A program made the translations under genes and the position numbers. A stretch of DNA of 64,000 nucleotides from Macrostomum lignano. Taxonomy: Eukaryota. Positions 1 through 64,000 of this stretch are shown piece by piece (positions within the stretch are counted from its first letter, which is position 1; each line of letters begins with the position of its first letter). The notes beneath the pieces are model-generated. The model saw only the letters and a list, made by a program, of their open reading frames with translations, ran no database searches and had not been told where the DNA came from. The stretch covers positions 124,001 through 188,000 of the forward strand of contig NIVC01002245.1 of assembly GCA_002269645.1 (NCBI GenBank), given 5' to 3'.

Positions 1-431
1 GCCATTAGATTCCCCTATTAGTATCCAAGCCATTAGAATCCCTTATTAGTATCCAAGCCATTAGAATCCCTTATTAGTATCCAAGCCATTAGAATCCCTT
101 ATTAGTATCCAAGCCATTAGATTCCCCTATTAGTATCCAAGCCATTAGATTCCCCTATTAGTATCCAAGCCATTAGATTCCCCTATTAGTATCCAAGCCA
201 TTAGAATCCCTTATTAGTATCCAAGCTATTAGAATCCCTTATTAGTATCCAAGCCATTAGATTCCCCTATTAGTATCCAAGCCATTAGAATTCCCTATTA
301 GTATCCAAGCCATTAGAATCCCCTATTAGTATCCAAGCCATTAGAATCCCCTATTAGTATCCAAACCATTAGAATCCCCTATTAGTATCCAAGCCATTAG
401 AATCCCCTATTAGTATCCAAGCCATTAGAAT
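1..431. repeat. 28-bp minisatellite (GCCATTAGATTCCCCTATTAGTATCCAA), about 15 copies, probably intronic in ZCCHC9
   Basis: Period of 28 read directly. The array ends at TCACTGCAG just upstream of the ZCCHC9 exon. Confidence 0.95.
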
Positions 432-476
432 CACTGCAGACCAACAGAAAGCAACTCTGACCGCCGTTCTCTTTAG

Positions 477-915
477 CATTTGCTTTCGCTGCGGCTCCAG
501 CGAACACGCGCTCTCTGCCTGTCCGAAGATGCCCCGGCCGGGCAGCAGTTCGGACACGTCGGCCGGCCAGCAGCAGCAGCCGGACCTGCCGTTCGCGAGC
601 TGCTTCGTGTGCGGCCGCAGCGGCCACCTGTCCCGGTCGTGCCCCGACAATCCTCGCGGCCTCTACCCCAAGGGCGGCGGCTGCCTGCTGTGCTCCAGCG
701 TCGAGCACTTCAAGCGCGACTGCCCGCTGATGCAGCGCCGTCGAGCGGCGGAGGTGTCGGCCGCCGAAGTCGCCCTGCCGTTGTCGTCCGGTAGAGGCGG
801 CGCCGATGACGAGGTTCCTCTGTTGCCATCGATTCTGGAGACCCGCCCGGATGGCGACGGGGCTGCAAATCAGCCGAAGGCCAAGAAGAAGAAGGTCAAG
901 GTTGTCGTGCTCTAG
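477..915 (+). CDS. ZCCHC9: Terminal coding exon of zinc-knuckle protein ZCCHC9 (upstream exons outside the window)
   Basis: Acceptor CTCTTTAG at 476. The frame reads ICFRCGSSEHALSACP...LPFASCFVCGRSGHLSRSCPDNPRGLYPKGGGCLLCSSVEHFKRDCP, matching the three C-terminal CCHC knuckles and the PDNPxGLY motif of ZCCHC9, and ends KKKKVKVVVL*. Confidence 0.85.
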
Positions 916-940
916 CGGCATCTGCTCATTTATGTGAAGA

Positions 941-1727
941 TTTGGGATTCTGATCCCATTGAGATTGGGATTCTGATCCCATTGAGATTGGGATTCTAAT
1001 CCCATTGAGATTGAAATTCTGATCCCATTGAGATTGAAATTCTGATCCCATTGAGATTGAAATTCTAATCCCATTGAGATTGTTATTCTAATCCCATTGA
1101 GATTGTTATTCTAATCCCATTGAGATTGAAATTCTAATCCCATTGAGATTGAAATTCTAATCCCATTGAGATTGAAATTCTGATCCCATTGAGATTGAAA
1201 TTCTAATCCCATTGAGATTGAAATTCTAATCCCATTGAGATTGAAATTCTGATCCCATTGAGATTGTTATTCTAATCCCATTGAGATTGAAATTCTAATC
1301 CCATTGAGATTGAAATTCTGATCCCATTGAGATTGAAATTCTAATCCCATTGAGATTGAAATTCTAATCCCATTGAGATTGAAATTCTGATCCCATTGAG
1401 ATTGTTATTCTAATCCCATTGAGATTGAAATTCTAATCCCATTGAGATTGAAATTCTGATCCCATTGAGATTGTTATTCTAATCCCATTGAGATTGAAAT
1501 TCTGATCCCATTGAGATTGTTATTCTAATCCCATTGAGATTGAAATTCTAATCCCATTGAGATTGAAATTCTGATCCCATTGAGATTGTTATTCTAATCC
1601 CATTGAGATTGAAATTCTAATCCCATTGAGATTGAAATTCTAATCCCATTGAGATTGTTATTCTAATCCCATTGAGATTGTTATTCTGATCCCATTGCGA
1701 TTGGGATTCTGATTCCATTGAGATTGC
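941..1727. repeat. 23-bp minisatellite (TCCCATTGAGATTGAAATTCTAA), about 34 copies
   Basis: Period of 23 read directly. The array ends in GATTGCAG|GT. Confidence 0.95.
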
Positions 1728-2301
1728 AGGTGACAGTGCTGAGATATGGATTGAGAGTAAATCAGTACCCAAGTAATTCGGGTTAGCTGGTCAGTAGTCT
1801 GTTACGGTTACTAATTCTAATTTATAATTGTAAACCTGTAATCGTTTTGCCTTCATCAAAGGGCAGACAAATACAATATTTTTTAATCCTCTATCTCTGC
1901 ATTTCTAATGCGCTCATTTGACTTAATTATCTCATTTCATTTTTGTTGCTTCAATAAACTGATAGGCTTTAAATATCAATTATCTATAAGTTTTCCAGTG
2001 CGAAGAAAATTTACAGTATGGTCGATAGTCTTTAGTTAGACTAAATAATCTCCTGTATGACCAAATCTCCAGTATGACCAAGTCTCCAGTACGACCTATC
2101 TCAAGTACATTCGTATTGACAAAGTCTTATGTATGACTGAATCTCCGATCACCGATGTCACCGATTCTGTGCTACGACCCAGTCTGCAGTATGACTAAGT
2201 CTTCACTATGACCCAGTCACCCAGCCTGTGCTATGGTGTTAGCAATTTCTTCCTGAAGGCACAGTGCGCGCTTTCACCTTCCAGCCGCTGCAGCCATCGG
2301 C

Positions 2302-2985
2302 ATGAGCAGAGGCGGCGGACGGGGCGGTGGGCGCGGAGGGCGCGGCGGCGGCAGCTTCATAGTCCAGTCCTACAAGAACCTGATGCGCTCTGATGGCCAC
2401 ATGCCGCTTGGCGGAGTCAGAGTTGGCGACGACGAGCAGACGCTGTACCCGCCGTTGCCAAGGCGACCGGCGCCGCCGACAGTGATCAAGGACCTGAAGT
2501 TCATGGTGGCGGCTAAGCGAGACCTGGAGGACCGCTTCAGCGCCGGCGCCAGTCTGCCCGCGGTGCCGAACTCGGCGAACTTTCCGGCCGAGCTCGACTG
2601 GCTCCGCCGAAAGCGTCGGCGTCAGCAGCAGTCATCGGCGACAACCGTGGCCAAGAATGCCGCCGCTGCCGGAGCCAAGCGGCGCCGTCAGGATGTCGTA
2701 GAGGCGGCGGCTTCAGCGCTGCTCGATGAAGTCGTTGGCGGCCAGTTGGAGACGTCGGCTGAGGCGGCGAAGGAGGCGGCAACGTCGGCAACGATTGTCG
2801 CTGGCGGCGGCGAAGGAGGCGACGGCGAGGAGCGGGACGACGATGAAGACGAGGAGGCTGGGGTCTTCGAGAACGATGAGGAGCTGGAGGACAATGACTA
2901 CGTGGATGCCTACTTTGACAACGGCGAGGGCTACGGGCCTGACGACGGCGAGGAGGACCTGGATGGGGAGTCCTGGTACTACTGA
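2302..2985 (+). CDS. POLR3G: RNA polymerase III subunit RPC7/Rpc31 (POLR3G/POLR3GL family)
   Basis: RGG-rich N-terminus, LYPP and FPAEL motifs, and a long acidic tail ending NDYVDAYFDNGEGYG...ESWYY, as in the Rpc31 C-terminus. Acceptor-like CCTTCCAG at 2284. Confidence 0.8.
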   Translation: MSRGGGRGGGRGGRGGGSFIVQSYKNLMRSDGHMPLGGVRVGDDEQTLYPPLPRRPAPPTVIKDLKFMVAAKRDLEDRFSAGASLPAVPNSANFPAELDWLRRKRRRQQQSSATTVAKNAAAAGAKRRRQDVVEAAASALLDEVVGGQLETSAEAAKEAATSATIVAGGGEGGDGEERDDDEDEEAGVFENDEELEDNDYVDAYFDNGEGYGPDDGEEDLDGESWYY

Positions 2986-3170
2986 CCGGTGCTACCTGGT
3001 ACTACTGACCGGTGTTACCTGGTACTACTGACCGGTGTTACCTGGTACTACTGACCGGTGTTACCTGGTACTACTGACCGGTGTTACCTGGTACTACTGA
3101 CCGGTGTTACCTGGTACTACTGACCGGTGTTACCTGGTACTACTGACCAGTGCTACCTGGTACTGCTGAC
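2972..3170. repeat. 23-bp minisatellite (CCTGGTACTACTGACCGGTGTTA) whose first unit contains the POLR3G stop codon
   Basis: About 8.5 copies. The first unit spans codons W-Y-Y-stop. Confidence 0.9.
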
Positions 3171-3593
3171 CCTTCAGGTATTTTTGTTAAAGTTCGCATC
3201 GAGTATGCCTTGTTACTTTAGCCGTGACCATTTGGTAATTTCTTGTCAGTTCGTCTGTTCTGAGGATTCACAGGCCAAATTTGTCAACTCATTTTGTGCT
3301 TGCTGCATACAAGTCTTCTCCTGCTAATTGCATTTTTCTGTTGTTAAAATCAGCGCGTCATGGACAGATTTGACGCGTGTGTTGCTTGTTCTGTTCAGAA
3401 ATAAAAATTGTCATTCAATGAAGCCGCAAATTGTGAGTACTTCTGGCTTCTGTCGGACACTTCACTAATTACGAGTATATTCGATGTGTTTGAATTTTTT
3501 GACCGAGGAATGACTAATTGTGGCTTTATCCTGACCGAAAATCAGATTGGAAAGTTAAATAAGCTTTATTAATTGTATCGGGATGCATTATGT

Positions 3594-4797
3594 ATAGTGT
3601 CAGTCTGTTGAATAGTGTAAGGATATGTTGAATAATGTCAGGATATGTTAAATAATGTCAGAAAATGTTGCATATACGCTCGTTGCATCATTCTGTGTTG
3701 AGTATAGTGTCAGGAGATGTTCAGCATAGTGTCAGATGTTGAATATAGTGTCATGAGATGTTCAATATAGTGTCAGGTGTTTATTATAGTGTCGGGATAT
3801 TTTCTGTCGCGTCGTTTAACTAAGAGTTCAGCTGAGTAGCACGATGATTTGGTAAAATAAACGATGTCTCAGTTTCGATATATTATTCATAAACGATGCT
3901 AACACAAACGATGCTCAATATATAATTATTAACGCATTGGGGTGGCGGGGCGCACGGGGCACGAAGCCAGGGTGGTGGGTACGCTGGATGTACAGTCAAT
4001 ATTTCAATAGTTAATCAGCTAGTCACTTAGTCATAAGTACAGCGGCAGAATACAGCGCTGCCTCATTTTCAATATAGTGTCAGATGTTAAATATAGTGTC
4101 AGGAGATGTTCAATATAGTGTAAGGTGTTGAATATAGTGTCAGGAGATGTTCAATATAGTGTCAGGATATGTTCAATATAGTGTCAGGATATGTTCAATA
4201 TAGTGTAAGGTGTTGAATATAGTGTCAGGAGATGTTCAATATAGTGTCAGGATATGTTCAATATAGTGTCAGGATATGTTCAATATAGTGTCAGGTGTTG
4301 AATACGAGTCGTGTAATGTCTATGTGTTGAATAGTGTCAGGCTGTGCTGAATTGTGTCAGGCTGTGCTGAATTGTGTCAGGCTGTGCTGAATAGTGTCAG
4401 GCTGTGTTGTATAGTGTCAGGCTGTGCTGAATTGTGTCAGGTGCTGAATAGTGTCAGGCTGTGCTGAATAGTGTCAGGCTGTGTTGTATAGTGTCAGGCT
4501 GTGCTGAATAGTGTCAGGCTGTGCTGAATAGTGTCAGGCTGTGCTGAATAGTGTCAGGCTGTGTTGTATAGTTTCAGGCTGTGCTGAATAGTGTCAGGCT
4601 GTGCTGAATAGTGTCAGGCTGTGCTGAATAGTGTCAGGCTGTGCTGAATAGTGTCAGGCTGTGTTGTATAGTGTCAGGCTGTGCTGAATTGTGTCAGGCT
4701 GTGCTGAATTGTGTCAGGCTGTGCTGAATAGTGTCAGGCTGTGTTGTATAGTGTCAGGCTGTGCTGAATAGTGTCAGGCTGTGCTGAATAGTGTCAG
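3594..4797. repeat. Related ATAGTGTCAG-core minisatellites: degenerate ~22-bp patches (3594-3790, 4070-4320) and a 20-bp array GTGTCAGGCTGTGCTGAATA (4327-4797)
   Basis: Shared TAGTGTCAGG core. The 20-bp period is clear in the right-hand array, which ends CAG|GTAAGT. Confidence 0.9.
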
Positions 4798-5621
4798 GTA
4801 AGTTACCAAAGTGACTTGCGCTGCAGTATTCTGCAGTTTTATTATTGCGCCATAAAGTTGGCGAAAACCGACCGGAATTTCTGTTGAAAATTGTGCCAAG
4901 CCGAGTCTCGGTTTCTGAAATCAAAGGTCGGCTCTTCAATTTATTCAGTTCCGAAGAAGTTCAGCGCGGTTTGTCATCATTATCTTAATCTGGTATACAC
5001 AAAGTGCAGCGGCCACTGGTCATATTTCATGTCGCGCTGGTTTTTGGGCAGAAAGCGGTGCTCGGTGGATCGATAAAGTTCGAGTGGCAATGGAGCACCG
5101 CGCACCTTTGCCAGGTAGGAGAGAAGGCAAGAGTTGTAAACCGGGGGCCAACATCTGCGAATGCCTGTCCGAGGGCGCAAAATTTTCGGCTTCGCTCGCT
5201 TCGATCATTGCTTGGGGCCTGGGAGCCTCAACTTGCTTTCCATCCCCAGGCCAGACAGAGGTTTGCTGGTCCGCGGCACCCACCCCCTCCGGGCCAGCGC
5301 AGTTCCAGCCACGAGTGTGCAATGCGCCAGCTCTCGTGTACATGTCCAGCCTAAATAATGCGATCTGCACGTTGCGGCCTCTCACCCACAGCTGGGTTGC
5401 CTTTTTACTTTTCTATCGATCCTTTTTTCTTTCGGGCGCCGTCGTTTGTTTCTTCCAGCCAGTCGCAACTCCCACCCTGCAGCTGGCTGGCTGGGGCTGC
5501 CCATCGCAAAAAACCGCGCATATAAAACAGCCGCTGCACCGACAGACCCCGGCCGCTTTTACTGCCAGGCTCTCTTCTTCTTCAGCCTAGAAACTCTTCT
5601 GTGTTTCAAGCAAGCGAAGCA

Positions 5622-7962
5622 ATGCAGAAGCCGCAGAAGTACGACTGGAAAGACTCCAACCTTGCTCTGTTCGGCAGCAAGACCGAGAAGGATGTGAAAA
5701 GTGAGGTCATTAATGAATCATGCTGTTGTAGGTTAAGCTACCTCATTGTAGCCAGAAGCGTTCAAGTAGGCCAAGTTGAAGAGTCACTGGTCACTGGTAG
5801 ATTCTTGTAGAAACTTCAGCTGTGGGGATGTTTACTTCAATATAGTGGATTCAAGAAATCCGTTTCGGTCATCACTAGCGTGTCTTGAGTCTTAATCGTA
5901 GATCAACCTTGGACAAAGCACGTACTTGTTGCTTCCTTTAAACTTCGAAAGTCCACAAGGTCGGAAGTTGACCATGTCAGACAAAAACTGACTTGGACTA
6001 ATTGTTGCCCGCAGAGGCCGCGTCCGAGGTCGAGACGGCCTGGCAGCCGGTGAAGGAGTGCACAAGCGACGAGCTCTTCGTGTGGCGCATCGAGAAGTTC
6101 AAAGTAAAGGCCTGGCCCAAGGAGGATTACGGCAAGTTCTTCAGCGGCGACTCCTACATCGTGCTCAATGTGTACAAGGACCCCGACGGTGATGAGCTGC
6201 TCTACGATGTGCACTTCTGGATTGGAAAGCACAGCACTCAGGTGCGGGAGCTTTTGAGCACTAGATGTAGCACTAGTAATTAGCGTTGTATTAAGCTTAA
6301 ATCTTTGAATATCCTCAATCAGGACGAGTACGGCACGGCCGCCTACAAGACCGTGGAGCTGGACACCTTCCTGGACGACAAGGCCGTGCAGCATCGCGAG
6401 GTTCAGGAGCACGAGTCCTCGATGTTCAAGTCCTACTTCAAGACCATCACGTAAGCGAGTGGGCTAGATTAGTAATCCATTCTGTTTCTGCATTGATGTA
6501 GGCCAGATTAGCAATCCATTCTATTCCCTACATCCATGTCAGGCTAGATTCTCAGTTTACTGTAGTCTTTCTTCCATTTTTGCTAGATTAAAAATCCACT
6601 TTCCCAACCTCTCGCTGCGCCGGAAGTTATCTCAAGGGCGGCTGCGCCACCGGCTTTCGGCAGGTGAAGCCTGAGGAGTACAAGCCCCGACTGCTGCACT
6701 TCTGTGGAGTCCGGCGCAACATTGAGGTCAAGGAGGTCAAGCTGACCAGGAAAGCTCTCAACTCCAATGACGTTTTCATCCTGGACCTCGGCCGCACCGC
6801 CTACCAGTGGAACGGCAAAACCTGCAACAAGGACGAGCGCATCAAGGCCGCCGCTTTCCTGCAGCAGCTGGAGAACGAGCGCCACGGCAAGACGCAGACT
6901 TTCACCCTGGATGAGAACAGCATCGGCTCCGAGCACAAGTTCTACCAGAGCCTGCCGGACGTGCCCTACGCCAAGAAATCCTCGGAGGTGAAAAGCGATG
7001 TGCGCAGCGGCAAGAAGGCCATGTTCAGGTGCGCATCTGTTGGCTGATGCTGGCCTGTCTTGCACCCACCCCATCCTCCGCCCTCCGCACAGGTTTCAGT
7101 CCCGCACCCACCCCATCCTCCGCACGGGTTTCAGTCCCGCACCACCCCATCCTTCGCACGGGTTTCAGTCCCGCACCCACCCCATCCTTCGCACGGATTT
7201 CAGTCCCGCACCCACCCCATCCTCCGCACGGGTTTCAGTCCCGCACCCACCCTATCCTCTGCACAGGTTTCAGTCCCGCACCCACCCCATCCTCCGCACA
7301 GGTTTCAGTCCCGCCCCCACCCCATCCTCCGCACAGGTTTCAGTCCCGCACCCACCCCATCCTCCACACGGGCTTCAGTCCCGCGCTCTCACCATTCTCT
7401 CTCTATCTCACTCATCTCACCGTCTCATCTTACCCATAGGCTGTCGGACGAGTCGGGCAAGCTGCAGTACTCGCTGGTCTCCGAAGGCAACTGCCCCAGG
7501 TCTATGATCAATGAGGATGTAAGCGTAACTTTAGTTCTCAGCTACTTTATGAGTAGTATTGGTTGCAGATCATCACATACTTGACCGTTCGCCCGTCCAG
7601 GATGTGTACATCATCGACACGGGCGTGGAAATTTTCGTATACGTCGGCGCCAGGGCCTCGGACGCTGAGAAGATGAACGCGCTGCAGTATGCTCATGTGA
7701 GTGATTGCTCGAGTTTGAGATAACTTTATCACGTTAGTTTGTGCGGTGGGGGGGGGGCTGTGCCTTTGGAGTTCAAATTCAGAGAGTTATAGTATGCATT
7801 ACCCGCTGAGCTAATCTGCACCCCACGATGAGGCTCTCTACTAGACACCTGGTCCATTTCGAACCACAGGACTACCTGAAGACCACGCAGCATCCGCTGA
7901 TTCCGGTGACGGCCTGCCGCGGCAACATGAAGAACCCGCAGATGGAGAAGGTCCTGGACTGA
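5622..7962 (+). CDS. Three-domain gelsolin/severin-like actin-severing protein, 367 aa; exons 5622-5700, 6015-6241, 6323-6450, 6627-7028, 7440-7518, 7601-7696, 7870-7962
   Basis: All introns are GT-AG and phases join to 1104 nt. Motifs [63 protein letters not shown] and DVYIIDTG are typical of invertebrate 3-repeat gelsolins. Confidence 0.92.
7063..7385. repeat. 35-bp minisatellite in gelsolin intron 4
   Basis: Unit TTTCAGTCCCGCACCCACCCCATCCTCCGCACAGG, about 9 copies. Confidence 0.9.
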
Positions 7963-8895
7963 TCGCTAACGAATCCTACTAATAGTAATAACAAGAAAAA
8001 GACTGCTCGCTTCCTATGCGAAACCAGCAGCGCTAATCCGGGCCCGGTAGCTGATCAGCTGCCTGCATGTGGGCACCGTGCCATTAAATCCGCTGAATAT
8101 CTTCTGATTAGTCGAACATTTAGCCCTATACATGTAATTTGTTATAATGATCAGCTGACAGCAGCTCTCACTAAACTTTTTAGTCGGTTTTCAATGCTCT
8201 GCAATCAGTTCTATTAATTTAAAGCAATTTCAAGCAATTTTAAGCGGGCTTATCAGCTTTTAATTAATAAGCTTTTTAATGATGGAAACATTAATAAACA
8301 CGCGGTGCCAGTCAACTACCGCATAAAATACCACAGCTAACGGATTTTATGTTTCTCACCCGCTGTGTTTCATTGGAAATTGATTTACAATTTTGCCAAT
8401 TTAAACTAAAAAAACAGTTCTAATGGAAAAAATGCAGGCTTTTTAAAGTTACGACCCAGGAATAGCGGTTTGTCACGGAATGATTTTGTCCGATTTTTTC
8501 GAAAAGGAATTCGAAAATTGTTTTTGTTGAAGAGCGGCAATCCATTTTAGCTCGTAACATCCATCTCGAAGTCTGAAGAAGCCTGTCTCATTTCCAATAT
8601 TCAATGATGAGGCATTTCAACCTTAGTTTGTTCCCAAGGGTCCAAGCCACATCCCAATGTCTGCTTCCAGCCTTCTTCCCCGAACAAAGAACTGCGTTTA
8701 ATTCGAGACTGCACTTATTGGAATTCTTCAAACACGAATTACCTGGTCAGTGTGACTCGATCTCCAAAGGTATGCGTGTGCCCAGCTAGAAGCCCCTGGA
8801 TATCTGTTCATGCCGTCATGCTTCAGTCTTCCCCAAATTGATCGGGAAGGTGTAAATTTTTTTGGATTATAAGCGCAGAATTTCGTTAAGTCACT

Positions 8896-9008
8896 CCAAA
8901 CGGAATGCCGATGGCGCCAAACGGAATGCCGATGGCGCCAAACTGAATGCCGATGGCGCCAAACGGAATGCCGATGGCGCCAAACGGAATGCCGATGGCG
9001 CCAAACTG
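8896..9008. repeat. 21-bp tandem repeat (CCAAACGGAATGCCGATGGCG), about 5 copies
   Basis: Read directly. Confidence 0.9.
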
Positions 9009-9424
9009 GATTCGTCTCTGATCGAAGGGCTCCGTCTAGTAAACAAATACTCTCTCTATTATCTTCAAAATTTCATTTCTGTCAAAGCCTCGCTAAAAAC
9101 TAGCTTATTTTGCATCAGCTAGCATTGAAAATTACGCAATAGAGTTGAATGACGAAAACTGTTTGCACTCGATGGCATTGACCATTTTTAGCTAAGAACA
9201 GCAAAGTTTATGTTTAACTTTTGTCAAAAATCTTTCATTACCACGCTAATTGTTACTGCGTCAAATATTGTGACGCCAATAAACAGCAGGTGATAAAATA
9301 TTTCTCCTTGGCATTTAAATACTATAAAAAGCAGCTAGCTCTCCACAACAAATCGCCACTCTACACTCCCAGAAAATCTCCAACCGCATTCTCCAACTCC
9401 GTAATGGTACTCAGACAGCCCGCC

Positions 9425-9710
9425 ATGCTATGCTCTTTGCTGGCCGCCATCGCCTGCTGCATCATTTGTGCTTCAGTCGACTGCGAGGAAGTCAGCAGTG
9501 CGAATAGAATAATAATCAGGTACCCACCATCTAGAACTCTCAATCAACGAAGTCAGCTGTTCGGGGTACATATTTGACCTTGAGCTTCGAAAAATGACTG
9601 CCAGGGAGACCGAAAACAATCCAATTATTAATCGCCTAGGCATTCGGCTACTTCTGTCAGGCACAAGCATTCAGTTGGACTGTAATGAAGTGATGTACTT
9701 TCGGCCCTAA
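9425..9710 (+). CDS. Possible small secreted protein (82 aa) if a 37-nt intron 9520-9556 is spliced
   Basis: MLCSLLAAIACCIICASVDC resembles a signal peptide. The CAG|GTACCC...GTCAG join gives an open frame to TAA at 9710. The acceptor is weak and no family is recognised. Confidence 0.3.
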
Positions 9711-11530
9711 AGTTTCTATTCAGCTTTGAATGTATTAATAACTGATGGATATGCTCAAACTAGCAAAAGCTGTTGAGTATTGGCTGTAATTTACTATGAC
9801 AGCATCCTTTAATGCGAAAGACTGAGAAAATGACATACAAACCCTTATCAAACCAAGTGTTGTGCAATCGTGCCCTTTCTCGCCCTCCTGCCCCGCCCCA
9901 ACCCTCCAGTCTGCCCCACCCCTCCAATCAATAATCAACGCGTACGCCGATCACGCCACCCCGCCCCACCTCCCCTGCTGTACCGTACATTTGTTCTTAA
10001 GTTATATTCATGTACGCGTAGGACCAATGAAAAATATAGTCGCTGTCTGGAGGGCAGACTCCTCCCTTGCGCGCGTTGGTCCGCCTCCGTTGGCTATTGA
10101 CTAAAACGACTCGTCGATCTACCATAAAAAGTGCACGGCGAACTGCATCGGCTACGGTGTGTAAGTTCGTGTTCGCGAGTTACTGTCCTTTTTCTGCTTC
10201 TCCCTAGGGCGCGGGACGGGAGCTCTGACTGGGGACGTGGGGGTCGCAGCTTCCCGACAGGTTAAAGCTGTAGGCGTTGCTCCGGAGGACGGGGGCTCAC
10301 AACACAAGCAAGAAGCTGCGCCTTTCTTCGCTTTCCTCCCTTTGCTCGCTTGCCCTTGCTCACTCTTGTACTTGCATTAAATACGTAATCTCAGACCTAA
10401 GTAGACAATCTCCAACGACGACAGGTCGACAGGAAGTTTACAACGGAACTTCTTGGAGTCACCAGATTTTTTTCCTCATTGTTGAATCGTAACAAGCTTC
10501 TTACTTGGAATGCCTTCTTTATATTACAGTTCCTTTTGTAAGGTAGAGAGACTATCTAGTCCTAGCATTAAGCTGACCCACAGCCACACCGACTTGTGCA
10601 GACTGGCTCGCAGCAAAATTTTGTCCAAATCAAATGTAAGACTGCAGAGTACTATTGCTGCTGAGTATTAAAGACACTTGTCGGTGAGATCTTTACAAGC
10701 TACGAGCTATATAGCCTGCTTTAGAATATTGATTTTGTGGCTATAACTTATATAAAAACTTTAAAATTGACACTGCCTGCCTGACAGGCTCGGCAGGAGC
10801 AGTCGCGGTGCTTGGTGAGGTCAAAGAAGCTTCTCAGCTGGGTAACCCACTTGGGAATCGCGTTGACTTGTCACTTCTTGGGTTCCAGTCCATCGTTCTG
10901 TCGAAGGTCTCAACTTCAGACAGGATAAAAACGGCAGTTTTGTGCACCCCGTGTAGTCGCTGGGACTTTGATCTCGTTTGATTTGAAGCAGAGCCAGCAT
11001 AGTGCCTAGTTTCGTTAGATTTTGACAGATCATTTGATTTAAGGGTGACCAATTTTTTTAATTGCCTTATCTACTGTCGTTTTAGTGTATAAATTGTGCG
11101 GAAGATCCGTTACGTTGAGCCCTCTATCGGGTTTTTTGTTTGTTTGTGTGAAAAAAGTTTCAACCACTATCAGCTGCAGAAGACTTGAATACACACTGCC
11201 TTTTGTATTGAATACGGGAAATACGTGCACACTACACAGGTGCAGTGCTTACGAGCGTATTTCCTCTGCCAGGTACACGCAGCAGCAGCCACTAGCTCGC
11301 GCCGCCAAACTGACACTATCGCACGAGTGTGCGTCCTCCACTTGAGCAGAGGTTGGAAGCCTGCGGTTAATTCTGCAACCAGCCGTCAAGGGGTCTTTTT
11401 TATCGAATCAGATAAGCAAGGAAAATCTTCAACTAGTGATTTTCGAGAAGCAATGAAGTACAGTTACATGGAAGCATTTTATAAATAAACCTGTAAATTA
11501 TGCAGTAGCTGCCTTTCGGCAGTGACAGAA

Positions 11531-14500
11531 ATGTACTGCGAATCGAACAGGGCAGAGCTCAAATTGGCATTACGAGACGGCGACCTGAAAGCAGCAGAGA
11601 GGCTGCTTACTGTCCAGCCCCATTCTGCTGATGCTGAAGATCCCGATGGAAGCCGACCGCTGCATGTGGCAGCGGCATTCTGCGCTCCTGCTGTGCGGCT
11701 GCTGCTTAAGCACGGCGTCGGGCTCGACTGTCCTTCTGACAAGAAGGTCGGCTCGCCGCTGTTTGTTGCCGTCTTCTGCGACCAGTTGGACGCCGTCGAG
11801 GTGCTGATTCGCGCTGGCGCCGATGTTCATTTTTGCAGCACCGGCTCTCCAGCTCTCTGGGTGCTGGCCGCGGCTTCAAGACTAGCGAAGACACCGAGTG
11901 AGCAGGAGAAGCGCATTTTAAGTCAAATGCGACTCACCCTGACTGAACTGGCCATGCTCAGGGGCCACCGAGAGATACTGAATCTGCTCTTATCGATGGG
12001 CGCGGATTTCACAACAGCAAAGGACAACGGATTTGCAGCGATTCAAATTGCGGCTTTGTGTGGCAGAATGGAACTGACCGACTGCCTGGTTGGAGTGCTT
12101 TTGGAATCGCAAAAGCGGAACGAGCTGTACGCATCACCGCTTCACCTCGCCGCTAAGAGAGGTCTCCTGGAGTTTGTTCGATTTCTAATAAGATCCGGAG
12201 CGAATGTTGATCTTCAGCTCCGCTGCTCAAACGCAACGCCTTTGTACATCGCTGCTCAGCACGGACACGCGGAAGTGATTTCCTTATTAGCTGAGTCGGG
12301 AACGGACCTGAACTTCCAGACTAACAAAGGTCGTGCAGCCTTGCATGCAGCAGCCCAGTCAGGACGTGTCGAGTCTGCGCAAGCGCTCATTAAACATGGA
12401 GCCAACATAGATCTCGGGGACAAGGACGGCTGCACGCCGCTCATCATAGCGGCCCGTCACGGGCACACAGCCGTGATTACTGAGCTCTTGCAGGCAGGAA
12501 TTAAAATTGACCACCAGACTAAATTGGGAGCAACGGCGCTTTTAGTGGCTGCCAAGAATGGCAAACTCGACGTTGTACGCAAGCTGCTAGCATCCAACGC
12601 CAACATTAACCTGGCCGATTGCAAGGGCTTCAGTCCCCTGCATGCAGCGGCACAGAACTCTCAAGCCAACCTTGTCGATCTGCTTGTCGCAGCCGGAGCC
12701 AATATCGACAGCCTGACCAGAGCGGGCGACTCCCCGCTTTGCTTAGCGACCAGTAAGGGCCGCGTAGACGCCACCGTCAGTCTGATTCGTGCCGGGGCCT
12801 GCGGCAACTCTCTTTGGCCGAAGCCGCTATCGTCGCCAATGTTCGCAGCAGCAAAGGGAGGTCACATTCAGGTGATTGAGAAACTGATTGGGGCTCAGGC
12901 GGATGTTGATGTCCAGACAAAAAAAGGATCACCTCTCATGATTGCCGCTAGGAATGGTCATATCGCTGTCGTCGCAAGTCTGGTTCAGGCCGGAGCAAAC
13001 TTGAACCAGCGAAACCGCCGGAAAGAATCTCCATTGCTTGTTGCACTGGAGAACGGCCACACTAAGGTTGCGAAGTTGTTGATCCAGTCGCAGGCAACCA
13101 TAGAGCCTTGGTTGACAGCTCTTGCCATGAGTGCCTTGCCGAGCAGTATCTCTGCATCTGACAGCTCAGACACGAGCCTGATGGATTCTTGCGAATCTTT
13201 GAGCTCCGAAATGAGGCTTGCCGGTTTCACAGCAGCGAACGCCGCAATGCAAAGCAGGATTGCGGCCACCCTAGAATTCATCCAAAAGCAAAGGCTGCCT
13301 TCTGATCAGTTCTCCATCGTTGGTAGCTTCTCTGATGGATGGGGCATGTGCTTTACGCAAAACGATGGAAAGCTGGACCCGGATTCAGACATCGATATGA
13401 CAGCGCTACAGCAAGGCCCTGTGGTGAAAGTCTGCTCCGAACATAGCTATAGCGACGGGCACATCGAGATTGATATCTCAGGTAGGAGTAACCGGTCTAA
13501 TTTACAAACAATCGATCATTATCATCATGCACCCTGTTACTTCCGTTCCAGTTTCTGAGCCAAGTGTCACTCAAAATGGATCAATGCTTCGACCGAATAT
13601 GGACTTTGTGACTGCGTATCCACTCAGTGAGTATCCCACGATCGCTGTGCTGCAGTCTGGCTATCAGTCGTGCATTCCGTCCAACATTCTGAAATCGCTC
13701 GCGGACGAGCTGAAAAACTCGCCATGCCATTTGGTTGCCGCAGCGCCGCCAGGGCTGAGTGGCAAACGAATGCGAGTCAGCACCAACCTGCTTGAGAGGC
13801 GGCTCATGCAGAGCCTAACCGACGAGCAGGGCCAGGTTTTCGTGCTGCTGAAATACATTATCAAAAAAGTAATTTCCGCTAAAGTGAATGGACTGAAAAC
13901 GTACCACGCCAAGAACACTTTCTTCTTTATGCTCGACGGGACGCCAAGAGAACACTGGACTAAAGAGAGTCTTCATGAGCTGGTGAGACGATCGTTGGAG
14001 CTTCTGCTTAAAAGAGGTTTTCACAACACAAGAACTGACTTCTGTTCACCGCATCAGTGCATGCAACACTTTTTCCTGCGAGATGCATTTGTTTATCTGC
14101 ACCGCAATCACCACCCCAAGTCGGAAATCCGAAGAGCCATTGAAGAAGTTATTTGCAATCTTTCTACTGCACTGGAAGAATTTCGACAAGGACTCTGCAA
14201 AAATCCTTCTATGGAGTTCCAGTTTCACCCGTTTCTTCTACTGCCCGTGCTGGAAGAGCGGTCATTTCCTACAGCTGAGCTGCAGTACCACGATACCTAC
14301 GATGTTATCAAGTATGTCCTCTTGTCGCTGGCTGATGACAACTTTGAAAAGACCATCAAAGAGGAAATCAACAGCATACCTGATTGGGCCAGAACTGCTC
14401 GAGAGTGCCTCAGAGCGATGGCGCTCATGAGGACTGGCAAAAGCGGCTATTCACTCGTCGCCCCGGTCAGCACCGTCAGCAAGTCCATCCCGAGCTCGGT

Positions 14501-14963
14501 GGAGGACGTCCTCCGTTATCTTCAGACCAACGACTCAGCTTGGAAATTCTATTTCCGATTTCACAAGAAAGTCGAGTTCAAGTTTCTTCCAGCCTATCTG
14601 AGAGAGATTTTTCCACTGAGTCGGGGAAGTCGCGACCAGGCGAGCTACATCAATTTCGACGCGCTGTCCAAGGCGCTCCGCCTCGAGTTCATTCGAAAAC
14701 AACCGAATGGCAATGAAAAAGCAGCTGAACTCTTCAACACATTTTCTTGGGACTACGGCGATCCCCAGGATCTGGGGCTGTTGCTGCATTACTGCCTGCA
14801 GCACAGCATCAGCAATGAACAGCTAATGGGAGTTTTCGACAGGCGTAGGAAGAGAATCACGGCTGCTCATCTGAGTAGGCTGGTCTCGACTTTATTGGAT
14901 GCTCAGGTAGGCGCTTTTTGTTTAGCATTAATTGGTTTTAAAAACAATTTTCATAGCTCATAA
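11531..14963 (+). CDS. Ankyrin-repeat + cGAS-like (Mab21/cGLR) nucleotidyltransferase, about 1120 aa; exons 11531-13481 and 13552-14963 (possible further donor at 14907)
   Basis: About 13-15 ankyrin repeats (TPLxxAAxxGH...LL..GA), then VGSFSDGWG...DSDID, a third acidic residue in NMDFVTAY, and CHLVAAAP...RVSTNLLERRLM and LKTYHAKNTFF...W...L...CMQHFF (Mab21 C-lobe). The 70-nt GTAGGA...TTCCAG intron joins the two ORF-track frames in frame. Confidence 0.85.
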
Positions 14964-15856
14964 ATATCGATTACATTGAATTACTTGCTGTATTGGTTTG
15001 ATCTACGTATTTCGATTAACTTCAGCCCAACCTGAAGCATAAACTGATAGAAAATACTCTTCGCCGACCTTCTGGAGCCAGTCTAGCTACTGACATCGTG
15101 GCAACGCGTGAGTAGTATTGCTCTTACTCAACTGAAAGAGTGAAAGCGGATTTCTCGAATCATCGTTCATAAATAATCAATAACATTTTTAGATGAACTT
15201 GCGGGTTCCATGGGGACAAAACGACAGCCGCCGGCACCAGTCAAGAGCGGTCAGTCCAGCGACGTTCGCGCCAACCAAGCAGACAATGAGGACAAACAAG
15301 GCCACCAAAATTCTAATAAAGTCGTTAAACGCAGGCAGTCGTTCACCCACGCCAGATACAAAAGGGAGGCCGCACACTCGGCAATAATCAGACAAGGCTG
15401 CGTTAGTCTGTTTGATTCGAATTGGAGAAAAGAGTTAGACTTCGCTAAGTAGGGCTCTAGGGCTGCTAGGGGTAAAATGATGGGACATTCCGATCCTTGG
15501 AATTTTCTCCTAACACAGTCTGTTGCATCGAAAGTTTCTTGCAATTTTCAATGATTCTGCATGTTTATTTACAACTTGTTACTTTCAGTAGCATTCGCTA
15601 TTGCTAATACACAATGTAGTGGTCAATAGCGCCTCTACAGTTAAAATACACGAATGAATGGGGCAGCCTGCCTAGCATGTGTTTTTCCAACGCAATACGA
15701 ATTCATTAACACGCCTCTGAAGTTCTGTACAGACAGTGTACTGAAACTCCAATGTATTTAGCGAGCCTCACCACCACATCAACAGTTCCTAAGCGCATCA
15801 AAGTACCAGCTCAAAGCACTTCGACAAGGTCAAATAGGAAGTGCCGGCCCCAGAGC

Positions 15857-16070
15857 TCAGCCCAGCAGGATCTTAAACAGCAGAGGGTTGTCCCTCTGCA
15901 TTTGGTCCCGCAGGCCCGGGAAGCGCTGCATGGCGTCAATCACCTTAGCCAGAATCTCCATGTAGTTGCCGTTGGTCCGCACCTCCTTCACCTCCGGCAC
16001 GAAGCGCTCAACCCAGTCGATGGCGTCCCGGACCATCGGGTCCATTCCGTCTGCAATGTGGGCCACTTTG
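15857..16070 (-). CDS. Orphan terminal exon of an unidentified gene or gene relic
   Basis: Minus-strand acceptor TTTTCCTGCAG, followed by a GC3-rich open frame KVAHIADGMDPMVRDAIDWVERF...LLFKILLG*. No upstream exon identified. Confidence 0.4.
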
Positions 16071-16499
16071 CTGCAGGAAAATTGCTCAGTGATTTGCCCC
16101 CGGACTCATCGGAATGCTAGAATACTATAATTGTTTTGCTTTGTGCATCCCCAGCCGACCGCCCTGTGTTTGCCTGGCGGGTTTGGCCCCTCCTCCAGTT
16201 TTTCCTAGCCTGCCAGCACCACCTGGGCCCGGGTTTGGGGGCTTATGACTCCACCCTTTTTTGGGGGTTTGGGGGTGGCTGTTCCCTCTGCCCCGGCCCT
16301 TGCGCTGCGTTCCCCCGTCTACTAGTAGCGGGTCTCTGATTGGTCAGTAAACTTTCTCTCCTGAGTCAGCCACTGGGCAATGAACTTTCGCTGCTCAGAG
16401 AGTAGCTGCGTCGGCAAACTCTTGCGGCCGGTCAGGAAGCAGGGGTCGGAGCCAGGATGGGTGTCTTCAGTCAGGGGTCCCCGTCCCGGGTCTCAGTCT

Positions 16500-17072
16500 A
16501 GGCCTCTCAATTCTGCCCATTCCGCTGACTACTGAGCATATGACTCCTGCGCCAATGCTGTACACAGGCACGCACTCATGCACACGCTCACGCAGTGTAT
16601 ACAGCGGCCCTGACTTTCTAATAGTCAGGCATGTACACTCTCTGCGCCCTGGAACTTGGTCCCCATGCGTGCGTGCACTCTCTGCGCCTTGGGACTTGGT
16701 CCCCATGCGTGCGTGCACTCTCTGCGCCTTGGGACTTGGTCCCCATGCGTGCGTGCACTCTCTGCGCCTCGGGACTTGGTCCCCATGCGTGCGTGCACTC
16801 TCTGCGCCTCGGGACTTGGTCCCCATGCGTGCGTGCACTCTCTGCGCCTCGGGACTTGGTCCCCATGCGTGCGTGCACTCTCTGCGCCTTGGGACTGGTC
16901 CCCATGCGTGCGTGCACTCTCTGTGCCTCGGGGGTTGGCCTTCATGGCTGTAAACTGTACTAAAACCCGATTTTCCTGCAAAAGCGCCAAATTAATTTGG
17001 CCGCTCGCGGAGTCGAACCAGTGGGTCGTTTTGGCGCGAAAGTCAGACGCGTTTACCGCTGAGCTGTTCGGC
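16500..17072 (-). mobile_element. tRNA-derived SINE copy with an internal 40-bp tandem expansion (16633-16935, about 7.5 units)
   Basis: Minus-strand head at 17072-16999 has A box AGCTCAGCGG and B box GGTTCGACTCC. The body matches copies at about 40.1, 45.8, 52.1, 53.3 and 55.2 kb. Confidence 0.7.
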
Positions 17073-17924
17073 AAATATGCTAGACAAAAAACCGGATCAA
17101 AACACCAATTACGGATCAGGTCAACTTACAATCAGCCTCAGCCACTGCGGCAGCGGCGCAGAGAACAGCAATGATGAAAATTTTCATTATGCAATTAATG
17201 ATTTCAAATCAGCTTAACGTCGGATTGTCAGCTCGCTGCGGTAAAGACTGGCTTCTGTGCTTTAAATATGGCAGTCCCGGTCCCATAGATTACGGAATGC
17301 ACTGCTCCAGACATTCATTCCGTGACAGGAACCAGCAATCTGGGCTTACTCAAAATTTGCTGCGATTCCCAACTGCTTTCTACGTGCCGATATAGCAAAC
17401 AGCTTCTTGCACGAGTGCTTTGGTTGCAAAATTTGCTTTCGTTTAGCTTATGCTTGATAAAAGTACAATCCCTAGGGCCGCGTGAGATTTTCGCACCTGA
17501 ATGGCGTCTGCGCTTGCAGTTGAGCGGCTGCGTAAACTTCTTAACATCATTTGTAATTTGAGACATCATTTTTCTTTTCGTTTGGACAAACGCGTGCTTC
17601 TTGCTAGAACTTGCGAGAACTGAGGGACTACTCTTAGTAGCTGCGTCCGAGTGTCGATAACCGCTTCGTGTTTGGAGGCAATTGTCGAGCAAGTATTATC
17701 GGTATAATAACGAGAAAAAATTTACCAAGTTTATTGATTTTTTCAAAAAGCTAATACCGACGAAGGACGCCCACCTGGTGTAACTGTACTCTGATATGCA
17801 TTTAATGTCGATTCATGAAATCATGCAGCTTGAGAAACGCAAATATAGTTTAGTTTCCTTGTGGATGAAAGAATAACGGATTAGTAATCTGGCCGCTTTC
17901 GGTGGGTTCAAGTGTGTTTTTCTA

Positions 17925-18930
17925 ATAGACATTTCACCGTTTGGTTTTCATGTAGACATTACACCGCTTGGTTTTCATGTAGACATTACACCGCTTGGTT
18001 TTCATGTAGACATTACACCGCTTGGTTTTCATGTAGACATTACACCGCTCAGTTTTTCATGTAGACATTACACCGCTCAGTTTTTCATGTAGACATTACA
18101 CCGCTTGGTTTTCATGTAGACATTACACCGCTTGGTTTTCATGTAGACATTACACCGCTTGGTTTTCATGTAGACATTACACTGCTTGGTTTTCATGTAG
18201 ACATTACACCGCTCAGTTTTTCATGTAGACATTTCACCGCTTGGTTTTCATGTAGACATTACACCGCTTGGTTTTCATGTAGACATTACACTGCTTGGTT
18301 TTCATGTAGACATTACACCGCTTGGTTTTCATGTAGACATTACACTGCTTGGTTTTCATGTAGACATTACACCGCTCAGTTTTTCATGTAGACATTACAC
18401 CGCTTGGTTTTCATGTAGACATTACACCGCTCAGTTTTTCATGTAGACATTACACCGCTTGGTTTTCATGTAGACATTACACCGCTTGGTTTTCATGTAG
18501 ACATTACACCGCTTGGTTTTCATGTAGACATTACACCGCTCAGTTTTTCATGTAGACATTACACCGCTTGGTTTTCATGTAGACATTACACCGCTTGGTT
18601 TTCATGTAGACATTACACTGCTTGGTTTTCATGTAGACATTACACCGCTTGGTTTTCATGTAGACATTACACCGTTGGTTTCATATAAACATTACACCTC
18701 TAAGTTTTCATGTAGACATTCTACTGCTTGGTTTTCATGTAGACATTACACCGCTTGGTTTTCATGTAGACATTACATCGCTTGGTTTTCATGTAGACAT
18801 TACACCGCTTGGTTTTCATGTAGACATTACATCGCTTGGTTTTCATGTAGACATTCTACTGCTTGGTTTTCATATAGACATTACACCGCTTGGTTTTCAT
18901 GTAGACATTACATCGCTTGGTTTTCATGTA
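17925..18930. repeat. 27-bp minisatellite (TTGGTTTTCATGTAGACATTACACCGC), about 36 copies
   Basis: Period of 27 read directly. Confidence 0.95.
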
Positions 18931-18949
18931 AGGAAAGCACTCAAAGGAA

Positions 18950-19629
18950 AGCATTCTGATTACTGTTACTGGAAGAATTACTGAACCAAATGGAGTGTTC
19001 ATGGAAAAACTAGAGCAATCCATTCGATTGGATGCTGGGCAAATTATCATGTTTATCTGAATGATTTTACAGGCTGGTCGAATGTTCCTAATGTGACCCT
19101 GGCAAATAACAAGTTCTATTACAAATGGAAAGGTGTGACAAGGTGTGGATAGTTATAATTACTTCTTGGGAAATGTTTTTACCAAACGAAAGCATTTTGA
19201 GATACCGGATGCGAGTAGACCAGAGAATAAACTGTTCCCTGTTAAACTATCCCATGATCTCACTGTAATAAGAGTGATCCTGCAAGTTCATAAGGATGCA
19301 GAGTCGGGTTTTGAGGCGAAATTTTATAAAGAGGGTTTATTCTTTGCCCCAAATATCGCTGAAATTATCAAAGGTTTAAATATTTTAATTTGTAGTAATT
19401 TGAGTTTCGATTGGGTTTTTAAAGGTAAAAAGGACAAATGTACTTTTAATGTTTCAAATTCTGTTGCTGGCGGTTAGATGCTGGTAGAGAAACCTAATCC
19501 AGTGAAGAGGGTTGTTCTGAGTATAAAGAAATCAATGAGACTGCTCTTCAGTTTGAAACAGAGGATGGAGTGGGTGTTGATTTCAATGGTGAAGAGTTTG
19601 CGCTAACGATTGCGATTGAGAGAATTTGA
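18950..19629 (+). pseudogene. Decayed Polinton/Maverick (adintovirus-like) penton / minor capsid gene
   Basis: AT-rich frameshifted fragments YHVYLNDFTGWSNVPNVTLANNKFYY, NILICSNL, LVEKPNP and INETALQFETEDGVGVDFNGEEFALTIAIERI* resemble the N- and C-terminal penton motifs (from memory, no search run). Confidence 0.55.
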
Positions 19630-19727
19630 TGTTAAAATAACTAAATAACTAATTTTCTGCGGTGAGCTGTGCTTGACTTTTTTGTATGCAATGGCGAAAA
19701 CCAGAAAGAGCCACAAAGAAATTGTTC

Positions 19728-19830
19728 TAGGGTTTAGGTGTCAGGTGTTGGGTTTAGGTGTCAGGTGTTAGGTTTAGGTGTCAGGTGTTAGGTGTTGGGC
19801 TTAGGTGTCAGGTGTTGGGTTTTGGGTTTT
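19728..19830. repeat. Short G/T-rich repeat (GGTTTAGGTGTCAGGTGTT), about 4 degenerate units
   Basis: Read directly. Confidence 0.7.
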
Positions 19831-20719
19831 GGGTGTTGGTTGGTAGGGTGTTGATTTTTTGCTGTCCGAGGTTTCAAGGACAAAAAAACAAAACCCCTTT
19901 TCGATCAGTAGTTGTAAGCATTGCGATGAGGTGGTTGGTTTTAGGTGTTAGGGCATTATGTTTAGATAGATTTTAGTAGATGTTGATCTCAGGGGATTTA
20001 GTTGATTTCTGTCCTGGCTTTTTCCTCATGACAACTACTTATTTACGACGTACAACGAAGCGGTTGCTCCTCTCAAACCAACGGCCAAATCAGCAACGCT
20101 GACCCGAAAAGTTTTAAGAAAGTTCCAAGAAAGACTTTTAAAGATGGAGAAAAAAAGTACAGATGAATAAGAGGCAACTTGAAGAAAAGGAAGCAAGATA
20201 GCAAAGCTGTCAGCAGCCTCTCTAAAACGAGAGCACAGCTGGGGGGTGGCAGAGGGTGTTGCGACGGCTTGGTTTTGCAATCAACCTGCAGCCACAATTG
20301 CTCCAAGAGAGAGACATCGATCGATGAGATTGCCTGAGTATGAGGATGGATGAAGCTCTGCTGCCATCTAAGGCAAGCTCATTGTCCTTGTAAAGAAGGA
20401 AGAGACTTAGTTATCCTAGCAACCGGGAGTTGCACTTAAAGGCTTTGTTTTTCCTCACTTGTCCCAGCTAAATTGCCAGGGAACATTGTCACTCTGAATG
20501 CTGACTTAAAAATTAAAACTTGCATGGGAGCCGGTGCAGATTCAGAAATTCTCTCAGCAACACACTGACTTTCTGTGCGCCTGCGAGTTCCCTAACTGGA
20601 ACGTTGGCCTGTCGTGTAAGTTGACGCTGATATCGTAAATTGAATTTACTAAAAAAAGTATATGCTAACTTCGTAGAAAACTAAGTTGTCAAACTTGACA
20701 CACTCTGTAGACAACCAAA

Positions 20720-21478
20720 ATGCGACCGCTGCTGTTTCTGCTTCTGGGTCTCAAAATTAGTTGCGATGCAACTTGCGACTCTCCGAAAGCGACTTTCCAC
20801 CCGATCTCTGGCGCTGACTGCGTGACGTCCAGCTTCACCCACACCGTGTGGGGCTCGTGCGATCCGCTGTCCTGCAGCCTGCACTGCGCCAAGATGCCGA
20901 ACTGCCGGGCCTTCTCGCTGCCGGATGGCGACTGCCTCTGCAAGCTGTTCCTGTTCGACAAGTGCAGCCACCGAGTGCAGTCAGAGGCCAACTGCACTCA
21001 CCGAGTAACCGTGTACGTGAGATCGCTACCTGGAGTAGCTCCGGGTCGCCTGTGCCCACCCGGATACGAGTACTCTCAGTTCGGAACCTCATACAAGGTG
21101 TCGGCCTCACGTGCGACCAACTGGGCTGACGCTCTCTCCCGGTGCGACCAGGAGACCGGACTGTCGAAGTTCGCGGACGCTCTGGACTCCGACGAGTCCC
21201 GTCACCTGATGTGGATCAAGAACGTGTCGAACATCCCTGTAGAGACTTTGTTTCTGGGTGGCCACCAGATTCCGGGCTCTGCGAGCAGAACGGAAGGCTG
21301 GATCTGGGACGCCTGCAACGAGAGCATCCGGGCCGACGTCTGGGAGCCCGGGAGGCCGAACGATGGGTTGCCGACTCAGGGCTGTGCGGCTGTCTACGTT
21401 GATCACAATACTGGCATCGATGATTCCGGATGCTCTAGCAACCGGAAGTACCTCTGTGAGTGCCTGTCCGTGTTCTAA
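20720..21478 (+). CDS. Secreted PAN/apple + C-type lectin protein, copy 1 (252 aa, single coding exon; 5'UTR intron 20616-20710)
   Basis: Signal peptide MRPLLFLLLGLKISC, PAN-like CSLHCAKMPNCRAFS...C, and CTLD CPPGY...NWADA..C...LFLGG...GWIW...WEPGRPN...C...DD..C....YLCEC. Confidence 0.85.
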   Translation: MRPLLFLLLGLKISCDATCDSPKATFHPISGADCVTSSFTHTVWGSCDPLSCSLHCAKMPNCRAFSLPDGDCLCKLFLFDKCSHRVQSEANCTHRVTVYVRSLPGVAPGRLCPPGYEYSQFGTSYKVSASRATNWADALSRCDQETGLSKFADALDSDESRHLMWIKNVSNIPVETLFLGGHQIPGSASRTEGWIWDACNESIRADVWEPGRPNDGLPTQGCAAVYVDHNTGIDDSGCSSNRKYLCECLSVF

Positions 21479-24400
21479 ATTTATTGCACTGGACAGAAAC
21501 CGAAAGTCGCGAAGAACCACCAACTAATTGAGGATATTGTTGGCAAAAATTTATTGCTGTTCTATTAGAATTTTTGTTCTACGGCGCTGATATTTTAACA
21601 CCTGTTCGACTTGCTTAAAAACGGTTGTCCTTTGTTAATTTGACCATAAATCTTGACCATAAATACCGTGCTATCAGGTTATTTGCATATCTTAAAATAG
21701 TCTATAATACTTCACTGTATACTACTATATCAATGATCATGGATCGATTTTTTTTGTAACTAATAAATCTTTGTAAATCATTGATTTGATTGTTGAAAAG
21801 TCAAATGCGGATAATTTTTTTTGTCTAATCATATATGTGGTCTAATTCTTCTATGACTAATTTCGAATTTACATGATACTGCCATTGCATCTCTCTGCCA
21901 TCTCTCAATAAGCTTATTGTGTGGCGCTCATTGTATGACAAGTTTTATTAATAATATTACATCGCAAAAAGCGTCCGGTTTCTGCACCATTGTTTCTAAG
22001 TCGGCAATTTTGCACAAATATTGAAGATCATGGTGCATACTTCAAAATGGTAATTAATTTACTCGTAATATGGTACTTTATAACTATGTGAGTTAGTTAT
22101 AAAGTACGGAAAGATTCACTTCTTTAGGAACATCGAATTTCTATTTGGTCTTTGAGCGAAAAATACACTACCGAAATGGGTACCTTTCATTTTTCATAGC
22201 GAGCATAGATATAGTTTTCTGTTGGATGCAGATCAAATGCTTTATGAACATGTTTCCAGTTAGGGGTGCCTGGTAAGAGAAAGGAGAGAAGAGAAGAGAG
22301 AGTGGGGAGAGAGGGCAGAGAGAGGAGAGTGCAGAGAAGGGAGAGGAAGAGAAGAGGAAAGAGAGGAGGAGAGAGAAGAGAGAGGGGAGAGAGGGGAGGG
22401 GAGAGAGAGGGGAGAGAATGGGAAAGACAGGGAGAGAGGAGACTGAACGAGAAGAGGGGAGAGAAGAGTAAAAGAAGTGAGAAGAGACCAGCCTTGAGCA
22501 AGACTTGCTAGATTTAGAATTCCTTGCTTGAGCAAGCGGGATTGCTATTGTGAAGTTTCAAAGGACCCAAGGGCCGGATAGAGAGGCTTCGCGGGCCGCA
22601 TGGCTGGATGATTTGCCGACCTCTGGCTTACTTAGATATAGAAATTAAAAAAAATTCTTTCTGGTTTTATCCTATAGGCATTTTTCAAGGCTATAGTCTT
22701 TGTTTTGGCGTCCTTTGCGTTTGCTCTTAGCGGATTTCTCTCAACATCGACTTCTAACATACTAACAAGACGTGCCTAGCGTGCTGTCCTCACTCTTCCT
22801 CACTATCTCTCGTGCCGGGTCGGCTTGGACTCTCAGAGGCTGCAACTTGGCTTCGGCTTCCGTCTACAGTGAAATCTCGCCGGTCTCAAGCGAATCTGAG
22901 CCGCAATTGCAAAGTCAAAGGAGTTTGTAACCACTGGGGATTTCGACTCTGGGGCAGAACGGAGCAGATCCCGCGCTCCGCTCGTTCGTTTATAATATTC
23001 TCAACATCCCTCTCTTTTGAGGGGGTCAACGATGCATTCTGTTCTTCTCTGGGGCCTGGGCTTTCTCGGGAGTGCGTGGGCGGGACCGAGTTTAAATATT
23101 TAAAAGATAATGAAAAGCTGTTTTGAGAACTTTGCATGTAAAAGTGTAACAGATAAAGAGAGAGCGGAAAGAACGAGAAACAAATAGGAAAATGAAAATC
23201 TAGTGTATAAAATATTAACCGATGCATTTTAATTGTGGCATAAAGATAAGAACTAAGCTTCTTACTTGCAGTAGCTTGAGCTGGTTGTTTAGTTTTTACT
23301 CATTTATTTGCTAACAGGAGTGCTTGCGTAGATGGTGCTGAATAGTCATGCCAGTTGTTGTGCTTTAAAGCTACCTGGTATAAGCTATAAAAACTCAATA
23401 TAAAGACGAGAGACGGCCGGTTGATCAGCCAAGTGACATTCTTCAAGAAGCAATTCAAAAGACGAATTGCAAACTGGCGGATCAGCTCTCTTGGGCGATG
23501 AACTGTGCAGCAGAAGCCTTGTGTTTGGGTTGCACTTTGGTTTTCACGTTGTTTCACTCTCTCTCTCCCTCCCCCGTGGCTAATCATTCTTGCGCACTAT
23601 CGCTTTAACCCTACCCGTTTGTACATTTACGCTTGCCAGTGTGCATGGTTTTAGCCCCCTGCCAATCAGAGGGCGTTTGTCCATTGATGTACGCGGTTTC
23701 GTGTTATGAAGTCAAATAAATAGTTTCGTCACTTCGGTATGGTTCTGTTCGTATTGTGACGATTAAATGGCAGACTCAGGATCAAATAATTAACGAAGGC
23801 GAATACACAGAGGCAAATTGTGTAGCGGTAGCACTCGGTGATATTGACGAATGATGCGGCAATGGCCGTAGTTCTCATTTATTGTACCCGTATGGGCGGA
23901 TAGTTAGGGCTCGTTTGTTATCAATTCCGTCTGGGTAGTCAATAGAGATGGGCCTGAGTATTTGCTGAATCCGTAAGGAATGCACTGGGCGGCTGCGCAA
24001 CAATAAGATAGATGATAGAGCGAGTTGATGAGCCTGAGGCAATGGCGGTGATGGAAAGGCAGTGATCGTATGGTTGCGGTACTCGTGGCAAGAACCCCGT
24101 ACGAACGGTGGCGGTGGCGTGATCGAGAATTGGCAGAGGCGTGGCTTAGAACTGTGGCGGAGCGAGCGAGAGAGAGAGGGGCGAAGAGCAGCCGGAGGAG
24201 AAAAGAAAAAGCCTAACCCCGGGCGCCCCAGCCAGACAGGACTGATAACGAGCGGGCTGGGGGTGGGTGCACGACAAAAGCTTAATTTCAGGCTAGCATA
24301 ATATATGCGCGGCTTTCCTATTGGCCGGCGCGAAAACCAACTTTGAAAACAGAAATTATCGATCGCATTGTACATGGGCTTTACGAACGTCCCGCAATGT

Positions 24401-24603
24401 TGTTAAAATTCCTTGGGCATTACTATAAGCAGACGTTAGAGTACGAGATCATCAAATGAACAATATTATAGAATGGCACTGCTTTCGCTAAAACGGCCCT
24501 TGTCGGGGCCACCTCAACTGACAACGTCACAGTATCTATTCTCCTTCGATTGCAAACATGACTTGACTCAGTTTTGCCTGGACTAACACCTTGCGTCGGA
24601 AAG

Positions 24604-26200
24604 TCAGCTGAGCTTTGTATTTTGACGATTAGCAGCCTGGCAAAACGTTTGATGCGGTCGATTGGTCAGAAATTCCTTTGGCAGAGTGTTGGAGCTCTTG
24701 ATGTTCTCAAAGATGTTGAATGCTGTCATGCAGATAGTGAATGAAGCATCAGAAGGGCAGCAAAGTCCTCCTCGATTGACTTGACGTACCAGGAACTGAT
24801 GATCTGGCTGGTTTTCAGTTGGGATTTCCAGTGCTGGAAAGTTGTTCTCGATGACCAGAAACTGGCGACACCCATGACAGCGTTTACCAATGGACTTTGA
24901 CAGATATCCTGCGATGTAAAACATGACATTCAGACAGCCTGATTCGTTACGTCTCAAAGCCAGGCAATGCTCATCCGGAATGCTTTTAAACAATTTCGCT
25001 GCTCTGAGACTAGTGTCTGCGCCCTCCTGTTCAAAGTCCCTCGCGAATGACTTCTTTAGTCGGCTGAGGTCCATCTTAGAGTGCTTCGAGAGCGACGTCA
25101 CTCTGATCTTATTTTCGGATTGAATAATCTGTTTCGAGCTGATGTAGTATAGACCACCTGACATCTGTCGGTACCTTCCGAATTTCTTCTCGATGGGATC
25201 CGAAAGGAACTTTCCGAGCAAAACATACTGAAAGTGCCCAGTAGCGAGTAGTCTTGAGCACAATTTCGGAATAGCAGAACACGTCTGAATGAGGCTACCG
25301 AAGGTTTCATTCGTCAAGCAGTTCTTGCCTGCCGCAGCTGAGCGCCACTTTTTATAAATTCTGCGAATGCTAGTAGGTGTTCAAGCTGCCAGTTCGTCGC
25401 TTGTAATCGGCGCGCATTCTGGCTTTCTTAGCTGCTGACCAGCGACAGGTGTTCGAACATTCAAAATGCTTCATAACTGCTTGATTTTTGCGAGAAATTC
25501 CGCTGTACTGTTGAATTTTGTAGTGTCAATTTCTTGACTTAGTGTCGGAATAGAATTTCAATGCTGAAATTGTGGCCTCATCAAATACAGCAGCAGCCAT
25601 ACAAGTGCTAGTTCTTTCAACATTCAGCGGGCGCAGAACCTTCTCTGTTAGTTTGAATGCAATCCTTGATGATTGAATCTTTCTAGCTCGAAGACGGCTT
25701 CAATATCACCACCAAATCTTGCCACGACAGTACTACTATAGTCAGACGTTGGGATATGAAACTACCTGCGCTTCTGAAAATTATTATAAACGTTCTCAAT
25801 GTTATGACTCGAATCCATCAGCAGAAAAATCTCTTTTTGGGAATCTGAAGGATGCCGCATAGTGAGGCCATCTTCATGAGCAGCATTCAGCGAAAAAAAC
25901 TTTCTGTTCACTGGGGCATTGTCGCACGACACAGCGACGACTTCAAAGCCGCTGGCTGTCACAATCTCAATAATGCGCTCTGCCCTGCTGCGCAGATCCT
26001 CTGCTGTTAGACGATTAACAGGAGAAAGGCTGACGACATCTTGGTACGCTCCTCCGATTGACTTACTGAGGAAAGCAAGACAGTGTTTGAAACCCCCCAT
26101 GCCTCCAAACAAAAAGTTTTTCAAGTCATGCTATTTTTCCTTCTAAAAAACCTTGGCCCGGGTTGGTCGGCCCAGAGAGGCCTGAATCGGGGAGTGTCAC
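24604..26200 (-). mobile_element. Decayed P-element/THAP9-type DDE transposase
   Basis: Fragments VVAVSCDNAPVN, MDSSHNIENVYNN, AFKLTEKVLRP..VE, LGKFLSDPIEKKFGRYRQMSG, and YIAGY..C..C...RGGLCCPS. Multiple frameshifts and stops. Confidence 0.8.
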
Positions 26201-26927
26201 TTCCACATGTAGAGTATTCCCTGGCTAGCGTTACCTTTTTAGAGTTTGTAAAAAAATCATCCAATATTAAGCATAATTAAACTGCTTAATTGTGTAATTG
26301 CACATAGAGTTGGTTAAGTGGTTAGCAATCCGTGTCCCACTAGGCAAAAGGCAGCAATAGAGTGGGCCCAATGACTGAGGGGTAGGAAGGGAAGAGCCCT
26401 TGCTATCGATCGTCGAGGGGTGGAAGTTGTTTGCCCGTGGCGAGCAGTCTTTGACAAACAGAAGCCAAGCCGAGCGAAGCGATACAGCACGTCTAGCGAA
26501 ACGAAGCGTTGTGGCGATATTCACCCGTCCGATTCCAGGGCTAACTGGCTGAAAATTCCAGATGCATTAGTGATGAAGGAAACTGCAATGGTACTGAGCA
26601 CAGAAAACCAGGGCTGAGATGCCTGCATCGGCTGTATCTTGTGGGACTGGCTTGGCAAATGCAACTATTTGCTCTCACTGGCTTCTGTAGGCTTTTGCAG
26701 CAGCCATTTTATTTGAGCTTTGGGGAAAATGCGAGTGTAATACAAGTAGAATCCCCCACGCTGGGATGGCGTAAAAGATAAGCACGGTTTCAGACTCAGT
26801 GCTAACATGTGTTATGCAAACACGTCCGCATAAAACAGGAAACCGATTTAAAGTCTCATAGACTTCCCGAAAGACAAAAGCACACAACTCACGCGTTGAT
26901 TTCCCTGACTGGAATATTGCTTGGCAG

Positions 26928-27170
26928 GTGAGTTGATGCTCAAAAAAGTTGATGCTCACGAAAGTTGACGCTCACGAAAGTTGATGCTCAAAAGAGTTGA
27001 TGCTCAAGAAAGTTGATGCTCAAGAGAGTTGATGCTCAAGAAGAGTTGATGCTCAGGAGAGTTGATGCTCAGGAGAGTTGATGCTCAGGAGAGTTGATGC
27101 TCAAGAGAGTTGATGCTCAAGAGAGTTGATGCTCAAGAGATTTGATGCTCAGGAGACTTGATACTCAGAT
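26928..27170. repeat. 16-bp minisatellite (GAGTTGATGCTCAAGA) starting at the 5' splice site of the lectin copy 2 5'UTR intron
   Basis: CAG|GTGAGTTGATGCTC at 26928; acceptor CTCTGTAG at 27248. Confidence 0.85.
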
Positions 27171-27257
27171 CTAACACTGAATTTACTGTAAAAAGGTATA
27201 CGCTGATTTCGTAGAATATCAAGTTGTACAACTTATCACACTCTGTAGACAACCAAA

Positions 27258-28019
27258 ATGCTGCGACCACTGCTGTTTCTGCTTCTGAGTCTCAAAATTA
27301 GTTGCGGTGCAACTTGCGACTCTCCGAAAGCGACTTTCCACCCGATCTCTGGCGCTGACTGCGTGACGTCCAGCTTCACCCACACCGTGTGGGGCTCGTG
27401 CGATCCGCTGTCCTGCAGCCTGCACTGCGCCAAGATGCCGAACTGCCGGGCCTTCTCGCTGCCGGATGGCGACTGCCTCTGCAAGCTGTTCCTGTTCGAC
27501 AAGTGCAGCCACCGAGTGCAGTCAGAGGCCAACTGCACTCACCGAGTAACCGTGTACGTGAGATCGCTACCTGGAGTAGCTCCGGGTCGCCTGTGCCCAC
27601 CCGGATACGACTACTCTCAGTTCGGATCCTCATACAAGGTGTCGGCCTCACTGGTGACCAACTGGGCTGACGCTCTCTCCCGGTGCGGCCAGGAGGCCGG
27701 ACTGTCGAAGTTCGCGGACGCTCTGGACTCCGACGAGTCGCATCACCTGATGTGGATAAAAAACGTGTCGAACAGCCCTGTAAAGACTTTATTTCTGGGT
27801 GGCCACCAGATTCCGGGCTCTGCGACCAAGACGGAAGGCTGGATCTGGGACGCCTGCAACGAGAGCATCCGGACCGACGTCTGGGAGCCCGAGAGGCCGA
27901 ACAAAGGATTGCCGGATCAGGGCTGCGCGGCTGTCCACGCCAATCACAAGATCGGCGTCGATGATTCCCAATGCTCCTACAGCCGGAAGTACCTCTGCGA
28001 GTGCCTGTCCGTGTTCTAA
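27258..28019 (+). CDS. Secreted PAN/apple + C-type lectin protein, copy 2 (253 aa)
   Basis: Paralogue of 20720-21478 with an intact ORF. Confidence 0.85.
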   Translation: MLRPLLFLLLSLKISCGATCDSPKATFHPISGADCVTSSFTHTVWGSCDPLSCSLHCAKMPNCRAFSLPDGDCLCKLFLFDKCSHRVQSEANCTHRVTVYVRSLPGVAPGRLCPPGYDYSQFGSSYKVSASLVTNWADALSRCGQEAGLSKFADALDSDESHHLMWIKNVSNSPVKTLFLGGHQIPGSATKTEGWIWDACNESIRTDVWEPERPNKGLPDQGCAAVHANHKIGVDDSQCSYSRKYLCECLSVF

Positions 28020-28604
28020 CTTTACTGCGCTGGACAGAAACCGAAAGTCGCAAAGAACCATCAATAATTGAGGATATTGTTGGCAAACTTCATTGCTGTT
28101 CTATTAGAAATTTTGCTCTACGGCGCTGATATTTTAACACCTGTTCGGCTTGTTTTCAACCACGGTTGTACGTTGGTAATTTAAACATAAATCTTGACAT
28201 AATGCCCATACTATCACTTTATTCGCGCATCTTTAAATGTTCAATCAATAATAATTTGTAACACAATTTTTTTAAATCTTTGATTGAATATTTGAAAAAA
28301 ATGCATGTAACTTTTTTCTGCCTAATTTGTTCTCTAGGACTAAAGCTGACTTTACATTGTACTGCCATTGCGTTTTCTGATCCTGATTCGTTATCGTTTT
28401 GCACGAGAGCTGCCTCGATTCCGCGAATTTTCCGCGTGTACTTCGCACTGTAGTTTTTCAATTTTGTTTTATCTATGTAGCTGCTCCATGTTCCTTTACT
28501 AATAGCTTTGCTATCGGAACTATTGCATAAGTAAAAATCGATATTGAAGATCATCGTGCATAATTCAAAATGGTAATCCATTTAGTGTGACACCTACAAC
28601 TATG

Positions 28605-29450
28605 TGCTTCGCTTCTTGTCGTGTCGTCAATGCTTAGCTTGTTCATTTGCGAAGTATTTGCCTTTAACTAGGCGATCGTGGCGCGAGAGCAATACAGGCG
28701 AGGGGTATAAAACTGTAATACAGCGTACATGTCCGAGCGTGCGTGCATGCATGCAAATGAGTCACAAAGTATGTAGAAGTGAGAGCGCGAGACAGAGAAG
28801 TCACGGGTTTAAAACTGGGGGTGGCAATTACGCAATATGCAGAGCGAGTGAGTCTGTCAGTCACAACAGTGTGCCAGGGCTCAGCGCCCCGGCACCACAT
28901 CCCCTTTCACCAACAAGGAGCCAGGCGGTCAGGTGGGATGCTCTTGGTGCAGCGCTCGCTCCTCCTTGGCGGCGAATCCGCCAGCTCGCCAACTCGGTCG
29001 TGTCGAGGCGGTTCGAGGGCCTGCGGTTCTTCCGGGTCGGTTTTCGCCACCTTGCCATCCGCCTCCGCCGCCTCTGCCTGATCAGGCTCGGCTGCTGTGG
29101 TTGAGGGCGCGGCAGGCAGCATGCGCAGTTGTCCCGGTGCGCCAGCAGGGACCGGTCAAACTCGCCCTTGGTAATGATCGCCGTGTTGTGGTCCGCCTGC
29201 ACGACAAACCGGGCATGCTCAGCCGGTCTCTCTGCTGCCGAGCAATTTTACCAAACATTGTGCCGGATTCGGTGCTTAATCTTCATCAGGACCGGGTCAT
29301 TTTCCGTAGTCTGGGAGATCTCGTCCAGCTTTAGCACGTCGGTCTCTGTCCAGTGGATGAATTGATCTTCGTTGCTTGCCAGCGGATCGCCCTCCTCCTT
29401 GAAACCCATCCTTGACAGGGCATCCACGTGCGGAATGGTCAGATGAGAGT
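28605..29450 (-). mobile_element. Internally deleted Ty3/gypsy fragment: RNaseH-integrase junction, integrase tail, PPT and a ~295-bp 3' LTR (28899 down to ~28605)
   Basis: Minus strand reads PHVDALSRM...TENDPVLMKIK, then ...RRSERCTKSIPPDRL*, then the purine tract GAAAGGGGA followed by TGTGG. The LTR's distal end is inferred from loss of homology with sister duplication units. Confidence 0.65.
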
Positions 29451-29459
29451 GGAAAGGAC

Positions 29460-30300
29460 AGGAAATAGAAGATGAGAGACTAAACAAGAGATAAGAGAAA
29501 AGATAAGAGAAAAGAAGAGGGGAGAGAAGAGGAGATCCAGGGAGAGAGATCAAGAGGAGAGACAGGGAGAGACAGGAGAAGAGAGATGGAGAGAGAGACA
29601 AAAGGAGAGACAGGGAGAGAGGAGAGGAGAGACAGGAAGAGACAAGAGGAGAGACAGGGAGAGAGGAGAGGAGAGACAGGAAGAGACAAGAGGAGAGACA
29701 GGAAGAGACAAGAGGAGAGACAGGGAGAGACAAGAGGAGAGACAAGGAGAGACAAGAGGAGAGACAGGGAGAGAGGAGAGGAGAGACAGGAAGAGACAAG
29801 AGGAGAGACAGGAAGAGACAAGAGGAGAGACAGGGAGAGAGGAGAGGAGAGACAGGGAGAGAGAAAAGGAGAGACAGGGAGAGACAAGAGAAGAGACAGG
29901 GAGAGAGGAGAGGAGAGACAGGGAGAGAGAAGAGGAGAGACAGGGAGAGACAAGAGGAGAGACAGGGAGAGAGGAGAGGAAAGACAGGGAGAAAGAAGAG
30001 GAGAGACAGGGAGAGACCAGAGGAGAGACAGGGAGAGAGGAGAGGAGAGACAGGGAGAGAGGAGAGGAAAGACAGGGAGAAAGAAGAGGAGAGACAGGGA
30101 GAGACCAGAGGAGAGACAGGGAGAGAGGAGAGGAGAGACAGGGAGAGACCAGAGGAGAGACAGGGAGAGAGGAGAGGAGAGACAGGGAGAGACCAGAGGA
30201 GAGACAGGGAGAGAGGAGAGGAGAGACAGGGAGAGACCAGAGGAGAGACAGGGAGAGAGGAGACTGAACGAGAAGAAGGGAGAGAAGAGAAAGAGAACTG
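29460..30300. repeat. Long homopurine GA-rich compound repeat (AGGAGAGACAGGGAGAG variants)
   Basis: Nearly pure A/G with sparse C. Shorter homologues lie at 22270-22490 and 44500-44700 in sister duplication units. Confidence 0.9.
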
Positions 30301-30349
30301 AGAAGAGACAAAACTTGAGCATACAGGATTGCTATTGCGCAGTTTTAAA

Positions 30350-30400
30350 GGACCCGAGGGCCGCATGTGGCCCGCTCGCCGAAGTTTGTCGACCCCCTGG
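30350..30400 (-). mobile_element. hAT-like terminal sequence (homologues at ~22570-22623 and ~44740-44783)
   Basis: The reverse complement CAGGGGGTCGACAAACTTCGGCGAGCGGGCCACATGCGGCCC resembles hAT/Buster-type ends. No partner end was found. Confidence 0.35.
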
Positions 30401-30408
30401 CTTACTAT

Positions 30409-31243
30409 TGTCATGAATGTGTTATGACAGTGTGCTCTTTGTTTAGTTGCTGCACCGGGCCAGTGGGCCGTCCTCTCCCCCTCCCCCCTCCTTAGATATT
30501 TTCTGACTCACTCACCTGCACTTCTGCGCGTGCGTACCCCTCCCCTCCCTGCCTAGACCTTTTCTGTTGAGTCAACCCCCCCATGCTCTGCGTGCGACCC
30601 CCCCCCCTGTGCGACCCCGCCCCATTTTTGTTAGCTTTGCTGCCCCGCCCCTGTTTGTGATTGGCTGCCAGTCCCAGTCTGCCGTGCTGCGCCCCGGCGA
30701 TTGGCTGGTACAGCTCATGCGTTGCCTTGGCTGATGTCTAAGTCCCCTTTTCTGCCTTTATCCCGCGCCCTCGACCCCCAGTTTGCTGCCTATTTTTTCA
30801 GACCCCCTTGAGACCCCATTCTCGTCGTCTTCGTGGCTCCTCGGCGATTGTGCCAGTGTTGGTTGCTGAATTGCTATTCCTCGCAGAATTGCTAGACAAA
30901 TATATAAGTAAAGAATATCGAGATCACCACTGCTCTGACGGCGCTGTTTCTTGTACGACTGAAATCGCGGCTGGTAAGCCTTCCAATTTGTACGTCATTT
31001 GGGTCTGCATCTGTACTAGGCACCTTAGAGGGATTAAGTGCGTCGTACGCCGGTCCCACCCCAAGCAGCTCTGCGTCGTACGCGAGTCTGTAGGCTGTCG
31101 TGCGTCGTACGCTCGAGCAGCCTAGTCCCGACGGACACCGCGTCGTACGCGTGTCAGTGGAGGACCGCAGCCAGGGTCAGTACACGAACCCGGGTCTGGG
31201 AAAGGGGCACGAAAGGACCGAGCCCTTGAGCCCCATCATCACA
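30409..31243 (+). repeat. 5' LTR (835 bp)
   Basis: TGTCATG...CATCACA. By eye it differs from the 3' LTR only by one extra C in each of two C homopolymers. TATA-like TATATAA at 30901; donor CTG|GTAAGC at 30974. Confidence 0.95.
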
Positions 31244-31246
31244 AAT

Positions 31247-31263
31247 TGGCATCCTTGGTGGGA
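31247..31263 (+). promoter_or_regulatory. Primer-binding site
   Basis: TGGCATCCTTGGTGGGA 3 nt after the LTR, complementary to a tRNA 3' CCA end. It loosely resembles tRNA-Asn; identity is tentative. Confidence 0.7.
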
Positions 31264-31351
31264 CCCTGCGCTGTGGAAGACTAAGCAAGGAAGAAAGCTC
31301 GAGGCGCGGAATATTGTGAGAAATTAAGGTTAGAAACTGTGACGCCGTGGT

Positions 31352-32405
31352 ATGGATGCTGGAGGTGCTGCTGGAGGTGCTGCTGGAGGTGCGGCTGGGG
31401 TGCGACTGGAGGTGCTGCTGGAGGTGCTGCTGGAGCCTTTGGTGTTAATGATCTGGTCGCCGCTTGACTGCCCAGATTCAGCAGAACATGCAGCAAGCGG
31501 GGGCTCTCAGGATTCAGAGGCCGGTGAAGTATGCTCCTGGAATGAATTTCGTGAAGTGGTTGAGGCTCTTCGTAGCTTATTGCGATGCCATGCAGATTCC
31601 GATGCAGAATCGGCGCGCTCAGTTGCTCAGCAATCTAGACTTCAGCACATTCCAAGTTGTCGACAACATGAACCTTGGGGACGACTTGCAGTTCGAAGAA
31701 TTTACCCAGGCCTTGAGGGATAGGTTCACTATGCACCGTACCGTCGTCGACTACCGCACAGAACTGAGCAATAGAGAGCAGAGCGAGAAGGAGTCGGTAG
31801 AAGATTTCTCTGAAGCTGTGATTGAGTTGGTCGCAAACGCCTTTCCTGATGCGCCTGCCGATGTGCGCGATGATCTTGCGAAAGAGCGATTTATGCGAGG
31901 CGTCCGTGCGGGGGTGGCTGTGCGGGAGCGATTGTACATGAGCCAGCCGGAGACCTTAGCAGACGCGATGCGTCTAGTGCATCAGCTGGAAGCGGCGGTT
32001 AGGGCAAGTCACGGTCCACCAGGTCAGGGATCAAAAAGAGCTACCGTCTGTGCTGTCACAGCTGAGACTAGAAATGAGGCTTCCGAAAGCAGTGAGGTCG
32101 AGATGCTTCGAAAACAGCTTGCGGCCATGGAGATGCGAATGAAAGAGATGGAGGAGCGGAGGTCTGGAGAAGCGGAAGAGCCGACCCCGGCGAGTCGGAA
32201 GGCTGTGCAGTGTTTTTCGTGTCGAGAGTGGGGCCATATCTCATCAAAGTGTCCCAAGAAAACCAGCCAGACAAGTGGAAACGGGAAATCGCCAGTACGA
32301 TGTCACAAGTGCAACGGTGAAGGCCACCTATCCTTCAAGTGTCCGAAGTCGGGAAACGGGCCGAGGGGACCGACCGGGGAGAGTCGGGACCCTGCCAGGA
32401 AGTGA
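31352..32405 (+). CDS. Gag (probable start at ATG 31352 with two 1-nt frame breaks near 31399 and 31463; continuous from 31464)
   Basis: QxxxESVEDF capsid motif and two CCHC knuckles, CFSCREWGHISSKC and CHKCNGEGHLSFKC. Confidence 0.85.
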
Positions 32406-35400
32406 AGTCTCCCAGGAGCGAGGAACCGGGGTTGCTCACTAACTCTGTAAATAAATCCAAGTGCGTCTCTGGTGATGGGAATTCAAAGAGCAACCTGGTT
32501 CATGAGGCGTGTTCGTCGGTATCAACGGAGCCTCTGACAGTTTTTATTTCCGGTGCGGTTTCCGGCAAGCCAGTGGCTCTGCTGTTAGACAGTGGTGCGA
32601 GTGTGTCAGTGCTGAGCTGTGATGTTTTCCTGAGGCTGCCGCAAGAGGTGAGGGAGAGACTGACTGCAATGGACGGTTCCCTTTCAACGGCCAATGGAGG
32701 TGCGATGAGGATGAGAGGCTGCATTGTGCTGGACGTGGAGATTGGCGGCGAGCGGTGGTCAGCGAATTTCTTCGTAGTGGACGGATTACGTTATGATGTC
32801 ATTCTCGGGTCCGAATTTTTCAAACAGCATCGTTGCGTCATCAACTATTCAGAGTTTGTCTTTCGAGTGGGCGATGTTAGAGTTCCGATACGGCAGAAAG
32901 GCGAGCTGCCCGTGGTGTGTCGAATCAAAGCCGAGACAACGGTATTCCTGGAACCGGCGCAAGAAGTGATCATGCCAGCCAGGGTAGAGAAAAAGGGCGC
33001 AAGAAACTGCGGATCTGTCGGCATAACGGAAGAAAAGTCAGTGAAGGCCTCTGAGAAGGATTTGGCGCTGGCTCGAGCTCTGGTAGCGCCGGCGTGGATG
33101 GACGGCTGCCGATGAGATTGCTGAATACGTCCAGTTGTAGGAAGAGGGTCAAGAAAGGAGAGACGATTGGCTGGTTTATTCCTTTGGAACCGAACGGAGG
33201 TATCAACGTGGTGCGCTTGGACGACGACGTAGAGGCCAAGAATGAAGCGGAGGCATGGGACCCGATCGAAGAATTCCGCGAGTGGGGTTCGTGTGGCCTG
33301 TCGGAGGAGGAGGAAGCCGACTTCAGGGAGCTGATTTCCCAACATCGGGCTGTCTTTGCTAAGGACTCCAAGGATCTGGGCTGTACGACGGTGATGAAGC
33401 ACGAGATCGACACTGGAGATGCCAGGCCTGTGAAAGAGGCGGCGAGGCGGATTCCCCCGTACCTGCGGCAGGAAGTGGACAAGGAGTTGGATGACTTGCT
33501 GGAAGCTGGGAGAATCAGCGAGGTTCAGTCCCCATGGTGCTCTCCGGTGGTGTGCGTGAAAAAGAAGGACGGTTCCCTGAGGTTCTGTTGTGACTACCGG
33601 AAACTGAATGAAGTGACCAAGAAGGATGCAGTGCCGTTGCCCAGGACAGATGACCTGTTGGAGAGCCTAGGCGGTGCCAAGATTTTTTCGACCATGGACA
33701 TGCAGTCGGGATACTGGCAGATGGCGGTGGAACCCAGCGACAGACTGAAGACGGCCTTTGGCGTTTCACACCGGGTACAGCAGTACGCCTGGAACGTTAT
33801 GCCATTTGGATTGACAAATGCACCGGCTTCATTCAGCCGGCTAATGAATGTGGTGTTGGGGAAGTTGTGCTGGAAGACGTGTTTGGTGTATCTGGACGAC
33901 CTGCTAGTGTGGTCACGAACGGTGGAAGAGCACCTGGAACGGTTGCAAACGGTTTTTCGACGGTTGCGAGCAGCGAACATCAAACTGAAGCCGAAGAAGT
34001 GCGCATTCCTGCTGAAGTCAGTGACCTTCCTGGGACACGTAGTGTCAGCTGATGGGATCGCCACGAGTCCAGAAAAGATTGCCGAAATTCGTGACTGGCC
34101 AACTCCGAGGAATGTGAAGGAAGTAAGGTCATTCCTGGGACTGTGCGGGTATTACCGGCAATTCATCGCAGATTTTTCCCGCATTGCTGAGCCGATGCTG
34201 CGACGGACCCGACATGATTGCCCGTGGAGCTGGGATGAGGAGTGTCAAGCCGCATTCGAGGCCCTGAAGGAAAGGTTGCAGGGATCTGAGGTCATGGCGT
34301 TTCCAAACTTTGCGGAGGACGCTGGAGAATTCGTTTTAGACACAGACGGTAGCACAAAAGAAGGAATTGGCGCTGTGCTTTCGCAGGTGCAGAAAGATGG
34401 GAGTGAGAAGGTAATAGCTTACGGAAGCAGGACGTTGTCGCGAGAAGAACGGAATTACTGCACGACACGAGTCGAGTTGCTGGCCGTGGTGTTTTTCGTA
34501 CAGAAGTTTCGTTATTACTGATGGGGCGAGAGTTTCTAGTGCGCACCGATCACAGCAGCTTGAAGTGGCTGCATTCGCTGCGGGACGTAGAAGGACAACT
34601 GGCCAGATGGCTGGAACTCTTGGCTCCGTACAGGTATCGCATCGAACATCGTCCGGGAGTGAAACATCAACACGCGGACGCTCTCTCCAGGAAGCCACGT
34701 CGGCGCCATCAAGGAAGCGAGAGTTGTCCTGGATGTGCACAAGAGCAGATCGGCGTGAACGCGTTGGGATTGCAGAAGTGGACCTCGGAGGAGATCAGAG
34801 AGAGCCAGAAGATGGACAGCGACATTCGTCAGGCGATGGAGCTGCTGGCTCACGGCGACGGAGAGATAACCGAAGAGCATTTGCGGCGCATATCACCGAC
34901 GGCAAGGAGGATTGTCGAAAGACGTCGTGACCTTGAGGTGTCGGACAGTGAGGTGTTGCTGTGTCATACGGCAGTAGACGTCAGCCGCAAGTGGTGTTGC
35001 CACGGAATATGCTGAGAGCGGTGCTGGAAGAAGCTCATGGTGGACGGAGTGGAGGGCACGTTGGGATTTTCAAGACCAAGGAGAAGGTGCGGCAATCGTT
35101 TTGGAGGCCGGGACTTGGCCGCGAGGTCGAAGAGCACGTAAAAGCCTGTTTGGACTGCACCAAGGCCAAAGCTGGCAAGAAACCAATTGCACCGATGGAG
35201 CCGATTCCGAGTTCAAGCCCATTCGATATCGTGATGACGGACGTCATCGGGCCGCTGCCACGGAGCAAGAAAGGAAACTTCTACATCCTCACGGTGCAAG
35301 ATGCGTTCTCAAAGTGGCCTGACGCTTATGCCATCCGGAACCAGAAGGCGGCAACGATCGCAAGGGTGCTATTCGAACGCTGGATTGCAAATCACGGGTG

Positions 35401-36542
35401 CCCCCGGGTACTTCACTCAGACCAAGGAAGGAACTTTGAGTCGGGGATCATCAGGAAGCTGTGCGAGCTGTTGGGTGTGAAGAAGACCAGGACGAGCGCC
35501 TACCACCCGAGTGGCAACGGACAGGTGGAACGATTTAATGGGTTCCTGAAGAACAGTTTGCGCACGTATCTGGTACAGAAGGGTCAGAACGCCTGGGAGG
35601 AGTACCTGCCAAGTGCATTGATGGCTTATCGATCGACGGTCCAGGCGTCCACCGGTTACACGCCCTACTACATGCTGCATGGTCAGGAGATGCCACTGGG
35701 ATTCGAACCAGAGGACCTTAGGCGAAAGACGGACAGCTGTCCCTTGTTTGTGCAAGAGATCAAGCAGAACCTGCTTCATGCCCATGAACGCATTCGAGAA
35801 GGACGCGAGACGGTTCAGCGACGGCAGAAAATGAATTACGATCGGAAGTGAAGGGCAAAGCGATTCAGAAGGGCGACTCTGTCTTGCTGTACTATCCGTG
35901 CTTGGAGATGGGAGAGAAAAGCAAGTTCATATCAACTGGCGCGGCCCAGTGAAGGTCCTGGAGAAGCTGTCAGATGCGTTGTACCGAGTGCAGGATCCGA
36001 CACAGCCGCAGAAGACCAAGGTGGTGCACTTCAACAATCTCCGGCCGGTTCAGGGCCAGACGGAGGCGGCAGACGATCAAGAGACAGGAGAGGAAATTGG
36101 GAGGGCCAGTTCGGGAAAAACCAGGCCGCGACGTGGTAATTCCGCTGCTGGACGAAGCCGAAGGCAGAGAGTGCAACGGGGCGAGACCCAGAGGTGGACC
36201 GCAGCGCGAGGGCCGCAGGACCAGGAATCCGAGCAGGAAGATGAAGAGTTTGAAGATCTTCAGCTGCGGTTTCAAGATCCAAGAGATCACGCTCCACCGG
36301 ACACCCGAAATCTGGCCGAGGACCGTGAGCCCGGACCTGAGCGTCCAGAAGCAGACGATGACGAAGAAGAGCACTTTGATGAGGCGCGGTACGACGAGGA
36401 GCAAAACGAAGAGGATGAGGCAGAGCCGAACGACGCCAACGTACCCGAGCAAGAAGTGAGGACGGCACAGGAGGAAGCAGGGCGACCAAGACGTCTGCGG
36501 CGACCGCCAGATCGGTTTGGGGTCCCGGTGTACCACTACTGA
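32339..36542 (+). CDS. Pol polyprotein (PR-RT-RNaseH-INT), interrupted by five single-base frame breaks as sequenced
   Basis: LLDSGAS protease; PWCSPVV, LRFCCDYRKLN, MPFGLTNAP and YLDD RT; LDTDGS...E..Y...ELLAVV RNaseH; HHCC and D-D-E (TDVIGP, SDQGRNF, GQVERFN) integrase; GPY/F-like WRGP motif. Confidence 0.92.
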
Positions 36543-36641
36543 AGAAGGGTCCGGTGTACGGCGCTTGGATAGCCAAGGGGGAAGGGAGGTACATGTCGTG
36601 CGTGTCTCATTGCTCATCGGAGTTAGGCCGGACTGTTACAG

Positions 36642-37628
36642 ATGGCGGACCTCTACGAGTGTCTTGGAGTGCAGCTGTGGGCGTCTGCGGCACAGATTCG
36701 GAAAGCGTTCTACGGTCGAGCACGCGAACTGCACCCTGACAAGAGCGCAACAGAGGAGACGCGGAAGAGATTCCAGGAGTGCGAAGAGGCGTACCGAATA
36801 CTGTCGTGTCCGTTCCTTAGAAAGCTGTACGATATCTTTGGAAATGCTGTTCGTGACCGGGATGAGATGCTTCGGCTCGCAGAAGGAATGTTAGAGGATG
36901 ACGACATGCCCGACGATCTCCGAGAAGAGATAGAAAGACTACAAGAGAGCGACCGATTAGCTGAGGAGGCGTACGAGAGAGAACAGGCGAGGAGGGATGA
37001 GGAGCACGTCAAGATGGAGGCAAGTGAGGAGGCCTCAGACGATGAGCAGGACGAAGAGATGAACGAGGCGAGTGAGACACTGCCAGAGGAGTACGAGGTC
37101 GAGAAGGTCTTAGGAGTACGAGTTACGGAGCGAGGAGCGGAGTATCTGCTGCAGTGGGCCGGTGTAGAGGAGCTTGAGACGTCATGGGAAGCGGAGGAAG
37201 ATTGTGCCGGATGTAGAAACCTGATTGAAGAATATCTGCAGAGAGCGTACCGGCTTCAGACAAGACCGTGCCGACCAGTGACCGTCGCGGAACTGGAGAA
37301 CGTAGGACCCAGTCGGAAGAAACTGCACCAGGCAATGCGGAAGGGCGATCCGTGGGGCATCTTTGAGGTGCTGCTAGCCCTGAAGGGGAAGTGCGCCACT
37401 GCCTCGGTGGATTTCAAGGAATTCGGTCCGGAGTTGATGCTGCAAATCCTGGGCTACTTAGAGCGAGACGGTCGCAAGTATCCGGGGCACGGAGTTCGTC
37501 GGTGGAGTCGCCAAGCGTGTCAAGCTGTCTACATGTCGGTGATGGTGGTGTTCCCGCTGTTTGACCTGCGACGCCAGGGTTTGGTCCTGGGTGCCCTCCG
37601 TAGGCTGTGGGATTCGTGCTCTGACTGA
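36642..37628 (+). CDS. Retrotransposon ORF3: DnaJ J-domain + acidic linker + chromodomain + unknown helical C-terminal domain (328 aa)
   Basis: DLYECLGV..ASAAQIRKAF...ARELHPDK...RFQECEEAYRILS....RKLYD.FG (J-domain, HPD intact); EYEVEKVL..R....EYLLQWAG.....SWEAEED...LIEEY (chromodomain). Intact and located between pol and the PPT. Confidence 0.92.
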   Translation: MADLYECLGVQLWASAAQIRKAFYGRARELHPDKSATEETRKRFQECEEAYRILSCPFLRKLYDIFGNAVRDRDEMLRLAEGMLEDDDMPDDLREEIERLQESDRLAEEAYEREQARRDEEHVKMEASEEASDDEQDEEMNEASETLPEEYEVEKVLGVRVTERGAEYLLQWAGVEELETSWEAEEDCAGCRNLIEEYLQRAYRLQTRPCRPVTVAELENVGPSRKKLHQAMRKGDPWGIFEVLLALKGKCATASVDFKEFGPELMLQILGYLERDGRKYPGHGVRRWSRQACQAVYMSVMVVFPLFDLRRQGLVLGALRRLWDSCSD

Positions 37629-38192
37629 GGCTATGTCTTCCTAGGGACTTTGGGGCTAGGGACTTTGCAGTGCAGACCCAGGGACAGCGGAGCGGAGGTG
37701 GACCGGCCTTAACGGGTGCTGACGGAGCGACACGGCTGTGCAGCAACCGCAGGACTCGACGACCAGCGCAGAGCGACCAGAGCAACCGGCGACAGTAGCG
37801 ACAGGGAGACGAGGCACCAGAGCGACGGCCGTACTCGGCGGGATGCAGGGAAGCAGTGCTAGTATTACTTGTGAGGTTAAATGTTTGACGGTTTCATTTT
37901 TTTGTTTTTTGTTAACATTTAGCGTTTTTTTTTCGAACTTCAGCGTTTTTGTTAAAGTGAGTTTTTCCCAAAATTTGCGTTTTGCTTCCCAATGATGCGT
38001 ACTCACTATCCTATGTTTGAAGGTTTCTTCGTCATTTTTAAACGGTATAATCACTGCGGTTTTGTTTTTTGTTCGAACTAGTTGCCATGCGAGTCCAAAA
38101 TATTTTTCAAATGCGGTTTGTTCCTCTGTTCAATTTTTTTGTTATAGTAGCATCATTTCAATATTCGACTTTTCGAACTCGAACTTTTGTCT

Positions 38193-38204
38193 AGGGGGAG
38201 GGAG
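38193..38204 (+). promoter_or_regulatory. Polypurine tract
   Basis: AGGGGGAGGGAG immediately before the 3' LTR TGTC. Confidence 0.9.
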
Positions 38205-39037
38205 TGTCATGAATGTGTTATGACAGTGTGCTCTTTGTTTAGTTGCTGCACCGGGCCAGTGGGCCGTCCTCTCCCCCTCCCCCCTCCTTAGATATTTTCT
38301 GACTCACTCACCTGCACTTCTGCGCGTGCGTACCCCTCCCCTCCCTGCCTAGACCTTTTCTGTTGAGTCAACCCCCCATGCTCTGCGTGCGACCCCCCCC
38401 CTGTGCGACCCCGCCCCATTTTTGTTAGCTTTGCTGCCCCGCCCCTGTTTGTGATTGGCTGCCAGTCCCAGTCTGCCGTGCTGCGCCCCGGCGATTGGCT
38501 GGTACAGCTCATGCGTTGCCTTGGCTGATGTCTAAGTCCCCTTTTCTGCCTTTATCCCGCGCCCTCGACCCCCAGTTTGCTGCCTATTTTTTCAGACCCC
38601 CTTGAGACCCCATTCTCGTCGTCTTCGTGGCTCCTCGGCGATTGTGCCAGTGTTGGTTGCTGAATTGCTATTCCTCGCAGAATTGCTAGACAAATATATA
38701 AGTAAAGAATATCGAGATCACCACTGCTCTGACGGCGCTGTTTCTTGTACGACTGAAATCGCGGCTGGTAAGCCTTCCAATTTGTACGTCATTTGGGTCT
38801 GCATCTGTACTAGGCACCTTAGAGGGATTAAGTGCGTCGTACGCCGGTCCCACCCCAAGCAGCTCTGCGTCGTACGCGAGTCTGTAGGCTGTCGTGCGTC
38901 GTACGCTCGAGCAGCCTAGTCCCGACGGACACCGCGTCGTACGCGTGTCAGTGGAGGACCGCAGCCAGGGTCAGTACACGAACCCGGGTCTGGGAAAGGG
39001 GCACGAAAGGACCGAGCCCTTGAGCCCCATCATCACA
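38205..39037 (+). repeat. 3' LTR (833 bp)
   Basis: Direct repeat of 30409-31243, followed by the TSD CTAT. Confidence 0.95.
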
Positions 39038-39929
39038 CTATAATATAGAAATAAACAAAAATTTCTGTATTGGTTTTATCCTAGTATGCTACTGGCTATA
39101 GTCTTTGTTTTGGCGTCCTTGCGTTTCTTCACAGCGGCTTTCTCTCAACATCGATTTCTAACATGCTAAGAAGACATGCCTAGCGTGCTCTTTTGACCCT
39201 TTCTCACTAACTCTCGTGCCGGGTCTGCAGTCGGCTTGCACTCTCAGACGCCATAACTCAATTCTGACCGAATCAATGACCTCGGTAACCACCTGCAGTA
39301 AAATCAAGTGCTTCAAGTGGATCTGAGCCGCGATTGCAAAGCCAAAGGAGGTTTCAACTCTGCGACAGAACGGAGCAGATTTTGCGTTCCCTCTTACTTC
39401 TGTAATATTCTGAAAAATACTCTCTTTTGAGGCCTTCACAACAGCCCTCATTCGCAGTGTTCAGAGTGGGGACGCAGCTCCTGAAAAAGTGTAGCCCAGG
39501 AGCATCAAACCAGCCAGTTGCTAGGGTGGTTGGCTCTGCTCTCGGGGGTGGCTGAAGAGGGTTTTAGCGAATTGGTTGAACCAGACGCGGCCTCCCCTTT
39601 CCTAGGCTTCTGTCTTTCGCATTACTCCCTGTCCTTCCCCGTCAACGGTGCATTCTGCTCGTCTCTGGCGGCCCGGGCCTTCTCGGGTCATTTCGTAAAG
39701 TAGTACCGAGTTTTAAAAAGTTAGAAAGATAATGAAAGGCAGTTTTGAAAACATTGCATGTAAAAGTGTAAAAGATGAAAAGAGAACAGAAAGAAAATTT
39801 AAAAAAATGTGATGCGATGCATTTGGATTGGGGCGTAGAAAGCTAAGATAATAACTGCGCTTATTACTTGCAGTAGTTCGAGCTGGTTTTTAGTAATCGA
39901 TTGATGATCAATCAATTCAGCTGCAAGTA

Positions 39930-40250
39930 AAATTATGAGACCAGTTGCTAGTCAACTGAATATTCTAACAAAGTACAGAAATGGCTGATAAAGTGAATGT
40001 TCGCAGGAGGGCCGCAGGGACCCTGGCGCAACGTCTTCGGCGACATCGTCTCACAACCAGCGCTGACAGCAATTCTGCCCATTCCGCTGGCTCCTGAGCA
40101 CAGACAAGCGCGACTGTACACAGGCACGGCACTCAGACACACGCTCACACAGGGTGTATATGGGCCCTGACTGTCTAATCGTCAAGCATGTACATTCTCT
40201 GTGCCTTGGGGCTTGGCCCTCATAGCTGTGAATCGCACGAAAAGCCCATT
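39930..40250 (-). mobile_element. SINE body, 5'-truncated (near-identical to 45610-45935)
   Basis: Shares the AATTCTGCCCATTCCGCTG...GCATGTACATTCTCTGTGCCTTGGGG block. Confidence 0.65.
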
Positions 40251-40473
40251 TTTCAAATTTTGTGCATTTAACCGTGAAGATGGACAAGCAAAGAGGCAAA
40301 CAAAGCGGCGTTTTGGCGAGCAAGAGGCGGCAACAGCGCAAAGAAGCATAGGGGGGAGCAGCAGGCGAACTCCCAACCCCAAAAAGGACAAGACAGTCAG
40401 AGAAGAGAGGGGGAATTACCAATGCGACACCAGCTGATCAACCGCCCGATACTTGCGGGCCTCAGAGGCACGG

Positions 40474-40865
40474 TCAACTGAAGTAGCTCCCCAGGGCCAT
40501 GATGCCAGGCAGGGCCGCCCCCGCCTGCAGGGCAAAGCTGGGCACACCGCACCGCAGGCTGTGGCCAGAGAAGGCAGTCGGATTGAAACCAGCAGACGAA
40601 GCTTCAAACGCTGCCTCCGCGAGCCCTGACAGCTCTGAGAGGGCACCAGGCAGCTGCACCGTGTGGACACGCTGGCCGAACTCGTTGGTCTTGGACCGCT
40701 GCAGCTGCAGCACCAGCCCGGAGCTGGAACTCGCTGATCCGTGATTACACCATGTGGACCACGTACTGGCACAAGGTCTCTCTCGCTAGCGGTAGTCGGA
40801 CCGATGCCCGCCTGATCACTGAACGCACACCAGGCCTTGAATTGGCTTCGGTAGGATCGCCAGGA
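40474..40865 (-). pseudogene. Tyrosine-recombinase relic (DIRS/Ngaro or Crypton type), internally deleted
   Basis: SWRSYRSQFKAWCAF...(C)QYVVHM (SAM-like N-domain), LQLQRSKTNEFG, and FSGHSLRCG...ALQAG...IMALG (HxLR box). Confidence 0.7.
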
Positions 40866-42565
40866 GCTGTCTGCGAGGGCGAGACAGCAGAGCAGATCGG
40901 CGGGGACTGCCTTCTGTGGCGGCCCGTGACCGGAGGGGAGGTGAGGGCGGAGCGGAAGAGCGGAGCGGAGGTGACCTGAAAGCGGAGGGCGGCGCGAGAA
41001 GACACCGAGAGCGCGCGCATGGCAAAATAGTCAGGCGAAAGGCAGATATGACCGTAAAAACGAAAGCAAATTTGAGAACCAAGCATAAGAGACGCAGCGT
41101 CAATAAAAATTTGCATACTACCCGGCAGGTGATAGTTGCTTCAATACAAATACCATCACGAATGCACAGCAAAGCCATACTTTGATAGATCCGAAGTGTA
41201 GGCAGCGCCTACTATCGTGTGTGTGTTGGGGGGTTGTTAGCGGCTGCGCCGCGTGACTCTGCCAGCTCAACCCTTATGCGTACAATATCAAATGTGCATG
41301 GTGCGACTTTAGCCACCATTCTGACTCAGCACAATAATTCAATAAATATACTGATCGCTATTATTCTCGCCTACAAGCTTTCGGCAACTATCGACTACAA
41401 CAAGCAGTCTAGCCTCGTTTCACTCACTACACGAAGGAGATCGGGATCTTGAGGACCCTACATTCCAGCTCTTCCACCTCGTGCTGAAGCCGTCTTCTTC
41501 GGTCGCCTTCCGACTGGGACGGGGGTCCCACGGCATCTCCTCGTCTAATCCATCACTGATCCGGGCTGCACCCAGCGCTGCAGAGAGGGCCGCCTCTTCG
41601 TTGTTGGCCTGGGCGTCCCCGTTCAGATCTCCGGCTGTGCGTGCTTTGCTGCATGGCTTGGCGCAGGCGCTGAATAAGCTCGCACTTTTGCCTTGTTATT
41701 TGCACCCATAATTGCATAGTAGGCCACGCAGTTCTTTTGCTGTATAATGATTCAGCGGTTCTTGCAGTTCAGACAGACGAGCGTACCTAGCTCACTGTGA
41801 TAGGTGTAGGAGGTACACAGCTGGAGACGAAGGGGGTAAAAAATTGAGTGCAAAGAGCAAACGCCGCGCGGTGGCAAAAATACGTCGTATGCAGGCAGCC
41901 ACCCACCACCCACCGTTTAAACGCCATTACTCCAACCCCGCGTACATTGGCAATCCACTGAACGCAGCAGAGTAATGGACACACAAGCCCCAATGAACGT
42001 GACCGAGCACGGTATCGAACCCGAAAGATTTTCGCGCTAAGAGTCTTAGGCGTGGTTCAACAATGCATGTCCCTACATCCGGTTAAAATGAGAGAAATCC
42101 GTCTCGTGTATCCATTCGGAAGATCGATGCAACTCTGCCAGAGTGGGGGTTTCACTCTACGACAACAATAAAGTGTCCGGGGAAGCAGCCTCGATGTTTA
42201 ATCTAGAACCAGACATACCGGATAAAAGAAGCGTTGTGGCGACATTCACCCCACCGATGCCTGGGCACAATGACTTAATGAATGCATTGGCGATGAAGGA
42301 AAATGGAACGGTGCTGAGCACAGGAAGCTAAAGCCGCAATGCATCGGCCGCATCTTGTGGGGTTGGCTTGGCCAATGCAACTATTTCCTCTCACTGGCTT
42401 CTGTACCAGCTATTTTAACTTTGGAGAAACATGCAAGTGAAGTAAGCCCATCCCATACTTAGATGGCACAAATTTTCTTGCCAGGTAACCAATTTTAGCC
42501 TAATCAACTTCCTAAATTTCGTAGAACACTAAGTTATCAAACTTGACACTCTGTAGACAACCAAA

Positions 42566-43312
42566 ATGCGACCGCTGCTGTTTCTGCTTCTGGGTCTCAA
42601 AATTAGTTGCGGTGCAACTTGCGACTCTCCGAAAGCGACTTTCCACCCGATCTCTGGCGCTGACTGCGTGACGTCCAGCTTCACCCACACCGTGTGGGGC
42701 TCGTGCGATCCGCTGTCCTGCAGCCTGCACTGCGCCAAGATGCCGAACTGCCGGGCCTTCTCGCTGCCGGATGGCGAATGCCTCTGCAAGCTGTTCCTGT
42801 TCGACAAGTGCAGCCACCGAGTGCAGTCAGTGGCCAACTGCACTCACCGAGTGACCGTGTTTACGTGAGATCGCTACCTGGAGTAGCTCCGGGTCGCCTG
42901 TGCCCACCCGGATACGAGTTCCTCATACAAGGTGTCGGCTTCACCTGCGACCAACTGGGCTGACGCTCTCTCCCGGTGCGGCCAGGAGGCCGGACTGTCG
43001 AAGTTCGCGGACGCTCTGGACTCCGACGAGTCGCGTCACCTGATGTGGATCAAGAACGTGTCGAAAAGCCCTGTAGAGACTTTGTTTCTGGGTGGCCACC
43101 AGATTCCGGGCTCTGCGACCAAGACGGAAGGCTGGATCTGGGACGCCTGCAACCAGAGCATCCGGACCGACGTCTGGGAGCCCGAGAGGCCGAACAAAGG
43201 ATTGCCGATTCAGGGCTGTGCGGCTGTCCATGCTAATCACAAGATCGGCATCGATGATTTCGGATGCTCTAAAAATCAGAAGTACCTTTGCGAGTGCCTG
43301 TCCGTGTTCTAA
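42566..43312 (+). pseudogene. PAN + C-type lectin copy 3, disrupted (+2 insertion near 42860, -14 deletion near 42920; stop at 42868)
   Basis: Direct comparison with copies 1, 2 and 4. The 5' and 3' ORF pieces are in the same frame. Confidence 0.85.
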
Positions 43313-45609
43313 TTTTACTGCACTGGACAGAAACTGAGTTGCAAAGAACCATCTGTCAGATTTATCCATATAAGCTGACAAAAACCGTATCAATTCCTAT
43401 TTACTCTATGTAATTTTGCTTTTAGTTGCCCCCAATTGGGCCGTTTTACTTTCCTGTTGTGTGCACGATCTATTTAGAGCGTATAATATTGTACGATTGA
43501 TATTTTAGGCCTCTCTGTGCGCGTGGCGCACGAAGAGGCCCAGTTTATTACTTTAAATATATTGTCTGGCCCTCGCCTCGGTTTATTATTACCTTCTATT
43601 CACTTTCTCTCGTATCTCTCTCTCACCGCCGACTTTTATGACCGCCTGCTGCTAAATATAGCTTCTTAAATGCTAGTCATTCCGTCTTGGTTATTTATCC
43701 CACGAGCAATTGGACACCATCAAGTAATAGAGAATATTTTTTGCAAAACTCATTGGTGTTTTATTAGAAAGTTTTTCTCCTGCGGTGATGACGGTGGGCC
43801 TTGTTTACAAAGAATGTTGTTGTTTTTTGCGAGCGTTATTTGATTATAATCCCATGCTATCGCTTTATTTACGCATCTTCAAATTTGAAGTCTATAATAA
43901 CGCCTCACTATATACTACTGCAATACTACTACAGTATATGTTAATGAAGTAACATTGTCACTGAGTGATTTATGATCATGAATCGATTTGATTTTAACGA
44001 TTGAGTCTTTGAAAAGTCATATAACTATCTTTATGCTTATTTTTGTGGTCCCATTCTTATAGGACTAAAGCTGATTTTTACACCATACTGCCGTTGCGTT
44101 TTCTGACAAATTTTGCACTAATAAACTTCGGTGTTGAAGATCATCGTGCAGAAGTCACAATGGTAATTCAGTTAATACTCGTATGCCATTTGAATCTATG
44201 TGCTTTGGTAGCAGTCAACCAGGACAGTGCATGTTAGATGTTACTCGTAGATAAATGTGTAGTCAAGGACGAGTTACCAGGTATTGTAGAAGGACGGCAG
44301 GTGCGTTTCAATTTCAAGAAAGTACTTAAAATTTCTAGTTGGGATTTGAGCGAAAACACACTAGCGAAATAGGAACTTCTCATAATTTCAGAACGAGCAT
44401 GGGGAAAGTTTTTCATTGGATGCAGATGAAATGTTTAGTTTGATAAACATACTCGTCCTGCCTGTTTAGTTTTTAGCTCATAGACCAAGAATTTTTCAAT
44501 TAAGGAGAGGGAATAAAAGGTGAAAGGTGAGAGAAGAGAGTAGAGGCGAGAGATGGGATGAGATGAGTCAAAGTCTCAAAGATAAGAGGGGAGGGGAGAG
44601 AGGAGAGGAGAAAGGAGAGGGTTGAAAGGAGAGGGTATAGAGAGGAGAGGGGAGAGAGGAGAAGGGAGAGAGGAGAGAAAGAGAGCTGAGAAGGGACAAG
44701 CCTTGAGCGGGCTGGATTGCTATTGAGCAGTTTTAAAGGGCCCGAGGGCCGGATAGAGAGGCCAGAGTTTTCCGACCCTTGGCTAAATTAAATAAAGATA
44801 TTCGAGCTAGGTAAGAACAATTTCTTAATTGGTAATTTTGACATTCTTAAAATTTTTATCCCAGAATGGTCGCTATAGAAATTTGTTTTGGCGTCCTATG
44901 CGTTTGTTCTCAGCGCGCGGTTTTTATCGATATGCAATCTACAGTAAAATCTCGCCTGTCTCAAGTGGATCTGAGCAGCGATTGCAAAGCCAAATAAGTG
45001 TTGTGACCGCCGGAGATTTCGAATGTGAGACAGAATGGAGCAGCTTCCGCGCTTCGCTCCTTCTTTTATAATATTCTCAACATCCCTCTTTTGAGGCGGA
45101 GGGGTGCCTTCACAACAGCACACATTCGCAGTGTTCAGAGTGGGGACGCAGCCCCTGATAAAGTGTAGCCCAGGAGCAACTAAACCAGCCAGTCGCTTGG
45201 GTGTCCGCTCTGCCCTCGCAGGGGTGGCAGAGTAGGGGTTTCAACGCATTGGTTGAGCTAAACCTTTAAGCTTCTGTTCCTCACAGTACTTTCTGTCTCT
45301 TCCCAGTCAACGGAGCAATCTTCTGCTCGTCTCTGGGGACCCAAGCCTTCCCGGGAGTCCGGGGGGGTTGCCAAGTAGCTCAGTTCGAGTTCGGACTCTT
45401 CCGCTTATTTATCAGTCCTCGGGTCATTTTGTAAAAGCCATTTTGCTCAGAATTAAACACAGTTTATAGAATATTTCATGCAAAAATTGTGAAGCGATGC
45501 ATTTGGATTGGGGCGTAGAAAGCTAAGATAATAACTGCGCTTATTACTTGCAGTAGTTCGAGCTGGTTTTTAGTAATCGATTGATGATCAATCAATTCAG
45601 CTGCAAGTA

Positions 45610-46031
45610 AAATTGTGGGACCAGTTGCTAGTCAACTGAATATTCTAACAAAGTACAGAAATGGCTGATAAAGTGAATGTTCGCAGGAGGGCCGCAGGGA
45701 CCCCGGTGCAACGTCTTCGGCGACATCGTCTCACAACCAGCGCTGACAGCAATTCTGCCCATTCCGCTGAGTCCTGAGCACAGACAAGCGCGACTGTACA
45801 CAGGCACGGCACTCAGACACACGCTCACACAGGGTGCATATGGGCCCTGACTGTCTAATCGTCAAGCATGTACATTCTCTGTGCCTTGGGGCTTGGCCCT
45901 CATAGCTGTGAATCGCACGAAAAGCCCATTTTGTGCGCACAAGCCCCAATGAATGTGGGGCCGCTCACGGAATCGAACCCGGGGTCGCGGCTCGAGAGTC
46001 GGACGCGTTCGCCGCTGAGCTGCTCCGCCCC
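45610..46031 (-). mobile_element. tRNA-derived SINE with head 46031-45957
   Basis: Reverse complement GGGGCGGAGCAGCTCAGCGG...GGTTCGATTCCGTGAGCGGCCCC carries A and B boxes, followed by the shared body. Confidence 0.75.
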
Positions 46032-46677
46032 TGCAGTGTCAGAATTGTGTGAAACAATTCGCGCTAAAGAGTCTCTGTTGCTTAGAAGTGGTTCAGCATG
46101 TCCCGACATCCGATTAAACAGGAGAGAAATCCGTCTCGATATCCATTTTGAAGATAAATCGCCTGCTTTTCTGGTGAAGCCAGAGCTAGCTTTTCGCTCC
46201 ACGACAACAATTAAGTCTCCGGGGGAGGCAGCGGCTTCAATGTTTAATCCAGAACGATACATACCGGATAAAAGTAGCGTTGTGGCGACATTCACCCGAC
46301 CGATGGCTGGGCTGTGGTTGAAAAAGGCCGGATGCCTAGTGATGAAGGAAAATGGAACGGGTTGAGTATAGAAAGCCGAGGGGCTATCTTGGCCAATGAA
46401 ACTATTTGCTCTCACTGGCTTCTGCAGGATTCTGCACCAGCCATTTTTAGCTTTGGGGACAAATACGAGTGTAATGGACTCGCCCACGCTGGGATGACGT
46501 GAAACTCTATATAGTGAGGATGATAAGCACGGTTTCAGACTCGGTGTTAACTTGTGATATGCAAACAACCGCGTAAAACAGGAACCGATTTAAAGTCTCA
46601 TAGACTTCCCGAAAGACAAAAGCACACAACTCACGCGTTGATTTCCCTGACTGGAATATTGATGAGTTCATGAGCAG

Positions 46678-47140
46678 GTGAGTTGATGCTCAAGAGAGTT
46701 GATGCTCGAGTGAGTTGATGCTCAAGAGATTTGATGCTCCAGAGAGTTGATGCTCAAGAGAGTTGATGCTCAAGAGATTTGATGCTCAAGAGAGTTGATG
46801 CTCAAGAGAGTTGATGCTCGAGTGAGTTGATGCTCAAGAGATTCGATGCTCAAGAGAGTTGATGCTCAAGAGAGTTGATGCTCAAGAGAGTTGATGCTCA
46901 AGAGAGTTGATGCTCAAGAGATTCGATGCTCAAGAGAGTTGATGCTCGAGTGAGTTGATGCTCAAGAGATTCGATGCTTAAGAGAGTTGATGCTCAAGAG
47001 AGTTGATGCTCAAGAGAGTTGATGCTCAAGAGAGTTGATGCTCAAGAGAGTTGATGCTCAAGAGAGTTGATGCTCAAGAGAGTTGATGCTCAAGAGAGTT
47101 GATGCTCAAGAGATTCGATGCTCAAGAGAGTTGATACTCT
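46678..47140. repeat. 16-bp minisatellite at the donor of the lectin copy 4 5'UTR intron, about 28 units
   Basis: CAG|GTGAGTTGATGCTC at 46678; acceptor at 47222. Confidence 0.88.
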
Positions 47141-47231
47141 GATCTAACCTTAAATTTACTGTAAAAAAGGTATAAGCTAACTTCGTAGAACACTAAGTTC
47201 TCAAACTTGACACACTCTGTAGACAACCAAA

Positions 47232-47990
47232 ATGCGACCGTTGCTGTTTCTGCTTCTGGGTCTCAAAATTAGTTGCGGTGCAACTTGCGACTCTCCGAAA
47301 GCGACTTTCCACTCGATCTCTGGCGCTGACTGCGTGACGTCCAGCTTCACCCACACCGTGTGGGGCTCGTGCGATCCGCAGTCCTGCAGCCTGCACTGCG
47401 CCAAGATGCCGAACTGCCGGGCCTTCTCTCTGCCGGATGGCGACTGCCTCTGCAAGCTGTTCCTGTTCGACAAGTGCAGCCACCGAGTGCAGTCAGAGGC
47501 CAACTGCACTCACCGAGTAACCGTGTACGTGAGATCGCTACCTGGAGTAGCTCCGGGTCGCCTGTGCCCACCCGGATACGAGTACTCTCAGTTCGGATCC
47601 TCATACAAGGTGTCGGCCGAACCTGTGACCAATTGGGCTGACGCTCTCTCCCGGTGCGGACAGGAGGCCGGACTGTCGAAGTTCGCGGACGCTCTGGACT
47701 CCGACGAGTCACGTCACCTGATGTGGATCAAGAGCGTCTCGAACATTCCTGTAGAGAGTTTGTACCTGGGTGGCCACCAGATTCCGGGCTCTGCGACCAA
47801 GACGGAAGGCTGGATCTGGGACGCCTGCAACGAGAGCATCCGGGCCGACGTCTGGGAGCCCGAGAGGCCGAGCAGTGGGTTGCCGATTCAGGGCTGTGCG
47901 GCTGTCTACGCCAATCACAAGATCGGCGTCGATGATTACGGATGCTCTAGCAACCGGAAATACCTTTGCGAGTGCCTGTCCGTGTTCTAA
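47232..47990 (+). CDS. Secreted PAN/apple + C-type lectin protein, copy 4 (252 aa)
   Basis: Intact paralogue. Confidence 0.85.
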   Translation: MRPLLFLLLGLKISCGATCDSPKATFHSISGADCVTSSFTHTVWGSCDPQSCSLHCAKMPNCRAFSLPDGDCLCKLFLFDKCSHRVQSEANCTHRVTVYVRSLPGVAPGRLCPPGYEYSQFGSSYKVSAEPVTNWADALSRCGQEAGLSKFADALDSDESRHLMWIKSVSNIPVESLYLGGHQIPGSATKTEGWIWDACNESIRADVWEPERPSSGLPIQGCAAVYANHKIGVDDYGCSSNRKYLCECLSVF

Positions 47991-48179
47991 ATTTCCTACA
48001 CTAGACTGAGTTCTACTATAAGTCAATTCCAAGGAGTTACGAGCGTACAGTTAGTCTCTTCAGTTTAATCTGTTTTCGTTTTCAAGAATATAACAGTGCT
48101 TGTCTATAATTTGTATTCATTGAATTTAAATGTGCGAAGTATGTGCGTATCTTAATATTTTTTAGCATTCTAACACAGT

Positions 48180-48300
48180 CGGGGTCGTAGCCTAGAGGTC
48201 CAGATCGGCGCTCTTACGTGCCAGTGTGCCCAGACTCGATTCCAAGTGAAGTCACATTAATTTGGGGCTTCATTTCGGCTCGGGTCTGCATGCGCGTTTG
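48180..48300 (+). mobile_element. Isolated SINE head
   Basis: GGGGTCGTAGCC...CTCGATTCCAAGTGAAGTCACATTAATTTGGGGCT matches the head at 51914. Confidence 0.55.
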
Positions 48301-48499
48301 TATTTTTGTGTATTTTTGTGGACTTTAAAGACATTCAAATAAGCGAAGTCGCCCATCCTTCGACACTAGTAAGCACGTCCTTGAGTGCAGCTTGTAGTAC
48401 GATAAAGTTGATTCAGTGGCAGAACAGCCGCGTTCAAACAGACTACTTACCCTCGTAACTACTTTCTCCGGAGCTACCATAGCTACCGAAAGAGCGCCC

Positions 48500-48810
48500 A
48501 ACCTTGGCAGTATTCATCGGGATTATCGCCAAACCTTGGTAGTATTCGTGAGGATTATCTTCACTATCCTTGGCAGTATTCATCGGGATTATCGCCAAAC
48601 CTTGGTAGTATTCGTGAGGATTATCTTCACTATCCTTGGCAGTATTCATCGGGATTATCGCCACTAACCTTGGTAGTATTCGTGAGGATTATCTCCACTA
48701 ACCTTTCCAGTATTCCTTGGATTATCGCCACTAACCTTGATAGTACGAGTATTCGTGAGGATTATCTCCACTAACCTTTCCAGTATTCCTTGGATTATCG
48801 CCACTAATCA
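48500..48810. repeat. Compound ~30/33-bp (63-bp higher-order) tandem repeat
   Basis: Alternating CCTTGGCAGTATTCATCGGGATTATCGCCA / CCTTGGTAGTATTCGTGAGGATTATCTTCACT. Confidence 0.85.
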
Positions 48811-49375
48811 CAGTGTTCCTCAAAAAATGCCTCCTACCACCGATGAAAATTGTGTTCATTGGAAGAATTTCTAATACCTAAGCTGGAGTACTCATAGTAG
48901 GCCATAGTGGTTCTGTTCATTCTAAACTAGACTGCAGCAATAAAAACCCAATCAGTCTTCTAGCACATGACGTTTTTCGTCGCAAAGTTTCTATAAAATG
49001 CTCCCTTAAAAGTGCTCTCCAAATCCACTGCCGAGCCGCGCCGGAGATTCTCTTGCCCAGAAGGGCTGGGCAGTGCGGTTCGAAAGTGTGGGCTGAGGAG
49101 CTGCAGTGGCGGCAAGAAGCGCCTCTCGCTCTCGATCGATCCGGTCTTAGCCTATATATCTTAGTCTTAGTCTTAGTCTATATATTCAGATAGGCCTTGC
49201 ACTTGCACTAATCGACTGAGCATGCTCCGGGATCGAAGCGGTCGATTCTCATCAAGGATGCACTCATAGCTTGACGTCAGCGAGTTGCCACGGCTTGGGC
49301 CTGCGTTTCTACCTGAGTTGAATCGAGTCGAGACACATCCTACCTGCCATTTTGGCTTCTGTTCTTGTGTCTCTT

Positions 49376-50730
49376 AGGTACATTGAGTCTAGTGAGGTTA
49401 ATTCTCACCTTACACCCAGGTCCACTGAGTCTAGTGAGGTTAATTCTCACCTTACACTCAGGTAAACTGAGTCTAGTGAGGTTAATTCTCACCTTACACT
49501 CAGGTACACTGAGTCTAGTGAGGTTAATTCTCACCTTACACTCAGGTACACTGAGTCTAGTGAGGTTAATTCTCACCTTACACCCAGGTCCACTGAGTCT
49601 AGTGAGGTTAATTCTCACCTTACACCCAGGTACACTGAGTCTAGTGAGGTTAATTCTCACCTTACACCCAGGTAAACTGAGTCTAGTGAGGTTAATTCTC
49701 ACCTTACACTCAGGTACACTGAGTCTAGTGAGGTTAATTCTCACCTTGCACTCAGGTACACTAAGTCTAGTGAGGTTAATTCTCACCTTACACCCAGGTC
49801 CACTGAGTCTAGTGAGGTTAATTCTCACCTTACACCCAGGTACACTGAGTCTAGTGAGGTTAATTCTCACCTTACACTCAGGTACACTGAGTCTAGTGAG
49901 GTTAATTCTCACCTTGCACTCAGGTACACTAAGTCTAGTGAGGTTAATTCTCACCTTACACCCAGGTCCACTGAGTCTAGTGAGGTTAATTCTCACCTTA
50001 CACCCAGGTACACTGAGTCTAGTGAGGTTAATTCTCACCTTACACTCAGGTACACTGAGTCTAGTGAGGTTAATTCTCACCTTACACTCAGGTACACTGA
50101 GTCTAGTGAGGTTAATTCTCACCTTACACTCAGGTACACTGAGTCTAGTGAGGTTAATTCTCACCTTACACTCAGGTACACTGAGTCTAGTGAGGTTGAT
50201 TCTCACCTTACACCAGGTACACTGAGTCTAGTGAGGTTAATTCTCACCTTACACTCAGGTACACTGAGTCTAGTGAGGTTAATTCTCACCTTGCACTCAG
50301 GTACACTGAGTCTAGTGAGGTTAATTCTCACCTTGCACTCAGGTACACTGAGTCTAGTGAGGTTAATTCTCACCTTGCACTCAGGTACACTGAGTCTAGT
50401 GAGGTTAATTCTCACCTTGCACTCAGGTACACTGAGTCTAGTGAGGTTAATTCTCACCTTACACTCAGGTACACTGAGTCTAGTGAGGTTAATTCTCACC
50501 TTGCACTCAGGTACACTGAGTCTAGTGAGGTTAATTCTCACCTTGCACTCAGGTACACTGAGTCTAGTGAGGTTAATTCTCACCTTGCACTCAGGTACAC
50601 TGAGTCTAGTGAGGTTAATTCTCACCTTACACTCAGGTACACTGAGTCTAGTGAGGTTAATTCTCACCTTGCACTCAGGTACACTGAGTCTAGTGAGGTT
50701 AATTCTTGCCACACACGCACTGAGTCTAGA
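49376..50730. repeat. 42-bp satellite (GTACACTGAGTCTAGTGAGGTTAATTCTCACCTTACACTCAG), about 32 copies
   Basis: Period of 42, seen as a 14-aa repeat in the ORF track, with internal inverted repeats. Confidence 0.95.
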
Positions 50731-51635
50731 ATTGAATACTGACTGAGTATGCTTCTATATTGTACTCTTAATTTACAGTTTTTTCATACCCAATACAAAG
50801 CGTAAAGACCTTTTAGGGAATTTTCGCTCTGACGTTCACAGTCGGTTAAAGTTAATCAAAACGGAATCTCCCAGAGTCAAATTAAAATTCTCCAACTGTC
50901 TATCCTACAGTGTCCGGTTAATTAAAGTTTTTTTCTGAACTTTTCTGACTGAGCCTCAAAGCCTCCTCGACCGGGTGCATTTCTCCGCGATCAAAATATA
51001 TCGCAAAAGGTCCCGGTGTCGTGTAGATACAAAATAATCTAAAATGCACCACAATTTGGGAGTCATGGGCGACTACTTGGGCGCCGCTCTTCAATCGGTA
51101 ATTTCAGAGAATTTCTCTACATTTCGAAAGGTCGCAGACTTTATAAGTACTTTCTTTCTATTGCTTTCTGAAGTTTTACAACGTCGTGATTTAACTGAAA
51201 AACTTGTTTTTCCTTCGGCTTACACACTGTGACGTCAGGATCAGCAGCTGCCGTTTGTTTTATTGAAGTCGTTCTTGGACACAACCAGAAGCAAAACGAG
51301 AAAATCTCAGAAAATTCACAGAAAAAGAAGATAATTACAGGCAGCTTAATTGTAGCAGCTCTGCCTGCGCCTGCGCAATTACATTTTTTAAACCAAACAG
51401 TCGCTTTTTCTTTGATTTTTTTTCGTGTGAGCGACGCAATCAGATTTCTCGGCTGGCGGGAAATTCTGGAACTCCGCAATGCGCAGCAGTTTGCTTAGCG
51501 CAGAGTTCCTCTGCACTGGCACGCGGGTAGCGGCTGCCGTAGTGTGTGACGCCTGAGCACGAGTATCTCCCTGAGCAATTGGAGATCTTGTTCGAAAGTT
51601 GAGATGCTAAGAGATGCCCGAATAAAGTTCGAACT

Positions 51636-51912
51636 ATGTCGATGATTATGTCGATGACTATGTCGATGACTATGTCGATGACTATGTCGATGACTATGTC
51701 GATGACTATGTCGATGACTATGTCGATAAATATATCAATGACTATGCCGATGACTATGTCGATGAATATGTCGAAGACTATGTCGAAGACTATGTCGAAG
51801 ACTATGTCGAAGACTATGTCGAAGACTATGTCGAAGACTATGTCGAAGACTATGTCGAAGACTATGTCGAAGACTATGTCGAAGACTATGTCGAAGACTA
51901 TGTCGAAGACTA
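51636..51912. repeat. 12-bp minisatellite ATGTCGA(T/A)GACT, about 23 copies
   Basis: Read directly. Confidence 0.95.
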
Positions 51913-51913
51913 A

Positions 51914-52270
51914 GGGGGCCGTAGCCCAGCGGTCTAGCGCAGGCTCTGGTGTGCCAGCGACCCAGGCTCGATTCCAAGTGCAGTCACATTAATTTGGGGC
52001 TGAATTGGAATCTCGGCTTGGCTCTGCTCGTGCAATTAACGGCCTTGAGAGCCAACCCCCTAAGGTGCAGTGAAGTGTACATGCCTAACGATAAAATAAA
52101 GTTTGGGCTGCTGTACACTCCTGTGTGAGTGTGTGCCTGCGTACGTATCCGCGCGCTTGTATGCCTGCTCAGGGGAGTCGGCGGAATGGGCAGTAATGCC
52201 TCTCGCCGGTTGTGTGCCGATGTCGCTTAAAGTGCGCCAGAGTGCACACAGCCCCCCTGCCTCTAATAAA
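51914..52270 (+). mobile_element. tRNA-derived SINE flanked by ATGTCGAAGACT on both sides; a second truncated body follows at 52340-52510
   Basis: A box TAGCCCAGCGG, B-box-like GGCTCGATTCC, shared body, and 3' AATAAA. Confidence 0.7.
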
Positions 52271-52820
52271 ATGTCGAAGACTATGTCGATATCTACATCG
52301 ATGACTATTTTGATGACTATGACTATGACTGTGCAGTCACTTTAATTTGGAGCTAAATTAGAATCCCGGCTCGGGTCTAATGCCCTTGAGGGCCAACCCC
52401 CAAGGCACACTGAATGCGTAAGTATCCGCGCGCTTGTGTGCCTGCTCAGGGGAGCAGGTGGAATGGACAGTAATGCCTCTCTCGGTTGTTCTGCCTTATG
52501 CCTCTAAAAATGTCGATGACGATGCCTCGCAATCCGCATGATTTTCAAGGGAGGTGCGGAGAGTTTTATTGAAAATGAGGTTCAGGAGGAAGAGCTGGAA
52601 CTCCATGAAGATTCTCTATTTTTGTTCAAGATATTTTGTCATGGCTGTAACAAGGATCACTGTAGGATCACAAATGTAAAAGGACGTAAAACTAATAATT
52701 CTCATACTAGTAGCTATTCCTATACCTGCCTAAATAATTTGATGTAAACAATGTTTACCAATATCATTTTTCATATTTTTGTTGACCTAGTCTTCAATTT
52801 TTAAACCAAGGTTAGCTTAA

Positions 52821-53080
52821 AGCTGACCCACAAACTGAATTGGATACTCGATGGGTCAGCTGACCCACAAAATGAATTGGATACTCGATGGGTCAGCTGA
52901 CCCACAAACTGAATTGGATACTCGATGGGTCAGCTGACCCACAAACTGAATTGGATACTCGATGGGTCAGCTGACCCACAAACTGAATTGGATACTCGAT
53001 GGGTCAGCTGACCCACAAACTGAATTGGATACTCGATGGGTCAGCTGACCCACAAACTGAATTGGATACTCGATGGGTCA
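52821..53080. repeat. 37-bp tandem repeat, 7 copies, with a perfect 16-bp palindrome TGGGTCAGCTGACCCA at each junction
   Basis: Read directly. Confidence 0.95.
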
Positions 53081-53254
53081 TTTAATGAAAAAAATGATTT
53101 CAGTGGTCCTTGAGCAGTGAGCCAGAGCACTTTAGAAGTTTGTGATGCTGTTCGCTAGCGGGATTGGTCCTGAATGTGGGGCCTATAATTCTGTTTAGGC
53201 AGAATATTCTCTCTTTCTAAAAGGGAGGCAGAGCAGTTCAGGGATAAACGCGTG

Positions 53255-53370
53255 TCACAGCCATGATTGCCAACCCCCAAGGCACAGAGACTGTACATGC
53301 CTGACGATAGGAAAGTCAGGGCCCCTGTACACCCTGAGTGAGCGTGTGTTCGTATGAGTGCGTGCCCAGA
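53255..53370 (+). mobile_element. SINE body fragment
   Basis: CCAACCCCCAAGGCACAGAGACTGTACATGCCTGACG block. Confidence 0.6.
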
Positions 53371-54168
53371 AGTCAGTGGAATCACGAATTAAATAACTCC
53401 TTAAAACAGGTTTCGGATGCTGATATCCGTCTGACTTCAGTCTCGGACTTGTTGTCAGAGACACAAATTACGCTGGCCAACACGGTGCAGCAGAAACTCT
53501 TATGCAGGATAAAATCCTAGCCTGTTTACACGGCGGCCAAAATGTCACTCTTTGATTGCAGGCCATTCAGGCGGCACTGAATAAAAGGCAATGCAGGCAG
53601 GCCCGCAGGCCCAACAGTAACTCGGACGTCAGCGCAAGTACGCGATTGGGTCGGATGGGGAGAGATTTCCCAAATTTGGCAGTCACAATCGATAGAGGGA
53701 CTTAGGAAGGGAAGAGAGAGTTGGAGAGGGCCGAGGGGAGCGAGGAAGGGAGAGGCCGGGATCCCAGACATTTTCATCCCAGAGGACCGGCCTCGTCTAT
53801 TTTTATCTGACCCCGCAGTGTCCCCAGCTGAGCCCGTTCAAATGCACGGGAGTGATGTGGGAATTTTCCAGAAAAAAAAACTGCAAGGCTTCTTCATAAC
53901 CCGTCGTTCCTCATCAGGCTCAGGATTCTGCACGCACACAGCAGCCACTCCCGGCTCTTGCTATTGGTCACACCCAGACCAAACCCTCCCCCACACCCCC
54001 ACACACGCACGGCCAGCCCTATATAGTAAAGTAAATTCTGGCACCCACAAGACCCTCTGCTGCCGCTCTTAGCAACACAGAAAGCAAGAGAACTCGGACG
54101 CCTTTAAACATCTCGTAAAGCCTCAACTGCTGTACTCCAGATAATCAACCCAACCGATTCTAAGAAAC

Positions 54169-57100
54169 ATGGCAAAACGAACGGTAAAGTTGTGCAACCT
54201 TAATTTCATAACCATGTTTCGGCTCAGCTCTATCTATTCATTCCTTGTATCATTAATTGCAGGTGACGCCGTGGCTAATTCTGTCCTGCTTTATCACCTG
54301 TTTTGGCTCGTCGATGTTGTACGGATACAATATCTCCGTGTTTAATGGGCCCAAGGATGTAAGCTTAAAGTGCACTTGCTACTTTATATAAATAGAAGTT
54401 CTCTAACTGGCTCTTACTCGGCCAGAGTATGCAGAGACCCCCGCTCCAGTCAAATCTCAGCCAAAGAAATCCGCCCCAGTGAGAATCTCAGCCAAAGAAA
54501 TCCGCCCCAGTGAGAATCTCACCCAAAGAAATCCGCCCCAGTGAGAATCTCAGCCAAACAAATCCGCCCCAGTGAGAATCTCACCTAAATAAATCTTGCC
54601 CCAGTGAGAATCTCACCCAAAGAAATCCGCCCCAGTGAGAATCTCACCCAAAGAAATCCACCCCAGTGAGAATCTCAGCCAAACAAATCCGCCCCAGTGA
54701 GAATCTCACCTAAAGAAATCTTGCCCCAGTGAGAATCTCACCCAAAGAAATCCACCCAGTGAGAATCTCAAACAGCAAGCCTCTAGACTTTAAGGTCAAG
54801 ACTTTACTAACAAATAAATCCCTCTTTACCCATGTACAGCACATCATGTGCTTCCTGAGCGAGAACCTGCTGCAGATCCCCTGCAAGGATCTTTCGAAAA
54901 ATGCCGAAAACGGCAAGGATGCGAACGGCACCGCCCCGGAAACTGCGGTGGACGAAGCGGGGCACAAGCTCGGTCTGTACTACTCCCTCATCATGACGGT
55001 GTGGATCGTGTTCGGCGCAATCGGTGCCTTCAGCACCGGTGCAATTTCGAACTTCTTTGGAAGGTAGGTGTCGCTGCCAGACCTCTGTGCGAACTGTTTA
55101 CTAAGCATTCTATAGGGGGGGGGGGCGCCACGGCCTCTTCTTGTGCACGAGAATAGGCCGAGAGGGTTGTCCTGCGATTCACGGGCATGATGGTCAACCA
55201 GCAAGGCACAGAGACTGTACATGCCTGACGATTAGACAGTCAGGGCCCCTGTACACCCTGTGTGAGCGTGCGTATGAGTGCGTGTCTGTGTGTGCTCAGG
55301 AGCCAGCGGAGTGGGGAGAATTGCTGTCAGCGCTGGTGGTGGGACCATGTCGCCGAAGGTATTTTTATCAGCTATTTCTGTAATTATGTACCTATGCTAG
55401 AGACTTCAGTTGATTAGCAACTGGTCTCATAGTGTTTGCTTACAGCTGAGCGTCATAGATTCTTAATTTAGTAGTGCATTGGGCCATACTTAAAGAGAAT
55501 TGTCCAAGCCTCTTAAAACGAAGTATTGCTGAGAATACGAGGCATGGGTAATTATTTGATAAGTATTCTGAGCTTGATGTGTACTCAACTAAATACAGAG
55601 CCTCCAACCAGTCTCACTTGAAGTGGTTTTGCCACCCCGCAGAGGCCAATACTTGAGATAGAAGGAGCTCGTGGGTGTGAGCTCTGTGAGTATGCTGCTT
55701 TCGAATCTGCAACAGAACAGCCGTCCCCTTCGGGCAACCGTAGCTTAGCTGGGCTACCGTCTTATGCTTTGTCAAAACTAGGTCGCTTAACTAGTCCTTA
55801 TAAAAGCCGTAGATTAACGTTGAAGGTAGCAATGTAGATCCCATCGTTCTTCCGTGGCTCGTGCATTCAATGGTGGACGGCTCGCCCATAGACACTCGTG
55901 CTTTAGCCTTGCTGCACTCCCAGCCATGCTTCAGTGCTTCATTGTTGGAATGGAATGGAATCCTACAGGCTTCTAAGGTTTTATGACCCTAAACACCCAA
56001 CCAGCATTTGCGTCAATACGCTCGCGGAGGCCAGACAGGCGCAATAAAAAGTCCATTTTACAAGGGGGAGGGGCTGCCTTCCACATTCCTGCCCTGTCCT
56101 CCTGGGCCGGGGCGTCGGATGTAGACGATTAAAACTGCCATACTAAAATAGCAAGAGCACCCAAGAGAGTGAGGCTTCCAGATTAACTATACGCCCACCA
56201 TGCAGCTGCGTAGATGCGTATGTTTTTTGTGCTCCGGTTTTTGCCGTGTGCCACACCCTCGCCTCCCACTGTGCCGCAGACTACATGCTGCGTGCCACAC
56301 CCTCCCCACTGTACCAGACTACATGCAGTGTGCCACACCCTCCCCCTGTACCAGACTACATGCAGTGTGCCACACCCTCCAAACGCCCCTTCAGACGCAA
56401 CGGCCTGCTGTTCAACAACGCCTTCATGATCGCCGGAGCTATCATCTCAGCGCCAACCGTGGCCACCAAGATTCCCTACCTGCTCTACATTGGCCGCGCG
56501 TTCATCGGCTTCAACTGCGGTAAGAATCGCGGCCCAGCAGTGAGACCGCATCTGGTTTCATGTGTCCCGTTCGCGCAGACTGCGCGCACTTGCAATTCCA
56601 GACTAGGTTCACTCGGTCTGGTTTATTTCACATTAAGAGGACGTATAAGCAGTAAAACTCGTGAGACAGAAAGATGTAGCAGTTTTCGTTCACGCATTCC
56701 GCCCGCCCACACAAAGTTTCACACGGTCTACCAGACACAAAATTCACAGTGTTTCAAGTTGCAATAACCCCCAGCACATCGCTCCCACAGCGCAGTGCAT
56801 TGCTGATGCGCTCTCTCATGTACCGAAATTTTCTTTTCTCGCTAATCCGCACTCAATTCTCACTCTCACCCGTCCATCTCTCTCGCAGGTGTGACCATCG
56901 GGCTCGCCAGCATCTACCTGACCGAGATCGCCCCAATCCACATCCGTGGCGCGATCGGGGCCTGCCACCAGCTAGCGGTGACCATCGGCATTCTGGTCGC
57001 CTTCGTGTGCTCCGGCCTGAAGCAGACGATGAACCACGAGGACCTGTGGATCGTGGCGCAGGCCCTCACCGGGGTTCCGGCTATCATCTCCCTGATCGTG

Positions 57101-60093
57101 CTGCCCTTCTGCCCGGAGTCGCCCAGGTTTCTCTTCATGAACAAGGGCCGCATTGAGGACGCCAAGAAGGCCTTGGAGCGGCTATACCCGGGCGATAATC
57201 CCGAGGATTACATCGAGGAGATGCGCCAGGAGATGCAGGGCACCTGCTCCGCTGGCGAGTGCGCTGTCAAGGACGACGCTGACGACGTCCCCATGGCTGC
57301 GGCGGCTCCGGCCAAGAAGTTCCACTTTGTCCAGCTGTTCACCCAGGCTGACCTGCGCATGCCAGTCGCCATCGCCGTGGGAATCCAGATCATGCAGCAG
57401 CTGAGCGGCATCAATGCTGTGAGCAGCCACTCATGAAATGATTTATTAATGCCAATGGGAAACTCTTGTACCGAGGAGTTCCAACCAAGGACCCCTGGGG
57501 ACCTGTCAGGGACAATGTCGACTAAATGAGACACGATGCGAATTCTCTGGAACATTGCTATTTCCCAGAGAACCCTGACTTGAGGGTCGGTTGAAGGACA
57601 AAACTGTCGTCGTAAATAGGTCAATTAAGGAAATCGGACCGACCTGAGAGTCAATTTATTTATTGGGCTTAGCAGAGAAGCAGCACGCGCCATCCGTGAA
57701 GAATTCCTCCATCAAAGGGATTCGAGACTCGCCCTGAGCCCGTCAGAACTGCAGTTTGCTGCTCCAGGGTTTGGACAGTCGTGAGGCCAGCTGTGCCAAT
57801 CAAATCCTCCTTTTTTACCTGCGCTAAATTATTTGTCCATTAGAGTTGCCAAGGCAACCCAAAAGCTGCTGACGTCAGACGGGCGGCCCTCATTAGCGGG
57901 GTCCGGTTGGCTGGACCAGCTGCTAGTCTTCAAATAGAAGACCAGCCCAGCACCGCAATGCTTTCCCAATGCAATCTTCAGTTTTGGCGCCCCGCGAACT
58001 GTCCGTCAGCTGAATGCTTTGACTGACTTCCCCCCCCCCGGCTGCTAGCAGCTTTGGGGAATTGGTGAATAGTTTCCGCTGCTATTTCTGGAGCTGGCAC
58101 TTTTACTGCATGCATGCTGACGAAATCTGTGCACACAATCGTAGAGATTTGCGAGGTAGAAAAAATCACCCCCCTGGCCGAAGCAGATCCGGCCGCCAGC
58201 AGCTGTCTCAGCAGCTGTCGCCCCGAGCAAAACTGTTGGTCTCTCTCGGTTGGCTCCGGACTAAATGGCAGACAGTAGGTAGAAACGGACTTTTTCGTAA
58301 TCAATTAAGACATGATGAAGCACCTGGCTGGCTGACGTCAATTAGGCGTCTGACCAGTTTGAACTGCTCCCAGCGGGGGTGTCTAAGAGCGTGACAAGTT
58401 CTCAGGCCCGCTAGCTTAAGACAATAATGAGCAGTAAACTGCCTGCTTAATGAGCACCGACGATGTGCGCTCAGATAATTAAATGGCTGTCAGGTGACCA
58501 GACTGCCGCTAGACTCCCCGCTGGCAGCTGAAACAGACGGACAGCTTGAGCAGGCTCTGTCACCTGCTCACCCTTAGCCATCGATTGATGGGGGCGTGGC
58601 TCTCAGCCTCCTTCTGTTGCGTGCACTTTTCTATTGCAAAGCTGCGCCCCACTGAGAGGGAACCTCGTCCTCACCGAGGCCGTGTTGTTGCCGTCTGTTT
58701 GGGGAGCGGGGCAGAGGCGGGGGCGGGGGCTACGTGGGTGGAGCTTTGAGGATTTCTTAGCCTGGGGGATTGAGGCTAGAGTGGATGGTTTCCATGACAA
58801 CGGCAACACAGAGGTTGGGGAACAAGCTGCAAGGGAGAGCAGGGAGGGAAGGCGCTGCTTTGCCCTCCCAGTCACTAACACTCTCGCACTCATTCCGCAC
58901 CCCGGCATGCCCTGAGTCTATTGAAATCCCCTGCTGAATTTGAGCCCCCCTCCCCCAGTCCCCTAGCAGCTGCGGCCCTGAGCTGTATCTCGCATTGACT
59001 AAACCCTAGAGCACTGCATGGCAACTGCCGCATCTCTCTCAAGTTTTTTACTACCTCCAGTAAACTGCCCCACTCCGCAGTGCATTGTCAGCGCAGTTTA
59101 GACGCTTTAGTCTTGTTGTAGTCAAGGCAGCGGGTCTGTGTTCTGGCCTCCCTATTGCCCGACTGCAGACAAGGAGTCTACCCCCCCCCTCCGGGAACCG
59201 AGGGTGAACTATTATTCTCTCCAATTTCTCTCGATCCGGAGCGTTCTGGAAAACTCCCGCGCTCAATGCAACCATAAATGCATAATTAATCAAATGCTAA
59301 TTCCCCGTGTACTGGGGCCCGAATCGGATATGGAACCCGGATCTAAACAGGGTCAAGACTTGCACCTGTCGCAACCTCCCGCTTCGGCCCGCAGGTAATG
59401 AGCTACTCCTCAACCATGATGGAGACCTCCGGCATCCATAGCGACTACGTGCCCTACGTGAACCTCGGCTTCAGCTTCTTCAACGTTGTGTGCACCGTGG
59501 CCTCGCTGCCCCTGCTGGAGAAATTCGGCCGCAGGACCCTCCTGCTGGTGCCGTCCGCAATCCTGGCAGTCAGCCTGGTGGTCCTCTGCGCCAGCGCCGT
59601 GGTCGTCTCGGAGACTCAATCACCCGACGTCAAGCGCATCGTCTCCATCGTCTTCATGGGGTTCATCTTCGTGTACATCGCGGGCTTCGCCTTCGGCCTG
59701 GGCACCATACCCGGCTTCATCGTTGCCGAGGTCTTCCGTCAGGAGCCGCGGAGCGCCGCCTACTCGCTTAGCCAGGGCGTCCAGTGGATCTCCAACCTGA
59801 TCGTGTCCACCACTTTCGTCAACCTGAACTTGGCCATCCAGGGCTACGTGTTCCTCATCTACCTGAGCGTGGTCGTGCCCTTCTGGATCTTCTTCTTCGT
59901 CTGCATGCCGGAGACGAAGAACCGCAGCTTTGATGACATCGCCAACGACCTGGCCTTTACCCGGCTGTGCCGCGGCGCCAACGACGCCCAGGTGATCGAG
60001 GACGGCGGGCCGGACGCCAAGCCGATGTCGTCAAACATGTCGCTGCTGAAGGCTGACCGCATCGAGAAGAAGCAGCAGGACACGGTGGCCTGA
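54169..60093 (+). CDS. Facilitated hexose transporter, SLC2A/GLUT family (562 aa); exons 54169-54183, 54263-54358, 54840-55063, 56395-56519, 56889-57418, 59395-60093
   Basis: GT-AG introns and phases sum to 1689 nt. Motifs YGYNISVFNGP, FGRR, GRAFIG, YLTEIAP...RGAIG, PESPRF, QQLSGINAV, EKFGRRTL and PETK. Confidence 0.93.
54445..54770. repeat. 31-bp minisatellite in GLUT intron 2
   Basis: Unit GCCCCAGTGAGAATCTCACCCAAAGAAATCC, about 10 copies. Confidence 0.9.
55120..55440 (+). mobile_element. SINE body in GLUT intron 3
   Basis: Reverse complement of the 39930-40250 block. Confidence 0.65.
56245..56380. repeat. ~36-bp repeat, about 4 copies, abutting the GLUT exon 4 acceptor
   Basis: GTGCCACACCCTCCCC..TGTACCAGACTACATGC. 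Confidence 0.8.
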
Positions 60094-62677
60094 GCAGTCT
60101 CTGGCCGAGAATTTTTAAGTAGAGATAGCGAACTGTCTACCGCCGCTGTTTTTATCCACAGTCTTGCCTCCTTCTGTTACATCTCGACCGCGCCGGCTGT
60201 CTCCGGAGAGATGAATTCGGAAGACTGGTCGGCGAAATACCACAGAAATTTTACTGGCATGACTGGCTATAAGACACATTTCGCTAAACAATACATATAG
60301 CTTACTGAATAGCGGATGCCTGTGCCTCTGTAGCATCATAGCAATCACAGAATTTTTGGGTAAGGCTGTTTATTTTAGTTTTAGGTCACACTGCCGCGCT
60401 TCGTGTTGTACTTACTTTAGTGCTCTGTAAGCTCGTTCGTCCGCTTCATACTTCTTGTAGCTCGTATGCCTCTGTTAACTACAGAACAGTCTCAATCTCA
60501 ATGCGACTCAATGCAAGCGCGGTAACAGATAACTATATACATATGCCTAACATTTACCTCTTTTTAGTTGATTTTGGTTTCCCAGCTGCTCGCCGATTTG
60601 CTCATGTACATAATGCGCATCTGTTTCGAATCTGTGAAGGGCGCCTAAGCTACTATTTTTATTCTAACAAATCCACACGCACCTGTAATTAATGCATCGA
60701 CTCGAGCGGTGTATTCGGTCAGCAACTCAATTTTATGGGTTTCAGGATTGTCTTAGATTAGTAACTGAAACTATTTAGGTCCAAGCACGCTGCAGAGCGA
60801 TCTCCTTGCTGTCCCCGGTTTTACCACAGAACGATTCGAGAACACATTGCCACTGCACTGCGCACTATGATGGATTTCGCTCAGCAACTGAAATATAGCT
60901 CGTACTGAGCTACACCTACACAGCACAGTACTAATCTGAGTTGTTATTTCATTTTAACTGTCCTTAGAACAAAGTATGAGAGATTACTTGACTGGCAAAT
61001 ATTGAGCACAACTGCTCAAACAGGTCATTAGACGGATTGCATCCGATGATTAGCGGGCCCTTGAGAAAGCGAAAGTTATGACGTGGAGTCCACTGATTAA
61101 TCCCTTCACTTGGCTTCCTAATGAGCTCCTCACCATCCTCATCTATGCAGCCGGCAGCCTCCCTCAGCCTCAACTGGGAAGACAGAAACTCTTTTAGCGG
61201 GAGCAGGGGAGATAGGGAACACCGACAACCTGCCAGATCTGGTTTCGGGTTCCACGCCTGAGATACCCATGAGGCAGTTTGGGCCATGTTTGCTGGGCTT
61301 GCCTAGTTTTTCTCACCGCCTCGGTGGCTTACTCAACATTTTTGTACTTTGCTGCCTGCCGATTGTTAATCCGTCTTTGTTGAGACTTGAAAACAACAAA
61401 TAGAGCAAGTTAAGAGTGTCTTCTCCTGAGTTTCTTCACATGCTTCTCTACAAAAAGAATTTTCTCCCGAGCAATTACCCATTTTATTCATACGGGCCAA
61501 TGTCTGGATCCAGGTCCGGAAACATGCAGAATTCAGTTCCGTTCTTCAAACGGTTTCTTTCTAAAAAAAATTGCGCTTATCATAACCTTCCTTCTATAGA
61601 AAGAGCCGTTCGGGGACTGGTACAATTTGAAGAGCATCGGTAAGTTGAGATAAACCAGATAAACTTTAAACCTACAGGAAATTTCAACGGGTTAGCGAGA
61701 TACGGAAGGACATTAAAAATACTTGGAAACAGCTGAACATAACAAAATTGCGTGGCAAACCCCATATTTCTTTCCCAGACTTATAGCTTGACATCCCGTT
61801 TTATTGCTTTGGCGGAGGAAAATACTAGACTTTGAGGGACCAGTCAGAGAGCCACCTGCTTTCTTTACAGTAAATTCGTAACGGTTAAAGATTGAGGCCG
61901 GTTCTTGTTATCTCTAGCATCAAGGACGTGCCTGTTCTAATATTAGAAGTTGCTCGAATATTACTCTGCATCTAATTTTATAGCTGGTCACGTGACGGGC
62001 CAAGCTCGCGCACCCCAGATCACGTGATTTCCTCTCCCCGCCGCGGATAATAGCTGTATTTAGCTTAGCTTATTACCCCAAAACGCAACTTGGCCAAACT
62101 TCCTTCAATCGTGTCTGAGCTACCTATTTTTAGGAGTTCTGAGGTCGAAAATATTTTCCTATAGGCAGAGCTAATAAAAACCTGTTCCAAATACGAGACC
62201 TTAGACAGAGATTCCAGACTGTTTACGAAGCCAAAGCCAATTGTAGTCAGCTGTGCTACTCCGAGTTGTAAACAGACTTCCACTATACCCGCAAGCGTAA
62301 AAAAATGAGAAGAAAAAGCAATGAATAGACAACACATGGAGAGGGCAGCTCAGGTCAAAATGTGCTGTCTCGGGGCCACAATGGGGCCACAAGCTGAATT
62401 TAGACGAAAAATGTGGAAAGACGCAAAAGAAAGCGGAGGGGGGGGTATAAATTTGGCGAGAGACTGGCTGGCTTTTTCACTCACAAAAGCTGCGAGTAAT
62501 GCCTAAAGAATTTCTGCCGGCTTTTGCCGGTCTTCGAGCTGCGTGAGCTCTGCGAGTCACACTCAATTTGAGCTGCAGACTCAACTCGTATTTTCAATGA
62601 AACAAGAAAACAAATTTTTACTGCTCCCACGCATTCGGATCTTTTGCTGGTTTTGGTATTTAAATTTGTCATTCTAG

Positions 62678-63050
62678 CCTGCATTTCTGTCACACTCTCG
62701 CCTGCATTTCTGTCACACTCTCGCCTGCATTTCTGTCACACTCTCGCCTGCATCTCTGTCACACTCTCGCCTGCATTTCTGTCACACTCTCGCCTGCATC
62801 TCTGTCACACTCTCGCCTGCATTTCTGTCACACTCTCGCATCACTCTCGCCTGCATTTCTGTCACACTCTCGCCTGCATTTCTGTCACACTCTCGCCTGC
62901 ATTTCTGTCACACTCTCGCCTGCATTTCTGTCACACTCTCGCCTGCATTTCTGTCACACTCTCGCCTGCATTTCTGTCACACTGTCGTCAGCATTTCTGT
63001 CACACTGTCGTCAGCATTTCTGTCACTCTCGCCTGCGTTTCTGTCACACA
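62678..63050. repeat. 23-bp minisatellite (TGCATTTCTGTCACACTCTCGCC), about 16 copies
   Basis: Read directly. Confidence 0.93.
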
Positions 63051-63730
63051 TTTCAATTTTAGACTTGCTCACAACTCTTCCATTATTGCAATCGTCTGTC
63101 ACTACTGTCAGTTTCAAGTAAGCTGTCTTAAAAAAGTGAAGTTTTAAAAGATTTGTTTAGCAAGCATCGCAGCTGCAGCAGAGTTGCAGGCACGGCGAGA
63201 GCCCAGTAATACAAGCTATTTTAGTTTAATCACGTGTTTTAGTGCGATTACCAGAGAGTATCGAGGTGAAGCCGAACTGGTGCATTTTGCTGAAGAATTC
63301 CAGCCTTTCAGCTGCACGGCAATAGAATGCAGTAGTAGCGCTGGTCACTTTGATACTATAGCCTAGTAACAGAAAACCATCGGAATGCTTAATGCACTCA
63401 CGAATAGATAGTTGCATTTTGGGGGCACATGACCTCGTAGGGTTCTCTAAGGCTCTCGCATACTCTCACTGACTGTGAAAGTTGCATGTAGGCAAAGACA
63501 CAAAATTCTTGAGGTCTAAAATATCCAATAATACGCGTTCAAACTACTGAACTCAGCGGCCACACTGCTTCAGTTGCAAAGTGCCAAACAGATTCTTAAG
63601 TCTATGGTACGAATCGCGTGCATTAAATTAGCCAGACACGTGCAAGGTGGCTGCTGACACAGAGATTGTGCACTTCGCAAGTGCATTTTGTTCAGCAAAA
63701 ACACGCGGAAGTCTCGTCAAAGCATCAGCC

Positions 63731-64000
63731 ATGCGTCCTGCATACGGCAGCAGCCGAGGCTGGGCAGCAGCGGATGACTCGGCTTCTTCGGCGACGGGCG
63801 GCCGCCAGCGAGTCCGGGTCACCGCTGCCAGTCGGCGGGCCGACAGCCCCGCGCCCGCCGCCGTCCCTGGCATCATCTTCGGCCGGCTGAACCTGGCCAA
63901 GGCTTTCCGGCCGCAGGCGGCCCAGCTGCAGCAGCGGCCGGGGACAGTGTCGGGGACAGTTGCAGGTCGACGGCCGAGCGCTGCACCGAGCGGCGACATC
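63731..64000 (+). CDS. Probable first coding exon of a gene running off the window (low-complexity N-terminus)
   Basis: CAGCCATG start, upstream acceptor-like TTTTGTTCAG, GC-rich frame MRPAYGSSRGWAAADDS...IIFGRLNLAKAFRP... open to the window end. No family recognised. Confidence 0.45.
   Translation, partial: MRPAYGSSRGWAAADDSASSATGGRQRVRVTAASRRADSPAPAAVPGIIFGRLNLAKAFRPQAAQLQQRPGTVSGTVAGRRPSAAPSGDI

Follow-up and report, generated by a model that had tools for sequence, protein, structure and literature searches.

ORF3, a J-domain gene encoded by one clade of Ty3/gypsy retrotransposons in Macrostomum lignano

An 8.6-kb Ty3/gypsy LTR retrotransposon of Macrostomum lignano, young and bounded by its LTRs, encodes behind pol a gene, here called ORF3, which our sequence comparisons identify as an old, element-encoded J-domain gene of one Ty3/gypsy clade. 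The copy described here is a chromodomain variant within a broader family that shares a J-domain, a linker and a tail. It lies in the window, by which we mean the whole stretch of 64,000 nucleotides that was analysed (contig NIVC01002245.1). A preliminary description had read a separate, uninterrupted ORF after the pol stop, and this is what we find: pol ends at 36542 and ORF3 occupies 36642-37628 (+). The features of the element, in window positions, are as follows.

30405..30408, +: target-site duplication CTAT (left), identical to the 4 bases at 39038-39041
30409..31243, +: 5' LTR (TG...CA), from comparison with the 3' LTR; donor-like site near 30973/30974
31247..31262 (end approximate), +: PBS-like stretch starting with TGG, read in the sequence
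31488..32405, +: gag with two CCHC knuckles (ORF and Pfam)
32321..36542, +: pol (PR-RT-RH-IN), in several frames in the window copy, no chromodomain at the integrase end
36630..36641, +: putative splice-acceptor-like AG directly before the ORF3 start, predicted from the sequence
36642..37628, +: ORF3, accessory gene of 328 aa
36648..36833, +: J-domain, aa 3-64, HPD at aa 31-33, then the family-specific motif LSCP(F/Y)xRxLYD (Pfam, alignment)
36927..37091, +: acidic linker with VKME (psi-K-x-E-like) at aa 123-126, read by eye with no control
37092..37244, +: HP1/Swi6-like chromodomain, aa 151-201, cage positions Y151/W172/V175 (Pfam, PDB search)
37305..37619, +: conserved helical tail of five helices with a basic GRR-W loop, of no known family (prediction, alignment)
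38193..38204, +: polypurine tract (PPT)
38205..39037, +: 3' LTR; a contig of run X2 branches exactly behind 38767, at a donor-like site
39038..39041, +: target-site duplication CTAT (right), identical to the left copy

The TG..CA LTRs, the target-site duplication, the PBS-like site, the PPT and the order of gag followed by PR-RT-RH-IN are those of a Ty3/gypsy element. The two LTRs are identical at 833 of 835 positions, both differences being gaps, and a 3' UTR of about 565 nt separates the ORF3 stop from the PPT. The pol frame of the window copy is broken near 33.1, 34.5, 35.0, 35.85 and 35.93 kb; because the dominant contigs of four sequencing runs do not have these breaks, they are private to this copy or assembly errors. 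Two of the four runs also contain a contig that joins both flanks without the element, and therefore an empty allele or homeolog exists. That the integrase ends without a chromodomain, as had been described, is supported by the intact pol of another natural family copy, which ends in Integrase_p58_C with no Chromo match. None of five uninterrupted pol proteins matches Chromo at E<=0.5, so the element does not have an integrase fusion of the chromovirus type.

Membership of the heat-induced M. lignano LTR families that bear heat-shock elements (HSEs), which share a genome with this element (main text of PMC12801592), was rejected because no canonical HSE was found in the element. The one match in the 64-kb window lies outside it, and the positive controls of the search (L111, L112 and the host DnaJ locus L068) all match. 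The gene ids Mlig001265 and Mlig020785 are not in the heat-stress DE table, and Mlig001265 does not occur in the papers searched.

The window also holds other genes. At 11531-14963 (+) an ankyrin-repeat ORF (675 aa) overlaps an ORF of 478 aa with a weak Mab-21_C match (E 9.7e-5, below the cut-off), the two possibly representing one frameshifted ankyrin plus cGAS-like gene. Four intronless copies of a gene of about 252 aa (20720-21478, 27258-28019, about 42567, and 47232-47990) are 91-99% identical and encode a secreted-looking protein, one copy having a weak C-type lectin match.

Profile searches bore out both domains that had been recognized in ORF3 by inspection, the Pfam matches to DnaJ (aa 3-64, E 4.7e-16) and Chromo (aa 151-201, E 1.4e-12) each lying above the curated cut-off. 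The HPD (aa 31-33) is set in a four-helix J fold, as in J-domain proteins of class C type, and helix II is off the usual basic pattern, with YGR for YRK/YKR. A Foldseek search with the model of the whole protein returned J-domain rows only, with an rmsd of about 1-2 A and none at E<=0.001. Among ten aligned full ORF3 proteins, which are about 25-45% identical, DnaJ matches 10/10 and HPD is kept in 10/10; all ten share HPDK, the post-J motif and certain tail residues (R, L, G, D) without variation.

The helical tail of about 110 aa proposed earlier was also supported, structure prediction giving a helical bundle (pLDDT 83.6, pTM 0.75). Against PDB sequences its best match had an E of 0.0046, to designed helical proteins, and there was no solved natural domain at E<0.001; searches of Pfam, NCBIfam and PHROGs gave nothing consistent, and the ESM Atlas gave no usable match to the whole ORF3 protein. 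The first two tail helices may resemble TFIIS-N/LEDGF-IBD bundles, which we take as a lead only. By eye, ORF3 shows neither a signal peptide nor a fusion domain or membrane anchor, Pfam finds DnaJ and Chromo only, and the protein is thus not a membrane fusion glycoprotein of the errantivirus env kind. From the alignment and the prediction, the conserved core of ORF3 is a J-domain, an acidic linker and a new helical tail, and the family defines a new helical domain of about 110 aa, with modules that swap around a fixed core.

To place ORF3 in its genomic context, 40 loci around weaker matches were compared. An ORF3-type J-domain is present in 29, and in 28 of these RT or integrase lies directly upstream on the same strand, the exception (L037) having the last pol codons only. 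ORF3 is therefore not a one-off capture. The remaining 11 loci are not behind pol, and five that were translated resemble ordinary host J-proteins. The J-domain matches L053/54, L059-62, L064-68 and L096-99 were set aside as non-ORF3, and six of the set-aside loci, when translated, had other architectures. No ordinary host gene with the full-length ORF3 architecture was found, nor was there a tail-bearing host gene among the matches examined.

The 29 loci comprise groups A, A2, B, H, C, D, E and F, to which further searches added G2 and E2. They represent at least six ORF3 lineages (A/A2, B/H, C, D, E/E2 and F/G2) whose RT-RNase H is 56-65% identical to that of A, and in A, B, C, D, E, F and G2 the gene is enclosed by an LTR pair. 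An RT tree was built from 22 natural copies, all from the M. lignano genome and with no Mag or CsRN1 RT; in it the ORF3 lineages form a clade (98/97) that includes the family N1, itself the sister of F/G2 (100/99). The nearest labelled relative, a Mlig-id38 copy with 53.6% identity in RT-RNase H, falls just outside this clade in a group with support of only 85/80; Mlig-id38 is labelled Gmr1/Osvaldo in the main text of PMC12801592.

Twenty further loci were chosen by RT likeness. Three have the J-domain and tail and one the tail alone, and eight appear truncated or interrupted. The five N1 loci in this set (L078-80, L084 and L090) have no J-domain, tail or other trace of ORF3; four of them are bounded by LTRs, which are 97-99.6% identical. 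Because a family nested in the clade has near-identical LTRs and no ORF3, the element may not need the gene, or may be served by it in trans. L081-L083 are deletion derivatives bounded by LTRs that are 99.3-99.9% identical, and of the F/G2 ORF3 they retain the 3' part alone.

Several other arrangements were seen at these and related loci. At L057 (G000 C506; protein P0007), RT-RNase H and a family C ORF3 have been joined in frame by a deletion, giving an open frame of 1099 aa that is annotated as a gene. At L096-L099 (G000 C575, C3488 twice and C1744; also C1901), five places in all, a long ORF of up to 1449 aa begins with a J-domain, the 1190 aa that were scanned match no further Pfam family, and an unrelated gypsy element lies upstream in two of the five. 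The pol frames of families B and D (L039-L042, L046) are about 1570-1600 aa long, owing in family B to a proline-rich tandem repeat before the protease. An A-like element at L087:2100-4100 is split by AT-rich ORFs that, judged by eye, resemble a large DNA transposon or virus. Other multi-copy ORFs with weak chromodomains occur in G000 (for example C84:1076653, C4619:14450, C219:430096; frames of 387, 419, 637 and 370 aa), which suggests further chromodomain-bearing mobile families.

Relatives of ORF3 also occur beyond this assembly. A profile of the tail searched against 1.84 billion representatives gave nine matches: two from M. lignano, six others (four Logan, two JGI) and one repeat protein (P0013), which was rejected as a false match. 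Four of the six Logan/JGI proteins have a J-domain, a fifth has one through a cluster member, and one is partial. By alignment, P0009, P0010 and P0012 are like lineage D, P0014 is like B and P0002 like A; because these outside proteins resemble particular lineages, the comparison suggests that the ORF3 lineages are older than the separation of their hosts. A metagenome scan kept 80 loci of 325, all with a plain J-domain, and the tail profile matched 0/80.

A genome search with family A gave at least 137 matches, a lower bound for which 122 of 238 candidates were scored. Seventeen family A copies of ORF3, the window copy included, span the full length without a stop and are at least 99% identical. 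They do not count as 17 independent insertions, because the assembly is redundant and the animal is a hidden allotetraploid (main text of PMC12801592). The closest protein record is the gene model Mlig001265. An LTR primer published for M. lignano has 48 matches in the assembly, and the control has 0. L035 and L036 are A/A2 recombinants, and a junction of this type within the ORF3 tail would be compatible with a loose end at 37461 in runs X1 and X15.

The dN/dS below 1 anticipated for an element-borne accessory gene was observed. By the Nei-Gojobori method it is 0.03-0.24 for 28 family A loci against the window copy, comparisons that share this one partner and are therefore not independent; the window ORF3 and L003 differ by 10 synonymous changes and 1 non-synonymous change. 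Between A and its sister A2, dN/dS is 0.24 in the chromodomain and 0.29 in the tail, and elsewhere it is 0.18 (B/H), 0.25 (within D) and 0.28 (E/E2). These codon comparisons indicate that ORF3 is under purifying selection and, with its place after pol in 28/29 loci, uphold the earlier view of it as a stand-alone gene of the element.

The joint presence of J-domain and chromodomain, which had been taken as the defining unit, did not prove to be conserved. The J-domain and tail occur in all lineages, and Chromo matches 2/10 of the aligned full proteins, the chromodomain being found only in A, in the decayed A2 and in P0002 (76% identical). A single gain in the A lineage is the simplest reading, the tree leaving the order among A-E unresolved. 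The best PDB matches of the chromodomain are Swi6 and HP1/CBX1/3/5, and the closest of 15 aligned host chromodomains are 31-36% identical, too distant to name a donor. In the structure model of ORF3 this part has a pLDDT<50. Alignment to Swi6/HP1 places the cage at Y151, W172 and V175, in agreement with the earlier reading that two of three positions are kept. The third residue is V in A, L in P0002 (Y/W/L) and F in A2 (F/W/F), the full aromatic cage thus occurring only in the decayed sister; because of the V in A and the L in P0002, methyl-lysine reading by the window copy is doubtful.

In lineage F/G2 (L052, L055, L091-L095) the tail is extended by a TatD-like domain (E 1e-8). The LHP, HSR and ETD positions of YjjV are replaced and GE alone is kept; with most metal ligands gone, identity as a TatD nuclease was rejected despite the profile match. 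The module has a dN/dS of 0.13, and the F/G2 copies are broken. The chromodomain and TatD families both bind chromatin or nucleic acid.

The acidic linker carries short motifs of two kinds, SIM-like (psi-psi/x-psi-S/D/E-acidic words, resembling SUMO-interacting motifs) and SUMO-acceptor-like (VKME or VKQE). SIM-like words such as IIISDDE, VVISDDE and YITISDSDEE were read by eye, with no shuffle control, in 12 of 15 groups or proteins, and such words arise easily in acidic linkers like that of ORF3. The motif is weak in A2 and absent from A and P0002, which carry VKME or VKQE.

An AG lies 0-1 nt before the ORF3 start in eight of nine groups (not E), the spacers being otherwise unalike, and F and G2 have no ATG at the position homologous to the start. 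Exactly behind the donor-like site of the LTR (38767), one contig of run X2 ends and another enters foreign sequence. Together, the AG and the break at the donor-like site would fit splicing in the style of env. The contigs of four runs, which are not on record as RNA, span the whole element and drop rare forms, and are thus evidence neither for nor against splicing; they hold no splice joint to 36642 and cross that point unbroken. The loose end behind the LTR donor matches 0/209 loci. The sequence that branches off in run X2 at the 38767 GT is not in the window or the fetched loci, and possibly represents an LTR-driven chimeric transcript.

In a full-text literature search, no LTR element turned up for which a J-domain ORF is described; such a description could stand in Repbase, in Dfam or in the earlier classification of M. 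lignano LTR elements. A 2026 preprint (10.64898/2026.09.14.751395) deals with host J-proteins that act with a chromatin remodeller. DnaJ is not mentioned in the main text of PMC12801592 or PMC13524379 (the former has 0 occurrences of DnaJ, chromo, ORF and J-domain), and it has 0 occurrences in PMC5408684, PMC9289625 and PMC11963269. These last three papers describe extra ORFs between pol and the 3' LTR in bdelloid rotifer elements (PMC5408684) and Retand (PMC11963269), and a Ty3/gypsy element of orchids with an m6A-demethylase domain in its extra ORF (PMC9289625). As in the ORF3 elements, a separate ORF has been captured in the env position, in several families; ORF3 differs in its cargo, a J-domain co-chaperone with a novel tail and a swappable chromo or TatD module. 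Accessory ORFs in LTR retrotransposons are therefore already known, and the J-domain cargo with its novel tail is the new part.

The chromodomain of gypsy elements normally lies at the integrase C-terminus, according to the main text of PMC13524379, and the chromoviruses and chromodomain-bearing errantiviruses treated there are, like our element, Ty3/gypsy elements that encode one. Unlike that of chromoviruses, the ORF3 chromodomain is HP1/Swi6-like, lies in a separate ORF and occurs in one lineage only, in a clade near a Gmr1/Osvaldo family.

ORF3 shares its position after pol with the env gene (also an ORF3) of errantiviruses, which is expressed by splicing, and the AG before its start suggests spliced expression here too; unlike env, the window ORF3 has no signal peptide, fusion domain or membrane anchor that could be seen. 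Polyomavirus T antigens are viral proteins in which an HPD J-domain is joined to docking modules, and in this sense a parasite-encoded counterpart of ORF3, which differs in having no LxCxE (by eye) or helicase, in a tail that is unrelated as far as tested, and in belonging to another class of element. VANC of VANDAL, a DNA-binding anti-silencing factor of plant DNA transposons, likewise is an accessory gene directed against host silencing, the role proposed for ORF3; it differs in that ORF3 would be a chaperone adaptor rather than a DNA-binding factor, and no sequence relation was found.

We tentatively consider, at somewhat less than even confidence, that ORF3 is most likely a nuclear adaptor that would bring Hsp70 to silencing complexes on the element, because both add-ons and the linker motifs suggest a link with chromatin, SUMO or nucleic acid. 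A spliced sub-genomic RNA would probably serve for its translation as a protein of its own, which would be imported into the nucleus by means of the basic tail loop. The protein would dock on the host silencing apparatus at or near the chromatin of the element by way of SIM-like motifs (most lineages), the HP1-like chromodomain (A) or the dead TatD fold (F/G2). Once docked, the protein would trigger Hsp70 with its J-domain, so that the repressor complex bound there would be remodelled or released; polyomavirus T antigen acts in a comparable way on Rb-E2F with a J-domain and a docking motif. The tail may be a client-binding or nucleic-acid-binding module.

The adaptor role is supported by the position behind pol in 28/29 loci, inside LTR pairs, and by the HPD in 10/10 proteins. 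The dN/dS below 1, the lack of a signal peptide or membrane segment by eye, the HP1-like chromodomain with its full cage in A2, the SIM-like motifs read by eye in 12/15 and the origin of the add-ons in families that bind chromatin or nucleic acid would all be consistent with it. Against it, the chromodomain is missing in most lineages and its cage is broken in A, which also has no SIM-like word; the nested family N1 has no ORF3, no spliced joint to 36642 was seen, and helix II deviates with YGR. A more general proposition is that a clade of animal LTR retrotransposons encodes an Hsp70-recruiting counter-silencing factor that docks on SUMO- or H3K9me-marked repressors, its targeting module (SIM, HP1-like chromodomain or dead TatD) being swapped in an arms race; this we regard as possible but on balance doubtful. 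The results suggest that ORF3-bearing elements borrow the host Hsp70 machinery, possibly for escape from silencing.

Two alternatives are each unlikely in our estimation. ORF3 could be a cofactor of integration or of the pre-integration complex, in the manner of LEDGF tethering, with the tail binding integrase, the chromodomain or SIM acting as tether, and Hsp70 disassembling the particle or post-integration complex. This would agree with a compact helical tail (pLDDT 83.6) and with an integrase that lacks the chromodomain which gypsy elements normally carry at its end, ORF3 supplying one; however, the tail has no sequence likeness to a solved natural domain at E<0.001, and the reader domain is missing in most lineages. 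ORF3 could also be a private cytoplasmic chaperone for Gag/Pol folding, particle assembly or uncoating, the add-ons being secondary. Retroelement and virus particles generally depend on Hsp70/Hsp40, the J-domain and tail are the universally kept parts, and the tail co-diverges with each family. Such a role, however, would not explain why an HP1-like chromodomain is under selection (dN/dS 0.24 against A2) or why SIM-like motifs recur, and N1 copies with near-identical LTRs do without ORF3.

We consider it quite improbable that ORF3 blocks small-RNA silencing, either by diverting Hsp70/Hsp90/J-protein from PIWI/Argonaute loading, which is chaperone-dependent, or by shielding the element RNA with the dead TatD as binder; the basic loop of the tail and the conservation of a TatD-like module without most metal ligands (dN/dS 0.13) would suit such a role, which leaves the chromodomain unexplained. 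That ORF3 is a passively carried fragment of a host gene with no role for the element is very improbable: N1 without ORF3 and the lack of proof of expression could be cited for it, yet it is largely refuted because dN/dS is below 1, with open frames and an excess of synonymous change (10 vs 1 for L003), conservation across lineages whose synonymous sites are saturated, and no tail-bearing host gene among the matches.

To our knowledge, the steering of host Hsp70 by a parasite's own J-domain gene comes from true viruses alone, LTR retrotransposons seldom carry extra genes, most of which are env-like or enzymatic, and the means by which animal retrotransposons counter chromatin silencing are a largely open field. 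The competing roles of ORF3 are directly testable on the isolated protein because M. lignano permits transgenesis and LTR reporters (main text of PMC12801592). Clade-wide selection on a J-domain gene would mean that the element gains from steering the host Hsp70 system. If ORF3 does act in counter-silencing, a retrotransposon would have an anti-silencing mechanism that works through a chaperone, and its host would be an animal in which transgenesis and RNAi are available.
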